From: an uncultured Gemmatimonadales bacterium | GTDB taxonomy: Bacteria > Gemmatimonadota > Gemmatimonadetes > Longimicrobiales > RSA9 | NCBI GenBank assembly: GCA_963798845.1 | Contig: CAWCUS010000005.1 | Coordinates: 224,001 to 288,000 of the forward strand | DNA length: 64,000 bases | Reading direction: 5' to 3' | In this document: positions 1 to 64,000 of the stretch, piece after piece | Numbering within the stretch: the stretch's first letter is position 1 | How the letters are laid out: each line of letters opens with the position of its first letter | The notes under the pieces: model-generated | What the model was told of the DNA's origin: nothing | The model's database searches: none | What the model saw: the letters and a program-made list of their open reading frames with translations, nothing else | Program-made: the position numbers and the translations under genes

Positions 1-1935
1 CACGACGCCCCGGTCCGAGCCGTAGTCGCGGTAGACGCCGGCGACCGGAAAGGGCTCCAGTCCCGCGGGCGTTCGCAGGCGCACGGTGTCCCCCACTTCC
101 ACGCCGGCGTGGTACGCGAACGGCTCGGAGACCATGAGCACCCGCCCGGCCACGAAATCGCTCCAGAACGCGTTCACGTCACCGGCCAGAAACGTGAAGT
201 GGTACCTCAGCCGCGAGTCGTTCCCGATCGCCATCAGGTCCACCGGTCCCCGGGCACTCGCCACCTCTCCCCGTCGGTAGCGGCGCACTTCCGCCACGGC
301 GGGATCGGACACGATGGCGTGCACCGCGGCCAATGCGATGGCCACCGGAGCGCTTCCGCTCGGCTGCATCGGCGCCACGTAGACGTCCGCGGAGAGCGTC
401 CGATCGAGCCAGCGCACGACGCTCCCCCGGAAGCTCCCGATCATCACGGCCACGCCGATCGTGACCGACACCGCGATCGTGAGCGTCGCGACCGCCGGGC
501 CTGTCCGGCTGAGCCCCGCGATCACCCCGCCTGCCGCCATCCGCCCGAGCACGCCGAAAACCGCGCCCGCCGCCGGCTTCAGCGCCCGCATGAGCACGAC
601 CGTGGCCAGCGGGGTGAGAAGCGAGATCCCGATGATGACGCCGAACAGGCCCACGAAGCTGCCGTCCACGCCGCCGGACACCTTCAGCACGAGCCCGCCC
701 GCGGCGGCGAGCCCCAGCCCGGCGGCGGAAACGAGCGGGAGTCGCCGGCGAAGCCCGGTCTCCAGCTCGGACCTCAGGAGCGCGGCCCGGGGGTGCGTGG
801 TGGCGGCTTCGTACGCCGGTGGCAGCGCGGCCAGGAGGGTGCCGCCGATCCCGAGCCCGAGCGCCTTCGCCACCGTGATGGGCGAAACGATCAGCTCCCT
901 CACCGTGACCACGAAATAGAGGTCCTGGATGGTCCGGGTTACCAGGCGGAGCAGCCCCTCGGCCAGCAGGAAGCCGAGCCCCGTCCCCAGGACCACGCCG
1001 GCCACGGCCAGGAACGACGCCTCCGCCAGCACCAGGGCGAAGACCTGGCCGCGCGTGGCGCCGAGAGCGCGAAGCGTTCCCAGCAGCCTGCGTCGCTGCA
1101 CTACCGAGAACGTCACGCTGTTGTAGATGAGGAACAGGCCGAAGATCAGCGCCAGCAGGCTCAGCGCGCGCAGGTTGAGGTCGAACGCCCGCGTCATGTC
1201 CCGCAGCTGTCCGGCCGCAGCGCCCGACTGCCGGAGCTCGGCACCCCCGGGCAGCGCCGCCTCCACTCGCGCGGCGGCCGAATCACCGGACAGGATCAGG
1301 TCCACCCGGTCGAGCCCACGCCGCCGCAGCAGCGCTTCCGCCGTTCCCACGTCCAGCAGGAGGAGGTTCTCCAGGCCGAGACGGCTTGCTTCGTCCGCCG
1401 GCTCGAGCAGCGCGACAATGCGCACGCTGTCGCGCCGGCCGCCCACGTCGAGCGCCAGCCAGTCCCCCTCCCCTACCCCGAGCGACGCGGCGGTGCCGCG
1501 GCTCACCATCCCCGCTGACACGCCGATCAGCAGCGGCGCCGCCGGACGCTCCGCCTCGCCACCCGTGTATCGGCGGAACGGTGCTTCCGAAAACGGGTCC
1601 ACCCCCAGTACACGGAGCGCCTCCCCGGACGGGAGCGCGGCGACGTCTCCTTCCACCACCGGGGCCGCCGCGTCCACCCCGGGCACCGCGCGCAGCCGGG
1701 CGAAGGCGGTGTCCGGGATGCCGCCAGGACCGCCTACCGCCTGGTGAGTGGCACGCCCCGCCACGGTCTCGGCCGACAGCGTGAAGCCGCGGCGCGCGCT
1801 GGAGACCGCCATGTCCACCGACAGCACCACGGCCACGCCGAGCCCGACCCCGACGATCGAAAGCGCCGTCTGCCAACGGTGGTGCCAGAGGCCGCGCCCG
1901 CTCGACAGCCACAATGTGCTCAAGCCCGCCCTCAC
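1..1935 (-). CDS. FtsX-like ABC transporter permease (partial, runs off the left edge)
   Basis: Not in the ORF track because no stop lies in the window. GTG at 1935 overlaps the TGA of the ATPase gene. Manual translation [43 protein letters not shown]..., later [45 protein letters not shown], is typical of MacB/FtsX permeases. Confidence 0.88.
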
Positions 1936-2600
1936 CGCTCGGCCAGCCGCCCGTCCCGGAGCACGAGCACCCGGTCCGCCAGAGGCACCGCCTCCTCGCT
2001 GTGCGTCACGATCAACACGGTCTTCCCCGCCGACCGCGCCAGCCGCTCCAGAAGCTCGAGCACCGTGCGCCCGGTCTCACGGTCCAGGTTCCCCGTCGGC
2101 TCGTCCGCCAGCACCACCGCCGGCCCGTGCGCCAGCGCCCGCGCCACCGCCACACGCTGCTGCTCACCACCCGACAAACGGTCCGGGAACACCCCCGCCC
2201 GGTCCGAGAGCCCCACCCGCGCAAGAAGCTCCCTCGCGCGCGCATGATCCGCGGCCGTGTCTCGCCCGCTCAGCTCCAGCGGCAGCAGCAGGTTCTCCTC
2301 CACTGTGAGCGTCGGAATCAGGTTGAAGAACTGGAAGATGAACCCGATCCGGTCTCGCCTGAACAGCGTCCGCTCCCGCTCCTTCATCGAGGCCAGCGAG
2401 ATCCCGTCGATGCGCACGTCTCCCGCCGTGGGCACATCAATGCCACTCACCAGGTTCAACAGCGTGCTCTTCCCCGATCCGCTCGGACCCAGCAGCACCA
2501 CGAGCTCGCCGTCCTCCACCCGCATCCCCAGGTCCCGGAAAACTACCCGCTCGCTTCCCGCCTCCGGGTAGACCTTGGTCAAGCCTTCGATCTCGATCAT
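1932..2600 (-). CDS. ABC transporter ATP-binding protein (LolD/MacB-like)
   Basis: Walker A GPSGSGKS, signature [10 protein letters not shown], Walker [12 protein letters not shown]-loop VTH. Confidence 0.96.
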
Positions 2601-2695
2601 AGCGGCGGGAAGATAACGGGGGAGGGGAAGAGACGATAAGGCGACCGGGCCATGCGGCGGCGCCGCGGAACACCGTGCCTGAGCCCGTCAACGGA

Positions 2696-2731
2696 AAGGG
2701 CGGGGAGCCAGCCTCCCGGCTCCCCGCCCTT
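2696..2731 (-). terminator. Probable intrinsic terminator hairpin
   Basis: 14-bp perfect stem AAGGGCGGGGAGCC/GGCTCCCCGCCCTT with an 8-nt loop, downstream of the small gene 2786-2989. The U tail is short. Confidence 0.6.
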
Positions 2732-2785
2732 CCCGGCGATCGGGCCCCCTGCACGCCCAGGCGCCATTCGACTCGAAGCGTCAGG

Positions 2786-2989
2786 TCACACCAGCAGGCG
2801 CTTCGTCAGCAGCGCGGCCACGGGCGCCACCAACAGGGCGCTCAACGCCAGCCCCGGCCGCGTGGTCACCAGCGCCTTCGCGCCCTTCGCGGCGATCAGC
2901 AGCTTCGCGCCTTTCACCGGGTGACGGACCATGTACGTCGCCTTCGGTGCCTTCGTGTAGCCGATCAAGGTCACGATCTTGCCAAGCAT
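2786..2989 (-). CDS. Small basic protein with hydrophobic C-terminus (67 aa)
   Basis: GGGAGG RBS close upstream of ATG at 2989. MLGKIVTLIGYTKAPKATY...; followed by a hairpin. Confidence 0.7.
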   Translation of the reverse strand: MLGKIVTLIGYTKAPKATYMVRHPVKGAKLLIAAKGAKALVTTRPGLALSALLVAPVAALLTKRLLV

Positions 2990-3070
2990 GTTTCCTCCCA
3001 CGGTTGCGGGGTCGAATTCCGGGTTCGCGTGCCCCCAAACGAGTGCAAGCTCCGTGCGAGGTAAAAGCGG

Positions 3071-3481
3071 CTAAAACCCCCACGCGCCTCGCGTTATCAG
3101 TTCAAGGCTGTTCCCGTCCGGATCCCGAAAATAGACCGAACCGCCGCCGTTCGGCCACGTCTGTTCCCGCTCGATCGCCACGCCCGCCATGCGCAGGTGG
3201 CGGCGCCACGCGTCCAGGGTCTCGGCGTCGGGGACATCCAGCGCGACGTGGCCGGGGCCCTCGGCGCCGTGGGGAGGGACGTCGCCGCCCGGCTCGGCCG
3301 TGGCGCGGGCGTCGAACAGGAGGAGGAGATCGCGACCAGCGCGGAAGAAGACGTGGCGTCCCGACTTGCGTCCGATGAGCTGGAGCCCGAGGCGTCGCCA
3401 GAAGCGCTCGGCGCGGGCCAGATCGTGGACGTAGAGGGCTGCCTCGTGGATGCCGCCGAGGGGTGGGTGGATCTCTGCCAT
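3071..3481 (-). CDS. VOC / glyoxalase family protein
   Basis: C-terminal part of ORF 3071-4051: IHEAALYVHDLARAERFW...GHVALDV...SVYFRDPDGNSLEL. ATG lies 2 nt after the upstream stop. Confidence 0.9.
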   Translation of the reverse strand: MAEIHPPLGGIHEAALYVHDLARAERFWRRLGLQLIGRKSGRHVFFRAGRDLLLLFDARATAEPGGDVPPHGAEGPGHVALDVPDAETLDAWRRHLRMAGVAIEREQTWPNGGGSVYFRDPDGNSLELITRGAWGF

Positions 3482-3483
3482 GG

Positions 3484-4422
3484 CTACACCACCGGTGTGA
3501 GGAGGGGCTCTCCGCGGACGCCGCGCAGCAGGTTCTGCCACGCGAGATCGAACATGGCCTGCCGTGTCTCGCGCGTGGCGCTGCCGACGTGCGGGAGGAG
3601 GACGACGTTGTCGAGCGTCAGGAGCGCCGGCGGGACGCGGGGCTCGTCGGCGTAGACGTCCAGGCCGGCGCGGAGGCGGCCGGCCGCGAGCTCGCGCACG
3701 AGGGCGTCCTCGGCCACGACGTCGCCGCGCGCCGTATTGACCAGGACGGCGCCGTCCCGGAGCGCGGCCAGCACGACGGCGTCGACGATGCCCCGGGTCT
3801 CCGGCGTCGACGCGAGGGTGACGGCGAGCACGTCGGCGCGTTCGGCCAGCTCCGTCAGCGCCGGGACCCACTCGGCCCGGATCTCCCTCTCCCAGTGCGG
3901 GCGACGGCTGCGTCCCCAGTAGGCGACGCGCATGCCGAATGCGCCGGCCCTGCGGCCTACCTCGCGGCCGATCCGCCCCGCACCAATGACGCCCAGCACC
4001 TTTCCGTCCAGTCCCGTTCCCATGAGCTGCGTCGGCCCCCAGCCGCCCCACGCACCCGACCGAACCAGCCGCTCCCCCTCCCCCACCCGCCGGACGACGG
4101 CCAGTATGAGCGCCCAGGTCAGCTCGGCGGTCGCACCTGTCAGTACGTCGGGCGTGTTGGACACGGCGATCCCGCGCATGCGAGCTGCGTCGGTGTCGAC
4201 GTTGTCGTAGCCGACGGCCATGTTCGCGATCACGCGCAGGTCGGGAAGCCGGTCCATCTCCGCGGACCCCAGTCGCCGGGTGAGCAGCGGCAGCACGCCC
4301 ACGTGCGGACCTCCGGCGGGGACCGGCTGCTCGGGCTCGAGCAGGTCGACCGCCACATCGTCGGGATGATCGTGGGCGGCGAGGAAGGTGGCCACTTCGG
4401 CCGAAACGAGGACCCGGCTCAC
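3484..4422 (-). CDS. D-isomer 2-hydroxyacid dehydrogenase (glyoxylate reductase / D-glycerate dehydrogenase-like)
   Basis: AVGYDNVD, NTPDVLT..TAEL, GAGRIG, NTARG, GLDVYADEP, LPHVGSAT. GTG overlaps the tadA stop. Confidence 0.92.
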   Translation of the reverse strand: MSRVLVSAEVATFLAAHDHPDDVAVDLLEPEQPVPAGGPHVGVLPLLTRRLGSAEMDRLPDLRVIANMAVGYDNVDTDAARMRGIAVSNTPDVLTGATAELTWALILAVVRRVGEGERLVRSGAWGGWGPTQLMGTGLDGKVLGVIGAGRIGREVGRRAGAFGMRVAYWGRSRRPHWEREIRAEWVPALTELAERADVLAVTLASTPETRGIVDAVVLAALRDGAVLVNTARGDVVAEDALVRELAAGRLRAGLDVYADEPRVPPALLTLDNVVLLPHVGSATRETRQAMFDLAWQNLLRGVRGEPLLTPVV

Positions 4423-4895
4423 CGGCGGGCGCGGAAGAAGGCGCGAAGCAGATCTCCGGCCTCGTCCTCGAGCACGCCGGTGGTCACGGCCACGTGGTGG
4501 TTGAGGCGAGGGTCCTGGGGGAGGGTGGCCAGGGAGCCGATCATTCCGGCCTTGGGATCGGCCGCGGCGTACACGACGCGACCGATCCGCGCGAGGACCA
4601 CGGCGCCGGCGCACATGGCGCAGGGCTCGAGCGTGACGTAGAGAGTCGCGTCGTTGAGCCACCAGTGACCGAGTCGGTCGGCGGCCCGACGCAGGGCGAG
4701 GATCTCGGCGTGCGCCGTCGGATCGTTGAGGGCGCGGGGCTGGTTGTAGGCTTCCGCCACCAGCTCCCCGCCGGCCACGACCACGGCGCCCACGGGCACC
4801 TCCTCCTCCTCGGCCGCCTTCCTGGCCTGCACGAGAGCCCGCCGCATCCAGCGCTCGTCATCAGGCTGCGGTGGGGTCGTGTCGAGCCCTTCCAT
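4419..4895 (-). CDS. tadA: tRNA adenosine(34) deaminase
   Basis: EVPVGAVVV, DPTAHAE, TLYVTLEPCAMCAGA, DPKAG, FFRARR. Confidence 0.93.
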   Translation of the reverse strand: MEGLDTTPPQPDDERWMRRALVQARKAAEEEEVPVGAVVVAGGELVAEAYNQPRALNDPTAHAEILALRRAADRLGHWWLNDATLYVTLEPCAMCAGAVVLARIGRVVYAAADPKAGMIGSLATLPQDPRLNHHVAVTTGVLEDEAGDLLRAFFRARR

Positions 4896-4896
4896 C

Positions 4897-5571
4897 TCAG
4901 CTGGCGAGAACGCTCTCGGGCAACGCCTTCTCGCGGGCGAGGCCGGCACGCGCGTCGGTCCGCAGGCGCCGGATCACGGCCACGACTCGGCCGAGCACGT
5001 CCACGCCGGTGCGGCGGTTGATGGCCACGGCTGCCGCCGCCGGTCCGGCCGCGGAGAGTATGGGGTCGCCCGACTCCCCGAGGTGGACCCGGCGCACCGT
5101 CGTCTCGCCGGCCACCCGGGCCACGACGATCTCGTTGTCGTCCAGACCTTCCACGGCCGCGGGCTCGACGAGGAGGAGGTCGCCGTCCCAGATCCCGGCC
5201 GCGCGCAGGCCGTCCCCGACCATGGAGATCATGAAGCTGGCGGAGGAGGCGGCGATCTTCCGGTCCAGGGTGAGGCTCTCGAGCGGCTCCTTGAGGGAGG
5301 GCTCGCGCAGGTACACGTCGATGTGCGGGATCGAGACCACGTCGGCCCCGAGATCGAGGCCCAGGAGGTGGACGCCGCGCGAGCGCGAGGAGTCCCGCTC
5401 GATCCACCCCTTGTCGGCCAGCGACTGGAGGAGCTCCGAGACGGACTTCGTGCTCTTGATGTCGAACGCCGCCCCGATGTCACGGATGGACGGCTGGTAT
5501 GTATGGCTGCGAACGTAGTCGACGAGGTAGTCGAGAACCTCGCGCTCGAGGCTGCTCAGAGCATCCGGCAT
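4897..5571 (-). CDS. lexA: LexA-family repressor with degenerate autoprotease domain
   Basis: N-terminal wHTH (QPSIRDIGAAFDIKS..SV...LQSLADKGWIERDSSRSRG) and S24-like C-terminus (GIWDGDLLLV, EIVVARVAGETTVRR, VLGRVVAVIR). Catalytic motifs are altered. Confidence 0.85.
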   Translation of the reverse strand: MPDALSSLEREVLDYLVDYVRSHTYQPSIRDIGAAFDIKSTKSVSELLQSLADKGWIERDSSRSRGVHLLGLDLGADVVSIPHIDVYLREPSLKEPLESLTLDRKIAASSASFMISMVGDGLRAAGIWDGDLLLVEPAAVEGLDDNEIVVARVAGETTVRRVHLGESGDPILSAAGPAAAAVAINRRTGVDVLGRVVAVIRRLRTDARAGLAREKALPESVLAS

Positions 5572-5573
5572 AG

Positions 5574-5646
5574 TTGCCCCTCCTGGGATCGAACCAGGAC
5601 TCTCCTGATCCAGAGTCAGGCGTGTTGCCGATTACACCAAGGGGCA
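5574..5646 (-). tRNA. tRNA-Gln (anticodon CTG), CCA not encoded
   Basis: Minus strand TGCCCCT...CCTGA-CT-CTG-GA-TCAGG...CCTGG-TTCGATC-CCAGG-AGGGGCA-A gives a full cloverleaf with a U1:A72 pair, followed by CTA rather than CCA. Confidence 0.97.
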
Positions 5647-5685
5647 GAGCACGCGCGCGGCTCCATCACCGAATCGCGGGAAGGG

Positions 5686-5714
5686 ATCGTAGAGACGGCC
5701 CGTCCAGGTGTCAA
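5686..5714 (-). promoter_or_regulatory. sigma70-type promoter for tRNA-Gln/lexA/tadA
   Basis: TTGACA (5714-5709, overlapping the gltX TGA), 17 nt spacer, TACGAT (5691-5686). Confidence 0.8.
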
Positions 5715-7174
5715 CCGGCCGAGGACAGCGCATCGAGGCGAGCCGCGGCAACGTCCAGTCGCGCCAGCGTCCTTTCACGGCCCATGACGACCAGGACCTC
5801 GAAGATCCCGGGGGAAACGGCCGCTCCCGTCACGGCCACGCGCACGGGGTGGATGAGCTTGCCGGCCCCGACCTCGAGATCCCCGGCGAGCTGGCGCAGC
5901 GCGTCCTCGAGCGGCTGCTCCTCCCAGAGGTCCAGGGCGGCATAGGCCTCAGCGAGCCGGCGCAGCCGCGCGGCCACATCGGCCGGCTCCCTGGCCCAGT
6001 GCTTCTGCACGGCGTCCTGCTCGTACGCGACCTCGTCGACGAAGTAGGGGCGCGCCTGCGCGATGATGTCGTCGATCGTGCGCGCCCGCGGCTTCAGGAG
6101 GTCGATGAGCGACAGGAGCCACGGCCGCCGCTGCGCCAGCTCTCCCGGCGCGGCGAGCCCGGCGGCCGCCAGGCGGTCGACGACCAGCGGCTCGAGCCGC
6201 TCCGCGCTGGCCGCGCTCAGGTACTGGCCGTTCAGCCACGCCAGCTTGTCCGTGTCGAACACAGCGCTCTTCTTGCCGATACCCTCAAGCGAGAAGCGGC
6301 CGGTCAGCTCTTCCAGCGACATGAGCTCGGTGTCGTCGCCCGGGGACCAGCCGAGGAGCGCCAGGAAGTTGACCATGGACTCCGGCAGGATCCCCTCCTC
6401 CCGGTACTGCCCCACGGCCGTGGCGCCGTGGCGCTTGCTCAGCCGCCTGCCATCACTCCCCAGGATCATCGGCACATGGGCGAACGTGGGGATCTGCCAG
6501 CCGAGGGCGTCGTAGAGGAGGATCTGCTTCGGCGTGTTGGACAGGTGGTCGTCGCCCCGGATCACGTGCGTGACACCCATGTCGTGGTCGTCGCTCACCA
6601 CGGCCATGTTGTAGACAGGCGTGCCATCGCTGCGCAGGACGATGAAATCCTCGATGTCGCCGTTGTCGAAGCGGGTATGCTCGTGCACGGCGTCGTGCCA
6701 CGCCGTTTCCCCCTCCGGCACTGCGAAGCGGACCGTGTACGGCTGGCCCGCCGCCGCCCTCCGCTCCGCTTCCTCCGGCGACACCGTGAGCAGGCAGCGC
6801 CGGTCGTACCGGTAGCCCTCCCCCTTCTCCTCCGCTGCTCGCCGCCGTTCGTCCAGCGATTCGGGGGTGCAGAAGCAACGGTAGGCGCGCCGATTCTCCA
6901 GCAGCCGAACCGCATCACGGCGGTGACGCTCGAGCCCGTCCGCCTGGTGGTGCGGTCCCTCGTCCCAGTCCAGGCCCAGCCACTCCATGCCGTCGAGGAT
7001 GGCCTGGGTCATGGCGTCGCTCGAGCGCTCGCGGTCGGTGTCCTCGATCCGCAGGATGAACGTCCCGGCGTGGCGCCGCGCGAACAGCCAGTTGAACAGC
7101 GCCGTGCGCGCGCCCCCCACGTGCAGGTACCCGGTCGGCGACGGCGCGAAACGCACCCGGACCTTCTCGCTCAC
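5711..7174 (-). CDS. gltX: Glutamate--tRNA ligase
   Basis: VRVRFAPSPTGYLHVGG (HIGH), LRIEDTD, HVIRGDDH, RLSKRHG (KMSKS), anticodon-binding domain. GTG start after a G-rich RBS. Confidence 0.97.
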   Translation of the reverse strand: MSEKVRVRFAPSPTGYLHVGGARTALFNWLFARRHAGTFILRIEDTDRERSSDAMTQAILDGMEWLGLDWDEGPHHQADGLERHRRDAVRLLENRRAYRCFCTPESLDERRRAAEEKGEGYRYDRRCLLTVSPEEAERRAAAGQPYTVRFAVPEGETAWHDAVHEHTRFDNGDIEDFIVLRSDGTPVYNMAVVSDDHDMGVTHVIRGDDHLSNTPKQILLYDALGWQIPTFAHVPMILGSDGRRLSKRHGATAVGQYREEGILPESMVNFLALLGWSPGDDTELMSLEELTGRFSLEGIGKKSAVFDTDKLAWLNGQYLSAASAERLEPLVVDRLAAAGLAAPGELAQRRPWLLSLIDLLKPRARTIDDIIAQARPYFVDEVAYEQDAVQKHWAREPADVAARLRRLAEAYAALDLWEEQPLEDALRQLAGDLEVGAGKLIHPVRVAVTGAAVSPGIFEVLVVMGRERTLARLDVAAARLDALSSAG

Positions 7175-7214
7175 CCCCCCTCCTCGCCCCTGCCCCGTTC
7201 CCACCGCTCCGCCA

Positions 7215-7997
7215 TCATTGGCCCCGACGACGTCGTTCGCGCCCCCGGCCCCGCTCCAGCCTCGCCTCGTGCCGCTCACGAACCCCCTCGACGCGCGCCT
7301 GGTGTCGGTCCACGTGACGCTGGAGCCGGTTCTCGTTGCGCGATACCGGGTCCTCCCGCGAGCCGCGCGTGTCGCCCCGCTCCCTCACCTTGATCGATAC
7401 GCCACCCATGAGGGCGAATCCGCTGATCCGGATCACGGGCGCGTCCGGCGGCGGATCGTTGTTCAGCTCCGACACCTGGTCGAACCCGCCCAGCAAAGCG
7501 AAGCCCTGTGTCTCCACGTGCACGTCGGGCGGTACGGTGATGTCCACGCCGCCCCAGAATGCGAAGCAGTTGATCTCCGTCACGCCCTGCCGAAGCACCG
7601 CATCCCGGAAGTCCAGCTCCACGCCCCCCATCACCGCCGCCACCATCATCTCCGACGGCGGCGCCCACCGGCCCGCCCGCCGCGTCCCGCCCATGATGGC
7701 GATGGCTACGTGCCCCGCTTCGTGGATCGCCTGCGTGGAGCGCGCCGGCGTGGAGCGCGCCGGCGGGTCCCGCTCCGGCGGCCGCTGTGCTTCCTCCCGC
7801 ACGGCCGGCGGCGACGGCGCCGGGGCGTTCAGGTCGGCCAGCAGCGCATCCAGCTGCTGTCGGCTTTGCGCCGTACGGGCACGCTCCAGCCGCCGCTCCA
7901 GCTCGCCCAGGGAAAGGGCGTCGTCGGCGAAGCGGCGGCAGAGCGCGTCGATCGTGTCCTCGCGCGCGGTCTGGAGCCCCGTCAGTCGATCGTTCAT
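7215..7997 (-). CDS. DUF1707 (SHOCT-like) plus LiaF/DUF2154-like protein
   Basis: N-terminal RE..IDAL...FADDALSLGELERRL...LDALLADL, followed by repeated MGG/WGG beta units (MGGVELDFR, FWGGVDITVP, ISGFALMGGV). Confidence 0.8.
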   Translation of the reverse strand: MNDRLTGLQTAREDTIDALCRRFADDALSLGELERRLERARTAQSRQQLDALLADLNAPAPSPPAVREEAQRPPERDPPARSTPARSTQAIHEAGHVAIAIMGGTRRAGRWAPPSEMMVAAVMGGVELDFRDAVLRQGVTEINCFAFWGGVDITVPPDVHVETQGFALLGGFDQVSELNNDPPPDAPVIRISGFALMGGVSIKVRERGDTRGSREDPVSRNENRLQRHVDRHQARVEGVRERHEARLERGRGRERRRRGQ

Positions 7998-8068
7998 GGT
8001 CAGCGCGATAAGATACCGGGTGCCGGGGGTCTTCCGCTAAGCCCTCGTCGGACTTCCCGGAGATCGAC

Positions 8069-11000
8069 CTACCCTGCCGTCGCCTGCGCCTCCAGCGCGA
8101 TGCGCTCCAGGCGGCGGCGCTCCGGCCGACGCTCGAACGCCAGGTACAGTGCCGGGGTGACGGTCAGCACCAGGATCGTGGAGCTCGCCAGTCCGCCGAT
8201 CAGTGCGTACGCGAGCGCGTTCCAGATGTTCTCGTTGGCGGACGCGCTGAAGAGGACCAGAGGGAGGAGACCGACGATCGTGGTCGTGCTCGTCATCAGG
8301 ATCGGCCGCACGCGCTCGAGCGTCCCGCGCAGCACCGCGGGCTGGAGCGCCATTCCCTCCCCGCGCCTGAGCTGGTTGATGTGGTCCACCAGGAGAATCG
8401 CGTTGTTCACCACGATGCCGCCCATCATGATGACACCGATGTAGGCTTCCCGGGTGAAGCTTGCGCCCGTGCAAGAGAAGACCAGGAAGACACCCACGAG
8501 TGCCATCGGCACGGTCAGCAGCACGGTCAGCGGCTGGCGCAGCGACTCGAACAGCGCCGCCGTCATCATGAACACCAGCAGGATGGAAAGGGCGAGGACG
8601 CCGAAGACCTGGCGCTGCTCTTCCTCGTTCCAGCGCCACTCGTCGCCCGTCTCGAGGCTGTATCCGGGCGGCAGAAACGTGTTGGCGATGACCGCCTCCT
8701 GGATGCGGTCGCCGAGCCGGGTCGGACCCCGGAACTCATACGCGACGAACCGCCTGTAGCGCTGGTCCTCCCGCTCGATCCGGCTCAGGACGTTCCGCTC
8801 CTGGAGCGTCGCCACGTCGCCGAGACGAACGGCGGATCCGCCCCGCGTCGGCAACAGCAGGTGCCGCAGCCCCGGCAGGTCCATGTCCCGGTGCCCCGCC
8901 AGCTTGACGGAGAACCGCACTTCCTCCCCCGCCACCCGCATCTCCACATCGCTGGCGCTGCTTCGCGTGGCGGCCGTCACCTGCCACACCACGTCCCGGG
9001 CCGTCAGGTCGTGAAGCGCCAGCCGCCTCCGGTCGACCGCGAGCACCAGCTCCGTTTCCTTCTCCTGGTACCAGCGGCCGCTGGAGTTCGTGTCCACTTC
9101 CCGGATCCGGCTGAACCGCTCCAGCCGATCGCCCAGGTCCTCGGCGATCTCGCGCACCTTCTCGTAGTTGTACCCGGACACCTCGATCGAGTAGTTGGGC
9201 GGGCTGTTCCCGCCACCGTAGAAGGATGGACCGTAGCCGTAGACGCGCACCTCCATCCCGCCGAACCGATGGCTGTACGCGAGCAGCTGCTCCTTGATGG
9301 CCGCAGGGATGCTCGTCGCCTCGAGCGAGTCGAGAAACGTCACCTGGATGCTCCCGGAGGCGGGCTGCACGCGGGTCACGAACCGGTCCACCTCCGCGAT
9401 CGTCCGCAGCTTTCCCTCGAAATCACGGAGCAGCCCATCGACGCGATCGATGTCCTCGCCCTGCGGCATCCGCGCCTGGATCTCGATGTAGTCGTCCTGG
9501 CCCCACCAGTCGCCCCAGAGCACACCGCGCGTCACGTACGCGTCGAACAGGCGGTATGACCCTCCGAGCAGGGCCAGCGCCACGATCACGGTCATGACGG
9601 GATGCCGGAGGGTGAAGCCGACCAGGGCGGCGTACAGCCGGATGTACCACGGGGGGCGCCGTTCCTCCCGCCCGCCGCCCGGGCGCGGCGCCGGATCCGC
9701 GCCCGCGGCCCTCCGCCGCGGCCAGCTACGGAGAATGGCCTGGCCCTGCTCGTCGGGAGGGACGCCCACCAGGATCCGACTCGCGACGCCGGGGATGAAG
9801 CTGAAGGCGACGAACAGGCTCGCCACCAGGCTGAATCCGACGACGACGGCCAGCGGCACATAGTAGGCCTGGAGGTCGCCCTGGAGGTAGACGAAAGGGA
9901 TCAGGACCACCACGGTCGTGAGGGTGGCGGCGAGGATCGGCAGGACGACGTCACGCGCCCCGCGCTCCGCGGCGGCTGCCGGGGCGTCGCCGAGGTTGCG
10001 GCGACGGAAGACGTTCTCGAGCACGACGATGGCGTTGTCCACGATCAGGCCGAAGCCCATGGCGATCCCCATGAGCGTCAGGACGTTCAGCGTGAGCCCG
10101 CCGAAGTAGATGAGGTTCAGCGTGATGAGCACGCTGAACGCGATGGTGGCGAAAACGATCCCCGCGGAGACGAGCGACCCGAGGAAGACGAGCAGGACCA
10201 GGAAGATCGCGCCCGCGGCCACGAGCGCTCTGATCCTCAGGTCGGAGAGCTGGGCGCGCACCGCGTCGCTCTCATCCTCGTCCAGGATCAGGCGGGTGCC
10301 CGGCGGGTTGAGCGCCTCGATGGCGGCGAGCCTCGCCTTCACCGCGTCCGCCACCCGCACCACGTTGCTCCCGGACTCCTTGTGCACCGTGAAGCTCACG
10401 GCCGGGAAGCCGTCGATCCGGTAGTAGCTGCGGGCGTCCTCGAATGTGTCGTGGACCACCCCAATGTCGGAGACGCGGATGACGCGGCCGCGGGTCGTCA
10501 ACACCGGAAGGGCGAGGACGTCCGCGACGGACTCCGCCCGGTGCCGGATGGCGACGGTCCGGACCAGCCCCTCGTCCTCGACCCGGCCGGCTTCCTTGAC
10601 GTACTCCAGCGACTGGATCTTCTCCCGGACCACGTAGGGGGAGAGGCCGAGCGCCTCCAGGCGCGCCGGATCGAGCTCGATCTCGAGGAGCCGGTCGCGG
10701 CCGCCGTGAACCTCCACGTCGCTCACGCCCGAGAGCCGTGTGATCTCCGGCGCGAGCACGTCCTGCACGTGGGCGCGCAGCGCCTCCGGCGTGTACGGTC
10801 CCGTCACCGTGTACTCGAGAAATGGCTTCTGCTGTTCCTGGAACTCGTGCGGTACATACGGGAAGACCTGCGGGACCACGCGCGCCGGAAGCTCCTCTCG
10901 GGCGGCGGCCAGCCGTTCCGACAGCTCCAGCCGAGCAAAATCCATGTCCGTGTGCTGTGAGAACTCCACCTGGATTGTGGCCCGCCCGGCCTCCGACGTG

Positions 11001-11239
11001 GACAGCACCTTCTCCACGCCCCGGAGCCGCTGCACCACCCTCTCCACGGGCGAGGCGACGAACGCTTCGACCGCTTCGGGCGACGACCCGGGCCACTGGG
11101 CCTGGACCGTCAGGCGGGGCAGCTGCGTGTCCGGCAGCAGCTCCAGCGGAATGTTCCGCCACGCCGCGAACCCGAGCAGCGCGATCGCCACGTAGGTCAT
11201 GGTCACCGCCACCGGCCGGCGGATGGCCAGGCGGATCAA
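8069..11239 (-). CDS. RND efflux permease (AcrB/AcrD/AcrF family)
   Basis: 1056 aa. IRRPVAV start, GLIVDNAIVVLEN, GIVVNNAILLVD, RVRPILMTS. Confidence 0.95.
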   Translation of the reverse strand: MIRLAIRRPVAVTMTYVAIALLGFAAWRNIPLELLPDTQLPRLTVQAQWPGSSPEAVEAFVASPVERVVQRLRGVEKVLSTSEAGRATIQVEFSQHTDMDFARLELSERLAAAREELPARVVPQVFPYVPHEFQEQQKPFLEYTVTGPYTPEALRAHVQDVLAPEITRLSGVSDVEVHGGRDRLLEIELDPARLEALGLSPYVVREKIQSLEYVKEAGRVEDEGLVRTVAIRHRAESVADVLALPVLTTRGRVIRVSDIGVVHDTFEDARSYYRIDGFPAVSFTVHKESGSNVVRVADAVKARLAAIEALNPPGTRLILDEDESDAVRAQLSDLRIRALVAAGAIFLVLLVFLGSLVSAGIVFATIAFSVLITLNLIYFGGLTLNVLTLMGIAMGFGLIVDNAIVVLENVFRRRNLGDAPAAAAERGARDVVLPILAATLTTVVVLIPFVYLQGDLQAYYVPLAVVVGFSLVASLFVAFSFIPGVASRILVGVPPDEQGQAILRSWPRRRAAGADPAPRPGGGREERRPPWYIRLYAALVGFTLRHPVMTVIVALALLGGSYRLFDAYVTRGVLWGDWWGQDDYIEIQARMPQGEDIDRVDGLLRDFEGKLRTIAEVDRFVTRVQPASGSIQVTFLDSLEATSIPAAIKEQLLAYSHRFGGMEVRVYGYGPSFYGGGNSPPNYSIEVSGYNYEKVREIAEDLGDRLERFSRIREVDTNSSGRWYQEKETELVLAVDRRRLALHDLTARDVVWQVTAATRSSASDVEMRVAGEEVRFSVKLAGHRDMDLPGLRHLLLPTRGGSAVRLGDVATLQERNVLSRIEREDQRYRRFVAYEFRGPTRLGDRIQEAVIANTFLPPGYSLETGDEWRWNEEEQRQVFGVLALSILLVFMMTAALFESLRQPLTVLLTVPMALVGVFLVFSCTGASFTREAYIGVIMMGGIVVNNAILLVDHINQLRRGEGMALQPAVLRGTLERVRPILMTSTTTIVGLLPLVLFSASANENIWNALAYALIGGLASSTILVLTVTPALYLAFERRPERRRLERIALEAQATAG

Positions 11240-14200
11240 GGCGCCTCCCGGACCGCGCCGCCCCCCGCCGCTCCCGCCGACCCGGCCACTCTCGCGGCGT
11301 GGGCAGTGGCGTCCCGGTCCTTCCCGGGCCCGCCCGTGCCGAAGACGCGCAGCCGAACCTCCTCGAGGAGGTCGTACGCGACGGGAACGACGATCAGGGT
11401 CAGGGCGGTCGCCGTCAGCAGACCCCCGATCACGGATACGGCGAGAGGCGCCCGCAGGTCGGCGCCGCGCCCGATGCCCAGGGCCATCGGCAGGAGTCCG
11501 AGCACGGTGGTGACCGTGGTCATGACGATCGGCCGGAGCCGCGCCCTCCCTGCCTCCAGGATCGCGTCGTGCACGGATGCTCCACGTGCGCGCGCCTGGT
11601 TGATGAAGTCCACCTTCACAATGGCGTCGTTCACCGCGATTCCCACCAGGATGACGACGCCGATCAGGCTCATCGTGTTGAGTCCGGCACCGGTGAGCCG
11701 CAGCGCTGCGATGGCGCCGATGAGGGCCAGCGGAACGCTCAGCAGGATCGTGAACGGGTGGAGGAACGACTCGAACTGGGCCGCCAGGATCATGTACACC
11801 AGGAGGAGCGCGAGCCCGAACGCGAACCCGAGATCGCGGAAGCTCTGACCCATCTCCTCGTTCTCCCCGCCGATCTCCACCCGGAGACCGCGCGGGACGG
11901 GCGCCTGCGCCGCGATTGCGGCGTGGATGGCCTCGACAGCCGACGCCAGGCCGGCGCCCGCCACATCGGCGTAGACGGGGATGACCCGGCTCTGTTCGCG
12001 GCGCTGAATCTCGCTCGGGCCCAGCGCTTCGGTGACCCGGATGAGCTCGCGCAGCGGCACGCCCTGGACCGACAGGCGGTCCAGCGTGCCCAGCGATCGA
12101 CGCTGGGACTCGGGCAGCCGGACCATGATCGGGACCTTCCGGTCGAACTCCACCAGCTCGGTGGCGACGTGCCCGAGCATGTACCGCTCCACGGCCTCCG
12201 CCACGAGGCGCGTGTCGATCCCGTGCGCGGCAGCCCGCTCGCGGTCGATCTCCACCTGCACCTCCGGCTGTCCGAGCTCGAGCCCGAGCCGCACGTTCTC
12301 CAGCGAGGCGACGTGGGCTAGGACATGCTCCAGCCGCTCGGCGTACCGCAGCGTCGCGCCATCGTCCTCACCGCGGATCCGCACTGCCACGTCCGCTTCC
12401 GCGCCGCCCAACAACCGCCCCAGCCCGGTGGCCTGCCCCGTCTCCACGCTCACCACGCCCGCGGGGAACTGTCGGAGTGCCGGCCTCAGATGCTGCAGCG
12501 CGTCCCCGGTGGCGGCGCGCGCGGCCAGCCGAACGTCCAGCATGGCGGTGTTCAGCCCGCTCTCCCGCTCATCCATTCCCGAAACGGCCGCTTCCCTGCC
12601 CACCCGGCTGAAGACGGCGTCCACGCCCGCGGTCCCGCGCAGTAGCGATTCGAGCCGCGTCACCACCTCGGCCGTCTGCTCCAGCGACGTTCCCTTCGGC
12701 AGCTCCACTCGGACGCGGAACGAACCCTGGTCCACATCGGGGAGCACGCTGCGTGGCAGCGTCCACGCCGTGGCGGCCGCGGCGAGGACGAGGGCGAGGG
12801 TCACCAGGACCACCCGGCGACGCCGTCTCAGGGAGCGCTCTAGGATGCCGTGGTACCAGTCCGCAAAGCGGGTGAACTGGCGGTCGAAGGCGGCCAGCGA
12901 GGGGCCAAACACGCGCCCCGCGGCGGCGCCGGCCCCCCGGCCCAGCCGGCTCAGCCGGCCCCGCACGGCAGAGACGTCCTCGTCGCCGTGCGGGTGCCAG
13001 CGCGCCGCCATCGCGGGCAGGAGCGTGAGGGCGACCACGAGACTGGCGAGCAGCGAGAACGCCACGGCCAGGGAGAGCGCGCCGAAGAGCTCCCCGGCCA
13101 CCCCCTTCACGTAGACGAGGGGACCGAACACGCTGATGGTCGTGAGCGTCGACGCGGTGATCGCCCCCTGGACCTCCTCCGCTCCCAAGGCCGCGGACTC
13201 CGGCGTGGTGGTCTCCACGCCCGCACCCTGCAGCTCGCGGTGCCGGAAGACGTTCTCCAGCACGATGATGGTGTTGTCCACCAGCATACCCACACCGAGC
13301 GCGAGGCCGCCCAGGCTCATGATGTTGAGCGACACCCCGGCCAGGTCCATGAGCGAGAACGCCGCGAGCACGGAGATGGGGATGGCCAGCGCGATGGCCA
13401 CGGGGAAGCGCGCGTCGCGCAGGAACAGGAACAGGACGAGGAACGCGAGGAGCCCACCCAGAAGCAGCGCCTGCACCACGTTCGAGATCGCATCGGAGAT
13501 GAACCCGGCCTGGCTCATCGCCACATCAGCGTCCAGGTCACGGTACTGCCCTCGCAGCTGGCTCAGGACCCCCTCGACTTCCTGCGCCACCCGCACCGCG
13601 TTGGCGTCGGACTCCTTGAACAGCAGCAGCCCCACGGCCTCGGCGCCGTTGTACTTCGCTGACGACGTCCGCTCTTCGTAGCCGTCCCGGATCGTCGCGA
13701 CGTCCCGGAGCGCGACCATTCCGCTCGCGGCCCGCCCCTCGGTCCCGCCGCTCGCCGATCCCCCGTTCGCCGATCCGCCGCCACTCCGCCCCGGGCGGGC
13801 CACCACCACGTCGCCGATCTCGGCGACGGACTCGAACTCGCCCAGCGTCCGCAGGTGATAGCTGAAACGGCCCCGCCGCACGGTGCCACCGGGGAGACTG
13901 TAATTCGCGGCGGCCAGCGCCTCCGAGATCCCGTCCAGCGTCACGCCGTACGCCTCCGCACGGCGCGGATCCACATCCACCTGGATCTCCCGCTCCAGTC
14001 CGCCCGTGACCGCCACCTGCGCCACACCGTCGATCTGCTCCAGGCGACGACGGAACACGGATTCCGCCAGCTCCTTCAGCGCTCGCAGGTCGCGCGGGCC
14101 AGCCAGCGAGATCGCCATCACGGGCTCGCTCCGCGGGTCCGTGCGCAGCAACACCGGGTCGTCCGACTGCTCGGGAAGCACGTGGGACAGCGTCTGAAGC

Positions 14201-14532
14201 CGCTCCCGAACGTTCAGCACCGCGAAGTCCATGTCCGTGCCCCAGGCGAACCGGACCGTGACCAGCGACACTCCCTCCCGACTCACGCTCTCCACGTCCC
14301 GCACGCCGGAGACGCGGGCGATCTGCCGCTCGATCGGCTCCGTGACGAAGCGCTCCACTTCCGCCGGCCCCACGCCCGCGTACCCCGTGTGAATGACGAG
14401 CTTCGGGTACGCCACGTCGGGCAGCAGGTCGATGGGGAGGCGCGCGAAAGAGATGAGCCCGAGAACGGCCACGGCCACGAAGAACATGGCCACCGCCACG
14501 GGGCGGGCGATGGATCGGCGCGGAAGGCTCAT
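11236..14532 (-). CDS. RND efflux permease (AcrB/AcrD/AcrF family)
   Basis: 1098 aa. SIARPVAV, LPIDLLPDV, GMLVDNTIIVLEN, RLRPIVMTT. Confidence 0.95.
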   Translation of the reverse strand: MSLPRRSIARPVAVAMFFVAVAVLGLISFARLPIDLLPDVAYPKLVIHTGYAGVGPAEVERFVTEPIERQIARVSGVRDVESVSREGVSLVTVRFAWGTDMDFAVLNVRERLQTLSHVLPEQSDDPVLLRTDPRSEPVMAISLAGPRDLRALKELAESVFRRRLEQIDGVAQVAVTGGLEREIQVDVDPRRAEAYGVTLDGISEALAAANYSLPGGTVRRGRFSYHLRTLGEFESVAEIGDVVVARPGRSGGGSANGGSASGGTEGRAASGMVALRDVATIRDGYEERTSSAKYNGAEAVGLLLFKESDANAVRVAQEVEGVLSQLRGQYRDLDADVAMSQAGFISDAISNVVQALLLGGLLAFLVLFLFLRDARFPVAIALAIPISVLAAFSLMDLAGVSLNIMSLGGLALGVGMLVDNTIIVLENVFRHRELQGAGVETTTPESAALGAEEVQGAITASTLTTISVFGPLVYVKGVAGELFGALSLAVAFSLLASLVVALTLLPAMAARWHPHGDEDVSAVRGRLSRLGRGAGAAAGRVFGPSLAAFDRQFTRFADWYHGILERSLRRRRRVVLVTLALVLAAAATAWTLPRSVLPDVDQGSFRVRVELPKGTSLEQTAEVVTRLESLLRGTAGVDAVFSRVGREAAVSGMDERESGLNTAMLDVRLAARAATGDALQHLRPALRQFPAGVVSVETGQATGLGRLLGGAEADVAVRIRGEDDGATLRYAERLEHVLAHVASLENVRLGLELGQPEVQVEIDRERAAAHGIDTRLVAEAVERYMLGHVATELVEFDRKVPIMVRLPESQRRSLGTLDRLSVQGVPLRELIRVTEALGPSEIQRREQSRVIPVYADVAGAGLASAVEAIHAAIAAQAPVPRGLRVEIGGENEEMGQSFRDLGFAFGLALLLVYMILAAQFESFLHPFTILLSVPLALIGAIAALRLTGAGLNTMSLIGVVILVGIAVNDAIVKVDFINQARARGASVHDAILEAGRARLRPIVMTTVTTVLGLLPMALGIGRGADLRAPLAVSVIGGLLTATALTLIVVPVAYDLLEEVRLRVFGTGGPGKDRDATAHAARVAGSAGAAGGGAVREAP

Positions 14533-15932
14533 CCGCCCGCGCCAACCGGTCCGGCGACCTTCTCCTCGAGCTGGAGGAGCGCTTCGGCGAACTGGTGGTG
14601 CGCATCGAGCACGTGTCGCTCCGCGTCCGCCACCTGCTCGCTCATCTGGCTCAACGCCACGTAGTCCAGCGTACCCCGGCGGTAGAGCTCCTGACCCTGC
14701 GCCAGGCGTTCCCGGGCGATGCCGGCCGAGCGCTCGGCGAGCTGCACGGCCTGGTAGCCGTTCGACAGGTCGATGACGGCCGCGCGGACCGCGCCCTCCA
14801 GCCCGAGGCGCGCCTCCCGCAGCCCCGCCCGCGCGTTGTCCGCGTCCAGGGCCGCCCCGGCCACGGTCGCCGCCGTCTGCAAGCCCGTGAAGAGCGGGAT
14901 CCCGACGCGAAGCCCGAAGCCCCAGCTCGAGTTGCCGGGGTTCAGCTCCCGGAACGCCGTGTACTCGCTCAGGCTCGCGCTCCGCCCCCAGCTGTAGTCC
15001 AGCCGCACCGACGGGAAGCGCGCCGCCCGCGCCACCGCCACCGCGCGCTCCGCCGCCGCCGCCCTCGCCTCCGCTTCCGCCAGCGTCGGACTCCCGCTCA
15101 CCGCGCGGTCCACCAGCGCGGCCACGTCGAGCTCCACCGGATCGAACAAGGCGGGAAAGCCGTCGGTGGGTGCGAACGCGCGCTCCAGCGGGACACCCAT
15201 GGCCTGGTTGAGCACGAGCGCGGCTTTCCTCGCCTCGCCCCGCGCGCTCGCCAGCGACTGCTCCGCCTGCGCCACCGCCAGCTCGGCCCCCAGGACGTCC
15301 GTGGGCTGCTTCGCGGCCACCCGCAGCAGCTCCCTGATCGCGGACAGCTGGTCCTCCGCCGTCCTGAGCACCCGCACTTCCACCCCGATCAGCTCCCGCC
15401 GCTGCACCAGGTTGAAGTAGGCACGCCCCACCGAGGTCCGCAGCGCGGCCGCGTCCCGCGCGACCGCCAGCTCCTCCGCGCTCGTCCGGGCGCGTGCCAG
15501 GCCGTACCGGCGGATCGCGGCCAGGTCGAACACGGCCAGGTCACCGCCGAGGCCCTGCGACGTGCTGCTCGTCGTGTTCCTCTCGAAGGAAGGGGACTCC
15601 TTCGGCTGACCGAAGTCGTCGAACGCGGTCCTGGTCCGGGACGTGCTGCCCCGGAAGTCGACCGACGCCGACAGCGACGGCAGCATCTGGCCCAGGCTCC
15701 GCCGCTCCTCCTCCTGCGCCGCCGAGACGGCGTTCACGGCGCGCACGTGGAGCGGGCTGTTCTCGAGCGCCAGCGCCACGGCCGCGGCCAGCGTGAGCGG
15801 CTCCGGTTCCCGGCTCCCGGGGAGCTCAGCTTCCTGCGCTCGAACGGCGCCGGGCGGGAGAATTCCCGGACTCAGCGCCGCCCCGACTGCGATGACCCGG
15901 CTCGCGCGCCGCCAGCTCCCCCGGCCGCTCAT
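14529..15932 (-). CDS. TolC-family outer membrane efflux protein
   Basis: Signal peptide, LTLAAAVALALENSP, two OEP repeats. ATGA overlaps at both ends. Confidence 0.9.
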   Translation of the reverse strand: MSGRGSWRRASRVIAVGAALSPGILPPGAVRAQEAELPGSREPEPLTLAAAVALALENSPLHVRAVNAVSAAQEEERRSLGQMLPSLSASVDFRGSTSRTRTAFDDFGQPKESPSFERNTTSSTSQGLGGDLAVFDLAAIRRYGLARARTSAEELAVARDAAALRTSVGRAYFNLVQRRELIGVEVRVLRTAEDQLSAIRELLRVAAKQPTDVLGAELAVAQAEQSLASARGEARKAALVLNQAMGVPLERAFAPTDGFPALFDPVELDVAALVDRAVSGSPTLAEAEARAAAAERAVAVARAARFPSVRLDYSWGRSASLSEYTAFRELNPGNSSWGFGLRVGIPLFTGLQTAATVAGAALDADNARAGLREARLGLEGAVRAAVIDLSNGYQAVQLAERSAGIARERLAQGQELYRRGTLDYVALSQMSEQVADAERHVLDAHHQFAEALLQLEEKVAGPVGAGG

Positions 15933-17101
15933 CGCGGCCTCTCCTCTGCGGTCCGGCCGAAGTCGTCCACCAGCCGGACCGTGGCGTCGTGCGTCAGCGT
16001 GAAGTGCCCCGCGGTGAGCACGATTTCCCCCGGCTCCACCCCCTCGGTCCCGGCGCTCTCCACGATTTCGACCAGGTCCGCGTTCTCGCGGCCGGTCGTC
16101 ACGTACCGCCACTTCGCGCGCCCATGCTCGTGCACGAACAGCATGGTACGGCGGTCCCGCTCGAGGATCGCCGACCGGGGAACCAGAATGCGGTCGGGGA
16201 TCCGCTCCGCCTCGAGCTCCACGCGCGCGTACATCCCGGGGAGGATCCGGCTGGCCGGGTTGGGGACCAGCACCGTCACCCGCGCCATCCGCGTCGTCTC
16301 GTCGACCAGCGGGTTGATGGTCCGGATGGTCCCGGTCAGCGCCTCGTCCGGAAAGGCGGCGAAGCGGATCTTCGCTTGCCCGCCGGGCACCAGATGCGAC
16401 AGCTCCCCCTCCAGCACCTGCACCTGGAGCCGGATCGGGTCCAGGTCCACGACCGTCATCAGCTCGCCCCCCGCCGCCACCTGCTGTCCCGAAACGACCT
16501 TCACCGACGCCACTCTCCCGGGGAACGGCGCCCGCACGCGCGTGCGGTCGAGGTCCAGCTTCGCCTTCCGCAGCTGGATCTCCGCCCGGTCGAGACCGCT
16601 CTTCACCCTCGCCGCCTGCTCCCGCTCACCCCGCACTTCCGCGCTCAGCCGCCCATCGAACAGCAGCTGCTCCCGATACCTGGCCTCCGCCTCCCGCCTC
16701 GCCGCTTCCGCCTCCGCCACCGCCAGCGCCCGGTCCAGCGTGTCCAGCACGGCCACCACCTCGCCCCCGGCCACGCGGCCCGCTTCGCGCACAGGAACTT
16801 CGGTCACCCGCCCGCCCACTTCCGCCACCACCGTGGCGCGCTGCCACGCCGCCGCTTCTCCCGACGCGCTCACGGACAGCACCAGCGTGTCCCGCACCGC
16901 GGCCACGCCTTGCACCGGGATGGCCACATCGATCCCGAACGCCGACGCCGCCGACGTCGGGCCCGCAGCCGCTTCGGGGGCGCCCAGAGCAGCGTCCTCC
17001 GCGGCCGAGTGGGCATTGTTCCGCGCGTACACCCCGGCGCCGAGTGCGGCCGCGACGACCACCGCGCCGGCCGCTCCGACAGCTCGCTTCGTCAAGAGCA
17101 T
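15929..17101 (-). CDS. RND periplasmic adaptor (MFP)
   Basis: Lipoyl-like halves (EVGGRV..VPVREA, VRAPFPGRV), INPLVDETTR, ILPGMYARV. Confidence 0.93.
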   Translation of the reverse strand: MLLTKRAVGAAGAVVVAAALGAGVYARNNAHSAAEDAALGAPEAAAGPTSAASAFGIDVAIPVQGVAAVRDTLVLSVSASGEAAAWQRATVVAEVGGRVTEVPVREAGRVAGGEVVAVLDTLDRALAVAEAEAARREAEARYREQLLFDGRLSAEVRGEREQAARVKSGLDRAEIQLRKAKLDLDRTRVRAPFPGRVASVKVVSGQQVAAGGELMTVVDLDPIRLQVQVLEGELSHLVPGGQAKIRFAAFPDEALTGTIRTINPLVDETTRMARVTVLVPNPASRILPGMYARVELEAERIPDRILVPRSAILERDRRTMLFVHEHGRAKWRYVTTGRENADLVEIVESAGTEGVEPGEIVLTAGHFTLTHDATVRLVDDFGRTAEERPR

Positions 17102-17297
17102 CGCTGAACCGCTTTTCGGACGTGGGGCGAAACGGCAGGGGACCGCTTCGCAACGGGAGGCCCGGCGCCAGAGCCTCTATCGTAATGCGCGGGATGGGGG
17201 CCTACAATGTCGGAAAGGGACAGCCGCCAAGGAGCGGGAAATCGGGGCCGGGACAGCGTCGCCCGGCAGGGTCACGACGCCGTCGCCCGGTCGCGGC

Positions 17298-17555
17298 TCA
17301 GCCGTCGCGACCCTGCCGGCGGCCGAGCTCCTGGCGCAGGCGCTGGACGGCGGCCTCCTCGCGCTCGTGCTGCCGGAGCAGGATGCTGGCGGCATCGTCG
17401 CGCCCGTTGGCCTGGGCTTCGGCTATGAGCCGGCGGTAGCGTGCCAGAGCATCGACCCGTTCATCCAGCTCACGCTCGAGCGGGTCCTGATTCGAGCCCT
17501 GACGGTCGGCCTGCTCCCAGAAGAGGTCCAGGCCAGGATTGCGCCGCTTGTCCAT
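17298..17555 (-). CDS. Small helical hypothetical protein (85 aa)
   Basis: GGGGAG RBS before ATG. MDKRRNPGLDLFWEQ...; charged, coiled-coil-like. Confidence 0.6.
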   Translation of the reverse strand: MDKRRNPGLDLFWEQADRQGSNQDPLERELDERVDALARYRRLIAEAQANGRDDAASILLRQHEREEAAVQRLRQELGRRQGRDG

Positions 17556-17841
17556 TGCGATCTCCCCGAGCTGGCGGAGTAACGGAAGAAAAACGCGGGG
17601 CGTCACGGGTGAGACGCCTCCGCGATCCGGGTGGCCGAGGCTGCAAAGCCCATTCCTTTCGGCGCGCGGTTCGGCCCCCCGTTTGCGTTGGCCCACGCCG
17701 AGGCCTAGCGTTGCCGGCCGGGCCTTTCCCTCCCACGAGGAGTCAGCACGTGAAGCCGACCCCCCAGAGCGGTCTTCCGGCCGCCCCCCCGCCCGGACTC
17801 GACCGGCGGACGGTTGTGTGGCGCAAAAGGACGGGGGTGCG

Positions 17842-18922
17842 GTGAGCGGTCCCGTCATTCTGCTCGCCAGGATCGGCGCGCTGCCCCAGGACTCGCTGCT
17901 CCGGAGCGTTCAGGAGGCCAGCGACTCGGCCGTCAACAGCCTCACCGGCGCCGTGGCGAAGTGGACGCATCTCGCCCCGGAGACCCAGCTGGACGTCTTC
18001 CGGTCCCTGGTCCTCATCGCGCTGGTCGTCCTGGCCCGCGCTGTGGTGCTCCGCGTCATGCGCGCCCGGGTGGCCGACATCCGGACCCGCTACAAGTGGC
18101 GGAAGACCATCACCTACATCGCGGCCGTCGTGGGCGTGCTCCTGGTCGGGCGCATCTGGTTCCAGGGCGTGCGCGACCTCGCCACCTTCCTGGGCCTGCT
18201 CTCGGCCGGCCTGGCCATCGCGCTGCGGGATCCGATCGTCAACCTGGGCGGGTGGCTGTTCATCATCTGGCGCCGTCCGTTCGTCGTGGGAGACCGGATC
18301 CAGGTCGGGGACCACGCCGGCGACGTGATCGATCAGCGCATCTTCCAGATCATCCTTCTCGAGATCGGCAACTGGGTGGACGCCGACCAGAGCACCGGCC
18401 GCCTGATCCATATCCCGAACGGCCTCGTGTTCCGGGAGCCGCTCGCGAACTACACCCGTGGCATGCAGTACATTCTGGAACGAGGTGGGGGTGCTGGTGA
18501 CCTTCGAGAGCGACTGGCGACGCGCGAAGGAGATCCTCTCGGACATCGTCGAACGGCACACGCGGGAAGTGGTGCAGGAGGCCGAGGAGCAGATGCTCAA
18601 GGCGAGCCGGCAGTACATGATCTTCTATTCCACTCTGACCCCGACGGTGTACACCGCCGTGAAGGACAGCGGGATCATGCTCACCATGCGCTTCCTCTGC
18701 CACCCGCGCCGGAGGAGGGGAACGGAGCAGGCGATCTGGGAAGATGTACTTGCCGCGTTCGGACGTGAGGACCACATTGACTTCGCTTACCCGACCGTCC
18801 GTGCATTTTACAACGCGACAGAAGGGAAGCCGGGGACGAAAACCCCGAGCGGTTCCGCAGGCGGGGCGTCCGGGCCGCTGCCTTCCCCCAACCCTGCGAA
18901 CGAGACTCCACCAAAAGGATGA
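17842..18922 (+). pseudogene. MscS-family mechanosensitive channel with a +1 frameshift at ~18473 (pseudogene or sequencing error)
   Basis: GLLSAGLAIALRDPIVN...PFVVGDRIQVG...IPNG...NYT in one frame continues as WNEVGVLVTFESDW...FAYPT in the next. Removing one T from ATTCTGG gives ATC TGG (IW). Confidence 0.85.
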
Positions 18923-18926
18923 GCGC

Positions 18927-19145
18927 ATGAGCAAGAAGCTGCTGGCCCTCGGTATGGTCATCGGTCTCGCTGCCGCCTGTGGCGGCAACAACGACGCGGA
19001 TATGGACGAGGGCGCCGGGATGGAGACGCCGGCCCCGACCGCCGCGCCCATGGACACCATGAACATGGACACCATGAACATGGACACCATGGGAATGGAC
19101 ACCATGCCGCAGCCGATGGCGGACCAGGACACGTCGGCCATGTAA
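18927..19145 (+). CDS. Small Met-rich lipoprotein (72 aa)
   Basis: AAGGA RBS, MSKKLLALGMVIGLAAA-C lipobox, MDTM repeats. Confidence 0.82.
   Translation: MSKKLLALGMVIGLAAACGGNNDADMDEGAGMETPAPTAAPMDTMNMDTMNMDTMGMDTMPQPMADQDTSAM
19050..19109 (+). repeat. 4 x 15-bp coding tandem repeat (ATGGACACCATGnnn)
   Basis: Units end in AAC, AAC, GGA, CCG and encode MDTMN MDTMN MDTMG MDTMP. Confidence 0.92.
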
Positions 19146-19169
19146 GCCGCGCGTCACAGCGCGCATCCA

Positions 19170-19210
19170 CGCGCCGGGCTGCCCCGGACCGACCGGGGGA
19201 GCCCGGCGCG
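19170..19210 (+). terminator. GC-rich hairpin without U-tract after the lipoprotein gene
   Basis: CGCGCCGGGCT-G-CCCCGG...CCGGGG-G-AGCCCGGCGCG inverted repeat. Confidence 0.45.
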
Positions 19211-19267
19211 GCGCGCTGGCATGGCCGCTGCACGCTTCGCCCCTGGAGCATCCACGAGGGGGCGGAG

Positions 19268-20167
19268 ATGATGGCGCGACGGCAATCCCGCATCCGCGTT
19301 GGGGTGGCGGGCTTCAGCTACGACGACTGGTACGGACCCGTCTACCCCGCGCGACCGCCGCGCGGGTTCGATCCGCTGGCCTTCCTGGCCGGCTTCGTCG
19401 ACCTGGTCGAGATCAACACCAGCTTCTACGGCCCTCCCAGGCCCGAGTACGCCCGCGCCTGGGCGGAGCGCGTCGCACCACACCCACGCTTCCGCTTCAC
19501 CGCCAAGATGTGGCGCCGCTTCACCCACGACCGTGACACCGCCTGGACACGGAAAGAGGCCGACGAGATCCGCGCCGGTCTCGCGCCGCTCCGCGACGCC
19601 GATCGCCTGGACGCCGTCCTCCTCCAGTTCCCCTGGTCGTTCCGCGCCGACGAACGGAACAGCGAATGGCTCGCGGACGTGCGCGCCGAGTTCTCCGATT
19701 TTCCGCTGGTGGTCGAAGTGAGGCACCAGAGCTGGAACGACGCCGCATTCTACCGGTGGCTCTCCTCGGAGGGGGTGGGCTTCGTCAACATCGACCAGCC
19801 CCTGTTCCGGCGCTCCCTCGCGCCTTCCGCCCGCGCGACCGCCCGCGTTGGCTACGTCCGCGTCCACGGCCGCAACTACGCGGACTGGTTCCGCAGGGGC
19901 GCAGGCAGGGACGCGCGCTACGATTACCTGTATTCGCCCGAAGAGCTGGAGCGGTGGGCCGAGCGGACGCGCGAAGTGGCGCGGGACGATCAGGTGGACG
20001 AGGTCGACGTAGTGTTCAACAACCACTACAGGGGGCAGGCAGTGGTGAACGCGCTGGAGCTCCGACGGCTCCTCGGCCACGAGGGGGTGCGTGCCCCCCG
20101 GTCGCTGGGCGAGGCCTACGGCGAGGAGCTGCGCGCGCTCGACATTCCCGTGGCCGACGCCGCGTAG
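19268..20167 (+). CDS. DUF72 (YecE-like) protein
   Basis: GFSYDDWYG..YP, VEINTSFY, FRFTAK, LLQFP.SF, VEVRHQSW, YVRVHGRN, RYDYLYS, FNNH. Confidence 0.93.
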   Translation: MMARRQSRIRVGVAGFSYDDWYGPVYPARPPRGFDPLAFLAGFVDLVEINTSFYGPPRPEYARAWAERVAPHPRFRFTAKMWRRFTHDRDTAWTRKEADEIRAGLAPLRDADRLDAVLLQFPWSFRADERNSEWLADVRAEFSDFPLVVEVRHQSWNDAAFYRWLSSEGVGFVNIDQPLFRRSLAPSARATARVGYVRVHGRNYADWFRRGAGRDARYDYLYSPEELERWAERTREVARDDQVDEVDVVFNNHYRGQAVVNALELRRLLGHEGVRAPRSLGEAYGEELRALDIPVADAA

Positions 20168-20200
20168 CGCCCCCTCCACGATGGCGGCCGAAGATCCTGG

Positions 20201-20890
20201 CTACCCCGGAAGCCTCCAGTCCACGGGCGGCCGACCCCCTGCACGCAGAAGCTCGTTCGTCCGCGAGAAGACGCGGCTGCCAAAGAAACCCCGTCGGGCC
20301 GAAAGCGGCGACGGGTGCGGCGCTTCCACTACCGCGTGACGCGCGAGGTCCACCATCGATCCCTTCTTCTGCGCGTGACTGCCGAGCAGCAGGAACACCA
20401 CTCGATTCCGCTTCGTGTTCACCCGCTCGATGACGGCGTCGGTGAAGCGCTCCCAGCCCTGCCCGGCGTGGGAGCCCGGGTTCCCCTCCCGCACCGTCAG
20501 CACCGCATTCAGCAGAAGCACGCCCCGACCCGCCCACGGCACCAGGCTCCCTCCCGCCGGGATCGGCACGTCGAGATCGTCGTGGAGCTCACGGAACAGG
20601 TTCCGCAGCGAGGGTGGCGGCGCGACATTGGCCGGAACCGAGAAAGCAAGGCCGTGGGCCTGGCCGGGACCGTGGTATGGATCCTGGCCGAGGAGCACGA
20701 CGCGCACGGCGCGGTACGGGGTCAGGGCAAGGGCGTTGAAGACGTCGGCGGCGGGCGGGAATACCGTGGCGCGGCCTCGCTCGTCGGCCACGAACTGCTC
20801 CAGCTCCCGGAAATACGGCTTCTCCTGCTCGATCTTCAGCCGCGGCCAGCCGGGAGGAATCGGGGGGAACGGCCGAGGCCGCTCCTCCAT
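20201..20890 (-). CDS. ung: Uracil-DNA glycosylase (family 1)
   Basis: GQDPYHGPGQAHGLAFSV, PPSLRN, GVLLLNAVLTV, HPSPLSARRGFFGS. Confidence 0.96.
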   Translation of the reverse strand: MEERPRPFPPIPPGWPRLKIEQEKPYFRELEQFVADERGRATVFPPAADVFNALALTPYRAVRVVLLGQDPYHGPGQAHGLAFSVPANVAPPPSLRNLFRELHDDLDVPIPAGGSLVPWAGRGVLLLNAVLTVREGNPGSHAGQGWERFTDAVIERVNTKRNRVVFLLLGSHAQKKGSMVDLARHAVVEAPHPSPLSARRGFFGSRVFSRTNELLRAGGRPPVDWRLPG

Positions 20891-21369
20891 CAGCGTCCGG
20901 CCGCCAGGAAGCTGGCGGGCATCGGGACGGCCACCACTTCCCCGCGCACCGTCAGCTCGCCGCCGGCGCGGACCTCCACCGCCACCCGCACCTTGCGGTC
21001 CTCCACATCCCGGGGCACGGCGCGCAGCTCCAGCTCCCGACCCAGCGGGGTGGGCGCGAGGAAATCCACGCGCAGGGATGCGGTGACGTAGCGGGGCGAC
21101 GGACCGGCACCGACCTCGCCTCCCGCTCGCTCCAGCGCCGCTGCGGCCGCCGTGCCGATGCCGTGGCAGTCGACGAGCGACGCCAGGAGGCCGCCGTACA
21201 CGTAGCCCGGGATCGCGATGTGCTCGTCCCGGGGATGGAAGCGTGCCCAACCGACTCCGTCCCGCCAGATCGTGCGGACGTGCAGACCGGGCCCGTTGAG
21301 GCGGCCGCAGCCGTAGCAGTGGGCGACGTCGTCCGGGTAGAGGTCCTGGACCGCCACCTCCCCCGTCAC
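20890..21369 (-). CDS. PaaI / hotdog-fold thioesterase
   Basis: QDLYP...HCYGCG..N..GL, GGLLASLVDCHG, YVTASLRVDFLAPTP. GTG overlaps the marR stop. Confidence 0.9.
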   Translation of the reverse strand: MTGEVAVQDLYPDDVAHCYGCGRLNGPGLHVRTIWRDGVGWARFHPRDEHIAIPGYVYGGLLASLVDCHGIGTAAAAALERAGGEVGAGPSPRYVTASLRVDFLAPTPLGRELELRAVPRDVEDRKVRVAVEVRAGGELTVRGEVVAVPMPASFLAAGR

Positions 21370-21992
21370 CCCGCCGCCGCCTCCCGCGCCGCGGCCGCTC
21401 CGGCACCCGCGTGCTCGTCCGAGCGCTCCCCGTACAGCTCCGAAGCCACCACGCACTCGCGCCCGAGCACGTCGCGCATCACGCAGCCGGTACGGAAGTG
21501 TATGCCACAACGCAGACAGCGCTGCTTCCCCATGTCCTCCAGGGCGAGAAGCCGAACCGACAGCTCGTCCAGCAATGCCGCCGCGGCCCTGAGCCGGTCC
21601 TCCGGGAAATCCCCCAGCAGGCGGAGGAGCTCGCGGTTGCGCGCCGCCGTGAAGTCGGCCAGCAGCACCTCGCTCGCCTCCGTCAGCTTCAGGTCCACCG
21701 CCCGCCGGTCCTCCTTCGACACCGTCCGGTCCACCAGGCCCCGCTGCACGAGACGGTCAATGGCCCGGCTCGCCGCGGCATTCGTCACGCCCAGGAACTC
21801 CGCGATGTCCGTCACCTTGAAGCGCTGTCCCGGTCGCGAGATCAGCATGAGCAGCTTCACCTGCGACATCGCCAGCTGCTCCTCCGTCGCCTCGGCGAGC
21901 GTCCGCTCCAGAAGCTCGCTCACCGCCGAACAGAACACGTGCGACGCCCCCATCACGTCGCGGATCAGCTCGACCTTTTCCTTCTCTTCCAT
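21366..21992 (-). CDS. MarR-family regulator with C-terminal four-Cys extension
   Basis: VTDIAEFLGVTNAAASRAIDRLVQRGLVDR...DRR...LTE wHTH. An alternative in-frame ATG lies at 22040. Confidence 0.9.
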   Translation of the reverse strand: MEEKEKVELIRDVMGASHVFCSAVSELLERTLAEATEEQLAMSQVKLLMLISRPGQRFKVTDIAEFLGVTNAAASRAIDRLVQRGLVDRTVSKEDRRAVDLKLTEASEVLLADFTAARNRELLRLLGDFPEDRLRAAAALLDELSVRLLALEDMGKQRCLRCGIHFRTGCVMRDVLGRECVVASELYGERSDEHAGAGAAAAREAAAG

Positions 21993-22389
21993 CGCTGTCT
22001 TCGCTCGGGGGAAACGGGACTGCAGGGTCGGCACCGGCATTGGTTGCGCCCGTGAATAGTAAACCCGGCGCACCGATCCTCCAAGGGCCCCAGACCCCTT
22101 GCCGGAATTGTTTACGTGGGTATATATTCGACCCCGTCGAAGAGCGTCGCTCCGGATGGAGCACACGTTCGATGGACGACCTGCAACGGGCACTCCGCCA
22201 TGCGGAGGACCCTGCTCCGATCGCGCCGACGGCGCCGGAGCGCCGGTTTGGTGGCCCCTGCAGGTACCGAGCCCTAGACCCCCGGGGCCGTCCGTCAACA
22301 AGCCGGTGGCGGCTGGTCCCCCCAGCCCTCACCGGCTTGTTCTTTTCGCCCCCTCGGATCCTCGCATTTTTCGCCCCGGCGCAGTACTT

Positions 22390-22408
22390 TAGTTAACACG
22401 GTTCACTA
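22390..22408. promoter_or_regulatory. Palindromic operator candidate overlapping a + strand promoter
   Basis: TAGTTAAC-acg-GTTCACTA (1 mismatch) in an AT-rich patch. Putative -35 TTAACA at 22393-22398 and -10 TATAAC at 22417-22422. Confidence 0.5.
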
Positions 22409-22466
22409 TTGACCGGTATAACCAAACGGCCGGGGACGGCCGCGGCAGCAGAATAGGGGGGCTACG

Positions 22467-22577
22467 ATGGGGTACGCACTGTGGGCGGTGCTCGTGATCA
22501 TCCTCCTGGGCGGCCAGCGGCTTCTGGGGGCGCGGCGCGAGCACGTGCGCAATCGCGAGGCGACACCGCACTCGTAG
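22467..22577 (+). CDS. Putative 36-aa single-pass membrane peptide
   Basis: AGGGGG RBS, MGYALWAVLVIILLGGQRLLGARREHVRNREATPHS*. Below the ORF-track size cutoff. Confidence 0.5.
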   Translation: MGYALWAVLVIILLGGQRLLGARREHVRNREATPHS

Positions 22578-22807
22578 GCGCGTCGGCGAGCGAACGGGGC
22601 GGTGAGCTCGGCGAGCCCGCACGGCGGTAGCGTGCGAGCCCGACACACCGGTACATTCGGCGGTCCTGTCCACGGGGGGCGGGGCCGCCTCTGCATGCAA
22701 GGGGGAAATGCCTGAGTCCGGAGCGGAGCATTTTCGTCGGTGACCGATCGAGCGCACATTTCTCCCCGTCTTCCCTCGCCTGCCCGGGCCACCGGGGGTG
22801 ATGCCGG

Positions 22808-23761
22808 GTGAGCGGACCGACCGCTCCGGATCGGGGCCGACGCGCCGGCGCGATCAGGTTGGCGGTGGCGCTGGCGATCTTCATCGCGGCGGCGCTGCTG
22901 GCGCTGTACTTCGTGCCTCGAGAGCTGGGCGCCCCCCGGACGACGTTCCGGGCGGCGGAGTTCCTGGCGTTCGGTCTCCTGGTGGGCGCGTACGGCACCA
23001 TGGTCGGGGCCGGCGGCGGCTTCCTGGTGGTGCCGGCGCTCCTGCTGGTGTACCACATGCCTCCCGAGCAGGCAGCGGGGACGTCGATCGCGGTGGCTTT
23101 CATGAACGCGGCTTCGGGGACGGTCTCGTACGCCCGGCAGGGGCGGGTGGACTACCGCGCCGGGATCTGGTTCGCGGTGGCCACCCTGCCGGGCGCGGTG
23201 GCGGGCGCGTTCCTGTCACGCCTTTTCACGGGTCCGGCGTTCGACACGGTGTTCGGGCTTCTCCTTCTCGGGATCGCCGCGCTGCTGGTCTGGCGACCCG
23301 TGGCCCAGGAGGAATACGCCGAATCCGTGCTGGAGCAGGCCGACCTCCCCTGGTGGCGGGTGCAGCGTCATGTGACGGATCGCGCCGGTGAGACGTTCCG
23401 GTATCGCTACAACCTCGCGGCAGGGGTCGGAATCAGCTTCTGCGTCGGCTTTGCCTCGAGCATCCTGGGGATCGGGGGCGGGATCATCCACGTGCCGGCG
23501 TTGATCCACCTGCTGGGTTTCCCCGCCCACGTCGCGATGGCGACATCGCACTTCATCCTGGCGATCTCCGCCGGCACGGCCACGCTGAGCCACCTGGCGC
23601 TGCACCACGTACTGATCGGCCCGGCCATCCTCATGGGCGTGGGCGTGGTGGCGGGGGCGCAGGTCGGCGCCCGGCTGGGGCAGCTGCTCAAGGGGACCGT
23701 GGTGGTCCGGCTCCTGTCGATCGCCCTGATCATCGTGGGGATCCGGCTTCTCCTGCGCTGA
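22808..23761 (+). CDS. TauE/SafE (TSUP) family transporter
   Basis: GTMVGAGGGFLVVPAL, AAGTS, ILGIGGGIIHVPAL, AMATSHF duplicated motifs. Confidence 0.92.
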   Translation: MSGPTAPDRGRRAGAIRLAVALAIFIAAALLALYFVPRELGAPRTTFRAAEFLAFGLLVGAYGTMVGAGGGFLVVPALLLVYHMPPEQAAGTSIAVAFMNAASGTVSYARQGRVDYRAGIWFAVATLPGAVAGAFLSRLFTGPAFDTVFGLLLLGIAALLVWRPVAQEEYAESVLEQADLPWWRVQRHVTDRAGETFRYRYNLAAGVGISFCVGFASSILGIGGGIIHVPALIHLLGFPAHVAMATSHFILAISAGTATLSHLALHHVLIGPAILMGVGVVAGAQVGARLGQLLKGTVVVRLLSIALIIVGIRLLLR

Positions 23762-23835
23762 GCCTACGCTCCGCCTCCGGTCCGGGCCTTGCACCTGCTG
23801 CTCCCGCCGAATCACCTCGCCGGGGAGATGCAGAG

Positions 23836-24783
23836 ATGGGCAAGTCGGAAGGCAGCCGGACGGTCGTCATCGCCGCCATGGCCGCGAACGGGGTCATCGC
23901 CGTGGCGAAGTTCGGCGCCGCCATGCTGACCGGCAGCTCGGCGCTCCTGTCCGAAGGGATGCACTCGGTGGCGGACACGGGCAACGAGGCGCTGCTCCTG
24001 CTCGGGCAGAAGCGTGCGCGCAAGGAGCCGGACCGTGCGCATCCCTTCGGCTATGGCCAGGAGCTCTACTTCTGGAGCCTCATCGTCGCGACCGTCCTGT
24101 TCAGCGTGGGCGGCGGCCTGAGCGTGTACGAGGGGATCCACGCCATCTCGCGCGGCGAGGAGCTGCGCGACCCGCTGTGGAACTACATCGTCCTCGCGGT
24201 CGCATTCCTCGCGGAAGGCACCTCGTGGACGATCGCCCTGAAGCACTTCCGGCGCCGCTACGACGGCCGCCCGTTCTTCGAGGCGTTCCGCGCCAGCAAG
24301 GACCCTGGGCTCTACATCCCCCTGGCGGAGGACACCGCCGCGCTGGCCGGGATCGTGGTCGCGGCCGCGGGGGTGTTCTTCTCGCACCTGCTCAGCCTTC
24401 CGGTCCTGGACGGGTGCGCCTCGGTGGTCATCGGCGTGATCCTGGGCTGCGTGGCCATGTTCCTGGCGTGGGAGACGCGCGGCCTCCTGGTCGGGGAGTC
24501 GGTGGATCCGGAGCTGCGGCGAACGATCGAGGCGGTGCTGGACGAGGAGCCGGATGTGGATTCGGTGGAACGGGTCATGACCATGTTCCTGTCCCCCGAC
24601 GAGATCCTCCTCAACCTGGGGCTGCGCTTCGACGGGTCCCGCGACCGGGCCAGACCCACGAGCGATCGCATCAACCAGATCGAGACCCGCCTCCGCGAGG
24701 CGGAGCCGCGCATCAACCGGATCTTCGTCGAGCCTGAAGCATTCCGGGAAGGGTCTTCAGGAGCGATCCAGCCCCCGGTCTGA
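23836..24783 (+). CDS. Cation diffusion facilitator family transporter
   Basis: GSSALLSEGMHSVADTGN, HPFGYGQE, EDTAAL, C-terminal dimerisation domain. Confidence 0.93.
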   Translation: MGKSEGSRTVVIAAMAANGVIAVAKFGAAMLTGSSALLSEGMHSVADTGNEALLLLGQKRARKEPDRAHPFGYGQELYFWSLIVATVLFSVGGGLSVYEGIHAISRGEELRDPLWNYIVLAVAFLAEGTSWTIALKHFRRRYDGRPFFEAFRASKDPGLYIPLAEDTAALAGIVVAAAGVFFSHLLSLPVLDGCASVVIGVILGCVAMFLAWETRGLLVGESVDPELRRTIEAVLDEEPDVDSVERVMTMFLSPDEILLNLGLRFDGSRDRARPTSDRINQIETRLREAEPRINRIFVEPEAFREGSSGAIQPPV

Positions 24784-24917
24784 GCGAAGCGGACCGCACG
24801 ACGGCCGTGCAGAGCCGGAACCATCGGCTTGCGGGCAGCGTTTTTGCGTGCCAGCTTCTGGCTTTCTCCGCATCGACGCGGGGGAAGAGGTGCACACGTT
24901 CTCTGAGGTGAGGAACC

Positions 24918-25553
24918 ATGGGTTTCAAGACCAAGACCGTTGCAGCCGTTCTCCTGGCGTCGTTCGCCGCCACGGCGTGCGCGACCAAGGGCGCGCTGCG
25001 AGACGCAATGAATCAACAGCAGCAGGCGCTGGAAGCAGGGCTTCAGGCGGAGCGGTCCGCGCGCACGGCCGCGGATCAGCAGCTCCAGAGTGACCTGGCT
25101 CAGCTCCGGTCCGACCTGGAATCGCTGCGAACCAACTTCAACGCCAAGATCGATTCCGTGGCCATGGGACTCCAGTTCGTCCTTCCGGTGCACTTCGCAT
25201 TCGACGAGGCGGACGTCCGGCCGACCGACGCGTCGGCGCTGGAGGCGTTCACGTCCATCGTGAACAAGCACTACGCCGGGTCCACGATCACGGTCGAGGG
25301 GTTCACCGATCCCTCGGGCTCGGCGTCGTACAACAAGCGCCTGTCCGAGCGCCGCGCGGAGGCCGTTCGTGACCAGCTCATGAACGCCGGCATCCAGGCA
25401 CAGGTCCGTGCCATCGGTTACGGCGAGAACCGGCTCGTGGTTCCCGGTGCGGCCAAGGACGAGAGCGGCGCCGAGCTGAACCGCCGGGTCGTCTTCGTGA
25501 TCGAGACCCCCGGCCAGGGCGCGCCCATGGGGGTGACCCAGCAGGGCGGCTGA
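24918..25553 (+). CDS. OmpA/Pal-family lipoprotein with N-terminal coiled coil
   Basis: ATA-C lipobox, VHFAFDEA, VEGFTDPSGSASYNKRLSERRA, GYGE, NRRVVF. GAGG RBS. Confidence 0.93.
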   Translation: MGFKTKTVAAVLLASFAATACATKGALRDAMNQQQQALEAGLQAERSARTAADQQLQSDLAQLRSDLESLRTNFNAKIDSVAMGLQFVLPVHFAFDEADVRPTDASALEAFTSIVNKHYAGSTITVEGFTDPSGSASYNKRLSERRAEAVRDQLMNAGIQAQVRAIGYGENRLVVPGAAKDESGAELNRRVVFVIETPGQGAPMGVTQQGG

Positions 25554-25581
25554 CCGGACGCTGTCTCGGCTCGGCACGGAG

Positions 25582-25613
25582 GGGCCGGCGCCCGCTGGGC
25601 GGCCGGCCCTTTC
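25582..25613 (+). terminator. Probable intrinsic terminator
   Basis: GGGCCGGC-GCCC-gct-GGGC-G-GCCGGCCC hairpin followed by TTTCTCGTTCTT. Confidence 0.6.
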
Positions 25614-25640
25614 TCGTTCTTCGCGGCCGTCTCTTGTGGA

Positions 25641-26951
25641 GTGGTGACGCACGCAGCTACCCTCCTGACGCCCGCCCCCCCGCGCGCTCGCCCGCGCGAG
25701 GACCGTACAGCCCAGTTGCAACCGGAAAGGGCCGTGACCGTGTCCACTCCGAACGTCGAGCGCGCCCGTGCGACCGGGGCCGTCGCGGACGCCAATGCCG
25801 ACGCGCCGTGGTATCGTCGCCGCAGGTCGGGGAGGAACCGGTACGACCTCGTGGAGCTGGCCGGGAGCTTCGGGGACCTGGGCACGCTGATCCCGTTCGT
25901 CGTCGGCTACATCGCTGTGCTGGACCTCGACCCGCTCGGGATCCTGTTCACGCTCGGCCTGAGCGCCTTCGCGGTGGGCCTCTACTACCGGACGCCGATG
26001 TCGGTCCAGCCGATGAAGGCGATCGGGGGCGCCGCCATCGCCTCGGGTGGCGCGGTCACCGGCGGCATGATCCTCGGTGCCGGGGTGTTCACGGGCATCT
26101 TCTGGCTCCTCGCCGGCACCACCAGGATGATCGACGTGGTGACCCGGCTCGCGGCGAGGCCGGTGGTACGCGGGATCGTGCTCGGGCTGGGACTGCTCTT
26201 CATGAGCGAAGGCGTGAGATTGATGCTCCTCACGCCCTGGCTCGGCGGGATCGGTCTCGTCCTCACCTTCGTCCTGCTGACCCACCGCCGCTTCCCCGCC
26301 ATGTTCGCTCTCCTGCTCCTGGGGACTGCGGCCGTCTGGGTGCTCGACCCGGCTTCCGCGAAGCAGGTGCTCGCCATGCGCCCGGACTTCCGGCTGCCGG
26401 AGCTCGCGCTCACGCGGCTGACCTGGAGCGACTTCGTCGCGGGGAGCCTGGTCCTGGCCCTCCCCCAGCTGCCCCTCACGCTCGGCAACGCCATCGTCGC
26501 CATCCGCGCCGAGAACAACGAGCTGTTCCCCGAGCGGCCCGTCACCGATCGAATGATGGCCACGTCGCAGGGGCTCATGAACCTGCTCGTCGCACCGCTG
26601 GGCGGGATCCCCCTCTGCCACGGCGCCGGCGGTATGGCCGGGCACGTCCGGTTCGGCGCGCGCACGGGCGGGTCCCTCGTCATGCTGGGGGCACTCCTGA
26701 TGGCGCTGGGCCTCTTCTTCAGCGACTCCGTCGCCCTCCTGTTCCAGGTCTTCCCCAAAGCCGTACTCGGCGTGATCCTCTTCTTCGCGGGCACGGAGCT
26801 GGCCATCACCGTCCGGGACATCGGCAGCCGGAAGCAGGACGTCTACGTCATGCTGGTGGTGGCCGGCGTAGCCATGTGGAACATGGGCGCCGCCTTCCTC
26901 GCCGGCATCCTCCTGCACCAGGCTCTCGAGCGGGAATGGCTGAAGGTCTGA
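25641..26951 (+). CDS. Putative molybdate/sulfate transporter (MOT1-like); true start may be downstream
   Basis: ELAGSFGDLGTLIP, PMSVQPMKAI, PQLPLTLGNA, PLCHGAGGMAGHVRFGARTGG. Confidence 0.88.
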   Translation: MVTHAATLLTPAPPRARPREDRTAQLQPERAVTVSTPNVERARATGAVADANADAPWYRRRRSGRNRYDLVELAGSFGDLGTLIPFVVGYIAVLDLDPLGILFTLGLSAFAVGLYYRTPMSVQPMKAIGGAAIASGGAVTGGMILGAGVFTGIFWLLAGTTRMIDVVTRLAARPVVRGIVLGLGLLFMSEGVRLMLLTPWLGGIGLVLTFVLLTHRRFPAMFALLLLGTAAVWVLDPASAKQVLAMRPDFRLPELALTRLTWSDFVAGSLVLALPQLPLTLGNAIVAIRAENNELFPERPVTDRMMATSQGLMNLLVAPLGGIPLCHGAGGMAGHVRFGARTGGSLVMLGALLMALGLFFSDSVALLFQVFPKAVLGVILFFAGTELAITVRDIGSRKQDVYVMLVVAGVAMWNMGAAFLAGILLHQALEREWLKV

Positions 26952-26992
26952 GCGGACGAAGGTAACCTCCCCGTCCGGCGGGGGTATCCTTC

Positions 26993-29900
26993 ATGCGGCC
27001 GCCGCGGTCGCTTCCGCCTTCGCCAAAGGACGATGCTCTCGATGACGGTGCAGCAATAGCGTTCCCGCGCCTACAGGCCTTGCTCCGGCCGGCCCCGACA
27101 TCCGGCCGGGACGAGCTCCTGGCCGGCCCGATCCGCGGTGCGCTTCTCGGCACCGATCAACTCGCCGAAAAGGCCCGCAACGTCGCCCGGCGCGAACGCG
27201 TGCAGCTCCCCCCGCGGTCCCGCCGAGAGGGCGCCCTCCTCCTCCGGCTGGCCGAGACCCGACGCATCCTGGACGATGGGCACGCGGCGCTGTCGGCAGG
27301 CGCGGCCCGAGACGTCGACGTCGGTCCGGCGGGCGAATGGCTGTTGGACAACTTCCACATCGTGCGGGAGCACATGCGGGAAGTGCACGAGGCGCTGCCG
27401 CGCGGCTACTACCGTGAGCTGCCCGAGCTGGCGAGCGGGCGGCTGGCCGGACACCCGCGCGTGTACGAGCTCGCGATCGCGCTGATCTCCCACTCCGAAG
27501 CGCGCATCGACCTCGACAACCTGGACCTCTTCGTCTCCGCCTACCAGTCCGTCGCGCCCCTCGCGATCGGGGAGCTGTGGGCGTTGCCCGCGATGTTCCG
27601 GATCGCGCTGATCGAGAGCGTACGGCGCATGACGCTGCGGACGATGCGCCGGATGAGGGAGATCGAGGAGGCGGACGCCTGGGCACTCCGCATCGAAACC
27701 GCGAGCGAGCAGGGGGAGGACGAACTGGGGCAGGCACTGGATGCTTTCGTCGAGGCGCCGCCGCGCCTGACCGAGGTATTCATTGCCCGCTTCCTGCACC
27801 AGCTTCGTCTGACCCGGGGCGCATACCTTCCGCTCGTCGAGATCGAGGAATGGATCAGCGAGCGCATGGTGAGCGACGAAGTGGCGTCGGCGAGGGCGGC
27901 GCACCACCTGGCCCTCACGCAGGTCATGATGGCCCACAGCATCACGAGCCTGCGCACGATCGCACAGCTGGACTGGCGAGTGTTCGTCGAGCGGCACAGC
28001 GCGCTGGAGGCCGTCCTGCTCACCGACCCCGCAGGGTACCATGCACGCATGACGTTCGCCACGCGTGACCACTACCGCCACGTGGTCGAGCGCATCGCGC
28101 GCCGGACGCGTCAAGCGGAGGAGGACGTGGCGCGTGTGGCCGTGGACCTGGCCCGCGCCGCGTCCCAGGACCACGGGCCGGAGCACGTCCGATCCCACGT
28201 CGGCTACTACCTCGTGGACGACGGGCTCCGGGAGCTGGAGGCCGTCACCGGATACCGACCGCGCGTGCGGGAGGCCGTCCACCGCTGGGTGCTGCGGCAC
28301 CCGGACGCCGCGTTCTCCATGAGCTTGCTCACCGCCTTCATGGCAGCACTCGCCGCCGTGCTGTGGCTGGCCGGGCCAGGGGCCCGCGGCGCATGGATTC
28401 CGGTCCTCATCCTCGCGCTCATCCCGGCCAGCCACGTCGCCATCGTCGTGGTCGACCAGCTGGTCACGGTGCTGCTTCCGCCGCGCACGATCTCCAGGCT
28501 CGACCTCAGCCTTCGCGACGGCGTACCCGCGGAGTTCCGCACTGCCGTGGTCGTGCCCGCGCTGTTCGACAGCGTGGCAACCGTCGACGAAGCGTTCGAC
28601 CACCTCGAGGTCCAGTTCCTCGCCAACCGGGGAGCGCACCTGCATTTCGCCGTCCTGAGCGACTTCACCGACGCGGCGGAGGAAACCTGCGAGGATGATG
28701 CCGCGATCGTCGCTGCCGCGGTGGCGCGCGTCCACGACCTCAACGACCGCTACGCTCCCCGGAGTCGGGATGCCTTCCAGCTCTTTCATCGGCCCCGCCG
28801 CTGGAACGCGCGACAGGGCGTCTGGATGGGCTGGGAGCGGAAGCGGGGCAAGCTGGCTGATTTCAATCGCTTCCTGCGCGGTGGCGCGGGGGGTGCGTTC
28901 ACCACCATCGCCGGCAACGTGGAGCCGCTGGGCGCGGTCCGGTACGTCATCACGCTCGACGCCGATACCGTGCTGCCGCCCGGCAGCGCCGCGGAGCTCA
29001 TCGGCACCTTGGCGCACCCGCTCAATCGCGCCGTGTACGACCCGCAGCGCGGCCGTGTGGTGCGCGGCTACGGCATCCTCCAGCCGCGCGTGGGCGTCAC
29101 TCTTCCCAGCGCGCACCGATCCCACTTCTCGTTCATCCATTCGGGGCACCCGGGCGTGGATCCGTACACGACCGCCACGTCCGACGTGTACCAGGACCTG
29201 TTCGGCGAGGGCAGCTTCACCGGGAAGGGCATCTGACGATGTCGATGTGTTCGACCAGGCGACCCACGGTCGGTTCCCCGAGAACACTCTGCTGTCGCAT
29301 GACCTGATCGAGGGCAGCTACGCCCGCGCGGGGCTCGTCACCAGCATCATGGTCTACGACGACTATCCCTCGCGTTACCTCACGTTCACCCGCCGGAAGC
29401 ACCGCTGGATACGCGGCGACTGGCAGCTGCTCCGCTGGCTGTCGTCGCGCGTGCCGGGGCCGGACGGACCTGAGGCCAACCGGCTGCCGATCCTTTCGCG
29501 CTGGAAGATCTTCGACAACCTGCGACGCAGCACGGTGGAGATCGGGCTGCTGGTCCTTCTCGCCTCCGGCTGGCTGCTGCTCCCGGGCTCCATGCTGGTC
29601 TGGACCGCGCTGGTACTCGCCATCGTCGCCGCGCCCTGGATCGTCTCACTCCTGCTCGCCGCGCTGCGCCCCCCGCTCGACCGTTCGTGGCGGGCCTACT
29701 ACGCGTCCGTCGCTCGCGACGCGGGGACGGCCGCGCGACAGCTCGTCCTGGCTATCGCCTTCCTGCCCCACCAGGCGTGGGTGTCGGCCGATGCGATCCT
29801 CCGCACACTCTGGCGCCTGGGGGTCACGAAACGCCACCTGCTCGAGTGGCAGACCGCGTCCGCGGCGGAACGCGACGCGGGTACCGCCCGCGCCCGCGTG

Positions 29901-32900
29901 TGGCGAACGATGTCGCCGGCGGCGGCAGTCGGGGTGGCCCTCGCACTCAGCGCAATGGCTCGGGCGGCCGGCACGGGCTCGTCCGCGCTCTGGTGGACCG
30001 GCGTGCTGGTTGTCGGCTGCCTGGCCGTCCTGTGGGCCGCGTCGCCCGCCCTCGCCCACGCCCTCGACCGGCCGACCGCGCCACGGCGCCGGCAACTCAC
30101 GGCGGGACAGGCCGCCACGGCAACGGATCTCGCCCGGCTGCACTGGCGCTACTTCGACCGCTTCGTCGATGCTGGCACGCAGTGGCTGGTGCCGGACAAC
30201 GTGCAGGAAGAGCTCGGGGCCGCCGTCGCCATGCGCACCTCGCCCACGAACATCGGCCTCCAGCTGCTCGCAATCGGCAGCGCCCGCGACCTCGGATTCA
30301 TCACCTCCGAAGACATGACGCGGCGGCTGGAGCTGGTGTTCCGGGCCCTCGAACGCATGCGGCGCTTCCGCGGGCACTTCTTCAACTGGTACGACCTGCA
30401 TGATCTGGGCGTCCTCGAGCCGGCGTACATCTCGACCGTGGACAGCGGCAACCTCGCAGGCCATCTGCTGGCCATCCGGCAGGCCTGTCTGGATGCGCGC
30501 CCGGAGCCAGGGCAAGACGAAGGAGCAACCGGCCCCGCGCTGCGCGCCCGCCTGGACGCGCTCGCCGACCGCGCCGGCGACTACGTGGCCGAGATGGACT
30601 TCCGGTTCCTTTTCGACGAGGAGCGCGAGCTGTTCTCCATCGGCTACCAGCTCGCCAGCCAGTCGCTGGATGTTTCCCACTACGACCTGCTCGCGTCGGA
30701 GTCGCGGCTCGCGAGCTTTGTCGCGGTGGCGAAGAACGACGTGCCCCTCGACCACTGGTTCCGGCTCGGTCGCTCGTTGACCCACGCGTCGGGCGCCACC
30801 GCGCTCGTCTCCTGGAGCGGCAGCATGTTCGAGTACCTGATGCCAGTGCTCGTCATGCGCTCCCTTCCGGCAACGCTCCTCGATCAGACCTATCGCGGTG
30901 TGGTCCGGCGACAGATCGCCTACGGCGCCCTGCGCAGCGTGCCCTGGGGCGTGAGCGAGAGCGCGTACAACCTTCGGGATCATCAGCTCACGTATCAGTA
31001 CCGAGCGTTCGGCGTGCCGGATCTCGGCCTCAAGCGCGGGCTCGGACGGGACCTCGTCATCGCCCCGTACGCCTCCGCCCTGGCGCTGCTGGTCGAACCG
31101 GACCGCGCTCTGGCCAACCTCTCGGTGCTCGCCGGGTTGGACGCCCTCGGGCCCTACGGCTTCCGCGACGCCATCGACTACGCCCGGCCGGATCCAGGCG
31201 AGGACCACGCAGTGGTCCGCAGCTACATGGCGCACCACATCGGCATGAGCCTCGCCGCGCTGACGAACGTGCTCACCGACGACGTGTGGCAACGACGGTT
31301 CCACTCCGATCCCCTCGTGCAGTCGGCCGAGCTCCTGCTCCACGAGCGGATCCCGCGCCGCCTCGTGCTGCAACCGGCGAGAGCGGCCCGCGCCGCCGGG
31401 GCGCTGCCGCGCCCGGAGGCCGAGAACCAGGCCGTCCGCGAGCTCACCGGGCCGGACACCCCGCGGCCGCACGTCGCGCTGCTCGGCCGTCAGCCCTACA
31501 CCGTGATGGTGACGCACGCCGGGTCCGGATTCTCCCGGTACGAGGACATCGCGGTCACCCGCTGGCGCGCTGATGGCACCACGGACGCGATGGGCCAGTT
31601 CTGCTACGTGAGGGACGTGACAGGGGAGCGGGTGTGGTCGACGGCCCACCAGCCGGTGTGCGCTCCAGCCGATGCATACCGGGCCCTGCTCGCCAGCGAC
31701 CGCGTAACCTTCAATCGCGCCAATGGAGACATCGAGACGCGCACCGAGATCACGGTGGTTCCCGACGACGCCGCCGAAGTGCGCTGCGTGACGGTCACCA
31801 ACCACGCGCCTGAGCTGCGGGAGCTCGAGCTCACGAGCTACGGCGAGGTGGTGCTCGGTCCGCCGGAGGCCGATCGCGCGCATCCCGCGTTCGCCAACCT
31901 GTTCGTCGAGACGGAATGGCACGAGTGGTGTTCGGCGATCACCGCCACTCGGCGGCCCCGGTCCGCCGCGGAGCCCTCGCTCTGGTGCGTCCACGTGATG
32001 GACGCCGGTACCGCGCGGGTCGGACCCGTGTCGTACGAGACGGACCGCGCCCGCTTCATCGGCCGCGGCCGCACCACCCGAGCACCCGCAGCTCTCGACG
32101 GTCCCGGTCCGCTCTCGGGCACCACCGGCGCCGTGCTAGACCCGATCTTCGCGCTCCGGACGCGGCTCCGACTCGCGCCCGGAGAGTCTGCCACCGTCAC
32201 CTTCACCACGCTGGTCGCCGCCACGCGCAAGGCCGCGTTCGAGCTGGCCGACCGGTATCACGATTCGCATGCGGCGCAGCGCGCCCTCGACCTGGCATGG
32301 GCGTCCCAGCAGGTGGAGCTGCGCGAGCGGGACCTGACGCCCGCCGACGCCGCCATCTTCCAGGAGCTCGCCGGCTGCCTGCTCTATCCCCAGCGGGATC
32401 TCCGCGCCACGCCGGAGGAAGTACACCGCAACCGCGGGGCCCAGCCGCTGCTGTGGTCCACCGGCATATCCGGTGACCGGCGCATCGTCCTCGCCACCCT
32501 CGAGGGTACGGACGGTCTGCCGACACTGAGACAGGTGGCGGCCGCGCATCAGTTCTGGCGCCGCCGCGGCCTCATCGTGGATCTGGTCATCCTCTTCACG
32601 CAGCCCGCGTCCTACCTGAAGGAGCTGCAGGACCGGATCATGGAAACGCTGTTCGCCATTGGCGGCACGGACCTAGACCGGCCTGGCGGTGTCTTCCTCC
32701 GCAACGTCGAGTCGCTGGACCCGGACACGCTGCTCATGCTCCGCGCCACGGCCCGGCTCATCCTCCCGTGCGACGGGCGGTCGCTCACGCACCTGGACGC
32801 CCTGCTCGTGGAGCCGACGACCGTCTCCGCCGACCTCGACCCGGCGCCACCCGCGACAGGGCCGCGGATCCTCGAAAGACAGGACACGACCCCTGTCGCC

Positions 32901-35465
32901 CTGGATCGCTGGACTCACGCCCGGCCGCCCGCGCCGGCGAACGCAGACCTCCCGCCCCGGGAGCCCCCCAGCACACCCGATGCGGCTGCGCCCTCGTCCC
33001 TCGTGGATGAGCCCCACGCCGTCGACCCGCACCGCGCGGAGCTCATGTTCGACAACGGGCTGGGCGGCCTCGACCCGAAGGGGGACTACGTGATCCGCGT
33101 CGCGGGCGACGCCCTGCCGCCGGCGCCCTGGGTCAACGTCGTCGCGAACGAGCGCGGCGGGTTCATCGTCAGCGAGCGTGGCGCGGGCTGCACCTGGGCG
33201 GAGAGCAGCTATTTCTTCCGGCTGACGCCATGGCACAACGATCCGGTCAGCGACCCGATCTCCGACGTCCTCTTCTTGCGGGACGAGGCGTCCGGCGATC
33301 TGTGGAGCGCCACGCCCGCGCCGCTCGGGCACGATACCGAGTACACCGTCCGGCACGCGGCCGGCGCGTCGGTGTTCGAGGCCGAGCGGAACGGGATCGC
33401 CACCCGCCTCACGCTGAGCATGGCCGCCGATGAGCCGGTACGGTTGTCCCTCCTCCGGATCACCAACGGCGACGCCGTCGAGCGGCGCATCGGGCTGACA
33501 GCATACGTGGAATGGACGCTCGGCGCACAGCGCGAGGTCACGCAGCACCACGTGCGCACCGCGTTCGAGCCGGCGCTCGGAGCGGCTTTCGCCCGCAATT
33601 ACTTCGACCCGCAGTTCCACGGCCACGTCGCGTTCTGCGCCGTGAGCGAGCCGATCACCGGCAACACGGGGGACCGCCGCGAGTTCCTCGGCCGAAACGG
33701 GACGGTGCAGCGGCCCGCCGCCTTCCGGGGCCAACAGCTCTCCGGAGCGACGGGTACCGGCCTCGACCCCTGCGCCGCGCTCCGGTGCGTTCTCGTTCTC
33801 GCCCCTGGCGAGTCCCGCGAGGTAGCGGTGTCCCTCGGCGCGGCCGGCACCGAAACGGAAGCGCGCCAGCTCGCGACCCGGTTCCGCAGCGTCGACGCCG
33901 CCACGGCGTCCGTCGCGCGCACCATCGAAGAGTGGCACCAGCGCCTGTCGGTCATCACCGTGCGCACCCCAGATCCGGCGTTCGACGCCCTGCTCAACCG
34001 CTGGCTGCCATACCAGACGCTGTCCTGCCGCATGTGGGCCCGTTCCGCTCTCTATCAGAGCAGCGGCGCCTACGGATTCCGCGACCAGCTCCAGGACGCT
34101 CTTGCGTTCGTCCACGCGGAGCCCGCGCTGGCACGCGAGCACATCCTGCGCGCCGCCGCCCGCCAGTTCTGCGAGGGCGATGTCCAGCACTGGTGGCATC
34201 CCCACACGGGCGCCGGCGTGCGCACCCGCTTCTCCGACGACCTCGCCTGGCTGCCCTGGGTGGTCGATGAATATGTCACCCGGACCGGCAATGGCTCAGT
34301 ACTCGGGGAGTACGTGCCCTTCCTGACCATGCGTCCCCTGGAGCCGGGGGAGGGCGAGATCTATGACGTGCCTGGCACCAGCGACGAGCACGGCAGCGTC
34401 TACGAGCACTGCCTGCGCGCGCTCCGGCGCGCGTGCACGTCGGGCCCCCATGGCCTGCCGCTCATTGGCACTGGCGACTGGAACGACGGCATGAACCGCG
34501 TCGGCGTCGAGGGGCGGGGGGAGAGCGTATGGCTCGCCTGGTTCCTCATCGCGACGCTGCGCTCCTTCGCCGTCCGGGCCGCGGAACGCGGCGACGACGA
34601 GGTGGCCGGCGAGCTGCGCGGCCAGGCCGACCAGTACGCGGCGGCCGCGGAAACACACGGCTGGGACGGCGACTGGTACCTGCGCGCGTTCTTCGACAAT
34701 GGCACGCCGCTCGGCTCCAGCCGGAGCGACGAATGCCGCATCGACTCCATCGCCCAGAGCTGGAGCGTGATCTCCGGCGGCGGCGCCCCGGAGCGCCAGG
34801 CCCGCGCCATGCGCGCGCTCGAGGAGCACCTCGTGGACGAGGACGCTCGGCTGATCCGGCTCCTCACGCCCCCATTCGACAAGGCGCCGCGCGATCCAGG
34901 CTACATCAAGGGCTACCTGCCCGGCGTGCGGGAGAACGGCGCCCAGTACACCCACGCCGCCGCCTGGGCCGTCCTCTCCACGGCACGCTCGGGCGACGGC
35001 GGCCGCGCCTTCGACCTGTTCCAGATGCTCAACCCGCTGCTGCGCACCCGGACACCCGAGGACGTCGAGACCTACAGGGTCGAGCCGTACGTGATCGCGG
35101 CGGACGTCTATACCGCGCCCGGACACGTCGGCCGGGGCGGCTGGACCTGGTACACCGGCGCCGCGGGCTGGATGTACCGCGTCGGTCTCGAGGCCATCCT
35201 GGGCTTCGACCGCCGCGGCGACGTGCTGCGCATCGCGCCCCGCGTGCCCCTCGCGTGGCCCGAGCTCACAATCGACTACCGCTTCGGCAGCGCGCGATAC
35301 ACGATCGTCGTGGACGAGCCTGGCAGATTCACCGACGGCACCCGGGCGGAAGTGACGCTCAATGGCCGCGTCCTCGAGGGTCCCGACATCCACCTGGTGG
35401 ACGACGGGATGGTGCACCACGTGCTCGTGCGCCTCCCGGCCCCGAGGACGCATACTGCCGCGTAG
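26993..35465 (+). pseudogene. ndvB: Cyclic beta-1,2-glucan synthase (Cgs/NdvB/ChvB-like, GT84 + GH94) with a +1 frameshift at 29235
   Basis: EWLLDNF, WMGWERKRGKL, VITLDADT, GEGSFTGKGI|YDVD, LLSHDLIEG, RWIRGDWQ, QSSGAYGFRDQLQD, GDWNDG, ENGAQYTH, GWTWYTG. Deleting G29235 gives a single 2823-aa ORF. Confidence 0.9.
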
Positions 35466-35774
35466 ACAGCCGAGCTCGCTCCCGTCCTCCAGCGCCTCCC
35501 GAAGCACCGCCGCCTCCTTCTCCTCCGGCGGATCGTCGGCCGACTGCACGCTCACCTGGCAGGCACCGGTGGGGTTCCGCCTCCCTGCCTGCGTCGCACC
35601 AGGACTCCGACCGCGGCGTCCGGAGCCTGGCGGAGGTGAGCCGGTCGGCGATAAATCGGACAGAGGACTGGCCGGCTCGCCAGTCCTGGCGGGCCCATGT
35701 CACAGGTCGGCGTGGACGGAGAGACTCTGGCTGCCCGTCCAGGACGGATCGACGGGATGTGGAGGGGATCGACC

Positions 35775-36266
35775 ATGGGGAGAGCGGCGTTGGCGGCACT
35801 GATCATATTCAGTGCGATTGGCTGCGAGAGGGCGGACGAACGAGCGTCGCCCCGCACCAGGCCGGATCCGGCTCAGCCGCTCCCGGCCGGCGCGGTGGAC
35901 ACGACCAGGGAGGGATCCCGGCCCGCACCGGAAGTCGTGCTCCGGGCGGCCCTCGAGCGACTGCTGCGAGGTTCCGCAGACCCGCAGTCCGGCCATGGCT
36001 GGTTCTCGTCGAAAACAGCCGGGGCTCTCCGGACCGTCTCGGTCGATTCCGCCGGCCACGCGACCGTGGACTTCGAAGATCTTCGCGCCCTGATCCCCAA
36101 CGCATCCAGCTCCGCTGGCAGCGCCATCCTGCTGGAGGAGCTGAATTCCACTGTCTTCAGTGTGGACGGCGTGATCTCCGTAGACTACCTGATGGACGGA
36201 AGCTGCGACCAGTTCTGGGAATGGCTCCAGTACGGTTGCCACACCGTCCATGAGACGGAGAGGCGA
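35775..36266 (+). CDS. GerMN-domain lipoprotein (3' end uncertain; the ORF formally continues to 36935)
   Basis: GGAGGG RBS, AIG-C lipobox, LRAALERLLRG, ATVDFEDL...ASSSAGSAILLEELNSTVF, GSCDQFWEWLQ. Confidence 0.65.
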
Positions 36267-36355
36267 GTGCCACAACCAGCGTGGGATGTGAAGCGACGGC
36301 GACCCCTCGGAGCGGGGCATGACCACGCACCCGTCTCTCTATCGATTGGATTTCA

Positions 36356-37570
36356 TCAAGAGCCGCTTTCGACGACCTCCGGGGCCGCCGCAAGACGCAT
36401 GTCGTTCAGCCGGAGCATGGCGCCGATCCCGAACGCCGGCCCGACGGCCAGCAGGCTGAACGCCGGCCCCCAGCCGAAGCGCTCCGACACCGCGATCGCC
36501 AGGGAGATCGACACGGCCGTGAGCGCGAACCCGAGCGACGTCTGGAGCGTCAGCGCGGTCCCCACCGCATGCCGCGGCGCCACTTCCGTGACCACCGCGC
36601 TGAACTGCGCCGAGTCGGCAACGACCGCGAAACCCCATACCATGGCGAGTGCTACGACCACCACGGTGGGCGCGGCCATGAGCCAGCCGATCACCAGCGA
36701 GCAGGAGCCGCTCACCGCCATGGCCCAGATGGTCACGCGCTCGCGTCCGAGCCGGTCGGCCCAGGAGCCGGCGAGCACGCAGCCGAGGCCGCCGATGGCA
36801 ATGGCGCCGAAGCCGACCAGCGAGCCGAGCACCGCCGCGCTCGCGCCGCCCCCGGCCCGCGCGGCGAAGAATTGCGAAAAGAAGAGTGCCACGAGCGTCC
36901 AGCACGCGTACAATTCCCACATGTGGCCGAGATAGCCGAAGATCGCCAGGCGCGTCGGACGGTGAGCCAGGACGCTCCGGGCGAGCCCGAGGGAGAAGGG
37001 GCGTCGCTCGAACGGGTGGGGCCCGGGTCGGTAGCCGAGCAGGACGAGGAGGGCGGCCAGCGTCGCTCCGCCGGAGGCGGTGAGCAGGACGAACGGCACG
37101 CTCGCCTCGGCAAAGGCGTGGACGAGGTAGGGGGTCGCTTTCCCGACCGTGAGGGCTCCAACGACGGTGCCAATGGCAAGGCCACGGCCGCTCCGGAACC
37201 AGGTGGCCACCATCTTCATGGCCGGCGGATAGACGCCGGCGAGGAAGAAGCCTGTGAGGAACCGTAGGATGAGGGCAGACGCGAAGCCGGGTGCGAGGAG
37301 GATCCCGGCGTTGACGGCGGCACCGAGCAGGGCAGAGCCGACGAAGTAGGGGCGATCCGGGAGGACATCGGCGAGGTTGAGGAGAGCGGCCAGGCCCGTG
37401 CCGACCACGAAGCCGATCTGCACCACCGTGGTCAGCCATCCCGCCTCCGCCGGCGTGAGATGCCAGAGCGCCTCGAGCTGCGGGGAAACGGCGCTCGCGG
37501 TGAACCACAGGGACATCCCCATGAGCTCGGCACCGCTAAGCAGCGCCAGGATGCTCCAACGGCTGTTCAA
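36356..37570 (-). CDS. MFS transporter
   Basis: About 12 TMs. MSLWFTASAV, RFLTGFFLAGVYPPAMK, GYLGHMWELYA, WADRLGR, ADSAQFS. TTG start after a G-rich RBS. Confidence 0.92.
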   Translation of the reverse strand: MNSRWSILALLSGAELMGMSLWFTASAVSPQLEALWHLTPAEAGWLTTVVQIGFVVGTGLAALLNLADVLPDRPYFVGSALLGAAVNAGILLAPGFASALILRFLTGFFLAGVYPPAMKMVATWFRSGRGLAIGTVVGALTVGKATPYLVHAFAEASVPFVLLTASGGATLAALLVLLGYRPGPHPFERRPFSLGLARSVLAHRPTRLAIFGYLGHMWELYACWTLVALFFSQFFAARAGGGASAAVLGSLVGFGAIAIGGLGCVLAGSWADRLGRERVTIWAMAVSGSCSLVIGWLMAAPTVVVVALAMVWGFAVVADSAQFSAVVTEVAPRHAVGTALTLQTSLGFALTAVSISLAIAVSERFGWGPAFSLLAVGPAFGIGAMLRLNDMRLAAAPEVVESGS

Positions 37571-38007
37571 TGCCCCCCCTCTGCCTGGTGCGAGCCGACT
37601 GGACGCGGACCGACCCGCCACACTCGCCGCTCACGGCTGCTCGCCGCAAGGCCCGCCGGGCGTCGCCGGGATCCCGCGGCACCACTTGCGCGCGGCTCGA
37701 TCGCGGCTCAATGTTGCAGAGCCGTTCAAACTCATCACATCCATTGGCGGCGTCACGTTATTTCTCTCGACTGACATGCACAGGCAGGAGCGCGAGATCT
37801 GGCGCCATCCTCATTGGCGCGGCATCGCCCGGGCGACGACCCGGCCTTCGCGGGATTCTCGCGTGTCCTTCCCCCCATATCTCCACCCCCGGCCCCGCCG
37901 GGTCATCGGTGCCCTTCGTCCGCGCGAAAGGAGGGGCTGAAAGGCGGACGGACTGCAGTCCGACGGCACAGACGTACGGACATCCACCCTGCCAAGGAGG
38001 GAATAGT

Positions 38008-41000
38008 ATGAACGCCCGCCATTGTTTGAATGCGGCAGTGCTGGCGGCGCTCGCCTTGGTCCCGCTACGGCTGTCTGCTCAGCAGACGGCCACGCTCGCG
38101 GGCCAGGTGACAGGGCCAGACGGTGGGCCGCTGGTAGCGGCCACCGTGGAAATCGGAGGCCTCAATCTCGGAACGCTGACCAACGACCAGGGCCGCTACC
38201 TGATCACGGTTCCGGCGTCGCGAGTCCAGGGACAGGAAGTCACGGTCACGGCCACCATGCTCGGCCACCGTTCCCAGTCCCATACCGTCACGCTCAGCGG
38301 TGGCGCGACCACACTCAACTTCATCCTTTCGGAGGATCCGCTGAAGCTGAGTGAGATCGTGGTCACCGGGCAGGGCACGAAGCAGGAGCGTGCCAAGCTC
38401 GGCGTGAGCATCAGCTCCGTGGGCGGCCAGGAGCTGGTCCAGTCCCAGGAGTCGAACGTGGTGGCGGCGCTGGCGGGCAAGGCCCCCAACGTGGAGGTGA
38501 CGAGCTCCGCCGGCGACCCCGGCGCCAGCGCGTACATCCGCATTCGAGGCGCCTCCTCCATCGTGGGCGGCACCCAGCCGCTGTTCGTGGTGGACGGCAC
38601 GCCGATCAGCAACGCCACGCATGGGTTGGAAGGGACCACTGCGGGCACGGTGGTGTCGAACCGCGCCATCGACCTGAACCCCGAAGACATCGCCAACATC
38701 GAGATCCTGAAGGGCGCGGCCGCGGCGGCGCTGTACGGGTCGCGTGCGGCGAACGGCGTGGTGCTGATCACCACGAAGCGGGGGCAGCCCGGGACGAGCC
38801 GGGTGACGTACAGCACGTCCTACAGCTTCGACGAGGTGAACAAGACCGTTCCGCTCCAGACCAGCTACGGTCAGGGGTTCGTCAACCTGGATGACCTGAC
38901 GACCAACATCTCCCCCACCTCGTCCGCGAGCTGGGGCCCGGCGCTGTCCGCCAGCACTCCCGTCTACGACCATGCCGACGAGGTGTATCGGACGGGGCAC
39001 CGGTTCGAGAACAACCTGACCTGGTCCGGGGGCAGCGAACGGACGACGTACTATCTGTCCATCGGGCGGTTGGATCACGGCGGCGTGATTGTCGGTCCGC
39101 AGAAGTACGAGCGGACCACGGTCCGCCTGAAGGGGACGCACTCGTTCACCGACGCGCTGCGGATCGGCGGGAACATCGCCTACACCGACGGCACCGGTGA
39201 CTTCGTGCAGCAGGGGTCGAACATTTCCGGCATCCAGCTGGGTGCGCTGCGCACGCCGCCGGACTTCAACAACCTGCCGTACATCGACCCGGAGACGGGG
39301 CTTCACCGCTCGTACCGCTACCCGCATCCGACGCTGCTGGCGCGGACCCGCGGCTATGACAACCCGTTCTTCATTGCGAACGAGATCCTGAACACGGCCA
39401 ACGTGGGCCGGGCGTTCGGCAACATCAGCGCCGAGTACACGCCAATGCCGTGGCTGTCGTTCAACCTGGTGGTGGGCGGTGACTACGCCAACGACGAACG
39501 GCTGACCACGTTCCCCAAGAGCTCGTCCGCCTACCCGGACGGCGCGGTGCTGCGTGGCGACTTCGTCGACAAGTCGTACGACGAGACGCTGACCGCCACC
39601 GTCAACCGGACGCTGATGGAGGGCGTGGACGCCACCATCACGCTCGGCCAGAACCTCAACCAGTCCGAGTATCAGCGCTACCAGGTGGACGGGTCGCAGC
39701 TGATCTTCGGCACCGATCAGCTCGACTTCACGGTCTCGAAGGACCCGAACGAGTACCGCGAGACGATACGCACCGACGGCTGGTTCTCCCAGGTCCAGCT
39801 CGACCTGTCCAACCAGCTCACGCTGACCGGGAACTTCCGGCTCGACGGCTCCAACACGTTCGGGGCCGGAACATCCAGCCGGTTCTTCTATCCGGGCGTG
39901 AGCGCTTCCTGGCGCTTCTCCCAGATGAACGACTTCGGCGGGCTGCTCAGCTTCGGCCGCCTGCGCGCCTCCTACGGCGTGACCGGCCGTCAGCCGCCGC
40001 CGTTCTCGAACGTGTCCGCGTACACCACCGGCGCGTTCTCCGACGGCTGGCTCGACCAGGGGCTGCAGTCCATCTACCTGGGGAACGAGGGCGTGTTCGC
40101 CCAGGGGACGCTCGGCAACGACGCCATCAAGCCGGAGCGTGAGACGGAGTTCGAGGGTGGCATCGACCTGGCGTTCTTCCAGGACAAGATCAGCCTCGGG
40201 CTGACCTACTACAACCGTGAGACGACGGACGCCATTCTCTCCGTTCCCGTGCCGCCCAGCACCGGCTACTTCTCGAAGTACGAGAACGTGGCAGGCTGGA
40301 CGAACAAGGGTTGGGAAGCCACGCTCGACCTGACGCCGATCCGGACTGACAACTTCAGCTGGACCGTCGGCGGGCAGTGGTCGACCAACAAGAGCTGCGT
40401 CAAGAACATCGGCGGCGCCAACGACGTGTTCCTGAACGGGTTCACGGATACGTACGCCGCGCTGGTCAAGCCGGACGCGAACGGGGACTGCTATCAGTTC
40501 GGCGTCCTCTTCGGGACGGACTGGATTCGCTTCGGCCGCGGCAGCCAGGTGGGTGGCGTGGACATCGACCAGGCGTACCCGAACGCCGCGAACGGCACCG
40601 TCTACATCGGCGCCGATGGCTTCCCGATCGGGGACCCCCAGTACCGCGTGCTGGGCGACCCGGCGCCGGACTGGCTGGCGAGCATCCGGACGAACGTGAC
40701 GCTCTTCCAGAAGCTCCGGCTGGGCGCGCTGTTCGACTTCAAGCAGGGCGGCGACGTCTGGAACGGGACGAAGGGTGCCCTCTACTACTTCGGGACCCAC
40801 AAGGAGACCGAAGGGATGCACGGCGCGGGCGAGCCGCGCGTGTTCGAAGGCGAGGGCCCCGGCGCGGGCACGCAGGTCATGCTCAACTGGGACACGTGGG
40901 GGTACAACGGGCCCGGCAGCGGCTTCACCGGGCCGGCCGTGCAGTTCGTCGAGGACGGCAGCTACGTCAAGCTGCGTGAGCTCAGCGTCTCCTACGACCT

Positions 41001-41199
41001 GAATGCCGAATGGCTGCGGCCGCTCGGATTCAGCGCCGCGCAGATCACGGTGGCGGGGCGGAACCTGGTCACCTGGACCGATTACACCGGTATCGACCCG
41101 GAGAGCAATCTCACGGGGCCGAGCACCGGCCGCGGGCTTGACTACTTCAATAACCCGCAGACGCGGTCCTGGGTCATCGGCGCATCCCTTACCCGCTAA
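38008..41199 (+). CDS. SusC/RagA-family TonB-dependent receptor
   Basis: AAGGAGG RBS, signal peptide, carboxypeptidase-regulatory-like N-domain, QPLFVVDG, DLNPEDIANIEILKGAAAAALYGSRAANGVVLITTK, IKPERETE. Confidence 0.96.
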   Translation: MNARHCLNAAVLAALALVPLRLSAQQTATLAGQVTGPDGGPLVAATVEIGGLNLGTLTNDQGRYLITVPASRVQGQEVTVTATMLGHRSQSHTVTLSGGATTLNFILSEDPLKLSEIVVTGQGTKQERAKLGVSISSVGGQELVQSQESNVVAALAGKAPNVEVTSSAGDPGASAYIRIRGASSIVGGTQPLFVVDGTPISNATHGLEGTTAGTVVSNRAIDLNPEDIANIEILKGAAAAALYGSRAANGVVLITTKRGQPGTSRVTYSTSYSFDEVNKTVPLQTSYGQGFVNLDDLTTNISPTSSASWGPALSASTPVYDHADEVYRTGHRFENNLTWSGGSERTTYYLSIGRLDHGGVIVGPQKYERTTVRLKGTHSFTDALRIGGNIAYTDGTGDFVQQGSNISGIQLGALRTPPDFNNLPYIDPETGLHRSYRYPHPTLLARTRGYDNPFFIANEILNTANVGRAFGNISAEYTPMPWLSFNLVVGGDYANDERLTTFPKSSSAYPDGAVLRGDFVDKSYDETLTATVNRTLMEGVDATITLGQNLNQSEYQRYQVDGSQLIFGTDQLDFTVSKDPNEYRETIRTDGWFSQVQLDLSNQLTLTGNFRLDGSNTFGAGTSSRFFYPGVSASWRFSQMNDFGGLLSFGRLRASYGVTGRQPPPFSNVSAYTTGAFSDGWLDQGLQSIYLGNEGVFAQGTLGNDAIKPERETEFEGGIDLAFFQDKISLGLTYYNRETTDAILSVPVPPSTGYFSKYENVAGWTNKGWEATLDLTPIRTDNFSWTVGGQWSTNKSCVKNIGGANDVFLNGFTDTYAALVKPDANGDCYQFGVLFGTDWIRFGRGSQVGGVDIDQAYPNAANGTVYIGADGFPIGDPQYRVLGDPAPDWLASIRTNVTLFQKLRLGALFDFKQGGDVWNGTKGALYYFGTHKETEGMHGAGEPRVFEGEGPGAGTQVMLNWDTWGYNGPGSGFTGPAVQFVEDGSYVKLRELSVSYDLNAEWLRPLGFSAAQITVAGRNLVTWTDYTGIDPESNLTGPSTGRGLDYFNNPQTRSWVIGASLTR

Positions 41200-41215
41200 C
41201 CGCAAGGAGAGAGAC

Positions 41216-42646
41216 ATGCCTAGCAAGAGAAACCGGTGGAGCCGCGCCGCGGGCGTGGCGCTGGTCGCCGGCCTCGCTCTCGGCGGGTGCGATTTCATCA
41301 GCCCGATCGACACGAATCCGAACGCGGTTCCGACGGCCACGGTGGACCAGCTCCTCACGTCGGTCCAGGTGAACACGTTCTTCTTCAGCGAAGGCCAGAT
41401 CTCCCGGCTGACATCCATGTGGCTGCAGCAGATGGCCGGGAACCAGCGGCAGTTCAGTCAGCTTGACCAGTACCTTCTGTCCGAGATCGACGTGGACGGC
41501 GAATTCTCGACGATCTACACGGGCGGCGGACTGGTGGACCTGCGCAAGGCCGTGGCTCAGGCCGAGGAGCAGGGGTGGGACACCTACTCGGGGATCTTCA
41601 AGATCCACGAGGCCTATCTGTTCGGGATGGCCGCCAGCATCTGGGGCGACATCCCGTTCAGCGAGGCCGGTGGCATCGAGGGGGTGGACCACCCGACGGC
41701 GGATGACCAGGCGGATGTGTACGCGGCCGTCCAGTCGATGCTGGATGCCGCCATTTCCGACCTGCAGAGCGGCGGCGGTCCGAGCCCGGGCGCGGTCGAC
41801 CTGGCGTTCGGCGGCGACAAGGCCGCCTGGATCAAGGTGGCCCACAGCCTGAAGGCCCGCTTCTACATCCAGAACAGCGACTACGCCTCGGCCATGAGCG
41901 AGGCGCAGCAGGGGATCAGCAGCGCCAGCGGGAACTGGATGACCCTGCACAGCGGCCCCACGTTCTCCGGCTTCGGCAACCCGTGGAACGAGTTCATTTT
42001 CGCGTCCCGCAGCGGCTACATCGTGGGCGGCGCGTTCGGGGTCAACGTCCTGAAGGACCGCTTCGGACCCGGCAACAATGATCCCCGGCTGCCGATCTAC
42101 TACAGCACCGGCACGGGCCCGTTTGCCGGGATGTTCGCCGGCTCACCGCCGCTCACGCCCGCTGATGATCCGGCGGACGATGCCTCGGTGCTCTCGGAGA
42201 CCGGGTATGGCGCGGCGGACGCGAGCATGCCGATCGTGTCATGCGCCGAGACGCAGCTGATCATGGCCGAAGTAGCGCTGCACGACGGCAACCCTGCCGC
42301 GGCGGGGACGGCCATGGAGGCGGCGAGGTCGTGCCAGGAAGCCCTCTTCGGCATCACCCTCCCGCCGGCGCCGGCCAGCCCGACGCTCGCAGAGGTGATG
42401 GAAGAGAAGTACATCGTGCAGTTCCTGAACATCGACGCGTGGAACGACTACAAGCGCACGTGCCTCCCGGACCTGATCGCCAACTCGGCGGCCATGGGCT
42501 GGGCGATTCCGACGGCAGCCACGCCGGTCCCCGTCCGGATGTACTACGGCCAGGGAGAGCGGCAGCAGAACCCGAATCTGCCGGAGCCGGACGCCACCGG
42601 GAACACGCTGTACTCCATCGACAACGCATCGCCGTGCACCACCTGA
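41216..42646 (+). CDS. SusD/RagB-family lipoprotein
   Basis: AAGGAG RBS, LGG-C lipobox, WGDIPFSEA, WIKVAHSLKARF, DPRL, AWNDYKRT. Directly after susC. Confidence 0.93.
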   Translation: MPSKRNRWSRAAGVALVAGLALGGCDFISPIDTNPNAVPTATVDQLLTSVQVNTFFFSEGQISRLTSMWLQQMAGNQRQFSQLDQYLLSEIDVDGEFSTIYTGGGLVDLRKAVAQAEEQGWDTYSGIFKIHEAYLFGMAASIWGDIPFSEAGGIEGVDHPTADDQADVYAAVQSMLDAAISDLQSGGGPSPGAVDLAFGGDKAAWIKVAHSLKARFYIQNSDYASAMSEAQQGISSASGNWMTLHSGPTFSGFGNPWNEFIFASRSGYIVGGAFGVNVLKDRFGPGNNDPRLPIYYSTGTGPFAGMFAGSPPLTPADDPADDASVLSETGYGAADASMPIVSCAETQLIMAEVALHDGNPAAAGTAMEAARSCQEALFGITLPPAPASPTLAEVMEEKYIVQFLNIDAWNDYKRTCLPDLIANSAAMGWAIPTAATPVPVRMYYGQGERQQNPNLPEPDATGNTLYSIDNASPCTT

Positions 42647-42678
42647 TGTGACCGGCGGTAGCTGAGTCAACCTTCAAC

Positions 42679-42724
42679 CCTCGGGCCGGCTCCCCGCTTT
42701 CGCTGCGGCGGGGCCGGCCCGAGG
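42679..42724 (+). terminator. Long GC hairpin after susD (no U-tract)
   Basis: CCTCGGGCCGGC...GCCGGCCCGAGG 12-bp perfect arms with further internal pairing. Confidence 0.5.
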
Positions 42725-42777
42725 CCCATCCGGGCTCGGACCTTGGCGGCGGGACCTTCGGTCGCTACCCTATCGGC

Positions 42778-43221
42778 ATGATCCGCAACACGCTTCTCAT
42801 CGCGGCGGCGCTGCTGCTGAGCGGCTGCTTCGCCTACATCCCCGTCCCTCCCGGCACCGCGCCGCCTCAGGGCACGGCCGTGCGCGCCTATCTTTCCCGC
42901 CCGGGCGACTACCGCCTCACCGACTACACGGCGAACAACATCGTCCAGATCGATGGCGAGATCGTCCGGGTGAACCCCGACACGCTCGTCCTGTCCGCGT
43001 TCGGACTTCAGGCCGCGAGCGGGTTCGAGTTCCTGGGCAACGGGGAAACGGTCCTGGTCCCGCGGATGGCCGTGGGCGGGCTCGAGCGAAAACAGCTCTC
43101 AGTGTGGCGTTCGGCGGCGCTCGGGGCCGTGTTCGCGGCCGTCGTCACCCTCGGCGGCTTCGCCCTCGCCGCGGCGGGCGGCGGGAGCGAGGGCGGCGGA
43201 AACGGCGGCCAGACCCGGTAG
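42778..43221 (+). CDS. Hypothetical lipoprotein with C-terminal TM segment
   Basis: LSG-C lipobox, C-terminal hydrophobic helix and Gly-rich tail. Confidence 0.78.
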   Translation: MIRNTLLIAAALLLSGCFAYIPVPPGTAPPQGTAVRAYLSRPGDYRLTDYTANNIVQIDGEIVRVNPDTLVLSAFGLQAASGFEFLGNGETVLVPRMAVGGLERKQLSVWRSAALGAVFAAVVTLGGFALAAAGGGSEGGGNGGQTR

Positions 43222-43224
43222 CGA

Positions 43225-43695
43225 TCATTGTGGCGTCCCGGAAATCGCTGTCCAGGCCTGTCCTGAACGGCGTAACGTCACGTCCCACGTGGCTTTGGCC
43301 ACCGGCTCCCTCGGCGAGCTCCCCCGGTACCAGGCGTACACCCGGACGCTGGCCTGGTCACCGTGAACCGCGGGCGGGGAGATGGCCAGCAGAGCATCGA
43401 CCGAGAGCCTGCACGTGGACGGATCCATGAGGTCGGAGCACATGCGCGCGTCCTCGAGCGTGGCGAGCTTCGCCCCAAGCCCCCGGGCCACGGCCTGCGA
43501 CACCGCGTCCCCCACCCCGCCGTCGGACCGATGGGGGTCCAGCGCCAGCGACCCCGACGGCAGCTTGCCCCTCGCCCACTGGCCGGCCGCGATCATCGCC
43601 CCTTCCTCCACCTGCGGCTTCTGAGCGGACGCCGCATCGCCCCGGGCGAAGCCCGCCGCCAGGATCACCGCCGCCGTAATCACGCGTGCCTGCAT
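43225..43695 (-). CDS. Secreted hypothetical protein
   Basis: Signal peptide ending ASA-Q, Cys pair, AAAGGGGG RBS. Confidence 0.72.
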   Translation of the reverse strand: MQARVITAAVILAAGFARGDAASAQKPQVEEGAMIAAGQWARGKLPSGSLALDPHRSDGGVGDAVSQAVARGLGAKLATLEDARMCSDLMDPSTCRLSVDALLAISPPAVHGDQASVRVYAWYRGSSPREPVAKATWDVTLRRSGQAWTAISGTPQ

Positions 43696-43835
43696 GGGGC
43701 CCCCTTTGTGATTGCTGCCCCTATTGCCATCTCTTCATGGAAGTGCAAGGGCCGCGCCTCGGCACGGCCCCTGACCGACACTCCCGCCGTGGCCCGTGCG
43801 GGCGCCGCCGCGGATTCCCCGCCCTTTTCCGAGCC

Positions 43836-44273
43836 CTACGCCTGGCCGTGCCGGTGCGCGTGCCCCACCCCCTGCAGGTGCGTCAGCCCGCCACCGTGGT
43901 CGTGCTCGTGATCGTGGCCGTGCCCCTGGCACGCCCGGGCCGGCGTCATCCGCACCACGTGCCCGTCCCGGAACGCGTCCACCGCCGCCCTCACGGTGAA
44001 AGCCTCCGTCGCGTACACCGCCATCCCCGCCCCCTCCAGCCGCGCCAGCGCCCGGGCACCCAGACCGCGGCACAGAACTGCCCCGATGGCAAGCCCTTCC
44101 AGTCCCGCCGTCGGCTGGCACTGCCCATGCTCGTGGCGCGCGTGCGCGTTCTCCAGCGGTTCCACAGTCCCCGCGTCCGTATCCACCAGCGTGAACCACG
44201 GCGCGCTTCCGAAATGCGGAGAAACCCGCGCGTCCAGTCCCGCCTCATTCGTGCTCGGTATGCACAGTTTCAC
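43836..44273 (-). CDS. NifB/NifX (FeMo-cofactor-binding-like) family protein with His-rich tail
   Basis: VSPHFGSAPWF.LVD, HEHGQCQP, AVLCRGLGARA, ACQGHGHDHEHDH. Confidence 0.88.
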   Translation of the reverse strand: MKLCIPSTNEAGLDARVSPHFGSAPWFTLVDTDAGTVEPLENAHARHEHGQCQPTAGLEGLAIGAVLCRGLGARALARLEGAGMAVYATEAFTVRAAVDAFRDGHVVRMTPARACQGHGHDHEHDHGGGLTHLQGVGHAHRHGQA

Positions 44274-44556
44274 GGTCCGCCCCTTTCTCTATGATCAACG
44301 CAGACGACGTCACCAGCGCTTCCACGACCTTCGCGCGACCCGCGCTGACCAGCCTCTGCACCGTGCCTCGCGAAACCCCCATTCGCGCCCCGGCCGCCGC
44401 CTGATCGTGCCCTTCCAGGTCGCACAGCCGCATCGCTTCCAGCTCGTCCAGCCGCAGATGCACCCTGCCGAGCTCCGGCATCGGGATGCTGCGCGGCTTG
44501 AACACGGCGTCGCCGTCGAACGTGCGACAGTGCCGGTGCTTCCTCGGTCGCGGCAC
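44245..44556 (-). CDS. DUF134 DNA-binding protein
   Basis: MPRPRKHRHC...FKPRSIP...LDELEAMRLCDLEGHDQAAAGARMGVSRGTVQRL..GRAKV.EAL. AAGGAGG RBS. Confidence 0.9.
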   Translation of the reverse strand: MPRPRKHRHCRTFDGDAVFKPRSIPMPELGRVHLRLDELEAMRLCDLEGHDQAAAGARMGVSRGTVQRLVSAGRAKVVEALVTSSALIIEKGADRETVHTEHE

Positions 44557-44570
44557 GACTCCTCCTTTTT

Positions 44571-44584
44571 TGTGCATATGCACA
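44571..44584. promoter_or_regulatory. Perfect palindrome TGTGCATATGCACA (operator candidate)
   Basis: Overlaps the -10 of the minus-strand promoter TTGCGC(44610-44605)-17-TACTGT(44587-44582) of the DUF134 gene. Confidence 0.7.
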
Positions 44585-44667
44585 GTAAGCGCAGCGAAGC
44601 CCCGGCGCAAGAGCGCCTTCGCGCGTCCCCAACCCTTCGCGCACCGGCCGTGTCCAAAGCGACGGAA

Positions 44668-44786
44668 GTGTTCGGAAACGGACACTCGCCGGTGCGAAAG
44701 CGGGCGGTGCCGGGACGGTCGATGATCCGGAATCCATTGCGACACAGGAGATTTTGGGGGTTCGTGACATCGGCATGGTCCTCGCC
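44668..44786 (+). promoter_or_regulatory. Candidate sigma54 promoter with upstream activator site
   Basis: GTGTTCG-gaaa-CGGACAC palindrome (44668-44685) and CGGCATG-gtcc-TCGC GG-N10-GC element (44771-44785). Confidence 0.55.
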
Positions 44787-44872
44787 CTTCGATGATGTGA
44801 ATACTTCCGGACGCTGTCGCCGTAGGGTCAGGCGGGCGAACGGTGAAGGACGGGAACGAAACCGAGGCTGCA

Positions 44873-46426
44873 ATGGAGCGTGGTGAGGTCAGGAAGGCCG
44901 GAGGGCGAGCGGCCTGGCTGTTGGCGTTCGGTCTCGGCGTGCTGCCGTCCGCGGCGGCCGCGCAGGCGGCGGGGCAGGAGCAGGCGCCCGCGTCGTTGAC
45001 GCTGGATGAGGCGCTCGACATCGCGCGGGAGAACAACCCGACATTCCAGGCTGCACGGAACGACGAAAAGGTGGCGGGCTGGTCGGTGCGCGAGGCGTAC
45101 GGTGCGCTGCTCCCGCGGGCTTCGCTATCGGGGGGCGTCCGCTACGAGGAGGGCGGCGCGTCGCTGATCGGGAGCTTCACGTCGGCGGACATCGGTCTGA
45201 CGTCCACGCCCGCGTACTACTTCTCGAGCTACGGGGTCGGCGCGTCGCTGAGCCTGAGCGGGGAGACCTTCTTCAACATGGCGGAACAGCGGGCGAGGCG
45301 GCGTGCGGTGGCGGCTACGGTGGATGCGGCGGAGCTGACGCTGGAAGCGACGGTGACGCAGCGATACGTGTCTGCGTTGCGCGCCCGGGACCTGGTGGAA
45401 GTGGGCGAGCAGCGCCTGGCGAGGGCGGAGGAGAACCTGACGCTGGCTTCGGCGCGCGCCGAAGCCGGCGTGGGGATCGAGCTGGACGCGAAGCAGGCGC
45501 GGGTGGAGCGGGGTCGTGCGCAGGTGAACCTGCTGACGGCGCGGAGCGACGAGAAGGGGGCGAAGCTGGCGTTGATGGAGCAGCTCGGAATCGAGCTGGA
45601 CGGGGACGTGTCGCTGACCACTGAGCTGCCGGTGTTCGAGCCGCCGTGGACGCTGGAAGAGCTGCTGGCGCTGGCGAGCGAGGCGCACCCGTCTCTGGTG
45701 TCGCTGGAGGCGACGGCGCGGGCGGAGCGGGCGGCGGCGAGAACGGCGTGGTCGTCGTACCTGCCGACGCTGTCCGCGAACGCGCAGCTCTCGGGCTACA
45801 CGCGGCAGGCGGGGAGCGACGATTTCCTGCTGGCGCAGAAGGAGGACGTCCTCCAGTCGAGGCTGGAGAACTGCCAGCAGCTGAACGATCTCTATTCGCG
45901 GCTGGCGGACCCGTACCCCCCCGACGACTGCAGCGGCTACGTCCTCACGGGTGAGCGGAAGGATTCGCTGCTTTCGACGGTGGTGGCGGGGAACCGGGCG
46001 TTCCCGTTCGAGTTCCAGAAGCAGCCGCTCACGGTCTCCGTGCAGCTTTCGCTGCCGATCTTCACGGGCTTCAGCCGGCAGCGTCAGATCGCGCAGGCGG
46101 AAGCGGCGGCCGCGGACACGGACTACCAGCTGAAAGCGGAGGAGCTGCGGCTCAAGACGGCGGTCTCCTCGGTGTACGAGCAGCTGAGCACGGCGTACCA
46201 GGCCGTGCAGCTGGAGGAGGAGAATCGGTCGGTTGCGGACGAGCAGCTGGAGCAGGCGAGAGAGCGCTACCGTGTCGGCCTGGACTCGTTCGTACAGCTC
46301 ACGGAGGCGGAGACCTTGAAGTCGGAGGCCGACCAGGCGTACCTGGCGGCCATCTACAGCTTTCACGAGGCGTTGGCGGAGCTGGAATCGGCGGTCGGAC
46401 AGCCGCTCCGGCGCGCGTCCCGTTGA
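44873..46426 (+). CDS. TolC-family outer membrane protein
   Basis: Signal peptide, LTLDEALDIARENNP, LSLPIFTGF, two OEP repeats. Confidence 0.92.
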   Translation: MERGEVRKAGGRAAWLLAFGLGVLPSAAAAQAAGQEQAPASLTLDEALDIARENNPTFQAARNDEKVAGWSVREAYGALLPRASLSGGVRYEEGGASLIGSFTSADIGLTSTPAYYFSSYGVGASLSLSGETFFNMAEQRARRRAVAATVDAAELTLEATVTQRYVSALRARDLVEVGEQRLARAEENLTLASARAEAGVGIELDAKQARVERGRAQVNLLTARSDEKGAKLALMEQLGIELDGDVSLTTELPVFEPPWTLEELLALASEAHPSLVSLEATARAERAAARTAWSSYLPTLSANAQLSGYTRQAGSDDFLLAQKEDVLQSRLENCQQLNDLYSRLADPYPPDDCSGYVLTGERKDSLLSTVVAGNRAFPFEFQKQPLTVSVQLSLPIFTGFSRQRQIAQAEAAAADTDYQLKAEELRLKTAVSSVYEQLSTAYQAVQLEEENRSVADEQLEQARERYRVGLDSFVQLTEAETLKSEADQAYLAAIYSFHEALAELESAVGQPLRRASR

Positions 46427-46444
46427 AGAGGGAGCGGATCGCGG

Positions 46445-47761
46445 ATGAGCATGGCAGCGAAGAAGCAGGACGACGGCGGGACGGAGGGCGCCCCCGCCTC
46501 CGGACATCGGATCTCCATGGATGTCCCGCGCTCCGATGGGGCGAAGCGGCGCAAGTGGCTGTACTGGGGTGCGGGGGCAGTGCTGCTGGTGGCGGCCACG
46601 ATCGGGCTGTCGCGGCTCAAGCCGGCGGCCCCGGCGGTCGACCGGGACGTGGTGTTCACCGGCGCGGTGACGCGCGGGACCATGCTCAAGGAGGTTCGCG
46701 GCCCGGGGACGCTGGTGCCGGAGCACGTGCGCTGGGTTTCCGCAGTGACGGCCGGGCGGGTGGAGCGGCGCCTCGTGGAGCCGGGCGCGCAGGTCGACTC
46801 GGGAACGCTCATCATGGAGTTGTCGAACCCGGATGTGCAGCTCCAGGCGCTGGAAGCGGAGCGTCAGCTGGCTGCGGCGCAGGCGCAGCTGGTGGAGACC
46901 GGTACGACGCTGGAATCGGGTCGACTGAACCAGGCGGGCGTGGTGGCCCAGGTGCGATCGCAGTACCAGCAGGCGCAGCGAACGCTGAGCTCGTACGAGG
47001 AGCTGAACGCGAAGCGGCTGGTGGCGCAGAACGACCTGAAGCAGGCCCGCGACCAGGTGACGGAGCTGGAGGAGCGCGGCCGAATAGAGCAGGAGCGGCT
47101 CGACCTCATGGAGCGAAACACTGAGCGACAGATCGCCGTACAGAAGTCCCAGGTCGAGCGGCTTCAGCAGATCGTGGACTTCCAGCAGGACCGACTGGCT
47201 TCCATGCACGTGACCGCCGGGAGCGATGGCGTGCTCCAGGAGCTGAACTTCGAGCCGGGCCAGTGGGTGCAGCCCGGGGCGACGCTCGCCAAGGTGGTGC
47301 AGCCCGGACGGCTGAAGGCGGTGCTGCGGATCCCCGAAGTCCAGGCGAAGGACGTGACCGTGGGCCAGCCGGCGAAGATCGACATCCGGAGCGGGATCAT
47401 CCAGGGGCACGTGATGCGGATCGATCCGGCGGCGCAGGGTGGCTCGGTGACGGTCGACGTGGCGCTGGACGTGGAGGCGCTGCCGAAAGGCGCCCGTCCC
47501 GACCTGAGCGTGGATGGGACGGTAGAGGTGGCGCGCCTGGACGACGTGCTCCACATGCCGCGACCGCACATCGGGCAAGCGAACAGCTCGGTGGGTCTGT
47601 TCAAGGTGGTGAACGGCAACGAGGCCGTGCGGGTCACGGCGCAGCTGGGCGAGACATCGGTGAACGAAGTGGAAGTGCGGAGCGGGCTCGAGGAAGGCGA
47701 CGTCGTCATCCTCTCCGATATGTCCGCGTGGGATTCGTACGATCGCGTACGACTCAAGTAG
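46445..47761 (+). CDS. HlyD/MFP periplasmic adaptor of an ABC efflux system
   Basis: N-terminal TM, VRGPGTLVPE, coiled coil, ARPDLSVDGTVE, GLEEGDVVILSDMS. Confidence 0.92.
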   Translation: MSMAAKKQDDGGTEGAPASGHRISMDVPRSDGAKRRKWLYWGAGAVLLVAATIGLSRLKPAAPAVDRDVVFTGAVTRGTMLKEVRGPGTLVPEHVRWVSAVTAGRVERRLVEPGAQVDSGTLIMELSNPDVQLQALEAERQLAAAQAQLVETGTTLESGRLNQAGVVAQVRSQYQQAQRTLSSYEELNAKRLVAQNDLKQARDQVTELEERGRIEQERLDLMERNTERQIAVQKSQVERLQQIVDFQQDRLASMHVTAGSDGVLQELNFEPGQWVQPGATLAKVVQPGRLKAVLRIPEVQAKDVTVGQPAKIDIRSGIIQGHVMRIDPAAQGGSVTVDVALDVEALPKGARPDLSVDGTVEVARLDDVLHMPRPHIGQANSSVGLFKVVNGNEAVRVTAQLGETSVNEVEVRSGLEEGDVVILSDMSAWDSYDRVRLK

Positions 47762-47791
47762 ACTCCTTCTGAAGCGAGAGCGAGAGCGACC

Positions 47792-48580
47792 ATGGCCGAA
47801 ACCCCTACTCCGAATCGCCCGACCGCCACCCAGGGCAACGGTGGAGCCACCGAGACGCTGGAGCCGATGATCCGGCTGCAGAGCGTGAGCAAGGTGTTCT
47901 ACACCGAAGAAGTGGAGACCCACGCGCTCGACGACGTGCACCTCGAGATCCGACCGGGCGAGTATGTCGCCATCGCGGGGCCCTCCGGGTGCGGTAAGAC
48001 CACGCTCCTGTCCATCCTCGGCCTGCTCGACTCGCCCACGGCCGGGGAGTACGTTCTGGATGCGCGGCCCGTGGCGAACCTCACGGCCAGCCAGCGGGCG
48101 CACATCCGGAACCGCGCAATCGGCTTCATCTTCCAGGCGTTCAACCTGATCGGCGACCTGAACGTGTACGAGAACGTGGAGCTCCCGCTCACCTACCGCG
48201 GGATGCCGGGCAAGGAGCGGAAGGAGCGGGTGGAAAAGGCGCTCGAACGCGTGGGCATGGCCCACCGGATGAAGCACTACCCCAGCCAGCTTTCCGGCGG
48301 CCAGCAGCAGCGTGTGGCCGTGGCCCGGGCCATCGTCGGCGACCCGCTCATGCTGCTGGCCGACGAGCCGACGGGGAACCTGGATTCCGCGAACGGCGAA
48401 GCGGTGATGAACCTCATGAAGGAGCTGCACGGGGGCGGCGCCACGATCGTCATGGTGACGCACGACCCGCGCTACGCGCAGCATGCCGAGCGGAGCATCC
48501 ACCTGTTCGACGGGCGCATCGTGGAGGACGTGAACCGACGCGAAGCGCACGAGCTCGAGGAGGCCGGCTTCGACGTCTGA
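47792..48580 (+). CDS. ABC transporter ATP-binding protein
   Basis: [28 protein letters not shown]. Confidence 0.96.
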
Positions 48581-48644
48581 GCCGCGTGCATGACCGGCGG
48601 GCCTGCCGGATGCGGGTCCATCATTCCCCCCGGCGCCGGAGGAC

Positions 48645-51116
48645 TTGACAGTGTCGTTCGCGACAGAGCTCCGGCATTCGGCCCGGCGCCTGCGGAGGAG
48701 CCCGGGCTTCACGGCCGTGGCCATCGCCACGCTGGCGCTCGGAATCGGCGCCACGGCGGCCATCTTCAGCGTGATCCGGGGCGTCCTCCTGGAGCCCCTC
48801 CCCTTCCCGGCCCCGGACCGCCTCGTCCAGCTCTGGCAGGTGGGCGAGGACGGCCAGGAGATGCAGTGGTCGGAGCCCAACTTCCGGGACGTTCGCGACC
48901 AGGCTCGCACGCTGGACGTCATGGCGGCCTACCACGCCGTGACGGTCACGGTCACGGGCGGGGGCGAGGCGTCCCGGATCTCGGGCGCCGCGGTGTCGGA
49001 TGGATTCTTCCCGGCTCTCGGCGTGCAGCCCGTGCGCGGCAGGACGCTGATCCCCGAGGACCATCGCGACGACGCAGCCGTGGCGGTGGTCAGCGGCGCG
49101 TACTGGCGCGGTTCCCTGGGCGGCGACCCGAACGTGCTGGGGCGTTCGCTCCGCATCGAGGAGCGCGCGTACACCGTGGTCGGCATTGTGCCGACGAGAG
49201 AAGCGTTCCCGGCCGGCGCCGACATCTGGATCCCGCGGGAGACGGATCCGGAGGCGAGCCGCACGGCGCACAACTGGCGAGTGCTCGGCCGCCTGTCCAA
49301 CGACGCCACGCTGTCACAGGCGAGGCAGGAGCTGGCGGGGATCGCCATTCGGCTGAAGCAGCAATACGGTGACGACACGTGGATGTCGAATGCTGCAGTG
49401 GTGCCGCTGCGGGAGGAGCTCGTAGGCACGGTCCGTCCGGCGCTCCTCGTGCTCCTGGGCGGTGCAGCGCTGCTCCTGCTCATCGCCTGCGCCAACGTGG
49501 CGAACCTGCTGCTGACGCGGGCCACGGCCCGGAGCCGCGAGATCGCGGTGAGGATGGCGCTGGGCGCCGGCAGGGCGCGGGTATTTTCGCAGCTTCTCAC
49601 CGAGTCCACGCTGGTCGCGGTCGCGGCGGCGGTGCTCGGGGTGGTCCTGGCGCTCTGGGGGGTCGACGCCCTGCTGGCGCTGGCCCCCGCTCGCCTTCCC
49701 CGGCTGGACACCGTGGGTGTGGACTGGGCCGTGCTCGCCTTCACGCTGGGGGTCGCGCTGCTTGCGGGCGGCGCGATCGGCTTCCTCGCCGCGCTCCGGG
49801 CCACGACCTCGGACGTGCACGCCGCGCTGGAGGAGGGAGGGCGCACCGAGACCGGCGGGGCGATGGGGCGCGTGCGGAGCGCCCTGGTCGCCACACAGGT
49901 GGCGCTCACCATGGTGCTCCTCGTGGGTGCGGGGCTCCTGGGGCGGAGCTTCATCCGCCTCATCACGCTCGACCCGGGATACCGGACGGATGGCGCCCTG
50001 GTCATGGACGTCACGCTCCCCATGCCCGAGGGCGAGAGCGACGACCCGCTCGTGCTGGGAACGCCCAACGCCAGGGGCGGGGCCATCCTCGCGGAACTGG
50101 TCGAGCGGGTATCCGCGCTGCCGGGCGTCACCGCCGCGGGCGGGATCAACGCGCTCCCGCTGACGGGGGGCGGAGCGAACGGGATGTTCCTGGTGCTCCA
50201 GCGCCCGGACGAGGTCCGCGGCCTCGATGACTGGACCCGCCTTTCGGCCCTGCCGGGGCGGGCGGGAGAGTCCGAGTACAGGCTGGTCACGCGCGGCTAC
50301 TTCGCGGCCATGGGAATCCCGCTGCTGCGCGGCAGGCTCTTCGACGAGCGGGACGCGCCCGGGGCAGCGCACGTGGCGCTGGTCAGCGCGTCGTTCGCCG
50401 AACGGCAGTGGCATGGCGAGGACCCGCTCGGCAGGCTGATCCAGTTCGGGAACATGGACGGCGACCTCCACGCGTTCACGGTGGTGGGCGTGGTCGGCGA
50501 TGTCCGCGATCGCAGCATAGAGGCGCCGCCGCAGCCCACCCTGTACGCCAGCGCGCTCCAGCGCACCACCCGGCTCGGAGGAGCCTTCGACATCGTGGTG
50601 CGCGGAACGGTGGCTCCCACCGCGACGATCCCGGCAGCCCGCCGCATTGCCCGCGAGCTGACCCCGGACGGACCGGTGCAGTTCCGCTCGCTCGACGAAG
50701 TCCACGCCGCGTCGCTGGGAGAGCGCCGTTTCGGGCTCTTCCTCCTCGGCGTCTTCGGGGTCACCGCGCTCGTGCTCGCGGCCCTCGGGATCTACGGCGT
50801 GATCGCGTTCGTGGTGACCCAGCGGACGAGGGAGATCGGCATCCGTGTGGCTCTCGGTGCCCAGCGAGGCAGCGTGGTCCGCCTCGTCGTCCAGCAGGCC
50901 CTGGTCCTGACGGCCGTGGGCGTGGTCACGGGCGCGGCGATCTCGGGCGCCGCCACCCGGCTCCTGCGCAATCAGCTCTACGGCGTGGGGGCGCTCGACC
51001 CGGTGACGTTCTTCGCCGTCACCCTGGTCCTGACCACGGCGGCGCTCGCGGCAAGCTATATTCCCGCCCGCCGCGCGACGGCGGTGAATCCCGTGAATGC
51101 ACTCCGTCAGGAATGA
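48645..51116 (+). CDS. ADOP/MacB-like duplicated ABC permease
   Basis: RSPGFTAVAIATLALGIGATAAIFSV, LLIACANVANLLL, REIAVRMALGA, QRTREIGIRVALGA, PARRATAVNP. The start may be GTG 48651. Confidence 0.95.
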   Translation: MTVSFATELRHSARRLRRSPGFTAVAIATLALGIGATAAIFSVIRGVLLEPLPFPAPDRLVQLWQVGEDGQEMQWSEPNFRDVRDQARTLDVMAAYHAVTVTVTGGGEASRISGAAVSDGFFPALGVQPVRGRTLIPEDHRDDAAVAVVSGAYWRGSLGGDPNVLGRSLRIEERAYTVVGIVPTREAFPAGADIWIPRETDPEASRTAHNWRVLGRLSNDATLSQARQELAGIAIRLKQQYGDDTWMSNAAVVPLREELVGTVRPALLVLLGGAALLLLIACANVANLLLTRATARSREIAVRMALGAGRARVFSQLLTESTLVAVAAAVLGVVLALWGVDALLALAPARLPRLDTVGVDWAVLAFTLGVALLAGGAIGFLAALRATTSDVHAALEEGGRTETGGAMGRVRSALVATQVALTMVLLVGAGLLGRSFIRLITLDPGYRTDGALVMDVTLPMPEGESDDPLVLGTPNARGGAILAELVERVSALPGVTAAGGINALPLTGGGANGMFLVLQRPDEVRGLDDWTRLSALPGRAGESEYRLVTRGYFAAMGIPLLRGRLFDERDAPGAAHVALVSASFAERQWHGEDPLGRLIQFGNMDGDLHAFTVVGVVGDVRDRSIEAPPQPTLYASALQRTTRLGGAFDIVVRGTVAPTATIPAARRIARELTPDGPVQFRSLDEVHAASLGERRFGLFLLGVFGVTALVLAALGIYGVIAFVVTQRTREIGIRVALGAQRGSVVRLVVQQALVLTAVGVVTGAAISGAATRLLRNQLYGVGALDPVTFFAVTLVLTTAALAASYIPARRATAVNPVNALRQE

Positions 51117-51119
51117 ACG

Positions 51120-51821
51120 ATGGCGATGATCGAGCTGAGGCACCTGGAGCGTTTTTTCGAGTCCAAGGCGGGGCGCACGTACGTGCTGCGGAACATCGAG
51201 CTGGACATCCAGGAAGGTGAATTCGTCACCGTGATGGGCCCGTCCGGTGCGGGAAAGACCACGCTGCTGAGCATTCTCGGAATGCTGGATCACAGCTGGA
51301 GCGGGGAGTACAGGCTGCTCGGGAACGCGGTACAGGAGTTGAAGCCGCGGGACCGGATGGAGTTGAACAAGGCCCACGTGGGTTTCGTCTTCCAGCAGTA
51401 TCACCTCATCGACGACCTGACCGTCGAGGAGAACCTGGAGATTCCGCTCAGCTACCGGAACTACAAGCGGCGGGAACGACAGGCGCTGGTGGCCGACACG
51501 CTCGACCGGTTCAACATCGTGGGCAAGAAGGACCTGTTCCCGAACCAGCTCTCGGGCGGCCAGCAGCAGCTGGTCGGGGTCGCGCGGGCGATCATCGCCA
51601 GCCCCAAACTGATTCTCGCCGATGAGCCCACCGGCAACCTCCACTCCCGCCAGGGCCACGAGATCATGGAGCTCTTCACCCGCCTCAACCGCGAGGGCAC
51701 CACCATCATCCAGGTGACGCACTCGGACGAGATGGCGGCGTACGGCAACCGGGTGGTCGAGCTGCTCGACGGCTGGGTGGTGGGGCGGGAGGAGCGGGCA
51801 GCAGGCGTGGAAGGCGCCTGA
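51120..51821 (+). CDS. ABC transporter ATP-binding protein
   Basis: [25 protein letters not shown]. Confidence 0.96.
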   Translation: MAMIELRHLERFFESKAGRTYVLRNIELDIQEGEFVTVMGPSGAGKTTLLSILGMLDHSWSGEYRLLGNAVQELKPRDRMELNKAHVGFVFQQYHLIDDLTVEENLEIPLSYRNYKRRERQALVADTLDRFNIVGKKDLFPNQLSGGQQQLVGVARAIIASPKLILADEPTGNLHSRQGHEIMELFTRLNREGTTIIQVTHSDEMAAYGNRVVELLDGWVVGREERAAGVEGA

Positions 51822-51825
51822 GCCA

Positions 51826-53175
51826 ATGTCCACCATCCTGATCGCCGATGACCAGCCGGACGTGCTCCAGGCGCTCCGTCTCCTGCTGAAGGGAGAAGGC
51901 TTTCGCGTGGAGACTGCCGCGTCGCCGGACGCGATCCTGGATGCCGTGGCCGAGAAGGACTTCGACGCCATCCTGATGGACCTGAACTACGCCCGCGACA
52001 CCACTTCTGGGCGCGAGGGGCTGGACGTCCTGACGAAGCTCCGGGCGCTGGACAGCACGCTGCCGGTGGTGGTCATGACCGCCTGGGGAAGCGTGGAGGG
52101 TGCGGTGCAGGCCATACGGTTCGGAGCACGGGACTATATCGAGAAGCCGTGGGACAACGCGCGCCTGCTGAGCCTTCTGAGGACGCAGATCGAGCTGGCG
52201 AAGACGCTCCGGGAGAAGCAGACGCTGGAAGGCGAGAACCGCCTGTTGCGCAAGCAGGGGCTGCCGGAGTTCATCGCCGACAGCCGTGCAATGCAGCCGG
52301 TGCTGCGCGTGATGGAGCGGGTGGGCCCGTCGGATGCGAACGTGCTGGTGACCGGTGAGCACGGGACGGGGAAGGAGGTGGTGGCGAGGTGGCTGCACGC
52401 GGCGTCGCGTCGCCGGGAAAAGCCGCTGATCGCGGTGAACGCGGGGGGGTTCAGCGAGACGCTGTTCGAGAGCGAGCTGTTCGGCCACGTGAAGGGCGCG
52501 TTCACGGACGCGAAGACGGACAGAGTCGGGTGCTTCGAGCTGGCGGACGGGGGCACGCTCTTCCTGGACGAGATCGCGAACATCTCGCCGAAGCAGCAGG
52601 CCAAGCTGCTGCGAGTGCTGGAGACTGGCGAGATCCAGCGGGTGGGGTCGTCGAAGGCGAGGCACGTGGACGTGCGCGTGATCTCGGCGACGAACGCGGA
52701 CCTGGACAAGGCGATCGCCGAGGGGGTGTTCCGCGAGGACCTCCTGTACCGGTTGAACACGGTGGAGATCCGGCTGCCGCCGCTGCGCGACCGACGCGAG
52801 GACATCCCGCTCCTGGCCGCGCGCTTCCTGGAGCACCAGGGCGACCATTACGGGAAGGCGGTGACGGGCTTCGACCGTGCGGCCATGCAGGCGCTGCTGG
52901 ACCATCCGTGGCCGGGGAACGTGCGCGAGCTGGAACACGTGGTGGAGCGCGCCGTGCTCATGGCGCACGGCGACGCGATCCAGGAGGGGGACCTGAATCT
53001 CCGCGTGCCGTCGGAAGCGCTGGATCGCCTCGACAAGATGACCCTGGACCACGCCGAGCGGGTGCTGATCCAGCGAGCGCTGGAGCGCTACGACGGCAAC
53101 GTGAGCCGAGCCGCCGCGGCGCTCGGGGTTTCGCGCAGCGCCCTCTATCGGAGGCTGCAGAAGCACGAGCTATGA
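51826..53175 (+). CDS. sigma54-dependent (NtrC-family) response regulator
   Basis: Receiver domain (IADD, LMDLN), GEHGTGKE, ESELFGH.KGAFTDA, LFLDEI, WPGNVREL, Fis HTH. Confidence 0.96.
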   Translation: MSTILIADDQPDVLQALRLLLKGEGFRVETAASPDAILDAVAEKDFDAILMDLNYARDTTSGREGLDVLTKLRALDSTLPVVVMTAWGSVEGAVQAIRFGARDYIEKPWDNARLLSLLRTQIELAKTLREKQTLEGENRLLRKQGLPEFIADSRAMQPVLRVMERVGPSDANVLVTGEHGTGKEVVARWLHAASRRREKPLIAVNAGGFSETLFESELFGHVKGAFTDAKTDRVGCFELADGGTLFLDEIANISPKQQAKLLRVLETGEIQRVGSSKARHVDVRVISATNADLDKAIAEGVFREDLLYRLNTVEIRLPPLRDRREDIPLLAARFLEHQGDHYGKAVTGFDRAAMQALLDHPWPGNVRELEHVVERAVLMAHGDAIQEGDLNLRVPSEALDRLDKMTLDHAERVLIQRALERYDGNVSRAAAALGVSRSALYRRLQKHEL

Positions 53176-54503
53176 GCACCGACCCCAGGTGGAGCCGGCT
53201 CACGCACGAGCGCCGCGTTTTCCTCCTGGCGCTGCTCGTGGGGCTTCCGGGGTCGGTGATCGCGCTCATCCTGCTCTGGACCGGCGATTTCGCCCCGCGG
53301 CTTCAGTGGACCCTCACGCTCGTCGTGGTTTCCGTCTGGCTGGGCACTTCCCTCCTCCTCCGGGACCATGTGAGCCGTCCGCTCCAGACGCTCTCCAACC
53401 TGCTCGCGGCGCTGCGGGAAGGCGACTTCTCCATCCGGGCTCGCGGGGCCCGGCCGTGGGACTCGCTGGGGCTCGCCCTGCTGGAGGCGAACACCCTCGG
53501 AGCGACGCTACGCGAGCAGCGCCTGGGCGCGGTGGAGGCGAACGCGCTGCTGCGCAAGGTCATGGCGGAGATCGACGTGGCCGTGTTCGCGTTCGATGGA
53601 GAGGGCCGCCTGAAGCTGGTGAACCGCGCGGGTGAGCGCCTCCTCGGCCGGCCCATGCCACGGCTGCTCGACCGGACGGCCGCGGAGCTTGGCCTCGCCG
53701 AAGCGCTGACGGGCGAGACGCCGCGCGTGGTGGACTGGCGGTATCCCGGCGGGCACGGCCGATGGGAGCTGAGGCGCACGCCGTTCCGCCAGGAAGGGCT
53801 CCCCCATCAGCTCGTGGTGCTCACGGACCTCAGCCGCGCGCTTCGTGAGGAGGAGCGACAGGCGTGGCAGCGCCTGGTCCGCGTGCTCGGCCATGAGATC
53901 AACAACTCCCTGGCGCCGATCCTGTCGCTGACCGAGAGCCTGGAGCGCCTGCTCGACCGGGATCCGCAGCCGCCCGACGCGGGCGAGGATGTGCGCGAAG
54001 GCCTGGCCGTGATCTCCGGCCGGGCGCGGGCGCTGAACCGGTTCATGGCATCCTACGCCCGGCTCGCCCGTCTCCCCCCGCCGGACCTAGCGCCTATGGC
54101 TGTGCGGGACTGGGTGGAGCGCGCCGCGGGGCTCGAGACGCGCCTCCCCGTGCGCGTGGCCGGGGGGCCCGAAGCGACCATCGTGGCCGACGCGGACCAG
54201 CTCGACCAGCTTCTCATCAATCTCATCACCAACGCGGTGGACGCGTCGCTGGAGACGGCGGGAGGGGTGGAGGTGGAGTGGAGCCGGAGGGACGGGTCGC
54301 TGCGCGTCGTCGTCCGGGACGATGGACCGGGGATCGCCGACAGCGCCAACCTGTTCGTCCCGTTCTTCACGACCAAGCGCCACGGCACGGGGATCGGCCT
54401 CCCGCTGAGCCGGCAGATCGCGGAGGCGCACGGGGGCACCCTCGCGCTGCGGAACCGGCCGGACGGCCACGGCTGCGAAGCCATGCTGGTCCTCCCGCTC
54501 TGA
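53172..54503 (+). CDS. Sensor histidine kinase
   Basis: 2 TMs, HAMP/PAS-like region, LGHEINNSL, NLITNA, DDGPG, FVPFFTTK..GTGIGL. ATGA overlap. Confidence 0.95.
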   Translation: MSTDPRWSRLTHERRVFLLALLVGLPGSVIALILLWTGDFAPRLQWTLTLVVVSVWLGTSLLLRDHVSRPLQTLSNLLAALREGDFSIRARGARPWDSLGLALLEANTLGATLREQRLGAVEANALLRKVMAEIDVAVFAFDGEGRLKLVNRAGERLLGRPMPRLLDRTAAELGLAEALTGETPRVVDWRYPGGHGRWELRRTPFRQEGLPHQLVVLTDLSRALREEERQAWQRLVRVLGHEINNSLAPILSLTESLERLLDRDPQPPDAGEDVREGLAVISGRARALNRFMASYARLARLPPPDLAPMAVRDWVERAAGLETRLPVRVAGGPEATIVADADQLDQLLINLITNAVDASLETAGGVEVEWSRRDGSLRVVVRDDGPGIADSANLFVPFFTTKRHGTGIGLPLSRQIAEAHGGTLALRNRPDGHGCEAMLVLPL

Positions 54504-54570
54504 GCGTGGGCGACCGGCCCCGAGAGGGTCCCCTTGGGCACCGGGGGCGGCGGGCACTACATTGCCGGGC

Positions 54571-54960
54571 ATGGCAGCCAAACTCAGTCCCCGCGCCCGT
54601 GCGAACCTGGCCGGCGTCCGGAAACTGGCGGAGCTGGTCCAGTCTGCGTACTCGCAGGTGGAGCGGTTCGCCGCCACGCGCGAGGCGGCCCACGCCGAGC
54701 TCATGGCCCAGCCGCTGAAGCGGACGTTCGGGAAGCTCAAGCTCGAGCTGAGCGGCGCGGGCCACGACACCATGTCGCAGCTCGCCGCGGCCATGGAGAT
54801 CGCCGCGGGCAGAAGCGGCTCTCAGCGGCGCAAGACACAGATCCTGCGCGAGGGCGTGGGCTCGCTCCGCTTCCAGCTGGAGATGGAGGAGCGGCGAATC
54901 GTATCGGACGACCAGGCCGCCCAGGCGAAGGCGGATGCGTCCGAAGCCGTCGACGGCTGA
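54571..54960 (+). CDS. Helical hypothetical protein, HPt-like pattern
   Basis: 129 aa, all-alpha, LKRTFGKLKLELSGAGHDTMSQLAAAME. Confidence 0.7.
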   Translation: MAAKLSPRARANLAGVRKLAELVQSAYSQVERFAATREAAHAELMAQPLKRTFGKLKLELSGAGHDTMSQLAAAMEIAAGRSGSQRRKTQILREGVGSLRFQLEMEERRIVSDDQAAQAKADASEAVDG

Positions 54961-54978
54961 CGGACCCGGATCCGGACC

Positions 54979-56043
54979 GTGCCGCGGCGTCACTCACTCC
55001 CGGTGGAAGGCCTGATCCGCCGCATCAGAGGCGGCCTCTCGGAGCCCGTACGCCAGCTCCAGCTCTCGCTGCTGCTGCTGCTCGGGCTCGTCCTCATCGG
55101 CGTGGCCGGGTACATGACGCTGGAAGGCTACGACCTCGTCAATGCCTTCTTCATGACCGTCATCACCCTCGCGACCGTCGGCTTCGAGGAGGTGCATCCG
55201 CTCAGCCCCGTGGGGCGCGTCTTCACGAGCTTCCTCATCATCTTCGGCGTCGGAACCGTCGCATGGGCGATCAGCAACGCCGCCGAGGTGATGCTGGGAC
55301 AGACGTTCTGGAAATCCGTCCAGCACAGAAGGAACATGGAAATGGTCGAGGATCTGAGGGACCACCACATCGTGTGCGGGTACGGTCGACTGGGCCGCCA
55401 GATCATCCGCGACCTGAACGCGCGCGGCGAGCCGTTCGTCATCGTCGACTGGAACCCCGAGCTGGAGGAAGAGCTGCTGGAGGAGCACCTTCCGCACATC
55501 GTGGCGGACGCGTCGAGCGAGGAGACGCTGCGCGAGGCGGGGATCACGTGGGCGCGGGGGATGGTGGCGGCGCTGGACGACGACGCGCAGAACGTCCTCA
55601 CCGTCCTCACCGCGCGGGAGCTGAATCCCCGTCTGCTGATCATCGCGCGTGCCGGGACGGAGAGCCTGGAGAGCAAGCTCCTGCGCGCCGGTGCCGACCG
55701 GGTGGTGACGCCCTCGTCCATAGGCGGCCACCGTCTCGCGCTCGCCCTGCTCCGCCCCGCGGTGCACGACTTCTTCGGCCGCATCTTCACACTGGGCGCG
55801 GAGCCGGACGTGGACGTGGGCCAGATCACCGTGCCCGAGCGCTCCCCGTTCGCCGGGCAGACGATCGCAGGGTGCGACCTCAGGCGCGTGCGCAACATCT
55901 CGATTCTGGCCATCCGCACGCCCGACGGGAGCTTCGACCTGAATCCCGGCGCCGGCCGCACCATCCGCCCCGGCGAGACGCTGATCTTCATCGGTCCCGC
56001 CGACTCCGTGTACGACCTGGAGGCCATGTACTCGGAGGGGTGA
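54979..56043 (+). CDS. Potassium channel protein (2TM pore + RCK/TrkA-N/C)
   Basis: TVITLATVGFEEV pore, HHIVCGYGRLG, AGADRVVTP, TrkA-C. Confidence 0.92.
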   Translation: MPRRHSLPVEGLIRRIRGGLSEPVRQLQLSLLLLLGLVLIGVAGYMTLEGYDLVNAFFMTVITLATVGFEEVHPLSPVGRVFTSFLIIFGVGTVAWAISNAAEVMLGQTFWKSVQHRRNMEMVEDLRDHHIVCGYGRLGRQIIRDLNARGEPFVIVDWNPELEEELLEEHLPHIVADASSEETLREAGITWARGMVAALDDDAQNVLTVLTARELNPRLLIIARAGTESLESKLLRAGADRVVTPSSIGGHRLALALLRPAVHDFFGRIFTLGAEPDVDVGQITVPERSPFAGQTIAGCDLRRVRNISILAIRTPDGSFDLNPGAGRTIRPGETLIFIGPADSVYDLEAMYSEG

Positions 56044-56083
56044 GACCCGGCCCTGGCCGTTCCGGCGCGATGGGGCCCCTTTC

Positions 56084-58642
56084 CTACTCCAGCAGCGCCG
56101 CCGCCCTGAACAGCGGGTCGGCCTCCTGCAGCAGCTTCCCCCGGAGCCGCGGCGGCAGGTCGGGGTGGGTGTCAATGAAATCGCGCACGATCCGCGCGGC
56201 CGCTGGCGAGCTGTGGCCGCCGAGGGTGGCGCCGAGCCAGCGACCCGGAAAGAAGATGTCGCCCGTGTCGTGGATCTCCTCAAGCATGACCAGGCTGGGC
56301 TCGATGTACCTGCGCGACGACTCGGCTCGCAGGGGATGGTGCAGGTAACGCAGCGCCGCCACCACCCATTCCTCGTGCGTGCGGTTGGCCGGCTCGGCCA
56401 GCGCCGCGAAGAAGCTGTCCCGGACCGCGGGGTCCGCCGAGACCGCGGGCATGATGAACTCGAAGCGGGCGCGCCGGTCCGGATTTTCGATCGCGTCGCG
56501 CTGGGCGCGCAGCACGTCGTCCCACCCCGGCGCCTCTCGCACGGCGAGGGCGAAGGCGAGGGCGCTCCGATCGTTGTCGGACAAGGAGAGGCCGGGGATG
56601 CTGTCGTCGCCACTCCAGAGCGCGTGCATGCGGGCCAGCGCTCCCGGGGAGAGGGCCATGGAGCGCCAGGCGTCCAGGTACGCGCCCTTCGCCGACGAGG
56701 TCGTCGCCTGTCGGATCCAGGACCAGAGCACCGGCTCGATGCGAGCCGCCCGCTCGGCGCGTGTGGCGGGGTCGGTGAAGCGCCAGAAGAGGGTCTCGAG
56801 GCCGTCGAGCGCCGCTTCCGCCAGCAGCTCGTCCTGGTCCGGAGCCGCGAGCGCGAGGGCGAGGTCGGTCATCGCCGCCGTCGAAACCTTCCCTTCCAGC
56901 ATCATCTCCCACAAGTCGATCCAGCCGGCCGCCCGGGCGACGACGTCCGGCACGTCCTGGAGCGACCGGACGAGAGAGTCCGCGGTGGCGGCATCCAGGA
57001 GGAAGAGGCCGTAACCGAGCCCGTCTCCGTTCGGCAGGATGGGCACGAGCGGCGGGCGCGAGGCGTCCTGGACCGGAACGGACGCCGTGGCGGCGTCCAT
57101 GGTCAGCGGATGGTCGTCCCAACGCTCTCCCTCGAGGGTGCGCACGGTGGTGTGCTGTGGCCAGACGAGGCCGCGCCCGCGAGGGTCCGCCTGGAGCAGC
57201 CCGACGGCGTCGCGCCCGCGCTCCACGGCGACGGTCGGACGGCCCGGCTCGTCGATCCAGACGCGACTCCACGCGCCCACATCGAGCGGTGTGACGTCGT
57301 CCAGGTCCGCGACCAGGTCGCTCCACGTGGCGTTTTCGTACTCGTGGGCCGCGAGATACCGTCGGAGTGCGCTGCGGAATGCGTCCTCGCCCGTGAGCCG
57401 CTCGAGCTGGCGCATGACGATGGGCGCCTTTTCGTAGATGATGTTGCCGTACAGGGAGCCGGCGTCGTCGAGGTTCTCCAGCGCCTGCCGGATCGGGTTC
57501 GCGCCCGGCGTCCGGTCGACGGCGTAGGCGGCCGGGTAGTGGGCCAGCAGGAATCGGAGCTCGTGGTTCACGTCCGGGAAGGACGGGTTCACGATCTTCG
57601 CGGCCATGAAATTGGCGAACACCTCCTTCATCCACACGTCGTCGAACCAGCGCATGGTGACCAGGTCCCCGAACCACATGTGCGCCGTCTCATGAGAGAT
57701 GGTGTTGGCGCGGCTCAGCTCCTGGTTGCGCGTGGCCGACTCATCGAGAAAGAGCGTGCTGGCCCGGTACAGGATGGCCCCCGGGTGCTCCATCCCGCTG
57801 TACTGGAACGATGGGATCGCCACGAAGTCGAACTTCCCGAACGGGTAGGGGATGCCCGTGTACGCCTCGAGCCACTTCAACGCCGCAGCATGGAGGTCGA
57901 AGAGCGCCTCGACGTTCCGCTCCACCTTGCCCGCGTCCGTCTCCCGGTGGAAGAGCCGCATCCGGCGTCCGTCCCGCACGGCCTCCTCCACCTGGAAACG
58001 ACCCGCCGCGAACGCGAACAGGTATGTCGGAAGCGGCTTCGTCTCGGCGAATCGATAGCGGACGACGCCCTCCGTCTCCGCCACGTCCGCCGCTTCGCCG
58101 TTCGCCACCGCCTTCCATTCCGACGGCACTGTCAGGGTGAGGCGCAGGGGCGCCTTGAGGTCGGGCTGGTCGAAGCAGGGGAAGGCCTCGTGGGCGCGGT
58201 CCGGGACGAAGAGGGTGTACAGGAAGTCGTCGCGCCGGTTCAGCGGCCCGTCCCCGGCCACGAAGTCCACGCGCACCTCATTCTCCCCCTCGACCAGCGG
58301 GCCAGCCGGAATGATGATGTGTCCGTTCTCGAAGCCAGCGCGGATGCCGGAATGGCCTACCCGAACCGCCCGGACGGTGGCCGTGTTGGCGAAGTCCAGA
58401 ATCACCGGCCCGCGCTCCTCCAGCCGGAATTTGATGACGACCTGGCCCTCCACGGCCGCGTCCCGACCGGCTGGGACCGACAGGTCGAGAGAGTAGCGGA
58501 TGGCGGACAGCGTGGCGGCGCGATGCTCGGCCAGCTCGCGCGAGACCCCCGGCGCAGTCAGCGGGTTCCCCATGAGTCCGGGCGACACGGCAGCCACCAG
58601 GAAGGCGAGCGCCAGCAGGGGCGCGTGTGTGACTGGAGACAT
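56084..58642 (-). CDS. M1-family aminopeptidase
   Basis: FPCFDQPDLKA, GMEHPG, HETAHMWFGDLVTM.WFDDVWMKE, IIYEKA. Signal-peptide-like N-terminus. Confidence 0.94.
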   Translation of the reverse strand: MSPVTHAPLLALAFLVAAVSPGLMGNPLTAPGVSRELAEHRAATLSAIRYSLDLSVPAGRDAAVEGQVVIKFRLEERGPVILDFANTATVRAVRVGHSGIRAGFENGHIIIPAGPLVEGENEVRVDFVAGDGPLNRRDDFLYTLFVPDRAHEAFPCFDQPDLKAPLRLTLTVPSEWKAVANGEAADVAETEGVVRYRFAETKPLPTYLFAFAAGRFQVEEAVRDGRRMRLFHRETDAGKVERNVEALFDLHAAALKWLEAYTGIPYPFGKFDFVAIPSFQYSGMEHPGAILYRASTLFLDESATRNQELSRANTISHETAHMWFGDLVTMRWFDDVWMKEVFANFMAAKIVNPSFPDVNHELRFLLAHYPAAYAVDRTPGANPIRQALENLDDAGSLYGNIIYEKAPIVMRQLERLTGEDAFRSALRRYLAAHEYENATWSDLVADLDDVTPLDVGAWSRVWIDEPGRPTVAVERGRDAVGLLQADPRGRGLVWPQHTTVRTLEGERWDDHPLTMDAATASVPVQDASRPPLVPILPNGDGLGYGLFLLDAATADSLVRSLQDVPDVVARAAGWIDLWEMMLEGKVSTAAMTDLALALAAPDQDELLAEAALDGLETLFWRFTDPATRAERAARIEPVLWSWIRQATTSSAKGAYLDAWRSMALSPGALARMHALWSGDDSIPGLSLSDNDRSALAFALAVREAPGWDDVLRAQRDAIENPDRRARFEFIMPAVSADPAVRDSFFAALAEPANRTHEEWVVAALRYLHHPLRAESSRRYIEPSLVMLEEIHDTGDIFFPGRWLGATLGGHSSPAAARIVRDFIDTHPDLPPRLRGKLLQEADPLFRAAALLE

Positions 58643-58756
58643 GATCGTGTGGGCGGAATCCGCGCAGGGCGGCGGGCGCGACCGGGCGCCCGTCATCCCG
58701 CGCTTCCGGTTTCCTCCTTCCGCTGGAAGGGCCGGGGGGCGCCGGAGTATTCGGCG

Positions 58757-59182
58757 CTAGACCAGCCGGGCCTGGACCGTGATCTCGGGACCCGTGAGCG
58801 CCTGAGAGACCGGGCACCCTTTCTTGGCGGCTTCCGCCTTCTCCTGGAACTCGTCCTCGCCGATGCCGGGGACTTCCACCTCCGTCTCGAGCAGGATCCG
58901 GTTGATCCGGAAGCCGGCGTCCCCCTTCACCAGGCTCACTTTCGCGGTGGTGGCGACACGCTTCGGCTCGTAGCCGGCGCGACCGAGCTCCCCCGCGAAC
59001 GCCATGGAGAAACAGCCCGCGTGCGCTGCGGCGATCAGCTCCTCCGGGTTCGTCCCCTCCCCTTCCTCGAAGCGGGATTGGTAGGAGTACGCGCCGTCGA
59101 AGGCGCCTCCACCGAAGCGCATGTGCCCGGTCCCCTCTCTCAAGCTCCCGATCCACTCCGCCTTCGCGGTCCGTATGGCCAT
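58757..59182 (-). CDS. osmC: OsmC peroxiredoxin
   Basis: SRFEEGEGTNPEELIAAAHAGCFSMA, AKKGCPVSQAL. GAGAGG RBS. Confidence 0.95.
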   Translation of the reverse strand: MAIRTAKAEWIGSLREGTGHMRFGGGAFDGAYSYQSRFEEGEGTNPEELIAAAHAGCFSMAFAGELGRAGYEPKRVATTAKVSLVKGDAGFRINRILLETEVEVPGIGEDEFQEKAEAAKKGCPVSQALTGPEITVQARLV

Positions 59183-59246
59183 GTCCTCTCTCCGTTCAGA
59201 TGTGTGGCCGGGCTGCCGCGGACCCTGCCGGCATCGCCCGGTCCGG

Positions 59247-60020
59247 TCAGAAGTTCTTGTCGCCCTGGAGCAGCCCACCCAGGAGATCGCCACCGAGGCC
59301 GCCGACGCCCTTCTTCTCGCCACGCTGCGTGGACCGGGCAGCCTGCATGACACGGTCCGCGAGGCGCGAGAAGGGGAGGCTCTGGAGGAAAACCGGCCCC
59401 GGCCCCGTCAGCTGTGCCAGGAACAACCCCTCGCCACCGAAGAGCGCGTTGCGCACCCCGCCGATGAACTGGATGTCATAATCGACGGATTCCGCCAGCG
59501 CCACCAGGCAACCCGTGTCCACCCGGAGCCGCTGCCCGCGCTCCAGGTCGCGGCGAACGACGGTGCCCCCCGCGTGCACGAACGCCATGCCGTCGCCGGT
59601 CAGACGCTGGAGAATGAAGCCCTCGCCGCCGAACATCCCGGCACCCAGGCGCTTCGTGAAAGCCACCTCGATCTCGATCCCCGCGGCGGCGCAGAGGAAG
59701 CCGTCGCGCTGGACCAGGATGGTGCCGCCGAACTCCTTCAGGTCGACAGGGATGATCTTGCCCGGGTAAGGCGCCGCGAAGGCGGCGACCGCCTTCCCCG
59801 TGCCCGTGTGCAGGAACGACGTGATGAAGAAGCTTTCGCCGGCGAACACCCGCTTCAGGCCCCTGAACACGCCGCCTCCCGTGGAGGTCTGGATCTCGAT
59901 ACCGTCCGTGACGTAGAGCATGGCGCCCGCCTCGGCCCGCACGGCCTCGCCGGGGTCCAGGGCCACCTCCACCAGCTGCATGTCGTCGCCCAGGATCCGG
60001 TAGTCGATCACGTCCGCCAT
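59247..60020 (-). CDS. AIM24 / TIGR00266 family protein
   Basis: GDDMQLVEVALDPGE..AEAGAM, FAAPYPGKI, GGEGFILQRL.GDG, LQSLPFSRLA. Confidence 0.93.
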   Translation of the reverse strand: MADVIDYRILGDDMQLVEVALDPGEAVRAEAGAMLYVTDGIEIQTSTGGGVFRGLKRVFAGESFFITSFLHTGTGKAVAAFAAPYPGKIIPVDLKEFGGTILVQRDGFLCAAAGIEIEVAFTKRLGAGMFGGEGFILQRLTGDGMAFVHAGGTVVRRDLERGQRLRVDTGCLVALAESVDYDIQFIGGVRNALFGGEGLFLAQLTGPGPVFLQSLPFSRLADRVMQAARSTQRGEKKGVGGLGGDLLGGLLQGDKNF

Positions 60021-60099
60021 GGCTGTCTCCCCGTCTCTCGTTTGGGTCAAGGGTGTGCCGTCGAGTCGGGAAAGTGATGGCAGGCGGAGGTGGCCGGCA

Positions 60100-61184
60100 A
60101 CCCCGGACCACGTTTCCATTTTCCGTTCTCCGGAGGATCAACGACCGGCGGTTCCGGCCTTCCCGGCAACTCAGCTCCGGGGTTGGTGCCTCACCCGGGC
60201 GACCGTCGCCGGGCTGACGTCGAAGAAGCGAGCGATGACACCCGTGCGGAATCCACGCTCGGCCGCCTTACCGATCAGGTCGCTGCGCAGTTTCGCGTGC
60301 GGCCGAGGCAACCACGACCCCCGCAGCCGGTCCACCGGTGCCGCCCCGCCGGCACCTGCCAGCTGAGTCGCGATGAAGTCACGCAGGTCCGGAAGCCGAG
60401 CGTACGGGTGCAGCCGGGACCAGGACGGATTCAGAGGGAAAGTCTGCGCCCAAACCGCGTCGCCCGCCGGGAACTGAGGAGTGGATTCCAGCGGGGGCGA
60501 CGGGACCCAGGCCTCTCCCGTGCAATGGCTTCTTCCCCTCATGCGCCGAAGAAGGAGGGTCATGTAGTTGAGACATAGCATATTGTCCGATTGCCCACTC
60601 TCGGTTGCGAACAACTCGAGGATGATCCGACGGACCCGGGGATCCACCCCGGGCACGAGGATGTCCGCGTCTGGCTGGTAGACAGCGTGCGTCGTCCAGC
60701 GGTAGAGGAGGTCGTCGCCACAAAGCCCGGCGCGCCAAGGGTTCAGGTGCGCGTACACCAGCGCCTCGCGAACATGCGCGGCGCTCGCGCACAGGCGATC
60801 GCGGTACCGGCGTTCCACGACACCGCCCTGGAAGCGATGATATCGCTGCACCAGAAGAGCCACTCTCCGGAGGAGAGGCTGCATGACGGCCGAAAGGTCC
60901 ATGACGCCCTGGCGAAGCAGGATGTGGAGGTGATTCGGCATCACCGTGTAGGCGACGAGGCGCGCGTCCGTCCTCGCCACCATTCCGGCGACGAGCCCCG
61001 CGATCTCGTCGCGAAGCGCCGGCACGTACCAGGGCTCTCCCCTGTGCGTGCGCGTAACCAGATGGAAGATCATCCCCGGTGCGTACGGCCGCTTGCGTCT
61101 TCCCATGCCCGAGCATGCTCCCGTCTCCGGGGCATCGCGATAGGCAGGTGCGCCAATCCGGAAAATGGAAACGTGGTCCGGGGT
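60100..61184. mobile_element. Y1 HUH transposase-like element bounded by perfect 26-bp inverted repeats
   Basis: ACCCCGGACCACGTTTCCATTTTCCG at 60100-60125 and its exact reverse complement at 61159-61184 flank a single gene. Confidence 0.8.
60171..61106 (-). CDS. IS200/RAYT-like Y1 transposase with C-terminal HTH
   Basis: FHLVTR, AYTVMPNHLHILL (HUH), RYRDRL, YAHLNPWRAGL (Tyr), YRWTTH, C-terminal IARFFDVSPATVARV. Confidence 0.85.
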   Translation of the reverse strand: MGRRKRPYAPGMIFHLVTRTHRGEPWYVPALRDEIAGLVAGMVARTDARLVAYTVMPNHLHILLRQGVMDLSAVMQPLLRRVALLVQRYHRFQGGVVERRYRDRLCASAAHVREALVYAHLNPWRAGLCGDDLLYRWTTHAVYQPDADILVPGVDPRVRRIILELFATESGQSDNMLCLNYMTLLLRRMRGRSHCTGEAWVPSPPLESTPQFPAGDAVWAQTFPLNPSWSRLHPYARLPDLRDFIATQLAGAGGAAPVDRLRGSWLPRPHAKLRSDLIGKAAERGFRTGVIARFFDVSPATVARVRHQPRS

Positions 61185-61209
61185 GGCGCGGGGTGGCGGG
61201 GTGGGGGGG

Positions 61210-61920
61210 TCAGGCCCACTCCCGGCGCGCACGCTCCAGGTCCTCGTGCGTCCCGATGTCGAACCATCGGGCGCCGGCCACGGTCCAGGGCGCGACACGC
61301 TCTCCGGCGGCCACGAGGCGCATGTAGGGGGTGAAGATGGAGAACTTCCCGCGCTCCTCGATGAGGGAGGGGAGCCGGGGCGAGACCACCGCGACGCCGA
61401 GGTAGTCGAGGCGGCGCTCGCTCCCCCGGGTCTCTCGGGCGCGGCGCTCGGAGCTGGCGTACGCGAATCCGACGAGGCCGTCGTCGTCGAAGATGAGGTA
61501 GCGGTCGCTCTCGGCAGGGCGGACGGCGAGGGTGGCCAGGTGCTCGGGCCGGTGAGCCCGCCAGAGTTGGCGGAGGTCGAGGTCCGTTAGGATGTCGGCG
61601 TTGTGGATGAGGATCGGGCGATCCCCGCGGAAATGGCGGGCCGCCTCGAGCAGCCCCCCGCCGGTCTCCAGCGGACCGTCGGGCTCCTCCGATACGCGCA
61701 CGTCGACGCCCCAGCCGTCGCGCTCCTCGATGTACGCGCGGATCCGGTCCGCGTGAGGCGACACGTTGACGACGATCCGGTCGGCCCCCGCGTCCACCAC
61801 CCGACGCGCGACGCGCTCCAGCACGGGCTCACCCCCGACATCGATGAGCGCTTTCGGGGTTTCGTACGTCAGCGGCCTCAGGCGCGTTCCGAGGCCTGCA
61901 GCCAGGATCATCGCATCCAC
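61210..61920 (-). CDS. Sugar-phosphate nucleotidyltransferase (MurU-like)
   Basis: AMILAAGLGTRLRPLT..TPKAL, LETGGGL, HNADIL, WFDIGT. Confidence 0.92.
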   Translation of the reverse strand: MDAMILAAGLGTRLRPLTYETPKALIDVGGEPVLERVARRVVDAGADRIVVNVSPHADRIRAYIEERDGWGVDVRVSEEPDGPLETGGGLLEAARHFRGDRPILIHNADILTDLDLRQLWRAHRPEHLATLAVRPAESDRYLIFDDDGLVGFAYASSERRARETRGSERRLDYLGVAVVSPRLPSLIEERGKFSIFTPYMRLVAAGERVAPWTVAGARWFDIGTHEDLERARREWA

Positions 61921-62012
61921 GCGCTCTTCCCTCCACGTACCCGCTGGCACGGTTGCTGAACCCCGGTCCGGTGGCACGGCGCGCGCACCCTCAGCTGAAC
62001 CCGGGACTCACT

Positions 62013-63650
62013 TTGATCGGAATCGTGCACGGCTACGGCCTCGGCGGAGCCGGGAGCAACCTGTGGACCCGAGAAGTCGTGTCCGCGCTGTGCGAGACCG
62101 GACACACGGTGCACCTGATGTGCCAGGAGCGCACGCCGGAAATGTTCCGGTTCGTCGCCGAGCTCTGGACGTACGACGACGGCGGACGTCCTCACCGCGT
62201 CCTCGCGCAAGAGCCGGAGACGCCGGGCCGCTGCATCGTCCACCGGCCGGCGCTGGCCATCCTCCCGACCTACGTCCGGCCCGACCGGCCGTCGGAGTAC
62301 GTGCGCTCGATTCTCGACCTGGACGATGACGCGCTGACCGACTACCTCGAACGCAACGTCCGCGCCCTCCGCCAGATCGTCGCCGCCAGCGGCGTGCGAG
62401 CCTGGCACGTCAACCACGCGATCCTGCTGTCGGAGGCGCTCCGCCGCGTGAAGGAGAGCGACGGCATCGCGTACGCGGTCATGCCTCACGGCAGCGCCCT
62501 CGAGTACGTGGTCCGCCACGACCCGCGCATGCAGGCCATGGCCCGGCGCGCTCTGGCCTCCGCCGACCACGTCTTCGCCCTCGGACCGGAGATCCGAGAG
62601 CGACTCCATCGCTTCTTCCCGGACCTCGACCTCGAAGCCCGCACCACCACCCTGCGCGTCGGCGTGGACACGGGGCGGTTCCGGCCGGTGCCGCGCGAAG
62701 CGCGTGGCGACAGCATCGATCGGCTCACCGCCGCCCTCCACGACGTCGCCCGAGGCCACCGGCCCGAGCACTCCGCGCGGCTTCGCGACGCCCTCTCGCG
62801 ACAGATCGGCGCGGCCGAGCCGACAGCGGAGCGCGACCCTCTTCGCTCGGCCCTCGAGACGCCGGCCCCCTACGAGACCGCCCACCCGGACGCAGAGATC
62901 GAAGAGCGGCTCAGACAGGTGCATTGGCAGCGGGAGAACGTGGTCATCTTCGTGGGCCGCATCATCCCCGCCAAGGGTGTGCAGGCCCTCGTCGCCGCGT
63001 TCCCGCTCATCCTCGAGCGCATGCCGCAGACCCGGCTCCTCCTGGTCGGTGCCGGGTGGCTCCGCGAGTACCTCGAGGCGTTCGTCCTCGCCCTCTCCGC
63101 GGCAGATGGCGCGCGCGCGCGCCGCGTCCTCACATGGGCCGCGGAACGCGCTCAGGAAGGCGCGCGCCCCTCAGGGACGGCCTTCCTCCAGCGGCTGGTC
63201 GACTCCGGCCGCTTCCGCGGGTACGTGAATGCTGCCCACCGCCATCTCGAGCCCGAGCGAGTGATCTTCACGGGCTATCTCGCGCACTCGCTTCTCGCCC
63301 ACGTCTTCCCCCTGGCCGACGCCGCCGTGTTCCCGTCCGCCGTCGCCGAGGCATCCCCTCTCGTGCTGCCCGAAGCCGCGGCCTGCGGCTGCTTCCCCAT
63401 GGGCACCGATTTCGCCGGAATGCGCGACTCCCTCGATGCCCTCGCCCCTCACGTCCCTCCCGTTCTGCGCCCCCTCCTTCGCCTCGACCCCGACCCCGCC
63501 CGCACCGCCGACGACATCGCCCACCACGTTCTCGCCCTCCTCCAGCACCGCGGCGACGCCGGCCCCGCCCTGCGCGACGCCGCCGTGGCGGAGTACGACT
63601 GGCGCCGGATCGCCGAGACACTGGCCGAAGAACTGGCCCGGCTGACCTAG
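62013..63650 (+). CDS. GT4-family glycosyltransferase
   Basis: HGYGLGGAGSNLW, VGVDTGRF, FVGRIIPAKG, E-x7-E (EASPLVLPE), YDWRRIA. TTG 62013 is preferred over 61953. Confidence 0.9.
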   Translation: MIGIVHGYGLGGAGSNLWTREVVSALCETGHTVHLMCQERTPEMFRFVAELWTYDDGGRPHRVLAQEPETPGRCIVHRPALAILPTYVRPDRPSEYVRSILDLDDDALTDYLERNVRALRQIVAASGVRAWHVNHAILLSEALRRVKESDGIAYAVMPHGSALEYVVRHDPRMQAMARRALASADHVFALGPEIRERLHRFFPDLDLEARTTTLRVGVDTGRFRPVPREARGDSIDRLTAALHDVARGHRPEHSARLRDALSRQIGAAEPTAERDPLRSALETPAPYETAHPDAEIEERLRQVHWQRENVVIFVGRIIPAKGVQALVAAFPLILERMPQTRLLLVGAGWLREYLEAFVLALSAADGARARRVLTWAAERAQEGARPSGTAFLQRLVDSGRFRGYVNAAHRHLEPERVIFTGYLAHSLLAHVFPLADAAVFPSAVAEASPLVLPEAAACGCFPMGTDFAGMRDSLDALAPHVPPVLRPLLRLDPDPARTADDIAHHVLALLQHRGDAGPALRDAAVAEYDWRRIAETLAEELARLT

Positions 63651-63751
63651 GAATGGCCCGCCATTCCGGCAGGATCCGGCACCGTCGGCCGCGTGTAGGG
63701 TGGCCGCCGACAACCCCACCGCAACGGAATCGGGAAATACCCTTCTTGCTT

Positions 63752-63769
63752 TTGTGATACTTTTCACAG
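63752..63769. promoter_or_regulatory. Rex-like operator
   Basis: TTGTGATACTTTTCACAG versus the Rex consensus TTGTGAA-N4-TTCACAA (2 mismatches), in an AT-rich intergenic patch. Confidence 0.65.
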
Positions 63770-63867
63770 ATTGTTCAGACGAGGGAGATGCCGGCAGGGG
63801 CGGCCGGGCTCCCGGAGCGCCGTACGGACGCGGCGATGGGACGTCCCGCCAAGGCCTGGAGACGGAG

Positions 63868-64000
63868 ATGCCAACGAAGAAGACGGTTCTGGTGATCGAT
63901 GACGACCGGGACTTCGCGGCATCGGTGAAATCGCTGCTGGAGAGCGAAGGATACGCGGTGGAGTGGGCGGAGTCCGGGAAGGCGGGGCTGCGCAGGCTCG
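63868..64000 (+). CDS. Response regulator receiver protein (partial, runs off the right edge)
   Basis: MPTKKTVLVIDDDRDFAASVKSLLESEGYAVEWAESGKAGL. GGAG RBS. Confidence 0.85.
   Translation, partial: MPTKKTVLVIDDDRDFAASVKSLLESEGYAVEWAESGKAGLRRL

Follow-up and report, generated by a model that had tools for sequence, protein, structure and literature searches.

The reading frame at positions 4897..5571 (minus strand) of the window, by which we mean the whole stretch of 64,000 nucleotides analysed here, does not encode the LexA of its cell but a paralog, which we call LexA2. In our judgement LexA2 is quite likely a vertically inherited pseudo-protease that acts as a dimeric, DNA-binding regulator blind to DNA damage. 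As its predicted fold and the selection on its gene suggest, it would still fold as LexA, bind DNA by means of a winged-helix domain that is strongly conserved, and dimerise through its S24-like C-domain; since RecA*-stimulated self-cleavage appears to be lost, it would act as a transcription factor that does not respond to DNA damage. Its orthologs form a natural series within one gene, from cleavable proteins (families f3 and f5), through proteins in which the scissile bond is lost and Ser and/or Lys are kept, to proteins that have lost all three. The series reveals in what order a self-cleaving switch is taken apart, and it provides natural controls for the role of a LexA scaffold uncoupled from RecA.

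A LexA paralog beside a canonical LexA and RecA

The genome to which the window belongs (4.26 Mb in 6 contigs) contains a second lexA match on contig 4 (207.2 bits), whose product carries VAAG, GDSM and TVKR and is referred to here as LexA1, as well as a gene encoding RecA (462 bits). Because a canonical LexA1 and RecA are both present, the SOS function is covered elsewhere in the genome. Many LexA2 proteins are labelled 'repressor LexA' by annotation pipelines, a label from which two SOS repressors would be wrongly deduced. The features of the locus are the following:

5711..7171, minus strand: gltX, glutamate--tRNA ligase, upstream of lexA2 (TIGR00464, 521.9 bits against a cut-off of 289.95)
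5686..5714, minus strand: sigma-70-type promoter TTGACA-17-TACGAT before tRNA-Gln-lexA2-tadA, overlapping the gltX stop codon
5573..5646, minus strand: tRNA-Gln(CUG) (ARAGORN; Rfam tRNA, 64 bits at 5574-5646)
4897..5571, minus strand: lexA2, 224-residue LexA paralog (open reading frame; LexA_DNA_bind and Peptidase_S24; LexA as top structural match)
5356..5571, minus strand: N-terminal winged-helix DNA-binding domain of LexA2, residues 1-72 (Pfam, VIA-align, dN/dS)
5257..5355, minus strand: linker and former cleavage-site region, residues 73-105 (alignments, dN/dS)
4960..5256, minus strand: degenerate S24-like C-terminal domain, residues 106-204 (Pfam, VIA-align, dN/dS, dimer model)
4900..4959, minus strand: variable C-terminal tail, residues 205-224, predicted to be disordered (pLDDT, dN/dS)
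4419..4895, minus strand: tadA, tRNA adenosine(34) deaminase (NCBIfam TadA equivalog, 185.2 bits against a cut-off of 150)

The lexA2 frame is intact from its ATG to the TGA at 4897-4899, and its GC3 of 0.93 is as in a real gene of this genome. An earlier note on this DNA had proposed looking for the two LexA domains by HMM and for a second, canonical lexA; the latter is the lexA1 described above, and Pfam placed both domains in LexA2, LexA_DNA_bind (PF01726) at residues 5-66 (E 7.9e-16) and Peptidase_S24 (PF00717) at residues 98-197 (E 4.2e-11, 43 bits against a cut-off of 23.3). Compared with the NCBIfam lexA equivalog TIGR00498, the protein scored 104.2 bits, under the cut-off of 110.95. 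The N-domain is nearly invariant across the LexA2 proteins of all four families sampled (f1, f2, f3 and f5), and in an alignment of the close clade the invariant columns fall mostly within it. The recognition helix reads STKSVSELL in the window, STK[TS]VSE[HL]L across families and SLATVHEHL in the LexA1 of the same genome, and since it differs from that of LexA1, LexA2 is expected to recognise an operator other than that of LexA1. The C-domain is only 27% identical to that of the same LexA1, and the tail of residues 205-224 has no counterpart there; the last residues of many f2 orthologs are ...TAH or ...VAH. Within the linker, relatives share the motif PH[IV]DVHLxDPSL, where the LexA2 of the window has PHIDVYLREPSL.

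The AlphaFold2 model of LexA2, built on 76 relatives, reached a mean pLDDT of 86.0 and a pTM of 0.63, with values of pLDDT below 50 at residues 211-223. Its top Foldseek matches were LexA structures, that of T. maritima (3k2z, 1.1e-14) followed by E. coli LexA, and VIA-align superposed the modelled N-domain on the LexA DNA-binding domain 1lea (Z 11.4, rmsd 1.9, 71 residues) and the modelled C-domain on that of E. coli LexA, 7zra_B (Z 14.3, rmsd 3.8, 124 residues). A homodimer of residues 72-208 was predicted with a score of 0.66 (best of three controls, 0.00), passing a mark that 20 of 30 proteins solved as one-chain pairs and 1 of 23 solved as single chains also attain, though resemblance to known structures may account for the pass, because LexA dimers have been solved. 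Contact agreement among the dimer runs was at least 82% and partner pLDDT at least 78. The predicted interface comprises residues 77-78, 98, 100-103, 105-106, 126, 128, 147-148 and 195-203. Conserved C-domain residues of the close clade are L102, D103, R104, G194, R195, V199, R201, L203 and R204, together with a GI.DGDLL core, and the invariant or nearly invariant columns of this domain coincide with the predicted interface at 98-106 and 195-203. The model supports dimerisation of LexA2 through its S24-like C-domain.

The lexA2 gene is under purifying selection. Using the Nei-Gojobori method and a congener (G208) with a LexA2 80% identical to that of the window, we obtained dN/dS values of 0.19 for the whole protein (dS 0.61), 0.107 for the N-domain, 0.177 for the linker, 0.194 for the C-domain and 0.33 for the tail, which is the least constrained part (range 0.33 to about 1). 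More distant pairs gave 0.33-0.39 overall and 0.45-0.57 for the C-domain, values rendered unreliable by a dS of 0.70-1.05. At an N-domain identity of 0.8-0.9, the mean C-domain identity was 0.45 in f1/f2 (170 pairs) versus 0.65 in f3/f5 (5 pairs); once cleavage had been lost, the C-domain came under weaker constraint than the N-domain, yet it was not set free.

LexA-type pairs recur in part of the phylum. Among the 201 genomes surveyed, including the unpublished G057, G097, G157 and G182, two separate LexA-type matches, which are not to be read as copy numbers, were detected in 5/5 genomes of f1 (the family of the window, which includes G000), 19/23 of its sister family f2, 3/3 of f3, 0/96 of f4, 29/38 of f5, 1/1 of f6, 0/11 of f7, 0/3 of f8, 0/2 of f9, 1/13 of f10, 0/3 of f11 and 0/3 of f12. 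A LexA2 match at E <= 1e-20 occurs in 60 of the 73 genomes of the window's family, a tally that includes the unpublished G248 and G251, and in 36 of the 44 of high quality.

Loss of the cleavage determinants and its order

As reference sites in E. coli LexA we take the scissile bond to be A84-G85 and the catalytic residues to be S119 and K156. In a residue alignment to E. coli LexA structures, VAAGEP corresponds to V86-Y87-L88-R89-E90-P91 of LexA2, GMSM to G119-D120-G121-L122 and TVKR to T158-V159-R160-R161; the A84-G85 column is thus occupied by L88-R89 (codons CTG CGC at 5310-5305), the S119 column by G121 (GGC, 5211-5209) and the K156 column by R160 (CGC, 5094-5092). A profile comparison with the canonical LexA of the same genome (probability 99.5) returned identical Ser and Lys columns and set the scissile pair one residue further, at R89-E90, and neither Ala-Gly nor Cys-Gly is present at the scissile position in either register. 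The lysines of the protein lie at 39, 42, 54, 94, 105 and 215 and none falls in the folded C-domain (106-204), so that a substitute active-site lysine, which the earlier note had named as a finding that would speak against its reading, is absent as far as the sequence allows one to judge. These replacements agree with that note, which had described a LexA-type DNA-binding domain with all three determinants missing. The Ser/Lys dyad of active S24 peptidases is replaced by Gly and Arg, and LexA2 keeps both domain folds without the catalytic features by which LexA proteins and S24 peptidases are defined. LexA2, in which other residues stand for the scissile Ala-Gly, for the Ser nucleophile and for the Lys base, should be incapable of RecA*-stimulated self-cleavage, an argument drawn from sequence and profile alignments and from the absence of Lys. 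Chance or sequencing error is ruled out, because orthologs of other genomes carry the same kind of replacements.

The evolutionary course of these losses was followed in 57 LexA2 loci (32 of f1, 17 of f2, 3 of f3 and 5 of f5) together with LexA1 from 21 genomes, all 21 of these copies having VAAG/IAAG, G[DNS]SM and the catalytic Lys. A quick IQ-TREE search on the 78 proteins left 28 of 75 inner branches unresolved; in the resulting tree LexA2 is monophyletic (SH-aLRT 100, stem length 1.09), its clade consists of Gemmatimonadota/Longimicrobiales MAGs and its branching matches the family labels, f5 first, then f3, then f1 and f2 together (99). The outgroup rows are not monophyletic, and Gemmatimonadota LexA sequences alone provide the root of the clade; LexA2 may stem from an old duplication or from a transfer. 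The determinants are distributed as follows:

f5: Ala-Gly 5/5, Ser 5/5, Lys 5/5; all three lost in 0
f3: Ala-Gly 3/3, Ser 3/3, Lys 3/3; all three lost in 0
f2: Ala-Gly 0/17, Ser 1/17, Lys 0/17; all three lost in 16/17
f1: Ala-Gly 0/32, Ser 13/32, Lys 7/32; all three lost in 16/32

Two of the intact rows, L006 (G097) and L027 (G157), are unpublished, and the intact counts become 2/2 (f3) and 4/4 (f5) when they are set aside. Neither Ala-Gly nor Cys-Gly occurs at the aligned site in any of the 49 f1/f2 loci, and the 120 top-ranking database homologs of the window's LexA2 include none with Ala-Gly, 46 with Ser and 11 with Lys, 71 of them lacking all three. Parsimony on the LexA2 tree requires one change for Ala-Gly, at least eight for Ser and at least seven for Lys, the last two being minima on an uncertain topology because the tree is a quick one with the unresolved branches mentioned above. 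Given one change against at least eight and at least seven, the scissile bond went first and only once, in the common ancestor of f1 and f2, and the dyad decayed many times afterwards. On the tree, the ancestor appears as a cleavable LexA2 at the same locus. Repeated, independent changes of Ser and Lys are as expected if these residues had been freed from selection. The losses, which had previously been described as coordinated, are better described as stepwise.

The gltX-tRNA-Gln-lexA2-tadA locus

The minus-strand order of the locus is gltX, promoter, tRNA-Gln(CUG), lexA2 and tadA. TTGACA-17-TACGAT is the sole promoter-like site in 3.3 kb, versus 0.1 expected, and a TTGACA...TACGAT/TACCAT element recurs at orthologous lexA2 loci. 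The ATG of tadA lies 1 nt past the lexA2 stop codon, and tadA directly follows lexA2, as in the window, in 52/52 loci of f1-f3 (32/32, 17/17 and 3/3, respectively) and in 0/5 of f5. The gltX gene is found upstream of lexA2 in 41/57 loci (25/32 in f1, 9/17 in f2, 2/3 in f3 and 5/5 in f5), and in one f7 genome devoid of LexA2 gltX is directly followed by tadA. Apart from tadA and gltX, no conserved neighbour gene of lexA2 emerged as a partner candidate. LexA2 is a conserved, unstudied regulator of a widespread and poorly cultured soil and sediment phylum, paired with the gene of an essential tRNA deaminase.

Operator searches yielded little. Exact inverted repeats (arms of 4-6, spacer of 0-12) in the 57 regions upstream of lexA2 corresponded to tRNA stems only, and relaxed dyads (tRNAs masked, one mismatch), GC-rich where found, were in no case shared by more than 15-18 of the 57 regions. 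The regions upstream of gltX in 19 genomes and the window displayed no common context and no conserved operator, and a scan with classic SOS-box patterns did not bring up an obvious box at the lexA1, recA or lexA2 genes of this genome. As the searches before both lexA2 and gltX failed to reveal a conserved operator, a LexA2 regulon and autoregulation are unsupported. The best clue to a target is the pairing with tadA, and because it is invariant, the lexA2-tadA operon would be the most likely target of LexA2.

Translation of lexA2 in the window might draw on the preceding tRNA. A gap of 1-2 nt separates the 3' end of tRNA-Gln from the ATG of lexA2, and the AGGAGG at -13..-8 is supplied by the 3' strand of the T-stem and acceptor of the tRNA. 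A same-strand tRNA-Gln(CUG) occurs upstream of lexA2 in 15/32 f1 loci and in 0/25 loci of f2, f3 and f5, and it abuts the start codon (gap of 1-2 nt, ...CCAGGAGGGGCAA[CT]TATG) in 6/57 loci, all of them inside one 11-member subclade (SH-aLRT 99). In G266 (L037) the body of the tRNA is gone and its last 15 nt are kept before the ATG, right after the same promoter; this retention without the tRNA body argues that the 3' stretch serves as the putative ribosome-binding site of lexA2. A GGAGG within -18..-4 is present in 26 of the 50 loci with an assigned lexA2 start codon, and a second tRNA-Gln(CUG) is encoded elsewhere in the window genome. The earlier note had suggested tRNA-coupled expression as the off-switch that replaced cleavage. 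As a general replacement this was rejected, since abutment, seen in 6/57 loci and confined to one subclade, covers far fewer loci than does the loss of cleavage (49/49 in f1/f2); tRNA coupling cannot be the general off-switch.

Alternative readings and known systems

The view that lexA2 is retained as a non-cleavable regulator, and is neither decaying nor a product of sequencing error, had been put forward before the genome was known, and it is supported by the second lexA, the dN/dS values, the orthologs in tens of genomes and the LexA-like predicted fold. A duplicate drifting neutrally after loss of activity is disfavoured, and we give it hardly any probability. The C-domain does outpace the N-domain to a greater degree in f1/f2 than in f3/f5, Ser and Lys were lost mosaically and the equivalog score lies under its cut-off; however, the frame is open in 57/57 loci, the comparison with the congener gives a dN/dS of 0.19 for the whole gene, which does not fit the neutral evolution considered in the earlier note, and of 0.194 for the C-domain, the linker motif of the close clade is newly conserved, the gene is kept in 60/73 genomes of the family (E <= 1e-20) and its position before tadA is invariant. 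It is also very unlikely that LexA2 is primarily an SOS modulator, either a non-cleavable decoy on RecA* filaments or a heterodimer partner of LexA1. The retained fold of the LexA C-domain is the RecA*-binding module of solved complexes (8trg, 8gms and 8s7g were matched), but the most conserved part of LexA2 is the DNA-binding domain (dN/dS 0.107, invariant columns), which a decoy would not need, its C-domain is only distantly similar to that of LexA1 (27% identity) and the former cleavage-site region, which docks on RecA*, is replaced.

Alternatively, LexA2 might still be switched off in another manner, through cleavage in trans by the LexA1 C-domain, proteolysis by Lon or by ClpXP via the tail, or an antirepressor, in which case DNA damage or another stress would still remove it. 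ClpXP degrades LexA fragments, and a tail (205-224) that is absent from LexA1 and predicted to be disordered, ending in ...TAH or ...VAH in many f2 orthologs, could be suited to such a route. Nevertheless, this reading is improbable in our view, given that 49/49 f1/f2 loci have neither Ala-Gly nor Cys-Gly at the aligned site, that the tail is the least constrained part (dN/dS 0.33 to about 1) and that no conserved adjacent partner gene exists besides tadA and gltX. A further and more elaborate proposal, to which we assign a small probability, makes LexA2 and TadA an obligate regulatory pair: an SOS-type repressor would first have put tadA under DNA-damage control in the gltX/tRNA-Gln neighbourhood, a damage-blind rewiring would have followed in two Longimicrobiales families, and in the subclade of the window LexA2 synthesis would be set by tRNA-Gln maturation, because the 3' strand of the T and acceptor stems of the tRNA doubles as the Shine-Dalgarno sequence of lexA2. 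If true, the pair would link the SOS system to tRNA editing and would be a case of bacterial translation gated by tRNA processing.

The reading of LexA2 as a damage-blind regulator finds its closest parallel in cyanobacteria. The LexA of Synechocystis sp. PCC 6803 is the only LexA known in its cell. Ala-Gly is changed to Gly-Gly and Ser to Asp in this protein (PMC3091678; PMC7567884), which regulates non-SOS genes and for which tuning by phosphorylation has been proposed (PMC7567884). Like it (PMC3091678), LexA2 combines the two domains of LexA with replacements at the scissile bond and at the nucleophile; unlike it, LexA2 lacks all three determinants, coexists as a paralog with a canonical LexA1 and with RecA, and has orthologs in sister families that are still canonical, so that a graded evolutionary series is available. 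An origin of LexA2 independent of the cyanobacterial LexA is presumed, on a tree that covers Gemmatimonadota LexA sequences only.

The second LexA of Leptospira interrogans, which is encoded in a prophage-like region and is 28% identical to its LexA1, has its own operator and autoregulation; it retains both the Ser/Lys dyad and a scissile Cys-Gly bond, and UV treatment depletes it (PMC3789691). The f3 and f5 orthologs of LexA2 resemble this cleavable second LexA, whereas the LexA2 of the window has lost the determinants and resides in a conserved housekeeping locus, gltX-tRNA-Gln-lexA2-tadA. The non-canonical S24 repressors of Bacteroidetes, which were found by comparative genomics and are lineage-specific, keep all determinants (PMC8565304); LexA2 differs in having lost them, and also in that a canonical LexA is encoded in the same genome. 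With the canonical LexA proteins solved from E. coli, T. maritima and M. tuberculosis, LexA2 shares both domain folds and a predicted C-domain dimer, and it departs from them in the missing Ala-Gly, Ser nucleophile and Lys base and in its recognition helix, STKSVSELL. A full-text search of the main texts of openly readable papers retrieved no work on a Gemmatimonadota LexA paralog or on a series from cleavable to dead LexA. Non-cleavable regulators of the LexA type are already known from Synechocystis; what LexA2 adds to them is the orthologous series that leads from cleavable to dead proteins, together with the strict pairing with tadA.

Translation start of lexA2 next to tRNA-Gln

The LexA paralog gene without cleavage determinants, lexA2, begins almost directly behind a tRNA gene:

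5569-5646, minus strand: tRNA-Gln(CUG) together with the abutting lexA2 start codon
4897-5571, minus strand: lexA2

Only 1-2 nt separate the 3' end of tRNA-Gln(CUG) from the lexA2 start codon, in the window as well as in loci L004, L033, L035, L036 and L038 of its relatives, and this abutment is kept in six loci, all belonging to one subclade. Where the tRNA abuts the start, the sole Shine-Dalgarno-like sequence before lexA2 is AGGAGG at −13 to −8, which itself belongs to the 3' strand of the T and acceptor stems of the tRNA. Initiation of lexA2 translation would thus require one of two templates, a tRNA-mRNA precursor that has not been processed or a processed RNA with almost no leader.

In genome G266 (L037, 1400-1503) the tRNA body is absent upstream of lexA2, the last 15 nt of the tRNA (CCCAGGAGGGGCAAC) still lie immediately 5' of the lexA2 ATG, and they are preceded by the same promoter as elsewhere, TTGACA-N17-TACGAT. 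As judged from its sequence, this stretch looks like a tRNA remnant retained as ribosome-binding site.

Leader and C-terminal variants among relatives

In a single genus of the window's family (L044, L048, L052 and L055), a long GC-rich hairpin, GGGGCGTG...CACGCCCC, lies between the promoter and lexA2, ∼170 nt upstream of the gene, occupying the place of the tRNA in other loci. A T-rich run comes after it, and the two elements together look like an attenuator.

Many LexA2 orthologs of the sister family end in ...TAH or ...VAH. Those of L012, L013, L018, L025 and L029, from a single genus of that family, carry an Arg-rich C-terminal extension of ∼25 aa (...RRWRRSSRRIADAREGRGRRDRQHR), whose coding sequence overlaps the tadA start in a different frame.

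Neighbouring ORFs and the gltX-tadA pair

Three ORFs near lexA2 are as follows:

7215-7997, minus strand: 260-aa ORF immediately upstream of gltX, overlapping the longest gltX ORF
4419-4895, minus strand: tadA
3484-4662, minus strand: longest ORF of a 2-hydroxyacid dehydrogenase, 392 aa

No NCBIfam match at E <= 1e-5 was found for the 260-aa ORF. The dehydrogenase ORF overlaps tadA by ∼240 nt. As its Pfam match begins only at residue 131, translation probably starts a good way inside this ORF and not at its first start codon.

In G196 (L083), from a family that lacks LexA2, tadA directly follows gltX. Either gltX and tadA were neighbours first and lexA2 was later inserted between them, or lexA2 has been lost from this position.

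Follow-up and report, generated by a model that had tools for sequence, protein, structure and literature searches.

Gene organization of the locus

The locus described here lies in a window of 64,000 nt (the whole stretch of DNA that was analysed) from an uncultured Gemmatimonadales bacterium (GCA_963798845.1 CAWCUS010000005.1:224001-288000), and all of its features are read from the minus strand. The upstream neighbour is gltX (5711..7279), an ORF encoding a glutamate--tRNA ligase recognized by Pfam tRNA-synt_1c (336 bits) and by NCBIfam TIGR00464 (521.5 bits, for a cutoff of 289.95); this enzyme is likely to be the one that charges the adjoining tRNA. The TGA stop codon of gltX (5713-5711) sits within the -35 hexamer of a sigma-70-type promoter, TTGACA-17-TACGAT (5686..5714), with 10 matches out of 12 in the promoter scan. 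Judging from the position of the -10 hexamer, transcription would start near 5679, giving the tRNA precursor a predicted 5' leader of about 33 nt (5647..5679). A gene for tRNA-Gln (5574..5646), detected by both ARAGORN and Rfam, comes next, with the anticodon CUG at 5613-5611, the discriminator at A5574 and no encoded CCA. It contains the hexamer AGGAGG (5579..5584), which corresponds to tRNA positions 63-68 and is made up of bases from the 3' strand of the T-stem and the 3' strand of the acceptor stem. A CT spacer of 2 nt (5572..5573), the C of which is position 74, separates the discriminator from the ATG of a gene for a LexA-like repressor of 224 amino acids (4897..5571; ORF and Pfam), referred to below as lexA.

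Three further genes follow without intergenic room. The ATG of tadA (4419..4895), encoding a tRNA adenosine-34 deaminase (NCBIfam NF008113, 185.2 bits, for a cutoff of 150), lies 1 nt past the lexA stop codon. A gene for a D-isomer 2-hydroxyacid dehydrogenase (3484..4422; Pfam 2-Hacid_dh_C, 169.9 bits) likely starts at a GTG overlapping the tadA stop codon (GTGA), an overlap of 4 nt, and the final gene of this compact unit, encoding a VOC/glyoxalase-family protein (3071..3478; Pfam Glyoxalase, 60.8 bits), has its ATG 2 nt past the dehydrogenase stop codon. The gaps between tRNA, lexA, tadA, dehydrogenase and VOC genes are therefore 2, 1, -4 and 2 nt. The downstream order lexA-tadA-dehydrogenase-VOC had been proposed by a first-pass annotation generated by a model from the sequence alone, and the Pfam and NCBIfam matches bear it out.

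The tRNA-Gln gene

ARAGORN found a single tRNA in the 64-kb window, tRNA-Gln(ctg) at 5573-5646 on the minus strand, and Rfam has a single match anywhere in the window, to RF00005 at 5574-5646 on the same strand (64 bits, for a gathering score of 29; E 6.6e-13; covering positions 1-71 of the 71 in the model). No second tRNA-Gln is present among the RNA matches of the window from these two programs. Read along the minus strand, the 3' strand of the acceptor stem (5581-5575) is followed by the discriminator A5574, C5573, T5572 and the lexA ATG (5571-5569), such that CTA occupies the place usually taken by CCA. The geometry described in the first-pass annotation, with the discriminator 2 nt from the start codon and CTA in place of CCA, is thus exactly what the minus strand reads. 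CCA is not encoded in any of the eight orthologous tRNA genes (that of the window and seven among the loci listed below), and a cut or trimming at or near the discriminator is, therefore, needed for the tRNA to function.

The pairs of the cloverleaf are formed in 97.3% of the cells for the eight orthologous tRNAs, versus 41-55% when the pairing partners are slid. Pair 27-43 changes from C-G in the window to U-A in two relatives (L002 and L003), a single double change that is equalled in 73 of 500 shuffles, sequence variation being low. The energy calculated for the cloverleaf is -28.0 kcal/mol, as against -31.4 kcal/mol for an alternative minimum-free-energy fold, and RNAalifold likewise favours a non-cloverleaf fold. 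The tRNA gene nonetheless looks intact and appears functional. At a G+C content of 70%, CAG should be the predominant glutamine codon, and a tRNA with a CUG anticodon is hence expected to be in demand.

Start codon, ribosome-binding site and promoter of lexA

No alternative start codon is available to lexA. Upstream, an in-frame TAA occurs at -63 and there is no ATG, GTG or TTG between it and the annotated start. The first-pass annotation had raised the possibility of a true start further downstream, and the next in-frame ATG, GTG or TTG turned out to be codon 78, which lies beyond the DNA-binding domain (residues 5-66); other start codons were ruled out on these grounds. Homologues were compared in an alignment of 24 sequences picked from the 120 best of 704 matches, the closest homologue among the matches listed being P0002, with 80% identity. 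M1 is invariant in the 24 aligned homologues, 23 of which begin there with MPxPL(T/S)xLER, the other having an extension of 22 residues. Given this invariance and the lack of an alternative, the ATG at 5571 is unambiguous as the start of lexA.

The first-pass annotation had also pointed to an AGGAGG at 5584-5579, built from T-stem and acceptor-stem bases and located 7 nt before the ATG, and this was confirmed in the sequence. The motif is separated from the ATG by 7 nt (5578-5572), and fits the definition of a Shine-Dalgarno sequence as a motif of the GGAGG type located 4-9 nt ahead of the start codon. It is the sole predicted Shine-Dalgarno sequence available to lexA. The 7-nt spacing should not be taken as independent evidence, because a tRNA abutting the gene to within a few nucleotides would, whatever the exact gap, leave the motif at a usable distance from the start.

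The near-consensus promoter that had been noted ahead of tRNA-Gln(CTG) was recovered as the only promoter-like site between 2800 and 7600, a region in which 0.1 such sites were expected from shuffles. A motif scan found no terminator-like site between this promoter and lexA, and no site inside the tRNA meets the criteria of the promoter scan, an independent promoter at that place having been another possibility considered in the first-pass annotation. At the motif level, the arrangement therefore conforms to the tufB type, as one promoter precedes the tRNA and neither a terminator nor a second promoter intervenes before lexA. No common palindrome that might serve as a LexA operator near the promoter was recognized by eye in 21 aligned promoter regions.

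Folding predictions were compared for the window, L002 and six relatives with ordinary leaders. The Shine-Dalgarno sequence is predicted to be largely paired, with a mean probability of being unpaired of 0.18 in the window and 0.08 in L002, versus 0.24-0.60 in the six relatives. The predicted cost of opening it is 16.6 kcal/mol in the window and 19.9 kcal/mol in L002, for a range of 11.4-18.0 kcal/mol in the six relatives. As the G+C-rich leaders of the relatives are also structured and the costs overlap, folding does not decide between the possible routes of translation. A helix between leader and trailer enclosing both the tRNA and the start codon, which appeared in the predicted fold of the window, was dropped from consideration as it is absent from L002.

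The LexA-like protein

Both LexA domains are present in the encoded protein: LexA_DNA_bind (PF01726, residues 5-66, 58 bits) and Peptidase_S24 (PF00717, 43 bits). The score against TIGR00498 is 104.2, below the equivalog cutoff of 110.95. In an alignment with E. coli LexA (1jhf), Ser119 is replaced by Gly (GMSM versus GDGL), Lys156 by Arg (TVKR versus TVRR) and Ala-Gly by Tyr-Leu; the residues concerned are those that we take to be the catalytic Ser119/Lys156 dyad and the Ala84-Gly85 self-cleavage site of the E. coli protein. The Ser column is variable in the 24 homologues (G, S, N, H, E, A, D, T, V), and Arg occupies the Lys position in most of them, a few deeper-branching ones retaining both Ser and Lys. 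The product is, on this alignment, a repressor without the catalytic Ser/Lys and the cleavage site, and not a canonical LexA. RecA-stimulated self-cleavage is unlikely, given that both the dyad and the cleavage site are missing. The name lexA, used in the first-pass annotation, holds for the domain architecture and does not extend to the canonical function, and it would be premature to label the unit an SOS operon. No paper on the LexA of Gemmatimonadota was found in a literature search that was not exhaustive.

Distribution of the arrangement in Gemmatimonadota

A scan of species-representative genomes yielded at least 28 loci, all from metagenome-assembled genomes of Gemmatimonadota (29 with that of the window). 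The gene order gltX, promoter, tRNA-Gln (where present), lexA and tadA is widespread among the loci listed, with tadA downstream of lexA in 28 of 28 and gltX upstream in 22 of 28. A promoter of the form TTGACN-16..18-TANNNT is present at or just past the end of gltX in 26 of the 29 loci, and it is always upstream of the tRNA where there is one; the exceptions are L004 and L027, in which gltX nearly abuts lexA, and L003, where the contig extends no further than the first tRNA base.

According to ARAGORN, a tRNA-Gln(CUG) lies between the promoter and lexA in seven of the 28 loci listed, and an intact tRNA is absent from the site in 20 of them. Searches for tRNA relics in the tRNA-free loci with nhmmer gave weak matches (L009, E 0.025; L026, E 0.51). 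The distance from the tRNA to lexA is 2 nt in L002 and L003, 43 nt in L028, 44 nt in L015, 106 nt in L017, 184 nt in L008 and 227 nt in L011. In all five spaced loci, lexA is preceded by a GGAGG of its own at a distance of 4-5 nt. More generally, a GGAGG within 22 nt of the lexA start is found in 23 of the 29 loci, at 5 nt in 17 of them, at 7 nt in four (the window, L001, L002 and L003), at 8 nt in one and at 4 nt in one. CT follows the discriminator not only in the window, L002 and L003, but also in the spaced loci L011 and L015 (five of the eight tRNA genes), which hints at a constraint linked to tRNA processing. A promoter scan revealed no second promoter between the tRNA and lexA in L011 and L017. 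Terminators after the tRNA were sought in three spaced loci; a hairpin ending in a T-rich stretch is present in L017, where it could reduce read-through, and none was detected in L008 and L011. The first-pass annotation had asked whether the lack of CCA and the 2-nt spacing are conserved in relatives; this holds for CCA (eight of eight tRNA genes), whereas the 2-nt spacing recurs, among the loci listed, in L002 and L003 only.

In a maximum-likelihood tree of 29 LexA-like proteins (obtained in a quick search and midpoint-rooted solely for display), the window protein groups with those of L001, L002, L003 and L004 (SH-aLRT 99), and the spaced loci are scattered over the remainder of the tree. 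The exact junction, in which the 3' end of the tRNA is followed by CT and the ATG, occurs in three of the five members of this clade: the window, L002 and L003. As the same junction is found in the independent assemblies L002 and L003, it is no accident of assembly. Among the loci listed, it is present in three genomes and, in derived form, in one more, L001. In this locus ARAGORN detects no tRNA; the last 15 bases of the tRNA are kept, followed by CC and the ATG, with GGAGG at 7 nt, and the promoter TTGACA-17-TACGAT is retained along with a short leader resembling that of the window. The nhmmer E-value of the 15-mer against the tRNA is 1 because the segment is short, and the weight of the match lies in its exact identity at the homologous position. 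Read in this way, L001 is a natural deletion of the tRNA body, leaving behind the part able to bind the ribosome. It indicates that, freed from the tRNA fold, this segment is able to function in ribosome binding, and says nothing of its use inside the tRNA. L004 has neither tRNA nor promoter, and its gltX stop codon lies 7 nt before the lexA ATG. Both L001 and L004 would express lexA without a tRNA. We read this distribution as an old promoter/tRNA-Gln/lexA arrangement from which the tRNA would have been lost repeatedly and the spacer deleted once.

Expression of the LexA-like gene

Some consequences follow from the anatomy of the locus, however lexA is translated. As lexA and tadA have no room for signals of their own, the RNA must start upstream of the tRNA or, conceivably, within it. 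Each tRNA that matures leaves at most 2 nt before the AUG or destroys the message, and any RNA still bearing the Shine-Dalgarno sequence is an unprocessed tRNA precursor. The first-pass annotation had presented the tRNA as the 5' UTR of lexA; with one promoter, no terminator, no alternative start and the retention of the end of the tRNA in L001, it would indeed be the only possible one.

The reading that we prefer, to which we give an about even chance, is that of an operon composed of the promoter, a leader of about 33 nt, tRNA-Gln(CUG), the LexA-like gene, tadA, the dehydrogenase gene and the VOC gene, the first cistron of which would be a working tRNA gene. A tRNA-Gln between the gltX-end promoter and lexA would be an old trait in Gemmatimonadota, and the spacer carrying lexA's own GGAGG would have been deleted in the lineage of the window, placing the start codon 2 nt from the discriminator. 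The tRNA would then make up the entire 5' UTR, with A63-G68 (AGGAGG) as the only ribosome-binding site. The tRNA and lexA would be made as one transcript, and translation would proceed mainly by Shine-Dalgarno-dependent initiation on precursors not yet folded or processed, each transcript being either translated or matured to tRNA; tadA and the genes that follow would be translated by coupling, and a cleaved product beginning with CU-AUG may make a smaller contribution. The lexA genes led by a Shine-Dalgarno sequence in 23 of the 29 loci and the retention of this sequence in L001 favour such a route. What counts against it is that a real tRNA, with its tertiary contacts, is more stable than the model, and that a local hairpin forms more quickly than a 30S subunit can attach.

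A different route, for which we see a lesser though appreciable likelihood, is that the tRNA is excised through the action of RNase P and, at its 3' end, of RNase Z or a similar endonuclease, leaving a monophosphate RNA that begins with CU-AUG, U-AUG or AUG and is read in the manner of a leaderless message, the AGGAGG having no role as long as the tRNA exists. The intact tRNA without encoded CCA, which needs a 3' cut or trimming at or near the discriminator, is in keeping with this route, as are the CT shared by five of the eight tRNA genes, the sequestration of the Shine-Dalgarno motif within the predicted fold and the precedent of mitochondria; the first 6 nt of the cleaved product, AUG included, are predicted to be unpaired. 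Against it stands the leading of lexA by a Shine-Dalgarno sequence at most loci. A scan of the other ORFs of the 64-kb window, 35 in number, met with no gene for RNase Z or a CCA-adding enzyme. The C at position 74 is also unfavourable, this base being given in a review as the strongest tRNase Z anti-determinant within CCA (PMC3161902). In Caulobacter reporters, the efficiency of leaderless translation is fitted by 0.45 x i^-0.91, such that a leader of 2 nt would retain about a quarter (~0.24) of the full leaderless efficiency, and a single extra 5' base is already inhibitory to leaderless initiation in E. coli (PMC8459731). C74 and the 2-nt leader, neither of which the first-pass annotation had taken into account, thus disfavour the cleavage route, and we place Shine-Dalgarno-dependent initiation on the precursor, at about an even chance, somewhat ahead of it; both may contribute.

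Two other explanations concern the promoter and the tRNA itself. A lexA promoter inside the tRNA gene or its leader would make expression independent of the folding and processing of the tRNA, and the D-arm sequence TGgTGTAAT does resemble, by eye, an extended -10 element. Its hexamer has no A at position 2 and becomes TGTAAC in L002 and L003, the final T being lost, there is no TANNNT at a leaderless distance from the ATG and the scan found no promoter-like site in the tRNA; we consider this explanation very improbable. It is also unlikely, if slightly less so, that the tRNA copy is redundant and being lost, acting mainly as a structured leader, with the junction irrelevant to tRNA supply. 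The loss of the tRNA in L001, L004 and most of the loci listed (no intact tRNA in 20 of 28) indicates that the copy is dispensable in many lineages. The tRNA of the window, by contrast, gives a full-length match of 64 bits, is nearly identical in sequence to its spaced orthologues, preserves pair 27-43 through a compensatory change and would meet the expected demand for a CUG tRNA.

Whether the junction has been selected is a separate matter. The first-pass annotation had proposed a design coupling expression of the operon to tRNA maturation, and the comparison with relatives does not sustain this as a conserved feature: the spacing ranges from 2 to 227 nt, most of the loci listed have no intact tRNA and L001 and L004 do without one. 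A variable spacing in relatives, which the same annotation had named as a ground for refutation, is found at the level of the phylum, the spacing being constant in the closest clade only. Since the spacing varies over the phylum, the tRNA is missing at most loci and two members of the clade manage in its absence, a compaction that is tolerated is better supported than a coupling that was selected. That folding of the tRNA gates translation, splitting the transcript between tRNA-Gln on one side and a non-cleavable LexA-like regulator and TadA on the other, seems to us improbable, though less so than the internal promoter or the redundant copy.

Relation to known systems

The co-transcription of bacterial tRNAs with mRNAs is textbook knowledge; the parts are separated and have their own signals. 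One example in E. coli is the metY-nusA-infB operon, another tRNA-led mRNA operon. In the thrU-tyrU-glyT-thrT-tufB operon of the same species, the tRNAs are the first part of a transcript that continues into the mRNA, with one promoter upstream (PMC12439589). The resemblance to the window lies in the tRNA cistron coming first and in the single promoter just upstream of the first tRNA. The window differs in having 2 nt between the tRNA and the gene, and a Shine-Dalgarno sequence made from tRNA stem bases. Downstream of the last tRNA, the tufB message has a spacer and a ribosome-binding site of its own.

In mitochondria, tRNA excision generates the 5' ends of leaderless or near-leaderless mRNAs, a process known as tRNA punctuation, and the direct flanking of an ORF by a tRNA (at 2 nt in the window, L002 and L003) is the feature that the two have in common. 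The window belongs, unlike mitochondrial DNA, to a bacterial chromosome of the free-living type with Shine-Dalgarno-led genes and has one such junction in the operon; it also has a Shine-Dalgarno sequence inside the tRNA, 2 nt would stay on the product and cleavage is hypothetical here. Dicistronic tRNA-mRNA transcripts have reportedly been described in plants, in a grapevine preprint. The t-elements of Haloferax are tRNA-shaped parts on which RNase P and tRNase Z act, releasing crRNAs (PMC4946936). In these systems, a tRNA shape in a longer transcript defines the ends of the neighbouring RNA, as could happen in the window; the t-elements and plant elements, in contrast, frequently resemble tRNAs without being working ones, and none of them supplies a ribosome-binding site. 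The operon of tufB may thus be regarded as the nearest bacterial precedent, mitochondrial punctuation as the nearest in geometry and the tRNA-like processing elements as the closest where RNase P and RNase Z are involved.

A Shine-Dalgarno sequence locked in a stable fold, with translation set against folding, also recalls control by riboswitches and thermosensors. Here, by contrast, the fold is that of a functional tRNA that is removed, and there is no known ligand or signal and no conservation suggesting a selected switch. A literature search, which was not exhaustive, found no paper describing a bacterial coding gene that starts only a few nucleotides from a tRNA in which its Shine-Dalgarno sequence is located. 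Co-transcription of tRNA and mRNA in bacteria is, thus, known, and what appears to be new is a working tRNA that would supply the ribosome-binding site, with the start codon at the place of CCA.

Significance

As the tRNA and the ribosome-binding site share nucleotides, the folding and processing of the tRNA compete directly with the initiation of translation. More than the regulator is at stake, as tadA, which is normally essential (in E. coli), depends on the same leader, there being no intergenic room. For genome annotation, the locus indicates that a coding start 2 nt past a tRNA is not necessarily mis-called. The loci of the phylum (spaced, abutting, reduced to a remnant or free of the tRNA) constitute a natural allelic series for dissection of the arrangement. 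Such a system can be used to test whether bacterial ribosomes initiate on a tRNA precursor, and whether the 3' processing of a tRNA can be a source of translatable near-leaderless mRNAs outside organelles. If the tRNA fold did act as a gate, the output of the regulator and of TadA would report the speed at which the tRNA-Gln precursor is folded, modified and cut, and the locus would represent a bacterial counterpart of tRNA punctuation, with feedback on tRNA biogenesis.

Genomic context

The gltX/lexA-like/tadA gene order is maintained across the phylum, as judged from the window (3071–7279, minus strand) and at least 28 related Gemmatimonadota loci retrieved by the genome scan (L001–L028; coordinates given for these loci refer to the locus concerned). 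Among the 28 listed loci, gltX was found upstream in 22 and tadA downstream in all 28. The repressor therefore lies between two genes with tRNA-related functions, and a tRNA-Gln gene is often present with it. The genes downstream from lexA in the window, also on the minus strand, are tightly packed: within 3484–4895, the lexA stop codon is separated from the tadA ATG by 1 nt, and the tadA stop codon overlaps a GTG (GTGA) that is likely to be the start codon of the dehydrogenase, the stop codon of which lies 2 nt before the ATG of the VOC gene. The only terminator-like matches of the promoter/terminator scan map to 3134–3156 (minus strand). They fall within the coding region of the VOC gene, in which this segment encodes WPNGGGSVYFRD, and were regarded as chance matches. 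Elsewhere, the window contains two RND efflux sets, two MacB-type ABC sets and a very long open reading frame of 2256 aa (28695–35465, plus strand) with GH94 supersandwich, GH94 catalytic and glucoamylase-like domains.

The tRNA-Gln/lexA junction

The promoter overlaps the end of gltX, the stop codon of which (TGA, 5713–5711) falls within the −35 hexamer TTGACA (5709–5714, minus strand), and the same overlap was seen in L007, L010, L013, L014, L016, L022 and L025. At the other end of the tRNA, the dinucleotide CT directly follows the discriminator (the final tRNA base) in five of eight tRNA-Gln genes (5572–5573 in the window), including those of L011 and L015, in which the tRNA lies farther from lexA; this distribution suggests that CT conservation reflects a constraint on tRNA 3' processing rather than on lexA, perhaps the retention of C74. 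In L017, where tRNA-Gln and lexA are 106 nt apart, the spacer contains a 15-pair hairpin with a T-rich tail (3912–3946), a possible attenuator. In the predicted fold of the window transcript (5540–5660, minus strand), the tRNA 5' leader pairs with lexA codons 5–8 or thereabouts, enclosing the start codon as well as the tRNA; no such pairing was found in the predicted fold of L002, which has the same 2-nt junction.

Several loci have lost or lack the tRNA. L001 is a natural deletion variant: at 3906–3979, a promoter and a short leader precede the lexA ATG, and all that is left of tRNA-Gln between leader and ATG is its final 15 nt. ARAGORN detected no tRNA in this 8.6-kb locus. The gltX stop codon is only 7 nt from the lexA ATG in L004 (189–197) and 12 nt in L027 (3988–4001), with neither a promoter motif nor GGAGG, and lexA is probably read within the gltX transcript in these two loci. 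In L009 and L026, nhmmer weakly matched a segment about 100–150 nt upstream from lexA to the central part of the tRNA-Gln profile (E = 0.025 for L009 and 0.51 for L026); these segments may be decayed tRNA relics.

The LexA-like protein

The LexA-like protein of the window (4897–5571, minus strand) has a Gly at the catalytic Ser position and an Arg at the Lys position, and lacks the Ala-Gly cleavage site. It scores below the NCBIfam LexA cutoff. Because the residue in the Ser column of the alignment varies within the Gemmatimonadota family, these proteins appear to form a lineage of LexA relatives that do not undergo cleavage.
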